45,462 nt of DNA, filler included, from Catajapyx aquilonaris (GCA_000934665.2; 2 parts of 2 records of this genome joined end to end with filler, not necessarily neighbours in it), one strand, 5' to 3'. Shown: positions 1 through 45,462, counted from the first letter of the whole stretch. Numbers and translations are program-made. The notes: generated by a model not told the origin, from the letters alone.

Positions 1-1087
1 GGGGGGGGTCTCGGGTTGCGGATCTGGCGGGGCCTTTTGATTACAAGAAGCCGGACAACAGATTCTCCCAAACTGTTATGTACACTTTTGCTAAGCCAAT
101 CTCAACTAACACTCTCTGGGTCTGATGATGGAAGCGTCAAGAGTTGGATGCTTTAAACAGGGGTGTGTGTCTTTCAGGAGATGAATTTGAGTCATTTTTT
201 TGGATTTAATGTAGAGTAATTAATTACACCTTTTAAGCTACTACCACTAACCTTAATTAGTCTGCAAAATATTCTAATGCTTATTACATGCAATCTCAAT
301 GTGCAATGCAAAAATTCTTCGTCCATAAAAAAGACTAATGCCGATAATGGAAATAGAAAGGCTCCTTTGTCAACAGACGTGGAGTGTTTGAGGTTGACGT
401 TATTACAACCAATCGGATCGGCGCTGCTTTTGACTGCAATCCCCTCGTGTTGACTAGTCCTCTCACTTCGAGTGACAGGTCAAGTTCACTAAACACGGCA
501 TTAGTGGACATCCGATATTGCCAGGAGGGTCCTTTTTGAATGCGAATGACAAGATTTTGTCATCACTGGCCTGTTTTGTAAGTGACAGGCAAAGCTTTTA
601 TAGTTTTATGCTATAGCAATGCTGAGCAATCCATAGTCAACAGTTTGTCCGATGTCTGTTACGGTAACGTAAAAGGTACTGTTTGCTGTTAGAACATATT
701 GTGTCAAAAATCAAACTGTTTTTACTAAATAACAGCAGTTATCCTCATAACACAGGATCATTATGACAAGAGAAACTTTACGAAAATGCCATAAATGTTG
801 TTTTACTATTATTGTAGCCTACTGTATGAATATTATTTCAAGCTGTTCACAGTGACTACAAATTCAGTGTTTTGCAACAATTATTTTGATAATGCCACCC
901 ATGCACCTGTGATATTTACATGGAAATAATATTTTTGATATGTTGCAAATAATAATAATAATAATAACAATAACAACAACAACAACAACAACAACATCAC
1001 GACATTTCCCTATGAGGGGTAGTCAGCGATGAAGGGAGACGCAAGCTAACCCAACATATGAACTAATAAAACTCATGAGAATAAACC

Positions 1088-1142
<55 letters not shown>
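1088..1142. repeat. (TAA)n microsatellite; compound (AAT)n/(AAC)n tracts also at ~948-996 and ~16519-16575
   Basis: Direct inspection. Confidence 0.95.
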
Positions 1143-4100
1143 CGAGCTTGTGAAAATTCTACAATTCTATTCCCTACTTGCCCTACTAAAATCCAATCTG
1201 CATATCCCACCAAAAAACGCCCCACAATTCTAGCACCATCTACTATAAGCCTACTACTAGCACTATTCCAGTTCCGTCCATGCAAAAATACCCGCCTCAG
1301 CAAGTGACGACCCCCGGATAAGAAAAAAAAGACACGACGATGCAAGCAGATAAGACCAGCAAGGCTCATTAGTTCAGATGGGTATCTATCCCGGAGTTGT
1401 AAGGAGGCGCATAAAAGATGGCGGTGTAGTAAGCCGTCGGAGAGAGTGCCGTTGCCGAGAATGCAGGCTCTCTGGCGCCTAGAACTGAAGGTACCGCTGG
1501 GGACGGGGAAGGGGCACCAATGGCCGGGGAGGAGCCCAAGAGGGGGTCTTTATGGCCGATTAGGGAGCGCGCCCACTGCTTCCAAGAACTCCATCTAATC
1601 AAAATGTCTTAGCACCGTTCTAGACTGCCCCCGATTCATACACACAACCGGTGTATTGTCTCGTTCATGTTATGAAGTGCAGACCCCTCTCTTCAGAAGG
1701 AACAGATCATGATGCTCCACACTTGAAACTGTGCAGTGGACTTTCTCAAAATTCCAAGAGTGCTGCAAACGTTGCTGGCGATGGCTAGTATAAGCTGTGT
1801 GTGGGTGGGTTTTGGGGAGAGATGGTGCATGCAGAAACCGNCGCCCCCCCCCCCCCCTCTCCCCGTGTGCTTCCAGTACAGCAAGAAGAGAGCGCCTGGA
1901 GCCGTATCCTGCGGTCTCCTTGATAGGCCCTAAGTCCGGAATTACAACCCATATGCTGGGAGCGGTCCCTCTCTGCCGGAATTAAGCAGAGGGCGGTGGG
2001 TGGGGGGAGGATGGAGAATTCCAGGCGACCCCAAAAGGAAATCCCGTCCCGCCCAGCACAAGCAGCCAGATAGTCAGCCATCCGGATAGGAAGTGGGTGG
2101 GTGGGTGGGTGGGCACACCTCTCCCTGGCTCCCTGGGCAGCAACCCGGAGGGGTAATCAAGAGAGGCATTTGGACGCGTGACTGGGGTTACAGGGCGCCC
2201 AGGATGAACTCAAGTAATCCGATTTAAGTCGGACCGCTGTCCTGGCCGTAATAAGGCGACGATAGAGGCGCTAATCCCCAGCGCCGCGCTGCCGCAGAAA
2301 TGCCAATACAGCGAATGAGCAATAACAATAACGAAAACGAGGGAGGTAATTCTTCCCCCCCTCCCTTTCCTTCCCCCTCCGAAAACTACCCTTGCTCTAC
2401 CCACCCACACTCCAACCCTCTGGACTGGCTCCAAACGACCACGGCAAGGACGTAGCCTTAAGAACCCTCCCCAACCTTTCATCCCTATGCGCCGCTTTTC
2501 CTCCGCCGACACTGCCATTTACGTTTCCTGTTTTCCAGCCGCAGAAAACCTTTTCCTTCGACGCGGATTCACATTTTTTGAAGCTTATTCTCAAATTCGA
2601 CCAGCACATGCTGGAATACATGGTAGAAAACGGGCGTCTTCCTGGTGCCTCTTTTCACTTGGGAGGCTCAGAATGTGGAGCGCCACTTGTTGTATCCAGA
2701 ATGCACAGCCTTGGGCAGGTTTTCCATATGCAAAAATTCACGAAATTTCATTGAGACAAACCGACGTGACGTGACTGGGACACTTGTTATCACGTCACAA
2801 AGTAGCATTAATGTTGAAGAAATTAGCGATTAGTCACTCTATAACAATGGATGTCGTACTTTTGACCGGAAAGTTCTGGGCGTGAAATGAGTTATGGCAG
2901 ATTTAAAAAAAAAAATGGGAATGGAAAGGAATTACGCAATGCTAGAAGAAGCGAAGGGCATGATAACGTCACGGTGAGTTACAATGGGGAGAGAAGCGTC
3001 GCCACAAATAGAGTTACGTAATCTACAGTCCAACAGGCACCGGCCCTTTAGAAAAACTCAAAAGGATTTGAAAGCAGATCAACCTTCGATTCTATATCGT
3101 ATTGCCAAGGACATGTCTACCCACATGATTGCACGTGCCGACTGTTGCCATAGTACCGTCGGCTGGTTAAGAAAAGAAATGTGACCCTTGGCAGTCACCT
3201 TGACTTTCCAGACTTCCAATCTGTTGAGATGTTTATTTAGGTAGGAAGGTGGTTGGGGGTTGTCCAGGAGGTAGCGCGGTGCTTTGACTTGTAAGGGCTG
3301 CATTTGCCTAGATAACGTCCGACTGTGGCGCGCCTGATCGCGCTTTAGTTTCCGGAACGACATTTAAGGTCTTACCCACGCTGTTTAAGAGGTGATTCGG
3401 CCTAAGACGCCAAGTAAATGTGCCTTTCCGGATGCCAGGATATGCTTAAAAGGCGACCAACAAACCTTTAACTGGTGTTTAAACAGCCATTCATCAGGTC
3501 GTCAATCACGTATAAGTTTGGCGGGAAGCCACTAATAGTAATCGCTTCTCCACCTCCGTCGCCTCTTCTACGCACGTGCGCCCTCTGCACTTATTCTGAA
3601 CACCTAACGATCCCAATTTGAAGCGTATTATTGATATTGAGAGTTTGGACACGAAGGCTTCATTATTGAATTTATTGGTTAGTGGGAGCGGTCAGATAAG
3701 GATTTACCCGTATTAGCAGTATGTCAACAATAGCTATGTGATCAGCAGGAAGGTACAATCTGTCTCTCTTGGAGCAACCCTTCACACACGCACCTGCTCA
3801 CCGTAGGGCCTGTGTGAAGGGTTGCTTCAAGACCAGGATAAAGTGGCCAAAACATATTGAGACAGATTGTACTTAGTAGACAAAATATTTTTTATACAGT
3901 ACAAAAAATTGATGTCTTAAAAATGATGTCGACCAGCACCATCATATGTAAAGAAACTTTTCTATTTATTCGAGTTGTCAGAGGACCTTTTGTTGTCCCG
4001 AGGCTACCTTTTTGCTTGGGCCGATACCTATATTTTGTGTATAGCTTTGTTGAAGCCTCCCACCTACCGGGTTGAAAAAAGCAATACCCAACCGTATCAC

Positions 4101-5173
4101 TCTTCGATGCCAGTAGACTATAGTAGTGTATAGCTAGGATGTTATGCCCAGGGAAAATACAAAATATCGGACAAAGTTGGGGTGTATGAAGCCCCACCCA
4201 CTGCCATTTGCAGACCAGGCTTTGGAAGGGGGAGGTAGGGTAAAACTTATTTTCCCTTTCCTGACATGGTTGATTTTTTTTATAGCAACCAATAGTAATT
4301 GTCCTTGAAACACAGGTTCCGGCCAGTGAGGCAAGCTAGCTTTTGAAATGCGGCTGCGGCTGGTAGAGAGAGAGAGAGAGCGGGCTTCAACTCAAACACA
4401 AGAGAGAGTTTTTGGAGTAAGCCCGGGCCCAGCTAGCTAGCTAGCCCCCCTCTGACTGCTACTGGTCGGCTGAATACTCTAAAAAATGCATCTGCGGAAA
4501 AAGGAAGGCGGGAGGTTGGCAGGCGCCCCACAGAGTGCGTGGCCTCGACTTTATTCCCAATCCCTCATCACTTTGGATGGACCCGCGGACTTTCCCAGAG
4601 CTCGTCCCATTTCCATAACCTCTTCGCCGACGCCGCCCGACGCCTTTCTCTCCGCGCTTTTCCTTCCAGACTATACTGCAGTTTATCTCTCCGGGAGTCC
4701 GGCCAAGGTTGTAAACAGACACATAGAACCCATGTTCAGCTGGCCATGCTTGGAGGCAAGGGGAGGGGGGAGAGAGAGAAGGAGGATGGAACCCATCCCT
4801 GGCAGATCCGGTGGTTCGGCTGCAGCTATACAGATTCACATCTTGGAGCACACTATGCTTCGTTAATAATTGGAGGGGTGAATTATTGCTATAAATATAT
4901 ATCTAAGCTTGGAGCGGCTTTTGAGAAAATAGTGAAGGGTCCGTAAATCTGAAAAGGCAACGTTTGATCAACCTGATTTTATGGCGGTGACAAATTATAA
5001 ACTAATTTTTGCAAAAGAATTGTGTTGTAAGATTAGAAAAGCATGCAAATGCACTATAATGAATATTTTAAATATGAAATGGTACCTTTCTTTTTTACAA
5101 AATTGCTTGCCATCGTCTGTCTGCGAAATTGGCAAATTTCCTTGTTTTTGACACTGTCGCAGAACTTGTATTT

Positions 5174-5516
5174 TTTTTTTAAATTTTTACCCCGTGATAC
5201 AACACTTTGGTCGTTATAGGGGGGTGGCAAACCACCATACAGTTTTCTAATTACTTTTTCTTCGGACACCGGTGCGAGGATTACTAGGAAATGGGGTAAG
5301 GGTAGGGGATTTGGGGAGGGGACACATGTGCAGGTGCATTGTCCAGCGGTGGGCCAGGTGCAGTCCCCCAGGAGGTCAGGTTGCCAAGACGCCTTCTTAG
5401 GCGCGGGTCACGACCCAATGACGCAAGCGAAAGGTTTACTCCCGGGTGGGGATTTGAACCCGGGACCTTTCGCATAGCAAGCCGAGACGTTACCATCTCG
5501 GCCACCGTGCCTCCCC
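5174..5516 (-). mobile_element. tRNA-derived SINE, full length
   Basis: Minus-strand Pol III A-box TGGCCGAGATGG and B-box GGTTCAAATCC; A-rich tail; 16-bp target-site duplication cgcagaacttgtattt (5158-5173 and 5517-5532). Confidence 0.9.
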
Positions 5517-8500
5517 CGCAGAACTTGTATTTCCACTGTATAAGAGCTGTACCTTACGATATTTTGTTGTATGATACATTCAGGTTAAATTACTTGTTTT
5601 ACCTCTATATTAGTTAGCTTAAATGACTGAGGAAAGTGACCATATACCGTCAGTTCTTGTCTGCCATTTTCCCCATTTTTGTAATTGTATAGTTTACTAC
5701 AACAATGGGCTAACACAAATTTTGAAACACGGAGAGAATGAACTCTACAGTAAAAATTATGGAAAGAATACATTTTTGCCTATTGCTATACAAAAACTCC
5801 CTGATATTTAGCCACATGTCCTAAGAGTTCATTACAAGTTGAAGACGACCAATGTCTTCAATATAGGCCTTCTCGTATTCTTGCACATCAATACAGTATA
5901 TTATTAAGGGAATAATTTATGGCTTTCAACTACAGAGCCGATGCCAAATTGGACCGAATGTGGTACAGAGGTAGCTCCACCCTTCTTTTAGAGATCGTTC
6001 AATGTGCATCTCCGTGCCCGCAACCCTTTCCGCGCAGAGGGCACACCCCCCGTGAGACGCCCCATGCAAAACCGCCAATTCAGACTGACCAGCTCAATTT
6101 CATGACCTTTGACCACTCACACTCCCTGGAAATCATATAGGCCTCTAATCACACAGCGAACAATAAAAAATGAAGAATGGCCCAGCCTGATGACCTTATT
6201 ATGCCAGGCAGGTCATCCTCACCCAATTTCGTCGCCCTGATCCTGATCATTAAGACGCGTCACATGGACAGAAAAAAACCTGTCCAGAAACCACGTTACG
6301 TAATTTGTGTACCACCTCCCCCACTCGTCGCCAGCCATGCCTACAGGAGCTATTTGTCGCCAAACAGTTGAGTTCCGTTTCTCTAAAGCCCATTAATTCC
6401 TGCTGGCTCCAATTTCCGCAAGCTGGGCACAAATATCTGGGGCGGCGATTATGTGCGCCTTGATTGGAGCAGGAAAAGGGAGAGGAAGAGGAGGATGGGG
6501 GTGATGAGGGGGCAAGCGGTGGGCAGTGCGAGGCAGCCATCGTCGGTAATGACGAAAGGAAAAGAAGAGCGACGGCCGGAGACAAGGGCTTCGGAAAGGG
6601 AAGCCACGTCGTCGATTGGAGAGCCATATGTTCCGCACACAGCCCAGCAGGAGCGAGTAAGAGAGAGAGAGCGAGAGAGCTAGAGAAAACGAGAGAGAGT
6701 GAGAGAGAGAGCACGAAAAGGCTGCGGAATGGATCCCAAGATGCCTGCAAACTTTTCTTGCAAGCTTGGGTCATTAAGGCGGAGAGGAGCCGGCGACTAA
6801 TGAGTCAGTCGGGCTGCGTCCCAAATGGAACCGGATTTTCAGGCTCCGTCCAATCGCTTCCATGGATGTCCACCCCCACCCCCTCAGGCACCAACGACTC
6901 TTGCTACGCCATTTATGGCCAACAAGGGCCGTTCACATGAGCCAGGTACCATACAACCCAAAGTGAACAGTTCAAGCTATGGAATGTTTGGCAATTGAAC
7001 CTGATCGCTACTACCAACAATGGTCGTTCAATTTATCAGAAAAAAATTGAGCTTGAAGAGATGTCGTCGCTGTACAAACAAAATAATCGAAATTTTGATT
7101 GCACTGTACCTGTTTCAGCAATTACGCTACCCTCACTTGCACTCCCTATTGGCCTCCCTATTGGCAGTTGCAGTGTTTATTAGAAGTTAGAGCGATTGGA
7201 GAATGCTGCAGCATCTTGGGTTGACTGAATCACCTTGTGTAATGGTAAGACCTTTCCGCGAAAAGGAAGCGGAAGAAGCTTCCCTTTTCCGAGTGTGATT
7301 CCTTGCTGAGAGGCACGGTTAGAGGAGCAACGTGATTATATAATAATTAGAAGGGATGAGGAATAAAAGTGGGAGGAAAGAAGTAGTTTGGGCCGTTTCC
7401 TCACCCCCCTCCACCTCCTTTTCCTCCTCCTCTCTGCAGCCGCCCAGCTGCGAGCAGGATGAAGTACCAGTCAAATAATTGGAGATTTCGTCCCTTTTCA
7501 TTAATTTGTGTAATGAGGGGAAGCGACCAAATTGGAGAGGTTTCGCACTTGGCCCCACCCAAGCGGCGCCTGGTGTCAGCTTCCCAACGGCCCTCGCATT
7601 AAAGAATGGCTTCCTTGGAGAAATCGCCCAGAAATAAGGCGTAGGGGAGGGAGGGAGGGGGAGAGGAAGGAAAGAAAAGGAGAAAGGAAGGAAGGAGAGG
7701 GCACCGACCACCCTCTTCTTGGCACTCACTACATACATCGGTCGGGATATAATAATTCATGGCATCCTTCAAATAATTCATTGGAAATGGTATACCACTC
7801 TTTGAATGAGGGGTGTTTAGTACCAGCTATTGCCTTTGAAGTTACTGTACATGTCTACTGTAGTTATAGGTCCTCATAATATTATGTGAAATTATTCCAG
7901 TCCAGTCAGTTTCTCTCAAGGAGGATTTTTCTACAGTGTTAGCAACAAAGTAAAACATCGATTTCTGCACATTCAGATTTCGAAAAATGTTTTGTTGTCC
8001 CAGTAACTCAGACCTCACAGCGGATGATAAAACTATGGTGGCAACAGTTTCAGCAAAAAGCGATACCAGCATGTAGGACTCAGTAGTATCTCGTTGGTAA
8101 TGTTCAGCTCATTTTGTGCACTTGGAAATCATGATGGTATTCTTTGTCACTTATGCAATGAATTTCAATTAATTTATTGAGTTACAAGTCCGACTGTATG
8201 CACTAATCTTATAGTCACAAACATTTGCTCGTGTTGTAGAGCAGTTTGTTGTTCTCCAGCAGTTTTTTTTACTGAAAAAGCACGAAATTATGACTACATT
8301 CAGTGATACAGAATAGTGTCCTCTTGAATAGTGCGTGAGAGGTCTAGTTAGGAGAGGCACTCTTTGCCCGTGATCATAAAACAATACAAACCTTTATTAG
8401 CATTTTTACAAGCATTTACCTTCCGTGTACAGGAATTATTCCAATGACTTCAGCAGCGCTATTTTGGCTTAGTAATTGACTGATTTTAAAATGTTATTAG

Positions 8501-9340
8501 TAATATTTTGGCATATGAATTCCTTGATTGAGCTTGAGTGAGCTGTGTTTCTTTACAAATCAATAACACGAAAATAAAGACGTCTCAAGTACAGCAGTCA
8601 CAGAGATTGATCCGTTCAAAGTCATTAAGGAGGAATAATTATCCAATAATGTTGAAGAGCAGCTTGCAATATACTGAATAAAATATATAGTAACTGTTAA
8701 AAACACAAAAGTAACACCCTGTAAGCAATTACATCGCGTCAAGCGATATTTTAGTGATAATGGAGTAATGTCTCGACATTAGTCTAGCCTTGAGTCTAGC
8801 CTACTTATTGCTACTTATTATTGCTTTTAAGATAAACCAGCAAAGTGACAGTTTATTTTGAAACCATTTTAAAATATTTAAACTCGAATTCCAATGGGCT
8901 TGGGGTAAGAGCATAAGGCAGATTGCAAGCAGCATGATCCACAGAAGGCGCTTATTGATCAATGATATTCACATTTCACTCTAACCCTCCCCTGGCTGTT
9001 TTAGTCAATAAATAAGTTTTACCTATTTCTCTCACACTGAGAAAAACTGCTTGTGTGAAGTGGGTGCAAAATATCTCAAGGAGTTTTTGGCGTCCCAAAA
9101 GAAATTTTATTACGGAAACCAATTATTTAAGGGCTAATATTTGGTAGTTCGTAAACTGTAGTTAAACGACACTTTTTCATAATGCACAAGCAAAATATTC
9201 AGAGAGTAATCAAATAATGCAGACTATAAATGACACAAGAAGTAGTCTGATACGGACTACTTCATGAAATCATGTAGACCCCGTTGCCTCATCCCAGCTC
9301 TCCGATTTGTCCACAATTTCAGCCCGGTATGACGAACTAT

Positions 9341-9497
9341 GGGGCCATACACATATTACGTTATCATCGAGGGGGGGGGGTGTCTGGAGATGCCGTAGTC
9401 CCTATAATTATGCTGTATGATGAAGAAGTGTGACGAGGGGGGGGGGAGGGGGTTCAAAAATGTCAAAAATGTAATGACGTAATATGTGTACGGCCCC
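9341..9497. mobile_element. MITE (157 bp) with GGGGCC termini
   Basis: TIRs ggggccatacacatattacgt / acgtaatatgtgtacggcccc (20/21). Superfamily not certain. Confidence 0.8.
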
Positions 9498-12400
9498 TAG
9501 ATGGCAATAATAGACGTGTAAAAAACGCATTCACACTAAGTCACAGAATGAATTGTATAAAATAATGAATTGTCGACATTGTATTTAATTTACGTGCCCG
9601 TCTATTACGAATATAACTCAGTAGCGTGCAATTATTGTTATTGGCATTTTAACTAATAACATGTCAAAAAGACATCAACAACTTCAATCAACAACAGGTG
9701 GCAGGGTTTATTAAACCATACAGCGCAACCAACAATGTAGCCTACTTTAAAATGCTTGTAACGCGAGAAATAAAAATCACAATTCCTGTGTTTACTAAAA
9801 TGTCTAAGAAGCCCATGACTGTTATGGTGGGAAGTCATTTCCATCAGGCCTACATCCATAAGTGTAGTAATTTATGTTAAGCCAAAATTTAGTCTCCTTT
9901 TGAAATCAGCTTGCCTTGTTTGTTACATAATTATTACTGCTATGCGGCGCTCAATATTGTTCAATTTGCTAATCGTTGCCAAAGTATTGCTGCCTAAAGA
10001 TTAATATTTCGCATGGAGATAATCCCTCAATTACACAGTTATAAATGGTTTTACCAATCTAACGCGCAAAATAATAAAAGAAACACGATAATCCCAAAAA
10101 CACCAGAATTTTAATGCAGAAATATTTCCAACTGATATTCATTCACAATGTGAGTTTTCTGGCTTACAACACCCTGTCATGATGTCATTGTCAAGCGATA
10201 ACCACACTTTCAGATACTACGCCTATAAGACCTAAATTCAGACCGATCATTCCAAAAAGCAGTACCTCGCTTAGAGAGCTCTAACCCGAACATCCGCCCT
10301 AAAAAGCCATCCCCGACCTGTGTTCCTGGCACCGGGCAACCCACCACCGCACCTGTCCACTCCTCCCGTGTACAGTATGTAGGCCGCGTGTTGCAAACCT
10401 CCGTTGGCTGAGAAACGCTGCGGCATAATTTGACGTGGGCTTGAAATGTGAGGAGGTGGGAATATTGAGGAAGCAGCCGAGGGAGAAGACACTGGGCGCC
10501 CGCTATTTACACGGCCAGAGAACAATAGTCAGATGAACACATAGAGGAGAGGAGGAGGAGGAGGAGAGGCCTCAGGTGGCCGCCACAATTCCTGCTCCTT
10601 TCCCTCCCTTTCCTTCTTCTCCTTCTCTTTCTCCTTTCTCTCTCTCTCTCTCTCTCCCCTTTTCTCTCCCCTTCCCCCTCCCCTTCTCCCTACCCTCTCC
10701 ATCTCTGGCGCTATCTTGGCAACTCGCAAAGGAAGAGCCATTGTTTCCCTCTATCTGCGGCGGCATAGGCGGTTATCTCGGCCATGCGCCCACCGTGGCG
10801 GCCCGGGGCTAATGTGGTATCATGCTCGGTAATTAGTCTACTGAAAGTACAAGATAATGTACTTCACGGGCATAAATCTTCCGCTGCCTCTTGTGAAATG
10901 GCTGTCTCGCGGAGAAACTGCTAATCGCCGTGAAAAATCGAGACCGGCAAGGCCCGCCAGCGGCATCGGCACTTGGATTTGGATGGGATTTCGCCCTCTC
11001 TGTCTCTCTAGCAGCAGCCAAAAGCAAAAGGGATGCTGCTGCAGGGATGCCCAATTTCAACATTGAAATGATCCGTGACGTCAGCGGTTGGGCAACCAAA
11101 TCAGCTAATGAAGGAAGAGGAGGAAATAGTCTCAGGCGACGATAAGGGGAGGCTGTGTTTGTTGCATCAGAAACTGTGTATAGAGGAGAGAGGATACAAT
11201 GGAGAAGAGCCTCTTGTAGATACAAGATCCCATGCGGACTCCCCCAGGATCCCAATTGGATCTTGCAGGCATTAAGGAGGGCTTGTCTTGTATCCGCTTG
11301 ATGTGCCAGCTCAGTTTTGTCAGCCGGAAAAAAATGGGGGAGGGGAGGGCCTAGCCTCACCCTGCACTAATTACCACCTACGCGCTGATATTGATGAAGG
11401 ATGGGTCTTTAGGAGTGAAAACTCTGGAGGATGGGGGATGCGGTGCTGGCATTAATATGAGAGAGTTTGGGGCCAAATTGGAGTGAACAATTGGCGCAAA
11501 TTTCTGATGGATGCAACAACCAAGAGGGTTAATACGTAATGAAAATTTGATATTTAAGTGGAAATAAATACACCGCTCGTAATCAAAGTGACCAATATCA
11601 TCAACTTAAAAATGCCCCAGCTGGCAAACTGGATCTCATTATTAGTTTCGGCTGAAACAAAAACAAACAATAAAGCTGGCATAAAAACGATCAGGCAAGT
11701 CAACATCTCAGCCCCAAAAGCTACGGCTTGAGCTCCCGCGCGTCAAGGCATAATATCAGTCAGTTCCGTAACGTAGTGGCGGGACAAGTTAAGGAAATTG
11801 GGTGAAAGTTCAGTGAAAGACGACGTCCTTTCAGGTCAAAGTCGACAGTCGGAAAGGAACTTAGTTCGAAACAAGGTCCTTGGACGCCCCTGGTAACCCC
11901 CCCTTCCACCAAGCCCTTGATAAATTATAGCCTCCTCCAGTAGACAGCACATTTGTCCCGCCCAGATATTAAAAGAAATTAGAGGCGTTTGTCAGCATAG
12001 TACGGTGATTGTTTATCCCAGCAACCATGAGGGCTACAATTTATTCAGATAAAATTGACAGTGTGTGAACACCTATGTCTCCATACCTTATATGGGTGGA
12101 GCATGTGGCTTATTATTATATCCGGTGTGGGTATATTGGCTTATAGGGTTGCACGTCAAAGTGCAGCGCACACCACTTCCTTCTCCAGCATGCAGCAAGC
12201 AAGCAAGAGGCGGAATCCCCTCAATTACATTTATTTATTCCAAAGGGGCCCCCCCTCCGATGGCGCCCTAATCACACAAAATAAGGCCCGGGGTTCCGGG
12301 TTCGCTTCCCGAGCGTTTCTCACGCGAAGGCATAGGGAGGAAAGGAACAGGATCCATTAGCCGCCTGCCTTTGCCTCTTCCCCCCCCCCCCCCCCCCCGG

Positions 12401-15400
12401 CAAAACCTCAAGCCCGACCCCAAACAACCGCCTAAATATTTTCTCCCGAAGCTTTTTGCAGAGTAATAAGTGGCGAAAGGGGAACAGCGACAGGCTTTGT
12501 TGCCACATTCACCTGTACATGCCAGCCCACCACATGTGTTCATTTTTTGTACTGTACAAGTAACATATCTGTGTTCCTTCTGAGTGAAGAAGCAGCTACT
12601 TTCAGTGCATATGAAAATTATTAGCTGCTAATATTAGGTCGAGTGGAGGCAGGGAAGGTAAACAATATGATACTTTTTTAAATTATTTAACAGCGTCGTC
12701 GTGTCAATAAAATGATCTAGGGAAATTTCTAGAGCTGCACTTCCCCTTTTGTACGGCTATAGTGAGGCATATAGAATGCGAGTAGAAAGCGAGCGAGCGA
12801 AGAGATAGAAAAGGAGAGAGAGAGAGAGAGAGGCTGAGAGGGAGGAAAGGGGATGGGGAGGGTGGAATGGACGGAAGGACATGCTTGGGAATCTCCTGGG
12901 CACTTTACTGCCCCGACTGGAGGAGGGAAGAGAAGAGGCCCCAGAAAGGCCATCGACAGCTATTGACTGCAAAGTTCGATGCGGAGGAGGTGCCAAGTGA
13001 GGATTAGGACGCCTGGCAGTCACGTTGCCTCGGCTGTTCTTCTCTTCTTTCCTAGACTCTTCTCTTTTTGTCTCATCCCTCTCCATAGCCTCCCCCCCTT
13101 AGTCCCTGTCTTGTGTCACAGGGTTCGAAATGATCTGACATATACTCGTTATTTCTAGCACTAGATATATACTAATTACATGTATTTAAACTTAAGCTGT
13201 ATCACAGTGCCATGCAGTTTACAGAACACGGTCCGTGTACTGAATATGCTTGAATAATATTATCATCCGCTGAATTTCATTTGGGTCCGAAAAGTTGTGC
13301 GTTGTAATGGTGTATTTGTGGGCAGGGAAGTGTGAGTCTCCCCGGCGCGTGTTCGCTTTTAAAAAAAAAGGTTTGGAGGGTGAAAGGTGGCTTGGAGCAG
13401 CAGTAAATCTGCGGGTCGAGCAAGGAGGCGCAACCACAGCAACACATCGTGGCGATAGGGCCTTAAGTTGGCCCCGATCCAGCCCCACAATCCAACACCC
13501 AGCCCTGCAAACCGGCCGCTTAAAAACAGGTTACTCCTTGAATCCCCCCAAAAAATAATAACCACCACAAAAAAACAATAGGATAATAATGGAACACAAA
13601 AAAATGGGGGACATGGAAATTCCCCATGCTCCATAGCAATAATTCCAGGCGATCGACCTCATTGCCATAATTCCCTGGGCCCGATTGTCTTTGATCGGCG
13701 GCGTAGCGAAACAACCTAATCCATCATCGGTGTGCCTGACGTCTCTTTTCCTTCCTGCATCTTGGCTTTTCCTGGATTTCGTTTTTTTGGGGCTTATTTT
13801 CTTTTTCTTCGTTGGCTGGATGGAGCAGGTCCGGTTGGCTCCATTAGGCCGGGGCCACAACTAATAGCCAGACCGCAGGATGCCCGCACGCGTTCAACAT
13901 GCACACACCGCGCTACCCGCAGATTCATTCCGGTTTTTTCAGCATGCTTCTGGAGGAAGGTCTGTTGCTGACTGCAGGCTTCGTTGGTTGGTTTGCTGGG
14001 GGTTGTTTTGGGGACAGAGTGGTTTTCAATTCGAAGGATTTTTAAAATTATAAAATGCTTAGGACTGGAGTTGAGGCTAGATTCGCTAGTAACAATCAGT
14101 AAAAAAAATTTGATTCAGTTCTACTTATGCGATTCTTAATCAGTGAGGAAAATGAAACTAAACCATGTAATTATTCTTGGAGCACATACATCATTAGAAT
14201 CATCATAATTACCATCAAGTTTTTGGTCTCGGGAGCGAATCTTCTCATTCCCTCCTCTCAGTTGCAATCAGCATCGTGCACCCAGCGCACAAAACTCATC
14301 TCTTCCACTCCACATTGCAAATGGAGCTCTTCACGGCCTGACTTTGGAAAAATATAGGGCATGCATCGTGCATGTCAATGTGTACGGAGAGGGAAAAAAA
14401 ATCAATCCAATTGCTAATGGACTTTTTTTTAAAACCTAATTTCAAGGTGAGTTAATGAGATAATTTCGCTTACAAGACATCATGTGTTTCTTACTAAAAT
14501 ATTTCTGAATGGCACATTTACATGTAGGTCAAAATGGCAAACTTTTGAATTTTTTGAACAAAAAAAAGTCAAACATTACTTTCTCTGGTGCCTTTTCCTT
14601 ACATGTCCGAAAGTGGTAGTAATAAAGCAAGTGCTCATGCAGCCGTATATTGGAACAAGAATGGGTTAGTACACAGTGGAAGGCGTACATGGTTCAATTA
14701 ATGGCAAAGACAGTGGCCTTGTGTGTAGTGCAGTTAGAGAGGGGTAAGGGGGCAGGTGCTTTGGGTGGGCACTCGAGGAGAAGTTCTTGGCGGGCAGGCC
14801 TCGGGTTGGTCGGGCCCCCTTCAAAACCCAAACTCGCGGACAGAAGATCTAAATGAGCCCACCCCTACCACACCCTGCTCTTCTCCCCAGCCTTCTCTCC
14901 CATCCACCCCCGGTCCTTTGAAGCTCCCTTATCAAGCACACTACACTTTGTCCTTTATCTGTTCAGACAGGTACAGAGGCTCGTTTGCGAGCCGGCTCAA
15001 TGACGTTAAGGGAACACCTACGGCAGATGGGGGACCTGTAAAGCTTCGATCTGGCCATTGCCAAGGGCCAAGTCGAATGACCGTCAGGCCTCACACACTT
15101 TAAGTCCAACCCTCCAGATATTAAACATAATTCTTTGATCCCGCAGTCAATCAATAGGCCATGGTAATAAAAACGTAACTAATTCCTAGCTAATTTCGCG
15201 AGGCAAGTTAGGTGGCTTCCCTTGCACGGAAAGGCGGTTAGGAAAACCGCAAGTCTCCAATTGACAGAAGCCGAGGCTGGGTTCCGACGTCAGACACAAT
15301 GGGGCTCAGGTGAGAGATCAAATCGCATCTGACCGCAGCTCAACCTTCCCCCGTTTACTCTCAGGCATTACTTCTGCTTGCCAATTACATCCACCTTACA

Positions 15401-16543
15401 AGAACCGCAAGGTACTCCCCCGAGTATCGTCATTCAAGTGCTCGGATATATTGCCACCCGAGAATTATTAACCTGAAGTGAAGAACTCGCGCAACTTTCT
15501 TCACTCACAATAGACTAACCGAGGCACAATGGCCACCTCACAGGAGTTCGTATACAAATTGTAAATCCGGCGAATTTTTGGTCGGTTTTTGTAGGAGCAC
15601 AACCAGGCGCCACCTTCAAGTGAATGCAAGTCGCGTTACGGAGATTCCTAAATGTGTGTGGCAAGTTGCATGGCAGCCTGTAGTCCGTGCGCCAGCTGTT
15701 TGGGCGTCGTCGGGCGTCGCTTTCTCTAGGGGCGCCTGTAGCAGCAAAAGCAGCACCCGGTGGCTGCTGGCGCCGTGCATTAGTCCGGGGAGCCGGCTCG
15801 TCACATCGCGGCTGAAAATTAATCAAACGGCGGTGCACACAAGGTGCTCGCTTTCTCTTTCTCACGCCGCGCTCACAGAAGGAAAACCGCAAGCAAAGAG
15901 GATGTATTTCCGGCGCGCCAAAACGAACTCTAATGTGAGGAATCATTTGTCTTAGGGTCCCCCCTCTCCTTTTCCTGGAGGATCGATCTCTTCTCGCTCT
16001 CTCTGAAGGCTGCTTCTTTATTTCTTTCGCCGCGTGCACTTTACGCGTGGATTCACTCGTTGCTAAACCCCTGTTGCGAACGGACTAATGGCAGCCGCGG
16101 GGATACCTTTTCTGCACTTGGCGGACAATCGCGGCCGTGCATGCGGGAGGATGCGGACCACACACTTGCTGGGGTGCATCGGATTGCCGATGTCGTGTCT
16201 GATGGTCGATCCATCAACGTGTGAGGGGGGGGGGGAGTGGGGAAATCGGGGGGTTTAATGGGCGTGATTTACATATAGGGAAAACGGGGTTAAGATCGCA
16301 ATTCATCGGGGAAAGTGATAGGCGGGAGGGTTACGATTTCATGGCCTAAATAACAGAGAGTTGTTCCAGGTACATAACTTGAGCTCAAATCAGTATTACC
16401 GTATACTGTATGTGCAATACAAGTATTTTTCCATCACTTTAATCACTACAAATGTGGGTTATGCCATTACTGCGGTAAACCTTCAATTGGTGCTGGTATT
16501 GTAGCTCCATCGTTAGTTCAACAACAACAACAACGACGACGAT

Positions 16544-16574
<31 letters not shown>

Positions 16575-18297
16575 GTAATATACGGTAATAATAATAATTG
16601 CATGTTGTAGAGAATATTACATCATCATCACGTAGATATCAAATTCACGGAAAACCTGAAGCTAATTACAATATTTTTGCTAGAACTTCATTAAAATATT
16701 CAGTAACTAAATGAAGGTTTTCACATTAATTTATATTGTACAGTACTTTTACAGATTAGTAGTATCAAAGTCAGGCAGTGCAAGTAAAGTATAGTTTGAA
16801 GTGCTTTTTCGAGAAACTCTCACTGCTAGGCAATTTCATTTTCTATCCCGCGTCCTTGAACTGGTTCAAAGTGTATTAGTTACGAGCAGGCTTACTCTCA
16901 TCGTCTGACACAAATATATGCAAATTATTGCTAAGAAACAAATTAATGACGCGTACAACGCCACTGCATTATATGCAACTGTGGCAGATCTATTTGTCAC
17001 AAGTCGACGACAGTGTCGGTACAAATGTGCTTAAAAACAATTCCGCATATTCCACTTCTATTACAATTTTTTTTGCTGTTAGCAGTAAGCACATGAAGTA
17101 AACATAGTTTGCGATTGATCCTAACTTGCACAGTGTACGTCAATTTGCCCCTGTGTGTTAGGTTTCCTGCGGGTCAAGAGAGCCGTATGGGAAGCCCTCG
17201 ACAGTCAGGATGAGCATGTTCCAAGGTCACGAGTCATATCACGTGTTTACAACATGTAAGCTACTTTTTCAAATAACAGCGATGCAAATTATTTATATCT
17301 TACAGACCTGTCAATTACACACAAAAAAACTTTATACAATCTCCTCGAACAACTACAAAAATGCCTTGTATGCTTCTATCTAACCTAGAGGTGGGGCTGG
17401 CCATTGTTGTGATATCGGCGTCGCTCAAGCCCGCCACCAACACTTCCGAATCGCCGTAATCACCAACAACAAGATATACGTTTCAAACTGACATGGAAAT
17501 TAGATTAAAACTTTTGCAGCTCCATACACGACGCTGCTTGTTGCGGCGGTGTGTGTGTGAGTCTCAATCGTCCCTAGGAGGGGGGCTTGAGAGGGGGGAG
17601 GAAAACGACACAATCGTCGCACCCTCATGGCCAACGGACTTATTAGCGAGGGACGAACCATATGTACTATAATATGAAAGCCCGCGCTCGACCGTTGCTG
17701 CCTCAGAAATAAAACGCGCATGGCCTCCTTTTGTACTTTGGAGGCAAGGGAAGGATAGGGGGTGGGGGGTAATACATGCGGGTTCTCTCGATATCCTCGG
17801 GTCCTTGCTCATCCCAAGACTACATCTTCTCACATTTGCCGCCCATATCGGCTGAGGGCTGCCAACAGCCCATATCCATAGCCTAATTAGCTCGTATCTT
17901 GGGTGCGCTCCGTCTGCTGGAATCGAGGCGACCTTTTCGGGCGCATGGGAAAGATTCTGACCTCTGAGGTTTCTTCCTTCTAAAAAATACGGAAACCGCG
18001 AGCCCATTTGGGAGGCGAAAACAGCTTCATTGGAGAAAGGTGGAAGCCTTCTGGATGCAATTGGCTTACAAGAGATGACCTGCTAATAACATCCTAGAAA
18101 CCGAGGTAATTATTGTGCGTTGGGAAAACATGAGGCAAATATTTGCTACGTGAGTGGCGAAAATAAAACAAATAGAGCATGTTCTGATGATACAAATATT
18201 GATAAACAGTTATGTGCAAGAGGTGCCTCAAATATTCTCATAACAACAGGGCACAATATAGTAGAATATTAAAACACATCTCTGGGCGCATGCGTGA

Positions 18298-18522
18298 GTG
18301 TTCCAAATTCGTGGGTCGTTTTATATAACTGATATCGCCCGATAAGAATTATTTTTTAATAGCTTGTGCCCCGATCCAGGTTCCCCATTACTTCCAGGGG
18401 GTCGAATGCAGCAGTTGACATACTGTAGAATGAGACACCTGGTTAGGGGCACAAGCTACAAAAAAATAATTGCTATCGGGCGATATCATCAGTTATGAAA
18501 ACCACCCACGAATTTGGAACAC
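18298..18522. mobile_element. Foldback MITE, Tc1/mariner-like family shared with the 28137, 28487 and 30420 copies
   Basis: ~80-bp imperfect inverted arms gtgttccaaattcgtgggt... / ...acccacgaatttggaacac. Confidence 0.8.
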
Positions 18523-18551
18523 CATGACTGTATATAATGAGCTATTCTTAA

Positions 18552-18857
18552 AGGGCGACACGGTGGCCGAGTGGTTAACGCCCCAGCCTGCCACCTCTAA
18601 GGTCCCGAGTTCGATCCCCGGATCGGACGGAGGATACTTATGTGGATCGAGTTTCGATGGGTTCTCTCCGTGTTCGTGTGGGTTTTCTCTGGGTTCTCCC
18701 GTTTCCCCCCGCAATCAAAATCCATCACAGCGCAGGCAATGATTAAAGACGGTCAAACAAAAGATGATCCCCTAAGAGGCCCAAGGAGGCCTATCACGGG
18801 TATCCATTATTATGATTATTATTATGATTATAATTATGATTATTATTATTATTAATT
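18552..18857 (+). mobile_element. tRNA-derived SINE with V-domain-like core (V-SINE type)
   Basis: A-box TGGCCGAGTGG, B-box GAGTTCGATCCC; core gttctctccgtgttcgtgtgggttttctctgggttctcccgtttcc resembles the V-domain consensus as I recall it; (ATT)n tail; near-TSD agctatt(c/g)ttaa at 18540 and 18858. Confidence 0.85.
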
Positions 18858-21800
18858 AGCTATTGTTAAGTGATTTCTAAAAATAACTTCTGCCTAAGTT
18901 AGTTTTTTGATATACCATTTAATGACCAGTTAAACCGGAGAAACCTAGCACTATAGTGAAACGTCATCATTCCTGCTTCCCATGTGACACATGGTCAAAC
19001 ATGTCTCTTCGCCTAATCCCACAGGCTGTCTGTATGATCTAGGTAGAATTGCACCGAGCCATCCGAAAGTCCAAAAATGGACGTCCCCGTCGAGCACGGT
19101 CTCTCCCCGACTCCGCGAGACTGGGATTAATGACACTCGTCATTGTTATTATTAGTCGGCAATAAGTGTCAGGTTGGCGGATGTAAGGTCGAGGAAAGGT
19201 CTCCGGATTCCGCAGGAGCTTCTGGCCGGCAAACAGATTGAGCCTGACGCGCCCCGTCAAGGAATTAGATCCGCTTCTGACCTCCATTATGAGCGCGTCT
19301 CTGCACATTTTCGCCATCAGGGGTTGACTCTCCCTCCCTCCCTCCCTCCCCACTTCGCCTCCCCCTTTCTGGAATCAACATTCTCCCTCAATCTCAGCTG
19401 CAGCCTGCCGTTTCTGCCGTTTCCACCCCCAGCCAATAGTCCCACGGTCTAATTTCACATTCCTGCGTCAAATCGATTAATTAACACCCGAGTAGACCCT
19501 CCTCTCTGCACTTTCCTCACGAAGCGCCGCGGCAAGGCGAAGGGGGTTACTGGAGAGAGAGTTTGTGAAAAAAAAAGACGAAAATTTAAAAATGCTGGTT
19601 GGAGAGATCTCTCTTCGTGGACCTATCCACAAGATGACGGAAATTTCTAGATGAGGCCCCCCATGCAGCTATAGCAGGTAAGGGCTGACCACAGCCGCAC
19701 AAATTCAAAATTCCACTCCAGTTCCCGCTGGCACTTTGGACCCTCGACTCAACTCGACTCAACGCTGACGTCGCTCGTTAAGCCTAATGACCGTTATACT
19801 TAAATGACAAGGCGTAGTAACGATCACTTAAAGCCTTAACAAGCAGGCAGGGGAGGTCTGCTTCCTTACTTATTTCCTACCTTACATATAGGTGACAGAA
19901 TTGGACGTCACTAGTCACTAGTTGGCATCATATATTCAATAGTGACATGAATGCCGAAAAAAAACAGTTCCCTCGAGAAACACTGGCTGTTTCACCTCAT
20001 ATTTTATGTAGTACGTCATGTCTAAAAAGATGAAAATAGCAGTCAGAAGGTGGAAAGGTAAAGAGAGAAAAGGGGAGTGGGTGAGAACAGAGCGAAGAAA
20101 GGGGGATGGAGTGGATGTAAAGGGGAGGAGGAGTCCGCCGCAACCAAGGTAGGGCGCCCGATGTATCTGCGTTTGCTCATTTCCGGCAATTCGCCGCGGC
20201 TGCTAGTCGCGGCGGTCTGTGTATTTCCGGCGGGTTGCAGTTGCCTATGGGTTGCTTGGCTCTAAGGGGGGGTTGGAAGGGAGAGAGAGAGAGGGGGGGG
20301 ACCACCACTTCCGCTGCCACCACTTCCTCTCTCTGTACCAGACCAACCCCAGAGAGATCTCACCCAACACATTCTCACCACCCTATACAGAGCCATGTTG
20401 ATGCTCCATTATGTTTCTGATTTTAATGTACAAAATAAGAATAAAAAAAATCAGAGGATGTGCTGGATGGGTGAGAGGCAGGATCCTCGGCAATTAGGAA
20501 TGCTGGAGTCAGGGCTCGTTCGGAGCTCCTTCTTCTTGGGCACCCCACCTCCTTGTGCCCCTGCCCCTGCCTGCCTGCCTTCCGAGTCCTCCGCAGAACT
20601 TTTTCCAATAATCCTTGTGTACCCGACGCGCCGCGCCCTTGCTCCAGGTTTTGTTTTCACCTCCTAAGCCCTCATCCGGTTGCTCCAATGTATCTTTTAC
20701 ACTGATTCTCTGCGAAACTTGTCCAAAATTGCTTAAAATAGAGCCATTAAGGTGAAAGTGTGCCAAGTGTAGAAAATTACTGCAAAGGGAAGCCTAATAT
20801 GGGCCATAACTCATTCGAGTCTCGCCTCTAATCGTGTGCAGCGGTCAGAATTATCAATTACCTTCCGCTCCAAAATTATTACGACCGTCTTTTGGAAAAG
20901 CCCAACCTGCGACTACTTCCCCTCCTTCCACCTCCTCTTTCCCCCTCCTCCCCCTTTCCCTTTTTCTTTCGACCGTCAGCTTGTTCTTTTCCTCTCTTCC
21001 CTGTCGATGCTATCACTTAGGCCCTCATAATTTCCCGCTATCGCTACCCTGGACAAAGTGGACAAGTTGCCAGGGGAAAAAAAGTAAGGAGACAGAAGAG
21101 AGGAAGTGGGGAGGGGGGAGGGGGACAAAAAAAGATACATTTCTTTCTCCTTCACAAAAGTCTGACTGTTAAGACTCGCCTTCTGTTTCCTCATAAAGCA
21201 TCAGAGTTTGGTGTCATTCCAGGGCGGGATGACGTATTGCCTTTTATGGTCCGTGTGGTTTATTAAGTGCTCTGAACTTATACGTAGCACAATTATAGTG
21301 ATACTGATACCTGATGTGTTAGGAAATAGACAGAAAGAGCCCAACGCATCCCTGTCGACCTATAACAATAAATGATCCCTTCCAGTACTGCATTAATTAT
21401 GACGTTTATGTAAATTCAGTGGAATAATATTCGATGAAAAAAATGACATTCTCAGTTTCTAAATATCTGTTGTCTGACATTGAGAAGTGAAAATCTGGGC
21501 TTAAAGTTTGAGAATTTTCACATTTTGCATTAAAAATGACCAGATATCCAGAATTTCGCTTTAAATTTTTATGCCAGTTGCAGACGGTAGCCGTTTTTTG
21601 AGCTACGTGCTCATTGAAACTTTTCATTTACTAAAATCAACAGTTCAACAATGTGGTAAAGTCTCAGTACAAAATACAAATACAATACAAATTGGGTATT
21701 GCAGTGGGGAATACACAAAAACGCACTTTAACACGATTAAAATTATTGTCCTTGAACTATGTGCTATTCAAAAAATTTGCCATGATCTGAGTCGTAAAAA

Positions 21801-23115
21801 TTAAATCACAAATTTTGACTCGTTTTCAGTACCTTCTGTGACCATTTCAAATGCAAAAATATTGCACATTCTCAGCTTTCAACTTCATATTTTCACTACT
21901 GAGTTTCCATTTTTCATCAATATGATTAGGAATAATTTCACATAAAATTATCGTGGTAAACCCCACAACCAATCCTAGAAAGGATCCTTTAGAGTTTATA
22001 TTAGAACGTAGACCTACCAATTTTGTTTTTGCAAGATATGCCACTTTATACTGTTCATCCTTTGTAAAGGCAGTTGTCAAAGTCTTGTCGCCAGAACTAC
22101 CAGTCTAATAACCTAATACAAAGAGAGAAAGTGAAAACATCACAGAAACATGTAACCAAAGAAAAAGAATCTCGACAAGCATTCTCTTTTTTTCATTATC
22201 AATCTTAATTTTAAAGCTCTTGCTCAATTAATTCAAGCTTGCTCTAAGAAACGTTGGGCATGGAAGTCGGGTTCAGATGAAAACAACAAAAAGAAAGAAA
22301 AAAAAACCCACTCCCTGCTTCACTTTCCATTTCCATTCCCGCATAAGTGGAAGAATCCCGAGTTTACGGAAGAATAAAAGAAAGCCGCAACCGGCACCCA
22401 CGAAGGGACCATCTTTAAATTAAATTTTTACAAAGCCGAGAAGTTGAGCGGGGCTTCGGGGAGTCCCGCATACCTTTATCTCCACGCCACTCATATCTGG
22501 CGTCGGCCTCTCAGGACCTCTCATTTCACAAATGTTGAAATCCGAAAAAAAGGGCTACAAACCCTTCCTATAATCCATTCTTTCCTTGCCTGCGCGCCCA
22601 CCGAATAAAGCCTCATAAAAGCCCACTGGAAAAGACCAGAAGACGCGGGTTAAAGGAGGAAAAACTCTGATGACACACAAAAAAAATATTGGCCCGTGTA
22701 GGTACACTGATATTCCACCGACGACACTTCTGTCCCGACTAATAATCCTTCCGAGATATCGACTCACTTTGCTCTTCCACCGAATATTGCCATGCTTACG
22801 CTTTCGTATCGGGAGACCCCGCACTTTTAGCTATCCTTCTAGGCGTGTATCCGCCGGGAAGGAAGGCAGCGTGCCCCTACCCCTGCCACATTCGGTATTA
22901 CATTACGAAAATCCTTCCAATTTGGCTTTTGTACAGTGCAGTACAGCTCATGGCAACATTTACTGTCCGTCTTGTGGCGCCGCAGGCCAACGAACGTTAT
23001 TGTGGCTTTGCCCACACGACGAATATGTCACGGGTGCGAAATTGTCACGGGGGCCAATATGCCGGGAGCTAAAAGTCCGGCGGCGAAACGGCGGGGGCGA
23101 AAAGTCCGAGACCCA

Positions 23116-23215
23116 NNNNNNNNNNNNNNNNNNNNNNNNNNNNNNNNNNNNNNNNNNNNTTAATTAATTAANNNNNNNNNNNNNNNNNNNNNNNNNNNNN
23201 NNNNNNNNNNNNNNN
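23116..23215. other. Assembly gap: 44 N + TTAATTAATTAA linker + 44 N
   Basis: Exactly 100 bp; the 12-mer puts stops in all six frames, typical of artificial contig spacers. Confidence 0.95.
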
Positions 23216-23313
23216 ATACAACGGCGTAAGTCCGACGTCTCTCCGACCTCGGGAAGTGGGAGATCTTTTCCATCCTATATCCTCCTCGGATTGGGGCTTT
23301 ATATATATTAGAT

Positions 23314-23505
23314 TAGATGACTGTTATTTATGCACAAAACGAAATCGTAGGGCGGCAATTTTTAAAATGGCCGCCACGGCTTTCCTATCGGCTTTTCCGA
23401 GTGGCTCCATTCCTCAAATGACTCTAAATAGTATAAGCTACGTGTGTGCCAAGTTTCATGCTGGTATCACAAAGTGTACGATTGTTCCGCGAATCCTCCT
23501 AACTA
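23314..23505. mobile_element. Probable DNA transposon terminal fragment
   Basis: tttaaaatggccgcc and gtgtgccaagtttcatgctggtatcacaaagtgtacgatt...cta resemble termini of invertebrate non-autonomous DNA elements (recalled, not searched); partner end not seen. Confidence 0.35.
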
Positions 23506-23518
23506 CGTGCGGAAGCGT

Positions 23519-23761
23519 GTGGGGAAGCGCGGTTTTCATTTTCACGGATTTCACAGAGAGGTCGTGAAAATGAAAACCGCGCTTCCCCACGGGCTTTCTG
23601 GGGTGGGGAAGCTCGGTGTTCATTTTGACGGATTTCACACCTTAGAGGTCGTGAAAATGAAACCCGAGTTTCCTCACCCCAGAAAGTCCGTGGGGAAGCG
23701 CGGTTTTCATTTTGACGGATTTCACAGAGAGGCCGTGAAAATGAAAACCGCGCTTTCCCAC
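23519..23761. repeat. Array of three ~72-75-bp hairpin units with mutually inverted 12-bp spacers
   Basis: Units 23519-23590, 23603-23677, 23690-23761; spacers gggctttctggg and cccagaaagtcc. Confidence 0.92.
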
Positions 23762-25075
23762 TCCATAGAGCCCGTGAAAATGCATATCATGAGCATATAT
23801 ACAGTAATATTAATTTCTGAGAAACTACACAGCTACCTTTGCAGACAGGACCAGTCAACAGACAATCCCAGTATTGCAAGCAGGCTTTTCTCAAATAAAC
23901 AAGAAATACCAGACTTTACATTGACTCATAATATTATCTCACCAGCAGTACTTTGAAGACCAAATGAGGCGGAAGTCTGCGGCGCGGCGCGGCGCTAGCC
24001 ACTATACTAAACCATCATTTCGCCCTCGTTCATTGTTATTAATTAGTCAACTATTAATAACAATAAAATGCAAGGATAATAGGCCACGAGCATAACCACA
24101 TCACGCACTTGAACATTTGATTTCATGAAAATTCGACTAAAATAAAAAGTAGTGCTGGTATACGTGAATCATTTGAAGATACCATAAAGTCCCATCAAAT
24201 ACATACGAAACATGTTACCGAGCACACTTTGTTTTTAAGAAATAAATATATACTTAGAAATTAGTTCATTTTCTTGCAGAGATCCCTATGGGAGGCGCAC
24301 CCGTCCGCCTTATTTATTTGATATCTTGGAGCCTAATATGAATACAACAATGAAATTGACATAACTGAAAGATTACTGCAAAAATGTTCTGAAATTTTAA
24401 GTTTATTAGGCTCATGTCAAGGGTCACGAACTTTGACCTGCTAACATGACACGTAATTTAAATCGGATATTTTTTGAGTGTTATCACCGGATTACGCGTA
24501 CCGTTTAGAATTGAAAGCCCCATTTCTCGGGTATGTGGGCTGCACAGTTACTGAAATAATCGGGTTATTGGAAGCAACAAAATGGAAGAGTCCTCATTTT
24601 TGACCTCGTCCTTGCTCGTGAACTATGGACACCAGCGGGTTTATACAATATGTCGCTTAGACCTTGACAAAATAAAGTCTGATTAGCCTAGCACTGCGCT
24701 ATTTCTGGGACGTGAATACAGACAATCGAGAAGTCACGTCAGGGCAGCCGATCGACCGATGCTATGGATATGAAGGGGAGAAGAGCAATAGGATCAACCT
24801 TTTGAAATGTACTAATATTTTTTTCCTTGTACATTGAGTAGTAAGGAAGTTAAATAAAAAACCATAAGATTCCCCATGAGAGGAATACTATTTTTTCCTG
24901 TTGCAATATTGTTCAAATATAGCCATCAAGCTGTCAGTCGGAGGCGTCTTGCCAGTCGCTTGTTGCTGTCATAATTTATTTAGTTTACATAGATATGAAA
25001 AGATAATAATGGCTGGGATGCTGATGCGCTTGCACGAAACTAACTGCTGTCGCAGATGATGACATGCAAATCAGC

Positions 25076-25079
<4 letters not shown>

Positions 25080-25154
<75 letters not shown>

Positions 25155-25474
25155 TCCGGGGTAGTGCTGACCTCATGTATGTAGCACGGACCTTTATTTA
25201 TTTGTCGTGTACTGTACATTGGAGTCTTTATACGTAACGCCCGGGCCCACGGGCAGGATGACAGGAAGGGATGTGCAAGGTGCAGTGCATCTGACGCTGT
25301 GGCCATTTTAGCGAACTTCCCCGGGTGGTTTAGTCTGTGGAAATACCACCCGAGACGAAGCCAGAGACGACCCAACTCTGCACGAGATGAAGGGGGTGTC
25401 CCCGGGTTGGGATCGAACCCGGGACCTTAACATCTGTGGGCGCGTACGTTACCGCAGCACCACTTCGCCTCCCC
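25080..25474 (-). mobile_element. tRNA-derived SINE, full length, (TTA)n tail
   Basis: Minus-strand A-box TGGTGCTGCGG and B-box GGTTCGATCCC; long (AAT)n on + strand; 14-bp TSD gcaaatcagcaata (25066-25079 and 25475-25488). Confidence 0.9.
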
Positions 25475-25855
25475 GCAAATCAGCAATATATACACAGCAT
25501 GCCAAAATTCACTTACTGGATGGCATGCCATCCAATAACTCAGTAAGTGCAGTGCAGTGCAAGTGCAGGACATTTTATTACTGCAGATATTGTTCCCTTC
25601 AAAGAGTCGTATATAATAATAATAATAATTACCCATGCAGTGGTGTGTTACGTATACATGCCAAGCATACCGTCAGAAAAAAGGCAAATAATCTTGCATA
25701 TCACGGTTTATATTGGCAGTACATCTATCGTGACATCATAAACACTATTGTTTCGAAACTGCATGCGTAGATGCTAGTGCATTTAAAAGTGTCTATTGTT
25801 CCTGCAACCCCTCAGAGAAGTGCAGTTCTGCAAACAGTCGTGCAGAATCTCCGTA

Positions 25856-25967
25856 ATGCTGGGTTGGAGGAGATGCCGGCTCTGCTCCAGAACCAGGACA
25901 TCATGCATTTTGCTGGCTATCTTCTGCCTTGCTGCTGTCTATGCTGCACCACCGCGTGCAAAAGGAA
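25856..25967 (+). CDS. Gene A exon 1: signal peptide MLGWRRCRLCSRTRTSCILLAIFCLAAVYA|APPRAKG
   Basis: ATG at 25856, basic n-region, hydrophobic core ILLAIFCLAAV, VYA-A cleavage-like site, consensus donor GTAAGT at 25968. Confidence 0.85.
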
Positions 25968-28900
25968 GTAAGTCGTCATTTCACAGACTGGTTTCCATGT
26001 CTTGTGTTGGTTGTGCTGACACTATCATGAGGAACTTTGGTGACGTTTTTTTTTACAGAAGCCGATGAGAAGGAAAAAGTCGGATCAGGGGAAGGTGTGG
26101 AGCTGAAACCGAGATCGTGGCAGACAAGTGTTAGTGTTAAAAGTACGTCTTTGCTTTTGTGTTGTTGCATATTTTACAAATTGTGTTCTGATCTAACCGC
26201 ATTATGTTTCAACAGAACAGAAAGTCTCGACAGGCGGAGGTGAGCATGTTGAGTTTTTGAGTAACTGTCACTTGATTTTAACGTACTTTTGGTTTTTACA
26301 GGTGGCTTCAGCAGCAGCGCTATGAGTATGAGTGGAGGCGGTAAGTAATAACAGTTTATTAACCTATGTTGGAGATATTTATTGCGTTAGTGTAAGAATA
26401 CAGTCAAATAATTAATCAAATGTAAAAATGACCTGCGGGTATAAGCAATAGGGCCGATAACTACTACCCCCCAATTGGCAAGGGATGATGAATGATAGAC
26501 ACATCTGGCTGAACGTTATTTTGATATACATTTAAGGCGAGAAGTCCAAGAGTCGAGAGGTTTATTCGTATTTAAAATTAAAATACGAACTTTGTTAGGC
26601 GGCCAAGCAGCATTACCGAATCTGATTACTTTCGCTTAATTATGTAATAAACCACATTGACGTAAGTTAAAATGTACCAACGCGCAATTTTTTATTGTAC
26701 AGTGGAAACGATACTAAAAAGACCACAATCGTTTCAAGGCTGAATAATATGAATGTCAAGATGTCTGTGTTTAATCTACGGCTTTAAAACATTATTAAAC
26801 TTTGAAAGGGATTGTTCATCATTTTAAATACCTCAGACTATCCCAGATCACAATAGGCATAGATTACTACGTCTATTGCCACGAGCACTGTGAAACAAAG
26901 GGCATCTAGAAATTCTCTTATTGTATAATTATCATGCTTTCGCTATACCGGTACCTGTAGTTTCTGCATGGTATGAGCCTACGGTACAGATGCAGATATT
27001 TTCTGTTTAAAATAAATTAAGTTTACCGGTACTTTTATAAAGAAACTTGACACTGCACTTTTTTCATTTAACCCTTAATTATTCTAATCATACGCTTAAT
27101 TCTTAATCTTAATTTTAATCATTTCTTAATCTTCATTTTAATCATTTCTTAATCAACTATACTACATGGACTCTTTTTGCTAAATTTTTAAATGCCACTT
27201 TATTCATAACTTGCTTTTCCATATCAATTTCCATACTTAATTGTTGTTACTGATGACACATAGAGTACGTTCCTAAAAGCACCGGTGCGCCGTCTGCTGC
27301 GCCCGGCTGGTTCCCCCTCCGGTACGTCAGGGCTCGGATTAAAGAAACGTTTTTTTGGTACGCACCGGTAACAACAATGGCGACCAACAGTAGAATTCGA
27401 ACATGGAATTAGTCACCCTCTTTCGAAACATCTGCATAGCTCCTCTATAGTGACGATGATGGTGTGGAGAGGGGAAGTGGGAAGAGTTCCAATTCTGGGT
27501 TCCAATCGAACAAAATCTAGGGAATGAGACGGGTTGAAACTAGTTCTATTCACACTCTGGACAACTTCAAGAGAATCAAAACAGAATATTGTTGTTCAGG
27601 CGGCCATCTTAGCATCTTTGACAGAGACCAGGGTCGACCGGACGAACCATATCCCCTAACCCGGTCGTATCGGTCAGCTACCGGTGCTTTTAGGAACGTC
27701 CTCATATTGAACTTGCTTATACTGTAATATCTGGTTGAGTTGTTGCTAAGAAATGACTATCATGATTTTTCCAGGGGGCGCATCAATGGGACATGGGATG
27801 GATATGATGGAACTTATGGGAGGTTTGTTGGTTTGGTGGTTATAGGTATCAGTTTATTATTCATTAATTTTTTATCGCCAGTCACGAATCTAGTGAAATA
27901 GAGACGATGACATCGATTGAAGATTTGAAATGCAGGACGATCACAGCCATATTCTGGTCGAAATTGAGTTGTATATTGGTTAATACAGTTCTCGAAGGTG
28001 GTGTAGTGGTTAGTGCCACAACCGTCCATATCATTTAAAAAAAAGTCAGATCACCTATTACAAGCACGCTTTTTGCAGCATTTAAATTTTTTTGAAATTA
28101 TAAGCTACCTGTAAATATCAAATTAAATAGATTATGCAGGACATTCCAAGTATGCGGGTCGCTTTAGTTATAAGATTTTTTTTTTTTGCTCGAAGTATTT
28201 TTTTTGGTAGCTAGTTGCGCCCCGATCCACGTGCCCTATTATAGAGCAACTGCTTTATTCGACCACTCCTGGGCACATGGATCGGGGCGCAACAAGTATC
28301 ACAAAAATAACTACTTCGCGCGATATTAGTGATAACTAAAAGCGACCTTGATACATGGAACACCCTGTATCTAGTGTACGTACCTTGTCATCGCTGGCTA
28401 CCTCGTCATGAGAAAATGCCGTGAAGAATGTATTAATGCATGCATGTATGTGTTACCGGCAATGTGTGAAATACCTAGGCATTATACAGGGTGTTCCAGA
28501 TTCATGGGTCACTTTTTGATAACTGATATCGCCCGATAGCAGTTATCAAAAAGTGACCCACGAATCTGGAACACCCTGTATATAATGTCTGACGTATGAA
28601 ATGAGCGCCAGCGTCTGTGGCGGGATTGGAGAATCCACGACTTTTGGCTGCTGCGCAACCGGCTGCGGGTAATTCGCTCCCGAGTCATTTCGCTGCCATC
28701 AAATTGGCTGCTGCTTTGCCAAGCTCGAATAGCATGCAACCGTCACCCCGTCCCAACACAGCACAGCAGCGAACTGACTCGGCGGCGAAAAGAATATGTA
28801 AAGGGAGCGAATTTTCCGGGAGCGAATTTTCCGGGATCGAAACTGTTGGAAGCTCAGCCTATCATTCGAAATGACAAATCGATCGAACGTGACAGAACAA

Positions 28901-31900
28901 TTAATGATAAATCAACGCGAGAATGGCGATTGGCAAAGTCACAATAACGTTCATTGGCCTGCGGCACCACAAGACTGACTGTAATGTTGCAGATGCCTAC
29001 AATAAGTGCCCAGCTCTCTGACGCTCGCAATTAACTAAAATCATCACGCAATGCGACGTACCGTGCCTGGCAGGGCCACAAGACGGACAGTACTAGTGCA
29101 GTCACCCCAAAGCCATACAGATGACACCAACATAACGCACACGCACAACACAAAGTGACCGCAGCAAACTGACTCGTCCAAGAATTGAAGAAACCATAAT
29201 AATTCATAATTATCTTTGCTACTGGTTTCAACCTTTGCCATTATTAAACACCAAGTCGTATAATTGAAGTAGTCTACTCTGAATTGCATTCTACAAAAAC
29301 CTTATGGCCATAACCATTTTATCCAGCAACTGTGACCGCAGCCAATTGAATCAGCAACCAAAAGGCACCAGCGAATTGACCAGCAGCCAATATTGTCACG
29401 CTTCGCCACCCCTGAAAAAGGACCCGATTTATTACTGGTTATTTCATACATTACCGGTAACATAATTATGTACCAAGTGTGCATGTGTCTTGGTTATAGT
29501 TGAAGCATATTGAATCTGCATATACTATAATACTACTATACTTTAGGGCAAGGGGGTAATCACTCGACTGAAAAGTGTACACTGGAGTACCAAATTCAAG
29601 GAGTACCACGGAGTAATAAAGAGTGAGGTGCCTGAGGAGTACCAGGGAGTACCACTCCCAGGTGTACACCGGAGTACCGAAGTGATTACCCCCTTGCTTT
29701 AGGGTCATTCAGATGAAAACGAGCCACGGTCATATAGCGCCGGATGGGTACCACATCTTATATACAAAACGAAGGCCGGTTTAGTATTATGACACACTGA
29801 CAGTTGATCATTCGATAACTCGACACAGTCGCAGTGACGCAGTGTGCTTTTGTTCAGCGCNNNNNNNNNNNNNNNCCCCCCCCCCCCCCCGGTCAAAAAG
29901 ACCGTCCAATCCGATATTGAGAAATTTCCTATGGCTCGTTTTAATCTGAATGAACTGTATACCGGTACATCTGGTTGAGTTGTTGCTAAGAATATTGACT
30001 ATCATGATTTTTCTAGGGGGCGGAGGAATGGGACATGGGATGGATATAAGCGTCATGATGGGAGGTTTGTTTGTTTGGTGGTTTGTTACCCTATCATTTC
30101 ATTATTCATTAATATTATTTTTATGACCAGTTACGAATCTAGTGAAATAGAGACGATAACATCGGTAGAATAATTGAAATTCGCGATCACAGTCACATTC
30201 TGGTCGAAATTGTATATATTGGTTAATACAGTTATCGAAGGTGGTGTAGTGGTTAGTACCACAACCTTTCACCTCTGGTGTCCCTAATTCAATCCCACAT
30301 TTTTTTATTAATCCGGTCTACTACAAGTATATTATACGCACGCTTTTTGCAGCATTTTAAAACTGTTTTAAATTTTAATATGAAAACCTACCTTTAAGTA
30401 TCAAATTACATAGATTATACAGAATGTTTCAAGTCTGCGGGTATAGCTTTAGTTACATAGGAAATTTCGCTCGAAGCTGTTATTTTTTTGTAGCTTGTTG
30501 CACCCTGCTCCACAGCAACTGCTATATTCAACTGGGGCGCAAGAAACTACACAAAAATAAACTACTTCTGGAGATATTATCGATAACGAAAAACGACCCT
30601 GATACTTGAAACACCCTGTATCCAATGTTTACGTACAGTACCTGGTCATCGCTGGCTTCTCTATCATCATACAGTACATACATACACACATACATACGTC
30701 ATACATTATAACATACCACATACATCATACAGATATTATAGTATGGGCATGTTCAGAGAGAGAGAGTATTCACCATCTGTAACCTAGCCACATACATACA
30801 TACGTATGTATGCTTGTATGTATGTGTCTTGGTTATACTCTCTCTGAACATGCCCATATTATAATACCCGGTTAAGTTGTTGCTCAGTATTGACTATCAT
30901 GAATATTTTCCAGGAGGCGGTTCTTCAGGACTTGAGATGGGCGAATTTATGTCAGGATCTTCTGGTTAGTTATCCTTTAATTTTTCATTGATTTTTATAG
31001 TCAGTTATAAATCTAGTGAAATAGAAACAATGGCATCAATATTGAAAATTTAAAATTCAGAACGATCACAGTCACATTATGACAGTTAGGTATTAGTCAA
31101 AGTATATCTTTGGTATTAGTTAACACAGTCCTCGAAGGTTGTGTAGTGGTTAGAGCCACAACCTTCCACCTCTGAGGTCCCTCATTAAATTCCCAGTTGG
31201 GATGGAGGATTTTCTCACATAAAGTTGGTTCTCTCATTGTTCACGTTGGTTTTGTCGGTTCCTACCGCATTCAAAATCCATCAACTTTGAGTATTAACCT
31301 CCTGAGACCCCTAGTACACCTTTCAATCACCTTTGTTTTTTTTTACGCGTTTGAGTTAGTCAGAAGGTGATGGAAAAAACAAAGGTACAGTATACTGTAC
31401 CAGGGGTCTCAGGAGGTTAATGAATCAATTCAGGAATTAAGTGAGGATTTCTTAAGAGGTCAGTTGAGTTTTCTGATTCAAAAATCACATCCCTTTAGAA
31501 AAGTTTTTGACAGATATTTATCCCGTAAGGAATAAATGCAATCTTCAAACCTGCAACCCTTCTATAGAGAAACTGTCAAATGTGACTCTGAGCTTTTTGA
31601 ATTTTAATTCTTCAGTTCTAATTTCGTAATGATCTTTGTTTAGGAGGAATGGGGATGGGGATGGCGCACTCTGGTGGTGCAAAAATGTCGTCGTCGCGTA
31701 GTATGACCATGAGTAGTTCTTCATCGAGCATGGGAGGAGGAGGAGGTTCATTTGCTAGCATGGGAGGAGGAGGAGGAGGTTCATTTTCTAGCATGACCAA
31801 ATCCAGTTCCGGCATGAGTGGTGGTGGTGGATTTAGTAGCGGCATGGTAGGAGGAGGAGGAAGTTCATCATTTTCTAGCAGCATGACCAAATCCAGTTCT

Positions 31901-34900
31901 GGAATGAGTGGTGGTGGTGGTGGATTTAGTAGCGAGATGGCAGGATTTGGTGGTGGTATGGGTGGTATGCACGGATCATCTGACACCTCATTAACTATTA
32001 GCATGGCCGGAGGAAGTAAGAAGATGAAGAAGACAGGTGGTGTTGGGCAGCTGAACTTTGAAATGGGCGGAGCACATGGGGGTTCGTCTGATGCGGTGAT
32101 GGGCATCAACGTTGGAGGAATGCGTCAAACTACTAAAAAGAAGGGGAAAATGACCATTACCGCCCACGAAATGAATATAGATGGTATGGATTCTGACTCT
32201 GGTGAGTCTGTCGAACACGAAACTACTTTCAATATAAACCTCAAGGGGAAAGGAAAGGGACAACCTGGAAAAAATAGAGGAGGCAAAGGAAAGCTCGATG
32301 ATGATGACGATGATGATGACACCGCCGAAAATGATGGGCCAGGGAGAAATAAAAAGAAGCCAAAGTTCGGTGGTAGCGGGAAGCTTACTGTTGATATAAA
32401 CTTAATGACAGTCAAAGGGAAAGGGAAAGGCGGAGGCGGAATCATAATGGGAGATGATGACGATGATGACGACGGCCCGAGTCCAAAAGGACGGGGACCA
32501 AAGGGCAAGAAGCCGAAGGGGGGAGACTATGACGATGATGACGATGGCCCGAGTCCAAAAGGACGGGGACCAAAGGGCAAGAAGCCGAAGGGGGGAGACT
32601 ATGACGATGATGACGACGATGGCCCGAGTCCAAAAGGACGGGGACCAAAGGGCAAGAAGCCGAAGGGGGGAGACTATGACGATGATGACGACGATGGCCC
32701 AGATCCAAAAGGACGGGCACCAAAGGGAAAGAAGCCGAAGGGTCCTCGAGGTGGCCCTGGAAATATTAATATTGAGCTTAACTTGGGAGGGGGAGGAGGA
32801 GGAGATGACGACGACGATGATGATGATGTTCCAAGTGGACGGGGACCTAAGGGCAAGAAGCCGAAAGGACCAAAAGGTGGCCGTGGGCAGCCTGTCGACG
32901 ATGACGATGATGGTGACGATGGCCCATATCCAAGTGGACCGGGACCTAAGGGCAAGAAGCCAAAAGGACCAAAAGGTGGCCGTGGGCAGCCTGTCGACGA
33001 TGACGATGATGGTGACGATGGCCCATATCCAAGTGGACCGGGACCTAAGGGCAAGAAGCCAAAAGGACCAAGAGGTGGCAAAGGGAAACTCGCTCCTGAT
33101 TTGGACGATGATGACGAACCGGATGGAGGAGACATAGGTATAACAGTGAACCTTAAGACCAAAGGTAAGAAACCTAAGGGTAAAGGCGCTAGACCAGACG
33201 ACGACGACGACGACGTTGACGACGACGACGACGATGAGCCTAACAACAGAGGAAAAGGCCGTCCTCGTCCCAAAGGGAAAAAACGTAAGTAACCAATGCT
33301 GTAGGCCTACGTTGAATATACAATAGCCTAATATTTATTATTTTAAGCTATAATGCTCATAATAAGTAATATATGATTATACTGTGACTATAAATTTTCA
33401 AAATTAAAATTAATTTATTCTTTCATAAAAAAAGTTTCACCGATATCCTTGCTCTGTACATAATAATCATCTGTTCTTTCTACTTCCCTCCCCCTTTATA
33501 CCGCCTTCTTTCTATTACTGTTATGGATATGTAATTCTAATTTTGTAAACTGTAGCGGCTGGCCCAAGTGACGACGACGACGGGTCTGACGAGGAGGATT
33601 CAGAAGGTAAGAATGAAATGATACCAAGTGATTTTTTGGTCTGAATTAACATATTATATTATTTCACCATAACACGACATAAACAGAAGCCAGGAGGATC
33701 TTGATAACTCTAAACAGTAAGTAGGATACACAACGTGGCAGTTATCTAGATAAAATAACGCCATATTTTTTGTTTTGTTTTTTGTTGCAGAAAGTGGAGA
33801 CGAATGCTTCACTACTCAGTGCATGCATCCGTCGGATCCAAGCAAATGCAGGAAAATGGACGTTCCAGGCGAATGTTGTCCCACTTGGCATTGCGATAGT
33901 ATGTTTTCAGTGAAAAAGTATGTAGATATTCCACACTAAATGCTTGTTACTTGACAGAGCCCAAGAAAGGAAGCAAAGAGGATAAGTGTTCAAACATCAA
34001 ATGCGTTGATCCGCCTAAGAGCTTCAGCTGTGAGTTAGAGCCCGCAGAAGAAGGAGAATGCTGCCCTACTTTTGACTGCCAATGTAAAGTATATCTCATT
34101 CACTTAAAAAAAATGTTCAGCATGCAATATATAATGACTAATGAGGTACTTTCTCAGTAGTAGTAGTAAAGTAGTAGTAAGTTAGTCCAACATATAGCCT
34201 AAATATTGCAGTTAATTGAGTAGAGGTCTGTATAAAATTTTTAATAATGTTTTAACTCTCTGATTAGAGCTACTATACTGTATAAATGTTAAATTAGGAT
34301 TTTTCTACGTGATCAAATTGTACCGAATGTCTCGTACTTTCTAATATTAGAAAGTACGAGACATTCGGTACAATTTGATCACGTAGAAAAATCCGAATTT
34401 AACATTTATACAGTATAGTAGCTCTAATCAGAGAGTTAAAACATTATTAAAAATAATTATTAAAAATAATGGAACACAAGTAATTGAATTTATTGATGAC
34501 ATATTATGGAATTCAGCGGTCTTATGCTCCATAGATCGGTCAACGTAAGAACGCAACCGAGTGTGCATCGCCGTGGCGCACATGAATCACAAGTGATCTG
34601 TATGGCCATGCCAGTGTCAGAAATAAGTGTAACCTACAACAGATCATATCGTGCTTATGCACAGATCACTTCTCATTCCAGAATTGCATCTTCTGCGCCA
34701 CACTCCGTTGCGTACTTAAGTTGACCGATCTACACTACGCTCATATTCATGATTTTTCTATGGCATGCTACATGCAGGAACCGAAATATTGGCACGGTAA
34801 AACCCATTATTACCCTCAATGCACGGATGGCATGGTGACATAGTTGTTATCGTTACTGTCTTTCCCCCGCTTTCGATCAAGCGTGCGTTATAATGTGCCT

Positions 34901-35860
34901 CCGAAGCTAAGGTTTAGAGAGATTGATTTAAATTTAAATTTATTCTGTGTTTGTTTTGGCACCGAATGAAGCTTGGAATCTTCTTTCACAGCTCTGTCCT
35001 TATCAGTCACAGTGACAGACGAAGACACCTGCGACGTTAACGATTGCGTTGAGCCACCTCTGAACATGGATTGCGTGGCCAAGCAAGTGGAAGGCAAATG
35101 CTGTCCCGCCTGGGCCTGCAAGAGTACTGTCATGGCCGCAGCAATGACCCAAACGGCAGGAATGACGGGAATGGCGGGAATGGGAATGGGTATGGGTATG
35201 GCAGGGGGAGGTTGGGCTGTCCAGACCAGATATGGTAGAAGGCGTGGGTACCAAGGTGGGTACGCCACCACCTCTACTACTTATACTACTGGTCGTCGCA
35301 CCGGTGGTCTATTCGCCCCATTAGTCCGAGGGGCCACTGGCATAATTGCGGCAGCAGCAAACACTATAGGAATGTCAGGTAACATGAACTATCATACGCC
35401 TGGATCTTCGGTTGGCATTATGGTGCCTCCAGCCCAGAGCACCAGAATGAAGGCCTCTATGACTCGCACCATCACTGGTGGAGGAGGTGGAGGTATGGCG
35501 GCAACACACGTACGAGGTGGAGGTATGGCCTTTAGCGGAAGTGGACTAGGATTCTCCGGTAGCGGTGGCGGTAGCGGATTAGGATTCGCCAGTGGCGGTG
35601 GCAGTAGCGGATTTTCATCAAGCTCGACAAAAGTAATTACCTCCTCTGGAATGGCAGGTGGTAGCGCCATGGGTCTTGGAATGGCAGGTGGTAGCAGCAT
35701 GGGTCATGCAATGGCAGGTGGTAGCGGCATGGGTCTTGGAATGGTAGGTGGAATAGGAGGTGCATCTGGAATGAGCGCATCCTACTCTTCTGGTTACGGC
35801 TCTGCTGGAGGCTTCGCTCAGAGTACCTCCTACAAAGCAACTCGCGTATCCGCCGGCTAA
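25856..35860 (+). CDS. Gene A (whole model): 12-exon secreted low-complexity structural protein, ~1050 aa; Gly/Met/Ser-rich, Asp/Lys block repeats, three VWC-like Cys modules
   Basis: Manual splice model: join(25856..25967,26059..26094,26216..26239,26302..26340,27775..27822,30017..30064,30914..30964,31644..33284,33556..33606,33791..33898,33958..34083,34992..35860) = 3153 nt, one open frame ending TAA. All 11 introns are GT-AG and phase 1; all 10 internal exons are multiples of 3. Confidence 0.85.
26059..26094 (+). CDS. Gene A exon 2 (36 nt; KADEKEKVGSGE)
   Basis: Acceptor ttttttttacAG, donor AG|GTGTGG (weaker), phase 1-1. A NAGNAG alternative acceptor 3 nt downstream is possible. Confidence 0.7.
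26216..26239 (+). CDS. Gene A exon 3 (24 nt; EQKVSTGG)
   Basis: Acceptor tgtttcaacAG, donor AG|GTGAGC, phase 1-1. Confidence 0.75.
26302..26340 (+). CDS. Gene A exon 4 (39 nt; GGFSSSAMSMSGG)
   Basis: Acceptor tttttacAG, donor GTAAGT, phase 1-1; composition matches exon 8. Confidence 0.85.
27263..27703. mobile_element. MITE (441 bp), 24-bp TIRs, 3-bp ATA TSD
   Basis: gagtacgttcctaaaagcaccggt / accggtgcttttaggaacgtcctc (23/24), flanked by ata on both sides. Confidence 0.88.
27775..27822 (+). CDS. Gene A exon 5 (48 nt; GGASMGHGMDMMELMG)
   Basis: Acceptor tttttccAG, donor AG|GTTTGT, phase 1-1; paralogous to exon 6. Confidence 0.8.
28137..28367. mobile_element. Decayed MITE of the cagggtgttcca family
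   Basis: Right end ggaacaccctg|ta; internal arms gttgcgccccgatcca / tggatcggggcgcaac. Confidence 0.7.
28487..28578. mobile_element. 92-bp near-palindromic MITE, TA TSD (Tc1/mariner-like)
   Basis: TA|cagggtgttccagattc...gaatctggaacaccctg|TA; internally deleted relative to the 18298 copy. Confidence 0.88.
29549..29696. mobile_element. hAT-type MITE (148 bp)
   Basis: Perfect 16-bp TIR caagggggtaatcact, 8-bp TSD ctttaggg (29541-48, 29697-704), internal ggagtacc repeats. Confidence 0.88.
29861..29875. other. Assembly gap (15 N) in gene A intron 5
   Basis: N run next to a poly-C tract. Confidence 0.95.
30017..30064 (+). CDS. Gene A exon 6 (48 nt; GGGGMGHGMDISVMMG)
   Basis: Acceptor tttttctAG, donor AG|GTTTGT, phase 1-1; duplicate of exon 5 with the frame kept open. 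Confidence 0.8.
30420..30618. mobile_element. Duplicate of the 28137 MITE carried in exon unit B
   Basis: Colinear with 28137-28367, at the same position within the duplicated unit. Confidence 0.7.
30734..30866. mobile_element. Small inverted-repeat element / MITE
   Basis: tattatagtatgggcatgttcagagagag / ctctctctgaacatgcccatattataata arms around (TACA)n/(TGTA)n. Confidence 0.7.
30914..30964 (+). CDS. Gene A exon 7 (51 nt; GGGSSGLEMGEFMSGSS)
   Basis: Acceptor ttttccAG, donor GTTAGT, phase 1-1; flanks homologous to those of exons 5 and 6. Confidence 0.8.
31135..31285 (+). mobile_element. Decayed SINE related to the 18552 element (truncated heads also at ~27996 and ~30238)
   Basis: gtgtagtggttag...ccacctctgaggtccc...ggatggaggat...tcaaaatccatca colinear with the 18552 SINE. 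Confidence 0.7.
31298..31416. mobile_element. piggyBac-like MITE (119 bp)
   Basis: TTAA on both sides; TIR cctcctgagacccctRgtaca (20/21). Confidence 0.85.
31644..33284 (+). CDS. Gene A exon 8 (1641 nt): Gly/Met/Ser-rich region then poly-Asp / KGKKPKG block repeats
   Basis: 547-codon ORF; acceptor tctttgtttAG at 31642-43; consensus donor GTAAGT at 33285, just before the ORF's stop, so that stop is intronic. Confidence 0.93.
32474..32745 (+). repeat. Coding tandem repeat, 72-75 nt unit (GPSPKGRGPKGKKPKGGDYD5-6), ~3.7 copies
   Basis: Unit starts at 32474, 32546, 32621, 32696. Confidence 0.95.
32831..33080 (+). repeat. Coding tandem repeat, 99 nt unit (PSGxGPKGKKPKGPKGGRGQPVDDDDDGDDGPY), ~2.5 copies
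   Basis: Unit starts at 32831, 32930, 33029. Confidence 0.95.
33556..33606 (+). CDS. Gene A exon 9 (51 nt; PAGPSDDDDGSDEEDSE)
   Basis: Acceptor ctgtAG, donor AG|GTAAGA, phase 1-1; acidic composition continues exon 8. Confidence 0.85.
33791..33898 (+). CDS. Gene A exon 10: Cys module 1 (ESGDECFTTQCMHPSDPSKCRKMDVPGECCPTWHCD)
   Basis: Long T-rich acceptor ending gcAG, donor GTATGT, phase 1-1; C-x4-C-x8-C-x8-CCP-x3-C. Confidence 0.9.
33958..34083 (+). CDS. Gene A exon 11: Cys module 2 (KPKKGSKEDKCSNIKCVDPPKSFSCELEPAEEGECCPTFDCQ)
   Basis: Follows a 59-nt intron; acceptor ttgacAG, donor GTAAAG, phase 1-1; nearly the same Cys spacing as exon 10 (x9 instead of x8 before CC). Confidence 0.88.
34237..34454. 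repeat. 218-bp spacerless palindrome in gene A intron 11
   Basis: 109-bp arms centred on ctaat|attag (34345/34346); one mismatch seen (34296/34395). Confidence 0.95.
34532..34732. mobile_element. MITE (~200 bp) with TA-bounded TIRs
   Basis: tagatcggtcaacgtaagaacgcaaccgagtgtg / cacactccgttgcgtacttaagttgaccgatcta. Confidence 0.82.
34992..35860 (+). CDS. Gene A exon 12 (terminal): Cys module 3 plus Gly/Met/Ser/Ala-rich tail
   Basis: Acceptor tcttctttcacAG in phase 1 with the 295-aa ORF; CDVNDCVEPPLNMDCVAKQVEGKCCPAWAC; stop TAA 35858-35860. Confidence 0.9.
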
Positions 35861-35989
35861 TTGAGATTGATTACAGAATTTTTGGCCCAAGATCGGTCTG
35901 TTTGAGTGTAAAAATAATTGTTTTTGCAAAGTGTGTGAGAGAAATAATGTATAGGAGATGCATTTGTAAGTAATCCATCAAGGAATGGC

Positions 35990-35995
35990 AATAAA
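35990..35995 (+). promoter_or_regulatory. Candidate polyadenylation signal of gene A
   Basis: AATAAA ~130 nt after the stop codon. Confidence 0.4.
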
Positions 35996-37903
35996 TTATG
36001 CTACAGGAGAGTATGCATTTAGTATGTGGGTGTATTCCTCGTTTTACCAGAAGCGTTTACAGAAAATATGTTACATACTTCTTATACGTACAGCATGTCA
36101 AGAAATTACAAAAAAAAAAATTGCACCGAAAACTTTCACAAGACACCATTACAAACTCGTAATTATATTTTTCAAATTTTATTTGCAACTCTATTGGTTA
36201 ATGAGTAAAGGCACAACATATTGGTTCCGTTCCTTGACCGTTTTGTTTCAGTTTTTATACCATGGATCATATTAGGGAGTAGCTACAACTGCTCTAAGCA
36301 GGTGATAGGTTTATCCCTTATATTTTTTCCCCCAGGACGACGAGGATGTTGAAGAATTTGCATGCATCCACATTAAACAAACATTCAAAAGTGTTTCAGA
36401 ATAAAAATGGTTCCGAAAGGCTGTTTTTGTTTTACTCAAGAGCCAGCGAATTGGAACACGTATGAAAACCTCAAGACCGCGAGGCAAGTTACGCACTTTG
36501 TGACTAAAAAATCCTCTCTATTTGGCCACGGCAGGTAAATCAGTCAATCACAAGAAGCTATTATTTTGATTCCAGCCGCGCTCTTGGTTGATTTGGCACA
36601 TACGGCCATGGAGTTTTGAACAGAAATAACAGGATATTATTAGAGTACAGTACAATGCTCTCACATAGCCCACTGACTCAGGAAGGCTCAGGAAGTGAGC
36701 TCTTCGGATAATATTATGCTGAATCCAATGAAAACGCTTTATTGTCTTAGGCCTTATTGCTGTACTAGCAGTTTAGCTTGTCCTACTCAGGCTTGCTAGT
36801 CAACGAAAGAATGGTGCTAGTAAAATTATTTCAAATGGTGCAAGTACGTTTTCTACAACGAAATCCACTCTTACATGCATTACAGTACGAATATATTATG
36901 ATGATGATATGAACCGATGTCTTGAAAATACTCGTATAAAAGTAAATCAATTTATTAGACGTTAACGTAATGCTTAATGCCATGTAAGAATAAATAAGGA
37001 GTTATAAACTGATGTCCAAAGTTGACAACGATCTGATTTTTTATATATAAAGCATTGCTGTCCAAGGAATGCAGGGGTGTCCCAACAAGCACGGTAGCAC
37101 AGGTGATGTGACCTACCTCTTCCTTTACCCTGAGCTTAACCTCACAAGTGGTGACTTTAGACATTCATTAATTTTATTTGTCCTTGCTGATCAATGGTAA
37201 CTGTGGAAACTGGTACAAAAGGGGATAAATTATGGAAACTACGTGTACTTTCTTGGGATTACCTGAATATTTCAGAATTGCAGTGCATGAGAAATATTTT
37301 AAATTTAAAAATGTCGACTTTTAATTTTTTAATTTGTTTATTTTTGTTTCTATTTTTACGAATATTTAATTCAATTTTAATTTAGAATTATTCATTATTA
37401 GAACTAATCGCTATTTTCTCCGTGCTTTGAATCGGTATTACTGAAAGTAATATATTGCATTGGTATACTATATTGTGTAATATTGTCATTTGTCATCCTG
37501 AAAATACTACTGTTTATAGGCATCTGCATCCTGTAACAGGGCTGGTAATTTTAAGTTTTCCGTCGTTTCTGTTGGAGGGGGGGGGGATGCCATGATTACC
37601 ATCATCATTATTATAAACTGCAGTAGTTTGGCTGTCAGGTAAACTGTGAAACACCAGTGTTGGAGGCATGTAAATATTATTATGACAGGTCATTGAGGAT
37701 TACCGAAATATATGACTTGATCGAGGAACTCAATTCCAAGAATGTTAATAAACATAGCCACATTCCCCCACAATTTCCTCGTGTCCGCTGCTGATCAAGG
37801 GGTCATTGCTTCCAGGCACATCATGTTAGCTGGAGAACTGTGACTAACTTCCGTTACGTATTTTCCTCATTCACCACTCCCATAAAATCAGGACTTAAAA
37901 TGC

Positions 37904-37910
37904 TATAAAA
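37904..37910 (+). promoter_or_regulatory. Candidate TATA box for gene B
   Basis: TATAAAA ~600 nt upstream of the signal-peptide exon, which has an acceptor-like site before it; position only. Confidence 0.3.
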
Positions 37911-38498
37911 TGCACTCGATGAAACTCTTGTGGATAAGCCTGGAGACGGACTGGGGCAGAAGTTCAAACGAGTTCAGTGAAAAACTGATGATGTCTTTGC
38001 CCCAAAGCAAATGTAGGCCGACACTACTGTACAGTACAATTTTGGAAGCCTAATCTTGACACATAGTACCGTACACTAGCGTATTTTCTCGTTACGTCAG
38101 AGACGTTACCAGCAGTGTTACATTCAACTCGTTCGAGCACCTGCCCAAATCCGTATCCATCATTATGCCTGTGACTGTACTGTACAATCATGTTCAAGTA
38201 CGTCACGTGCTGCTTTCAAAGGGGACAAATTAATATCATGCACGGGGAGATTGTTCGCATTGAATATGTCGCAAGAATATTGTTTCGGGTCGTCTGTGAA
38301 ACGTACAGATAAAGACAGAAGAGAGAAAGGCGTAAAGGTCGTCCATATAACCATTGTGATCCTCACCTACGTGCAAATTTTTACGACTTTTAAAGCCATT
38401 GTTTCTGTAGTCATTGTGGGCATGACACTTTACTATTGTTTTTTTTTGTATGTCCTTCCAAGTACAGGCAACGTGTCTGCTTCCCAGCCAACTCTGGA

Positions 38499-38595
38499 AT
38501 GGGAACGAAAAGGAAGCTCTTCTACGTGACCTGGATATCGTGCATCTTCCTGACCCTTTGTCGTTCTCTCCATGGTGGTAAAAAGGAAGACGAGG
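38499..38595 (+). CDS. Gene B signal-peptide exon (MGTKRKLFYVTWISCIFLTLCRSLHGGKKEDE)
   Basis: ATG in ggaATGg context, basic n-region plus hydrophobic core, donor G|GTAATT in phase 1. DNA similar to gene A signal-peptide core (18/23 nt). An upstream acceptor-like site at 38466-67 suggests a 5' UTR exon. Confidence 0.7.
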
Positions 38596-41500
38596 GTAAT
38601 TTCAGTTATTCTCAAATTTTATAACCTATAAAATCTGGGATAATGTTATGCAAGGTAACAATATAAGCATTAAAATTATCGCAGGTGGCCTGCTCTGTAG
38701 GGTTATAAATTTTTATTTGCTCCTGCAAAAGCTATTTTATATTGTGTAAACAGATCTGTTATTTTTATGCCTCCATTAAATTTAATGCATACATATCTGC
38801 TTTTTAGTAATACCTTGCATAACAACATCCAGTCCGTAGCGTGTAAAATTGCAGTGATTTCATTACCTATACTTATTATGGAGTTGGCATTTTGGACAAT
38901 CAGAAGATTTAAGGCAAATTCTTCTAGGCCTACTAATGAGTGTGTTCCGACATGTAATGATGGAGTTAGGTCACTGCAGGCGAAGAAGTTATGTTAGTTA
39001 TAGTTATCCGCATGCTCAAGTATACCTCCAGTACACGGGATGTTTCGTAATAATACGAACTTCTAAGGTCCTATACGGACTAGATGATAACTTATGAGAA
39101 CCTCTCAGAACCCTTGTTACCGAGCAAACGGGCTGCAAATATTGTGCTGGTCACATTAGAAGTCCCTGAATGTTTTTTTTTCGTCGCCGGCGGGCCAATT
39201 CAAACATCAGCCTATGGAGAGTGCTTATAGTGTTCTTTCCATTGTTGCCACTGTTTACAAAGAACGAGTGGCGCGGACGACCCAACGACGGGTCTCTGCC
39301 TGCTTGCACAGTGGCAGTGATACGCAGGAAAAAAACGGTAAAATATTTATGTTAGAAGCAAGCCACTTTGGGAAAATGTTCCCTGGTGGACTCACAGAAA
39401 TGTTTTCGTCCAAGTACGCGAAATTCCATCCGGCATAGGAGAGGGGTGGACACCCCTTAATTAAAATCAGGGGTGTGCTAATAATTGAAAGTGCGTCAAC
39501 TGACGTATTCTTTCGGTTTTGTGTCTTTTCCGCTTAATTCGATACCTCTATGACGAATGGAGACCATGCCCCGTACGTCAGACACCGCGTCATTCTTGGT
39601 AATTTGTCCCCAAAGACGTCATATTTTAAAATTGCCTCCCCATATCATATACGAGTGCGTATCATTCGCGTCATATTCGCGCCAGGAAGGTAGAGGTACA
39701 GGACTAACATGACACGTACAGGAGATGTGCACAATAATAGGAGCACCTGCAAAAACCGGTTGAAACTTCGCGTCTATTTTATTCGAAAACTGGAAAGGTT
39801 ACAAAGATGACTTTTATATATTTTTGAAGCTCCGTCGTTGTACATTTGTCAATGAATGCAGATGACGCAAAAATCACGAGAGGGGGGAGGGGGAGAAACA
39901 AAAGAAGAACTACACCCTCAGACCCCATTTTTGACCAAAGTGTTACAGCCTTGTGATTTGACAGTTTCATTTCAGGGACGTGTCATGTTAGTCCTGTACC
40001 TCTTCCTGGCACGAATATGACGCGAATGACACGTACTCGTATCTGGGGAGGCCATTTTGAATTTTCGCGGGCTTGGACGAAAACCTTTCTTTGAGTCCAG
40101 CAGGTAACATTTTCCCAAAGTGGCTTGCTTCTAACATAATTATTTTCCCGGTTTTCCCTGCGTATCCCTGCCACTGTGCAAGCAGGCAGAGACCCGTCGT
40201 TGGTCGTCCGCGTCACTCGCTCTTTGTAAACAGTGGCAAACAAAGGAAAGAACACTAAGCACTCTCCATATGCTGATGTTTGAATTGGCCCGTCGCCTGG
40301 GGTTGCCAGGTAACGGGCGCCCGCCGACGAAAAAAAAACATTCAGGGACTGCTAATGTGACCAGCACTGTACACTGTACAGAGTATAAAATATCCTGGAA
40401 GCTATGTATCCCTCCAAGCGACCTTGCCATTTTCAGTTATTTTTAGTATTACTGTGTAATTGTAGGTGTAGCATCCGAGATGACGTAATAATTTCCTTTA
40501 TTCAGGCCATTTTTTTTAAAAAAAAGGACAGGTTTTTGTACCGTGCCAGATTATGTAGCCTAGTCTAAGCCTATGTCGGGCGCTCTTGCCGCCAAGTCTA
40601 TTCTTCCGTCTCTTTGTCACTCCCTAGTGTATTGCCTGCCAAAAATCTTCTTCAGGTGGCGAACCAAGTGTAGGTTCCTCTTTGCTATGGAAGCTGTAAG
40701 AAACTTTGAGCATCCTTCATTATAGTCCAGGTCATTGTCTAGCCTTTCATCAAGTGACTCGCAGATATTTCACCATCTCTAGTATTTTCTGGCCAAGAGA
40801 CGAAAGTGCAGGACACAGGCTAATAAAAATTACAGTAGATATGCTAGAAAAATCATTCTCTGGCATCGGGGAAGCAATAGCTAAAGATGTGCAATACCAT
40901 CCTACATAGATGTTTGGGAACATTTTAAAACATAATTTACTGCAAAGACGAAAGTGTAATTTTGCATAATAATATTGTACTACATTTCCATGCAGTATTA
41001 TCTCTGAGATCTGCTCTGTGGAGGGAATACACAACGTCAAAGTTCTCAGAGTCAGTTTTTGTAACTTTGTGACAGGAAAGAAATGATCATTGTTAAGGAC
41101 ACATATTACAGGAGTAAGTTAGTATCGCAGAAATGGCGACATGATTATGGTGGCCATGGGAATAGCATGAAACGGTTAACTGTTAAGCGTCTGAAACAAA
41201 AATCACCATGTCACAATGGTCCACAATTAGGCAGAGTAATGCCATTGTAAATATAAAGTACTAAAATGCTGAACGAACAAAGTCACATATTTTAGTTAAA
41301 ATTATTGAGCTAGGCATTGTTTAATATATTCCAAGATGATGGTTGAGTCAGTTTTCTGACAGATGAATTCTAATCCATTATATAAATTTTTGAAAAAACA
41401 TATCCCATAAGGGAAACCGCGATATTCAATATTCAAATCATCATAATTATCTCGAAATCAGTCAAATGTGACTGGATATTCTACATAATTTATCAGGTCT

Positions 41501-44500
41501 TCATATGAATTAAAATGACTGCGCAGTTTCAGAGCCAGTAACATATTCTGACCTTCCAACGTGCATCACTTTGAGAAAACAATAGAAGCGTAATCTTTAT
41601 AGCGTAGTATTTTAATAGTACATTGCTCAAACATTGTGAAACACCAGAATTTATTGTTCTCTGTCACAGACAATGTACTGTACGTTAATACATCTTGCAC
41701 TCAATATAGTCCATTAGTATGTTACAACTAAATCTTGAAATTGTTTAAATGGTTAGAATTATTATTATTTTTCAAAATAAAATCCCTTGCTTCTAAATAC
41801 AGTCTGATGTGTCAGACATGTAAGTGTGCTCTACATGCAGGTGGATGATTCAGGCAAATTCTCTTGGGCTCTTGGGAACTCTTGGGCTCCAGATGATTAT
41901 TGCAGATGCATTATTTGTTTTCAGCAGTAACAAAACTGAGGTAATGAACATAAATGAAAGAGTGCATTGTTCTGATTCCAATGTCGCGGATACAGCATTT
42001 CTTTAAATCGCAATTTAAGCTTTAAGGTAGGCTACATGTAAATAATAACATTTACATTTTAAATTAAATTGGCAAGGTCATGCGGAGAAGCACATAGCTG
42101 CCATGATATTCAACACTTGGTGATCACAGCTCGGTGACGAAATGTCAGAGACAAAGGGACACCTTCACATAAAATTATTGTGTCCACGTGGGGCCATTAT
42201 TACGCTAGGAATTATGTGTGTTTAAAAAACGTAAGATGTAGGGTAGGAACAGTGGTCCACGGGGCACAATATTGTCCTTTTCATTTAAAAAAATATAAGA
42301 AACCGTAATAACGTCTTCATCTGGTACCTCGTCGTGAATCAGGTCACTATTGTGCATCTTGTTAACATGACAGCCACCTATGAGATGCCTGCGATCCTGT
42401 TGCGTCAGGGGAAAATTTGAAGGGTAGTGAAGTTACTTCTAACCCACAGTTTAAATGCCATGTCAGGCGTAGATGCTGATGTAAAAATATTGTTGAATAG
42501 TACCATCCTTTGTCCATAAATGCTGGAAATTTGGAAAGCGCCATTAGCAATGGAAGCGATGATTCATGACATCATGTCAGTTGCTGCCCTCTGACCCTCT
42601 GTCCATGGACCATTGTGCACCTTTTTGTGAACGACTGTGGCCCCTTTTGCCTCTGTACAGCACTGATGACTGTGCCGCGGTCTCCCCTACAGCATGGATA
42701 ATACGATCTCACCAATTTTCCCAACTTCTTCACCTTCTCATAATTATATATAAGTCTCATTCCATTGTAAATTTTAACTAGTTTATTGATGGACATATGC
42801 TTTTTTTCCACGATAGGAGTTAGAATCTCCATTCATAAAGGTGGAGGAGGATTTCGGGGGACGACTGGTAGCGGCGGAGTCTTAATTGGAGGAGGTGGTG
42901 GAGGAGGCTTACTTGGAGGTGGTGGTGGTGGAGGAGGCTTACTTGGAGGTGGTGGTGGAGGAGGAGGCTTATTTGTAGGTGGTGCTCCTGGACTGCTTCT
43001 GGGTGGTGGAACTGGAGGACATCATGGTGGCAGTTCCGGAGGACATCATGGTGGCAGTTCCGGAGGACATCATGGTAGCAGTTCCGGAGGACATCATGGT
43101 AGCAGTTCCGGAGGACATCATGGTAGCAGTTCCGGAGGACATCATGGTGGCGGTTCCGGAGGACATCGTGGTGGAGGGTCATTTCATGTTGAGGGAGGGC
43201 CCGGATTTCAAGTTGGGGGAGGGCAACGATTTCAAGTTGGTGGCATGTCTGGACATCTAAGTGGTGGAGGTGAAGGAGTTTTTGGTGGACCACCTGGAAA
43301 TATGAGAATTGATATCAAGGGAGCAGAAATGGCAGCAGATAAAGAGGCGGACTCATCTTCAGTGGACATAAATTTCCTAGGCAAATCTTCAGCCAAAGAT
43401 TCAGCCAGACTAGATTTGTCTGGAGGTGACAAAGACAAGAAGTCGGCAACAATTCACATCAACTATGACAATAAGGATTTGGACGATCAAGATTTGGTTT
43501 TGGGCGATGGAAAAAGTACACAAAAATTCAGCATTAATTTCGCGGGCCAAGGAAATAATCCTAGTGGTGCATATGGATTAAGCCTTTTAGGCTCACCAGA
43601 CACCAGTAAATCAAGAGTAATTAACTTGAGTGGCATGACTCCCTCAAGCAATTCACAAGGATCACTTAATTTGGGAATGAACGATGGAAGAAATCCACAA
43701 AAATTCAGCATTAATATCGGAGGCCAAGGAAATAATCCCGCTGGTGCATATGGATTAAGCTTTTCAGGCTCACCAGACGCCAGTAAATCAGGAGGAATTA
43801 TCTTTAGTGGCATGCCTCCTTCAAGCAATTCACAAGGATCACTTAATTTGGGAATGAACGATGGAAGAAGTCCACAAAAATTCAGCATTAATATCGGAGG
43901 CCCAGGAAATAATCCCGCTGGTGCATATGGATTAAGCTTTTCAGGCTCACCAGACGCCAGTAAATCAGGAGGAATTAACTTTAGTGGCATGCCTCCTTCA
44001 AGCAATTCACAAGGATCACTTAATTTGGGAATGAACGATGGAAGAAGTCCACAAAAATTCAGCTTTAATATCACAGGCCAAGGAAATAATCCCGCTGGTG
44101 CATATGGATTAAGCTTTTCAGGCTCACCAGACAGCAGTAAACCAGGAGGAATTAACTTTAGTGGCATGACTCCCTCAAGCAATTCACAAGGATCACTTAA
44201 TATGGGAATGAACGATGGAAGAAATCCACAAAAAATCAGCATTAATATCACAGGCCAAGGAAACAATCCCGCTGGTGCATATGGATTAAGCTTTTCAGGC
44301 TCACCAGACCCCAGTACACCAGGAGAAATTAACTTGAGTGGCAATACTCCCTCAAGCAGTCCTCATCAAGGGTCAATGAGTTTCAGATTTGAAGATATAC
44401 CAGGCAGTGATGATAATCCTGGTGGCGCATATAGCTTCAGCTCTTCAGGCTCCCAAGACCCCAGTACACCAGGAGAAATTAACTTGAGTGGCAATACTCC

Positions 44501-45074
44501 CTCAAGCAGTCCTCATCAAGGGTCAATGAGTTTCAGTTTTGGAGATATACCAGGCAGTGATGATAATCCCGGTGGCGCATATAGCTTAAGCTCTTCAGGC
44601 TCCCAAGAACCCAGTACATCAGGAGGAATTAACCTGAGTGGCAATACTCCCTCAAGCAGTCCTCATCAAGGGTCAATGAGTTTCAGTTTTGGAGATATAC
44701 CAGGCAGTGATGATAAGCCCAGTGGCTCATATAGCTTAAGCTCTTCAGGCTCCCAAGAACCCAGTGAACCAGGAGGAATTAACCTCAGCGGCAATACTCC
44801 CTCAAGCAGTTCTGAAGGGTCATTGAGTTTCAAATTTGGAGATATACCAGGCAGTGATAAAAAGCCCTCAAAATTCGATGTCAATTATGCGAATAACGGA
44901 TATAATCCTGGAAGTTCATATAGCATGCAACAAGTTCCTGGAAGTGGAGGTGACTTTTCCATGGACATTTCACGTCAGAATCCCAGCCATGGTGGAAGCT
45001 TGTCAATCAGTGGGCAACAAATCCCTGGAGCTCAACTCAGCTATCAACAGGAAAGTTACGGAGGAGGTCAGTAG
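38499..45074 (+). CDS. Gene B (whole model): secreted Gly/Ser-rich repeat protein with GGHH His-rich tract, ~784 aa (extra micro-exons possible)
   Basis: join(38499..38595,42817..45074) = 2355 nt, in frame through a phase-1 GT-AG intron. Confidence 0.7.
39144..40367. mobile_element. ~1.2-kb foldback element (long inverted arms) in gene B intron
   Basis: Arm 39144-39717 (with ~200-bp extra segment) is the reverse complement of 39978-40367; mirrored ORF translations (NDGSLPACTVA) on both strands; no TSD seen. Confidence 0.8.
42817..45074 (+). CDS. Gene B terminal exon (2258 nt): GGGLL tracts, (GGHHGxSS)6, 59-aa and 50-aa tandem repeats
   Basis: 762-codon ORF; acceptor ctttttttccacgatAG at 42815-16 in phase 1; stop TAG 45072-74; repeat units are all multiples of 3. 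Confidence 0.92.
43014..43178 (+). repeat. Coding tandem repeat, 24 nt unit (GGHHG[G/S][S/G]S) x6 plus GGHRGGG
   Basis: ggaggacatcatggtRgcRgttcc repeated every 24 nt from 43014. Confidence 0.95.
43506..44310 (+). repeat. Coding tandem repeat, 177 nt (59 aa) unit, ~4.5 copies
   Basis: Unit starts (gatggaa...) at 43506, 43683, 43860, 44037, 44214. Confidence 0.95.
44311..44865 (+). repeat. Coding tandem repeat, 150 nt (50 aa) unit, ~3.7 copies
   Basis: Unit starts (ccagt...) at 44311, 44461, 44611, 44761. Confidence 0.95.
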
Positions 45075-45462
45075 GCTAAAGGTACTTATTAATGTAATGA
45101 AACATTTTGAAAGGTCGATAATTGTGACACAAAGTGACACTGCATAGAGTAAGGGAGATAGGGTCGGTTGTAACAGGGTACGGTTGTAACATCCCGAATA
45201 ATACGTTTGGAAGGAAACTGGGATACTCCTTTTTTTTCTATAATTATGAAAAAAAATCAAGGTATGTTCTCAACTGTTTTGAATGGCAGTAATTAAGTGA
45301 TTTTGTGGGGGGTAGAAGTGTTATTGAATTGCCATTGGTATCATAAGAAAGGTTCCTTTAGTGGGGTAACACCGACCCACCTGACCAAACCATGTGCACA
45401 GTTAAAAAGTAGTCAGCATATCTACAAGACAACACACCAGCGCCGTATACAGGATTTTTGTT

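Follow-up and report, generated by a model that had tools for sequence, protein, structure and literature searches.

The window, the whole stretch of DNA that we analysed, comprises 45,462 nucleotides from Catajapyx aquilonaris (GCA_000934665.2; two parts of two records, joined end to end with filler). It carries two neighbouring genes on its plus strand, here called A and B. A preliminary description had read them as a same-strand pair encoding proteins with signal peptides that are built from low-complexity blocks, and this reading proved real: both gene models are open, both N-termini are hydrophobic and all of the named blocks are present.

Gene A was at first modelled with 12 exons (25856–35860) and an open frame of 1,066 residues. 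Joints in contigs of a public run added a 30-nt exon, and the corrected model comprises 13 exons, 12 introns and 1,076 residues. All introns are of phase 1 and have GT..AG ends. Exon 1 (25856–25967) holds the start codon and a predicted signal peptide and resembles both exon 1 of gene B and a first exon on another contig, C1987. It is followed by the predicted exons 2 (26059–26142; 84 nt, phase 1-1), 3 (26216–26239; a 24-nt micro-exon) and 4 (26302–26340; 39 nt, Gly/Ser/Met). Exon 5 (27775–27822; 48 nt, Gly/Met) is a duplicate, including flanking intron, of the predicted exons 6 (30017–30064; 48 nt, Gly/Met) and 7 (30914–30964; 51 nt, Gly/Ser/Met). The large exon 8 (31644–33284), whose donor is seen spliced, encodes a Gly/Ser/Met block up to about 32011, a linker with alternating strand motifs and, from about 32243, alternating poly-Asp and Lys/Gly/Pro blocks. 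Exon 9 (33556–33606) is acidic and has contig joints on both sides, while exon 10 (33687–33716), a 30-nt micro-exon coding for a strand-like motif, is known only from contig joints. Exons 11 (33791–33898) and 12 (33958–34083), both with contig joints, each encode a six-Cys module (modules 1 and 2). Exon 13 (34992–35860), whose acceptor joint is present in the contigs, encodes module 3 (35021–35122), a basic Gly/Ser/Ala/Thr/Met tail and the stop codon. A hexamer resembling a poly(A) signal lies past this stop, at 35990.

The joints come from X1, the sole public run that we found, whose library type is not on record and which we analysed as contigs. They are located at 33284>33556, 33606>33687, 33716>33791, 33898>33958 and 34083>34992 (the second is listed as 33604>33685, and a cut two places further is equally good). 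Since these joints have GT..AG ends, the X1 contigs show spliced sequence. Gene A is transcribed and spliced. Five of its 12 introns are spliced in X1, all on one contig with a depth of 14.4, whereas the seven 5' introns are predicted from sequence alone. The X1 contigs cover the 3' part of gene A; their depth of 0–1.5 over gene B and the first exons of A is not evidence either way.

Gene B (38499–45074) comprises two exons separated by a phase-1 intron with a predicted junction, and is open for 784 residues. Exon 1 (38499–38595) is predicted to contain the start codon, the signal peptide and a phase-1 donor. Exon 2 (42817–45074), stop-free over 2.25–2.26 kb, encodes the repeat blocks, a C-terminal tail and the stop: a Gly/Leu block (about 42840–43004) is followed by a Gly/Ser/His block (43005–43175), a linker, 59-residue repeats (43506–44264; 177 nt, 4.8 copies) and 50-residue repeats (44265–44870; 150 nt, 4.0 copies), both rich in Ser/Gly/Asn/Pro. 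Three micro-exon candidates inside the B intron were unconvincing.

Block architecture and export

Both N-termini start out basic and contain a hydrophobic core (best 11-residue hydropathy 3.21 in A and 2.09 in B), and a hydropathy scan beyond the N-termini detected no further hydrophobic stretch of membrane length. They have masses of 74–104 kDa, are nearly all low-complexity and contain no furin-type cleavage site.

The Gly/Met blocks, Asp/Lys blocks and Cys modules ascribed to A were all found. Its Gly/Ser/Met block consists of 34% Gly, 27% Ser and 16% Met, and is accompanied by an Asp/Lys/Gly/Pro block and three Cys modules; over the whole chain, Gly accounts for 23% and Thr for 4.9%. Charges are strongly segregated in the Asp/Lys block, with a blockiness of 0.56 versus 0.15±0.02 in 300 shuffles (maximum 0.23), and the Asp residues are offset by Lys/Arg (net charge −15 over 376 residues). 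Likewise, the Gly/Leu, Gly/His and Ser/Gly/Asn repeats described for B could all be recovered. The Gly/Leu block contains 64% Gly and 16% Leu, the Gly/Ser/His block 49%, 25% and 23%, respectively. His makes up 2.8% of the whole of B and 23% of this one 57-residue block, in which six Gly-Gly-His-His motifs occur; Ala amounts to 3%.

Searches for relatives

The host genome (285.6 Mb) is that of an arthropod, with 66 of 70 scored candidates matching the arthropod cuticle domain PF00379. Seven pieces of A and B matched no Pfam family above cut-off, cuticle families included, and none of the 15 other open frames of the window gave a Pfam match; Rfam produced no match across the window. Protein searches (E≤0.001, about 8,000 scored candidates each) returned nothing for exon 2 of B (413–1,315 residues), exon 8 of A (957–2,730 residues) or exon 13 of A (505–2,000 residues), and atlas searches were also without a match; each of these searches was limited in length range or sensitivity. 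PF08140 matched nothing, controls included, and is thus uninformative. Against the host's own genome, three segments of A and B found only the copy in the window, and the B repeat found only B's own repeats. A weak match on contig C4128 lay out of frame within an Ig-repeat gene, and a pattern match on C480 as well as weak matches on C257, C2977, C2292 and C2391 had no matching signal exon; all were rejected. We found no published description of A or B in a literature search that covered few subscription journals; relatives could be held in the supplements of barnacle and crustacean proteome studies. The two proteins had been reported as unrecognised. This stands insofar as neither has a full-length named relative, but the Cys modules of A are recognisable as VWC-derived.

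Cysteine modules of protein A

Each of the three modules places six Cys within about 30 residues. When module 3 was used as query, nine of 43 candidates matched, namely itself and eight on contig C1987. Scanning that contig alone by pattern revealed 73 modules, a lower bound for the genome, arranged on one strand in two runs within giant genes; most (64 of 74) occupy an exon of their own that ends in a phase-1 donor.

A profile of 76 modules found 15 proteins among 1.84 billion. Nine of the ten matches that we looked up were named barnacle or decapod proteins, mostly labelled kielin/chordin-like, zonadhesin-like or VWFC-containing. The Pfam VWC domain was present in 11 of the 15 proteins at E≤0.001 and in six above cut-off, and the repeats of these crustacean proteins have eight Cys. 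Aligned with full crustacean VWC repeats, the module covers the last 28 of 71 template columns (44–71; hhalign 97.3%, E 2.4e-11). Against the C-terminal half of VWC, with its pattern Cys-x-Cys-x-Cys-Cys-Pro-x3-Cys, the modules scored 22.8, 14.1 and 21.9 bits, versus 4.7±3.3 for shuffles with fixed Cys. These values point to homology, in a test that is partly circular because it was the module's own profile that had led to the proteins from which the comparison repeats were taken. In direct searches, Pfam VWC (PF00093) matched none of the 76 modules, even at E≤1; a full PF00093 domain spans about 57–70 residues with 8–10 Cys and scores above the Pfam cut-off, and the modules of A do not. The sole PDB match was a weak one to NOV/CCN3 (E 0.62). 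A structure model of the 34-residue module (pLDDT 86) contains two short strands, and two fold searches with it gave no match.

We read the modules of A as VWC-derived half domains of a kind already present in crustaceans. VWC-repeat proteins of Cherax (XP_053651184.1), Pollicipes (XP_037076876.1), Petrolisthes (KAK4295421.1), Procambarus, Homarus and Amphibalanus have a C-terminal repeat half like the A module, and several likewise hold stand-alone six-Cys units (6 of the 12 proteins examined). However, the crustacean proteins are chains of repeats, whereas A has three modules in about 950 low-complexity residues and no full VWC, and B has none.

Signal exons

In their signal exons, A and B agree at 32 of 48 nucleotides, in frame and ungapped. 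The maximum was 28 of 48 in 1,000 local codon shuffles and 24 of 48 across 36 comparisons in which cuticle genes supplied the signal-like segment (nine of 20 loci were usable, some of them partly intronic), and the next best place anywhere in the window, on either strand, reached 26 of 48. As protein, the two signal peptides are not significantly similar (15% of shuffles score as high), and a local DNA alignment including 300 nt upstream is not above chance (35 versus a shuffle maximum of 42). The mature parts of A and B have no sequence in common (best BLASTP E 0.43).

At the protein level, the signal exon of A is similar, too, to exon 1 of the second giant gene on C1987 (score 59 versus 28.7±6.8); as ungapped DNA, the match (23 of 48) is inside the control range. 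This giant gene likewise encodes a Gly/Met/Ala block, and module 1 of A has its second-best match in the first module there. Between the giant genes lies a third signal exon, identical to the first exon of the second at 37 of 48 nucleotides. A and B probably descended from one first-exon signal cassette that the C1987 giant genes use as well, and we infer a signal-cassette family whose mature parts vary freely. The match of the signal exons ties A to B more closely than had been recognised in the preliminary description. A comparable layout occurs in the KQY/KHI families of the pea aphid, where the signal-coding exon is conserved but the mature regions, built partly from miniature exons, diverge (PMC7495047). 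These are small salivary proteins, however, and comparable with A and B in gene layout only.

Alternating strand motifs

Motifs of alternating polar and non-polar residues are above chance in both proteins. With Met excluded, A contains 25 (10.6±2.9 expected by chance); B contains 65 (20.8±4.1), or 31 (12.4±3.0) with each repeat kept once. In B, 33 of 39 gaps between motifs measure 12–17 residues (median 15; 13–17 within repeats), and after de-duplication 12 of 18 gaps still fall between 12 and 17, versus 0.29 of gaps under the null (p about 0.001). A structure model of three B repeats places strands at the motifs, which its pLDDT of 42 makes only a hint. Ahead of the C1987 modules, strand motifs were present in 31 of 55 cases versus 21.7±2.9 (shuffle maximum 31), a weak signal given the rough exon ends.

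The cross-beta form of lacewing egg-stalk silk has been attributed to a 16-residue period in the accessible part of PMC5485732. The lacewing proteins MalXB1/2 and ChryC1-3 are, like B, secreted and Ser/Gly-rich, with a period of 16 where B has about 15 (PMC5485732). But in B the strands alternate large hydrophobic with polar residues, Pro and Asn abound in the turns, Ala is low, the period (13–17) is not strict, and the Ser/Gly/Ala simplicity of the silk is lacking. The search with B exon 2 revealed no sequence match to lacewing silk.

Comparison with known secretions

Scallop abductin, shell matrix proteins and Nereis and Glycera jaw proteins had been put forward as chemical parallels. Since the host is an arthropod, these mollusc and worm proteins are analogies rather than relatives, and the defining features of abductin and of the jaw proteins were not found. 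Abductin (116 residues, about 58% Gly) is described as repeating Gly-Gly-Phe-Gly-Gly-Met-Gly-Gly-Gly-X (PMC9999432, accessible text). It shares a Gly/Met composition with parts of A, but A is far longer and poorer in Gly, and a motif scan of A and B detected no copy of abductin's five-residue core. Similarly, the Gly-Gly-His-His block of B recalls polychaete jaw proteins, but Glycera MTP and Nereis NVJP-1 are given as 27–40% His over the whole chain in the same text (PMC9999432), far above the overall share in B.

Within arthropods, the four-residue core motif of resilin had no copies in A or B, and the R&R domain (Chitin_bind_4) was absent from all seven pieces. Barnacle cement proteins, according to the accessible sections of PMC5099703, alternate low-complexity with charged blocks. 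The Gly/Ser-rich CP19k and CP43 are arthropod secretions with repeated low-complexity and charged or complex blocks, as in A and B (PMC5099703). Yet blocks of Met, His or poly-Asp, as present in A and B, are not described for cement proteins in those sections, and homology to CP19k/CP43 was not detected (E≤0.001, about 8,000 candidates per search, limited length ranges; weak evidence).

In Drosophila, Tenectin forms a luminal matrix and unites VWC-like domains and low-complexity regions in one protein (PMC3410870). Like A, Tenectin and the gel-forming mucins have a signal peptide, no membrane anchor, and low-complexity regions together with VWC-like Cys domains (PMC3410870). A differs in its Gly/Met and Asp/Lys blocks in place of Pro/Thr/Ser, its low Thr, its half-domain modules and the lack of RGD. 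On these comparisons, A and B belong to none of the following groups: abductin, jaw proteins, resilin, R&R cuticle proteins, cement proteins or Tenectin. By analogy, they may nevertheless resemble known arthropod block-copolymer secretions in the way they work.

Discussion

The preliminary interpretation, a putatively co-expressed pair of genes building one extracellular material, is partly supported: the proteins are real, secreted, block-built and probably structural, and are without a full-length named relative. We consider it more likely than not that A and B are lineage-specific secreted structural proteins, which would come together by the pairing of strands, by charge blocks and by VWC-derived modules. 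Judging from their anatomy, they may be secreted as mostly disordered chains and then set as an extracellular gel, fibre or glue, with short alternating polar/non-polar strands pairing into sheets. As the strands of B recur about every 15 residues, its chain could fold to and fro into a cross-beta-type ribbon. A would supply flexible Gly/Met spacers, its blocky Asp/Lys region could favour charge-driven condensation or the binding of cations, and its three modules, presumably locked by disulfides, could act as linking points, as is said of VWC-like domains in mucins. In B, metal could be bound by the His block and cross-links formed by Tyr residues at regular spacing; together with His and Tyr, Lys would offer further options for metal binding or cross-links. 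That A and B enter one material seems to us conceivable but somewhat less than probable.

Part of the evidence fits a different picture, in which A and B have long been adjacent but now function separately, A in a luminal or surface matrix of the Tenectin/mucin kind and B as a structural protein unrelated to it, at work in a different tissue or stage. The layout of A is of the Tenectin type, the mature regions of A and B are dissimilar, and no upstream sequence common to both exceeds chance. However, their signal exons match in frame, strand patterning is common to both proteins and the blocks of A are not Tenectin's Pro/Thr/Ser, so that we regard this separation as unlikely, though worth serious consideration. 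We give less credence, on the low side of unlikely, to A and B as exoskeletal cuticle proteins without a chitin-binding domain, in which the Asp block would handle calcium and the His block would harden with metal. Gly-rich proteins without this domain do occur in arthropod cuticles, and an arthropod host with Gly-rich secreted chains bearing His and Asp blocks agrees with such a role; yet no piece matched a cuticle family, and Lys/Arg counterbalance the Asp block, unlike what is seen in purely acidic mineral-matrix proteins. Both pictures overlap with the secreted structural reading that we prefer.

Two other explanations fare far worse. Single-VWC proteins and hemocytin are tied to arthropod immunity in the accessible text of PMC8371367, and A and B might accordingly serve in defence, by clotting, encapsulation or antimicrobial action, with VWC-derived modules that recognise or trap microbes. 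Their size, their almost entirely low-complexity chains, the missing furin-type site and the absence of a module from B make this very improbable. Hardly any weight falls on B being a silent or decaying copy that leaves A as the one gene that matters: a transcript of B was not seen at the uninformative X1 depth there, but its long stop-free exon, intact signal exon and phase-compatible intron speak against decay.

A bolder version of the secreted structural reading, which we hold to be rather doubtful, unites A, B and the C1987 giant genes in one signal-cassette family for an undescribed arthropod gland material such as silk, glue, spermatophore or egg coat. B would then be an amphipathic cross-beta ribbon that evolved independently and carries a metal-binding His block; A and the giant proteins would join it via the strand motif and add charge blocks and half-VWC linkers.

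Should the genes work apart, they would be ordinary lineage-specific secreted proteins, a class common in invertebrates. Natural cross-beta materials are few, according to the accessible part of PMC5485732. If B forms such a ribbon, its design would be novel, with amphipathic rather than Ser/Gly/Ala strands. A would represent the reuse of half-VWC modules as linkers in a charge-segregated block protein, and the first exon common to both genes would illustrate that a single export cassette can be the starting point of structural proteins that differ widely.

Genes carrying six-cysteine modules elsewhere in the genome

The six-cysteine module of gene A, a unit derived from half a VWC domain, recurs in two giant genes of the C. 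aquilonaris genome, located on one contig (G000:C1987:3500-13150 and 25700-37000; loci L011-L014). Each of the two comprises about 35-38 modules, mostly encoded one per phase-1 exon, and the order of modules is alike near their 3' ends. Apparently between them, on the minus strand at G000:C1987:23131 (L033), we observed a small gene without cysteine modules, represented by a partial model. Its signal exon is identical at 37 of 48 nucleotides to the signal exon of the second giant gene.

On another contig, G000:C4128, a match was rejected as a chance hit, being out of frame and inside a long gene with Ig repeats (L027, L028) that resembles hemicentin in appearance.

Repeats and duplication in the window

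At positions 1-25800 of the window, none of the open frames tested gave a Pfam match, and no Rfam match was obtained; an 84-nt tandem repeat at 23519-23776 adjoins the assembly gap. The intron of the predicted gene B contains nested inverted repeats (39144-40367), with outer arms at 39144-39423 and 40063-40367 and inner arms at 39625-39717 and 39978-40061 (84% identity for each pair), probably a foldback or MITE-type element. Visual inspection of the last intron of gene A revealed a near-perfect, hairpin-forming inverted repeat at about 34230-34450.

Within gene A, the segments 27708-28399, 29958-30657 and 30845-31193, which correspond to exons 5-7 with flanking introns, share 68-72% mutual DNA identity. 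The sequence indicates that the three exons arose by tandem duplication, flanking introns included.
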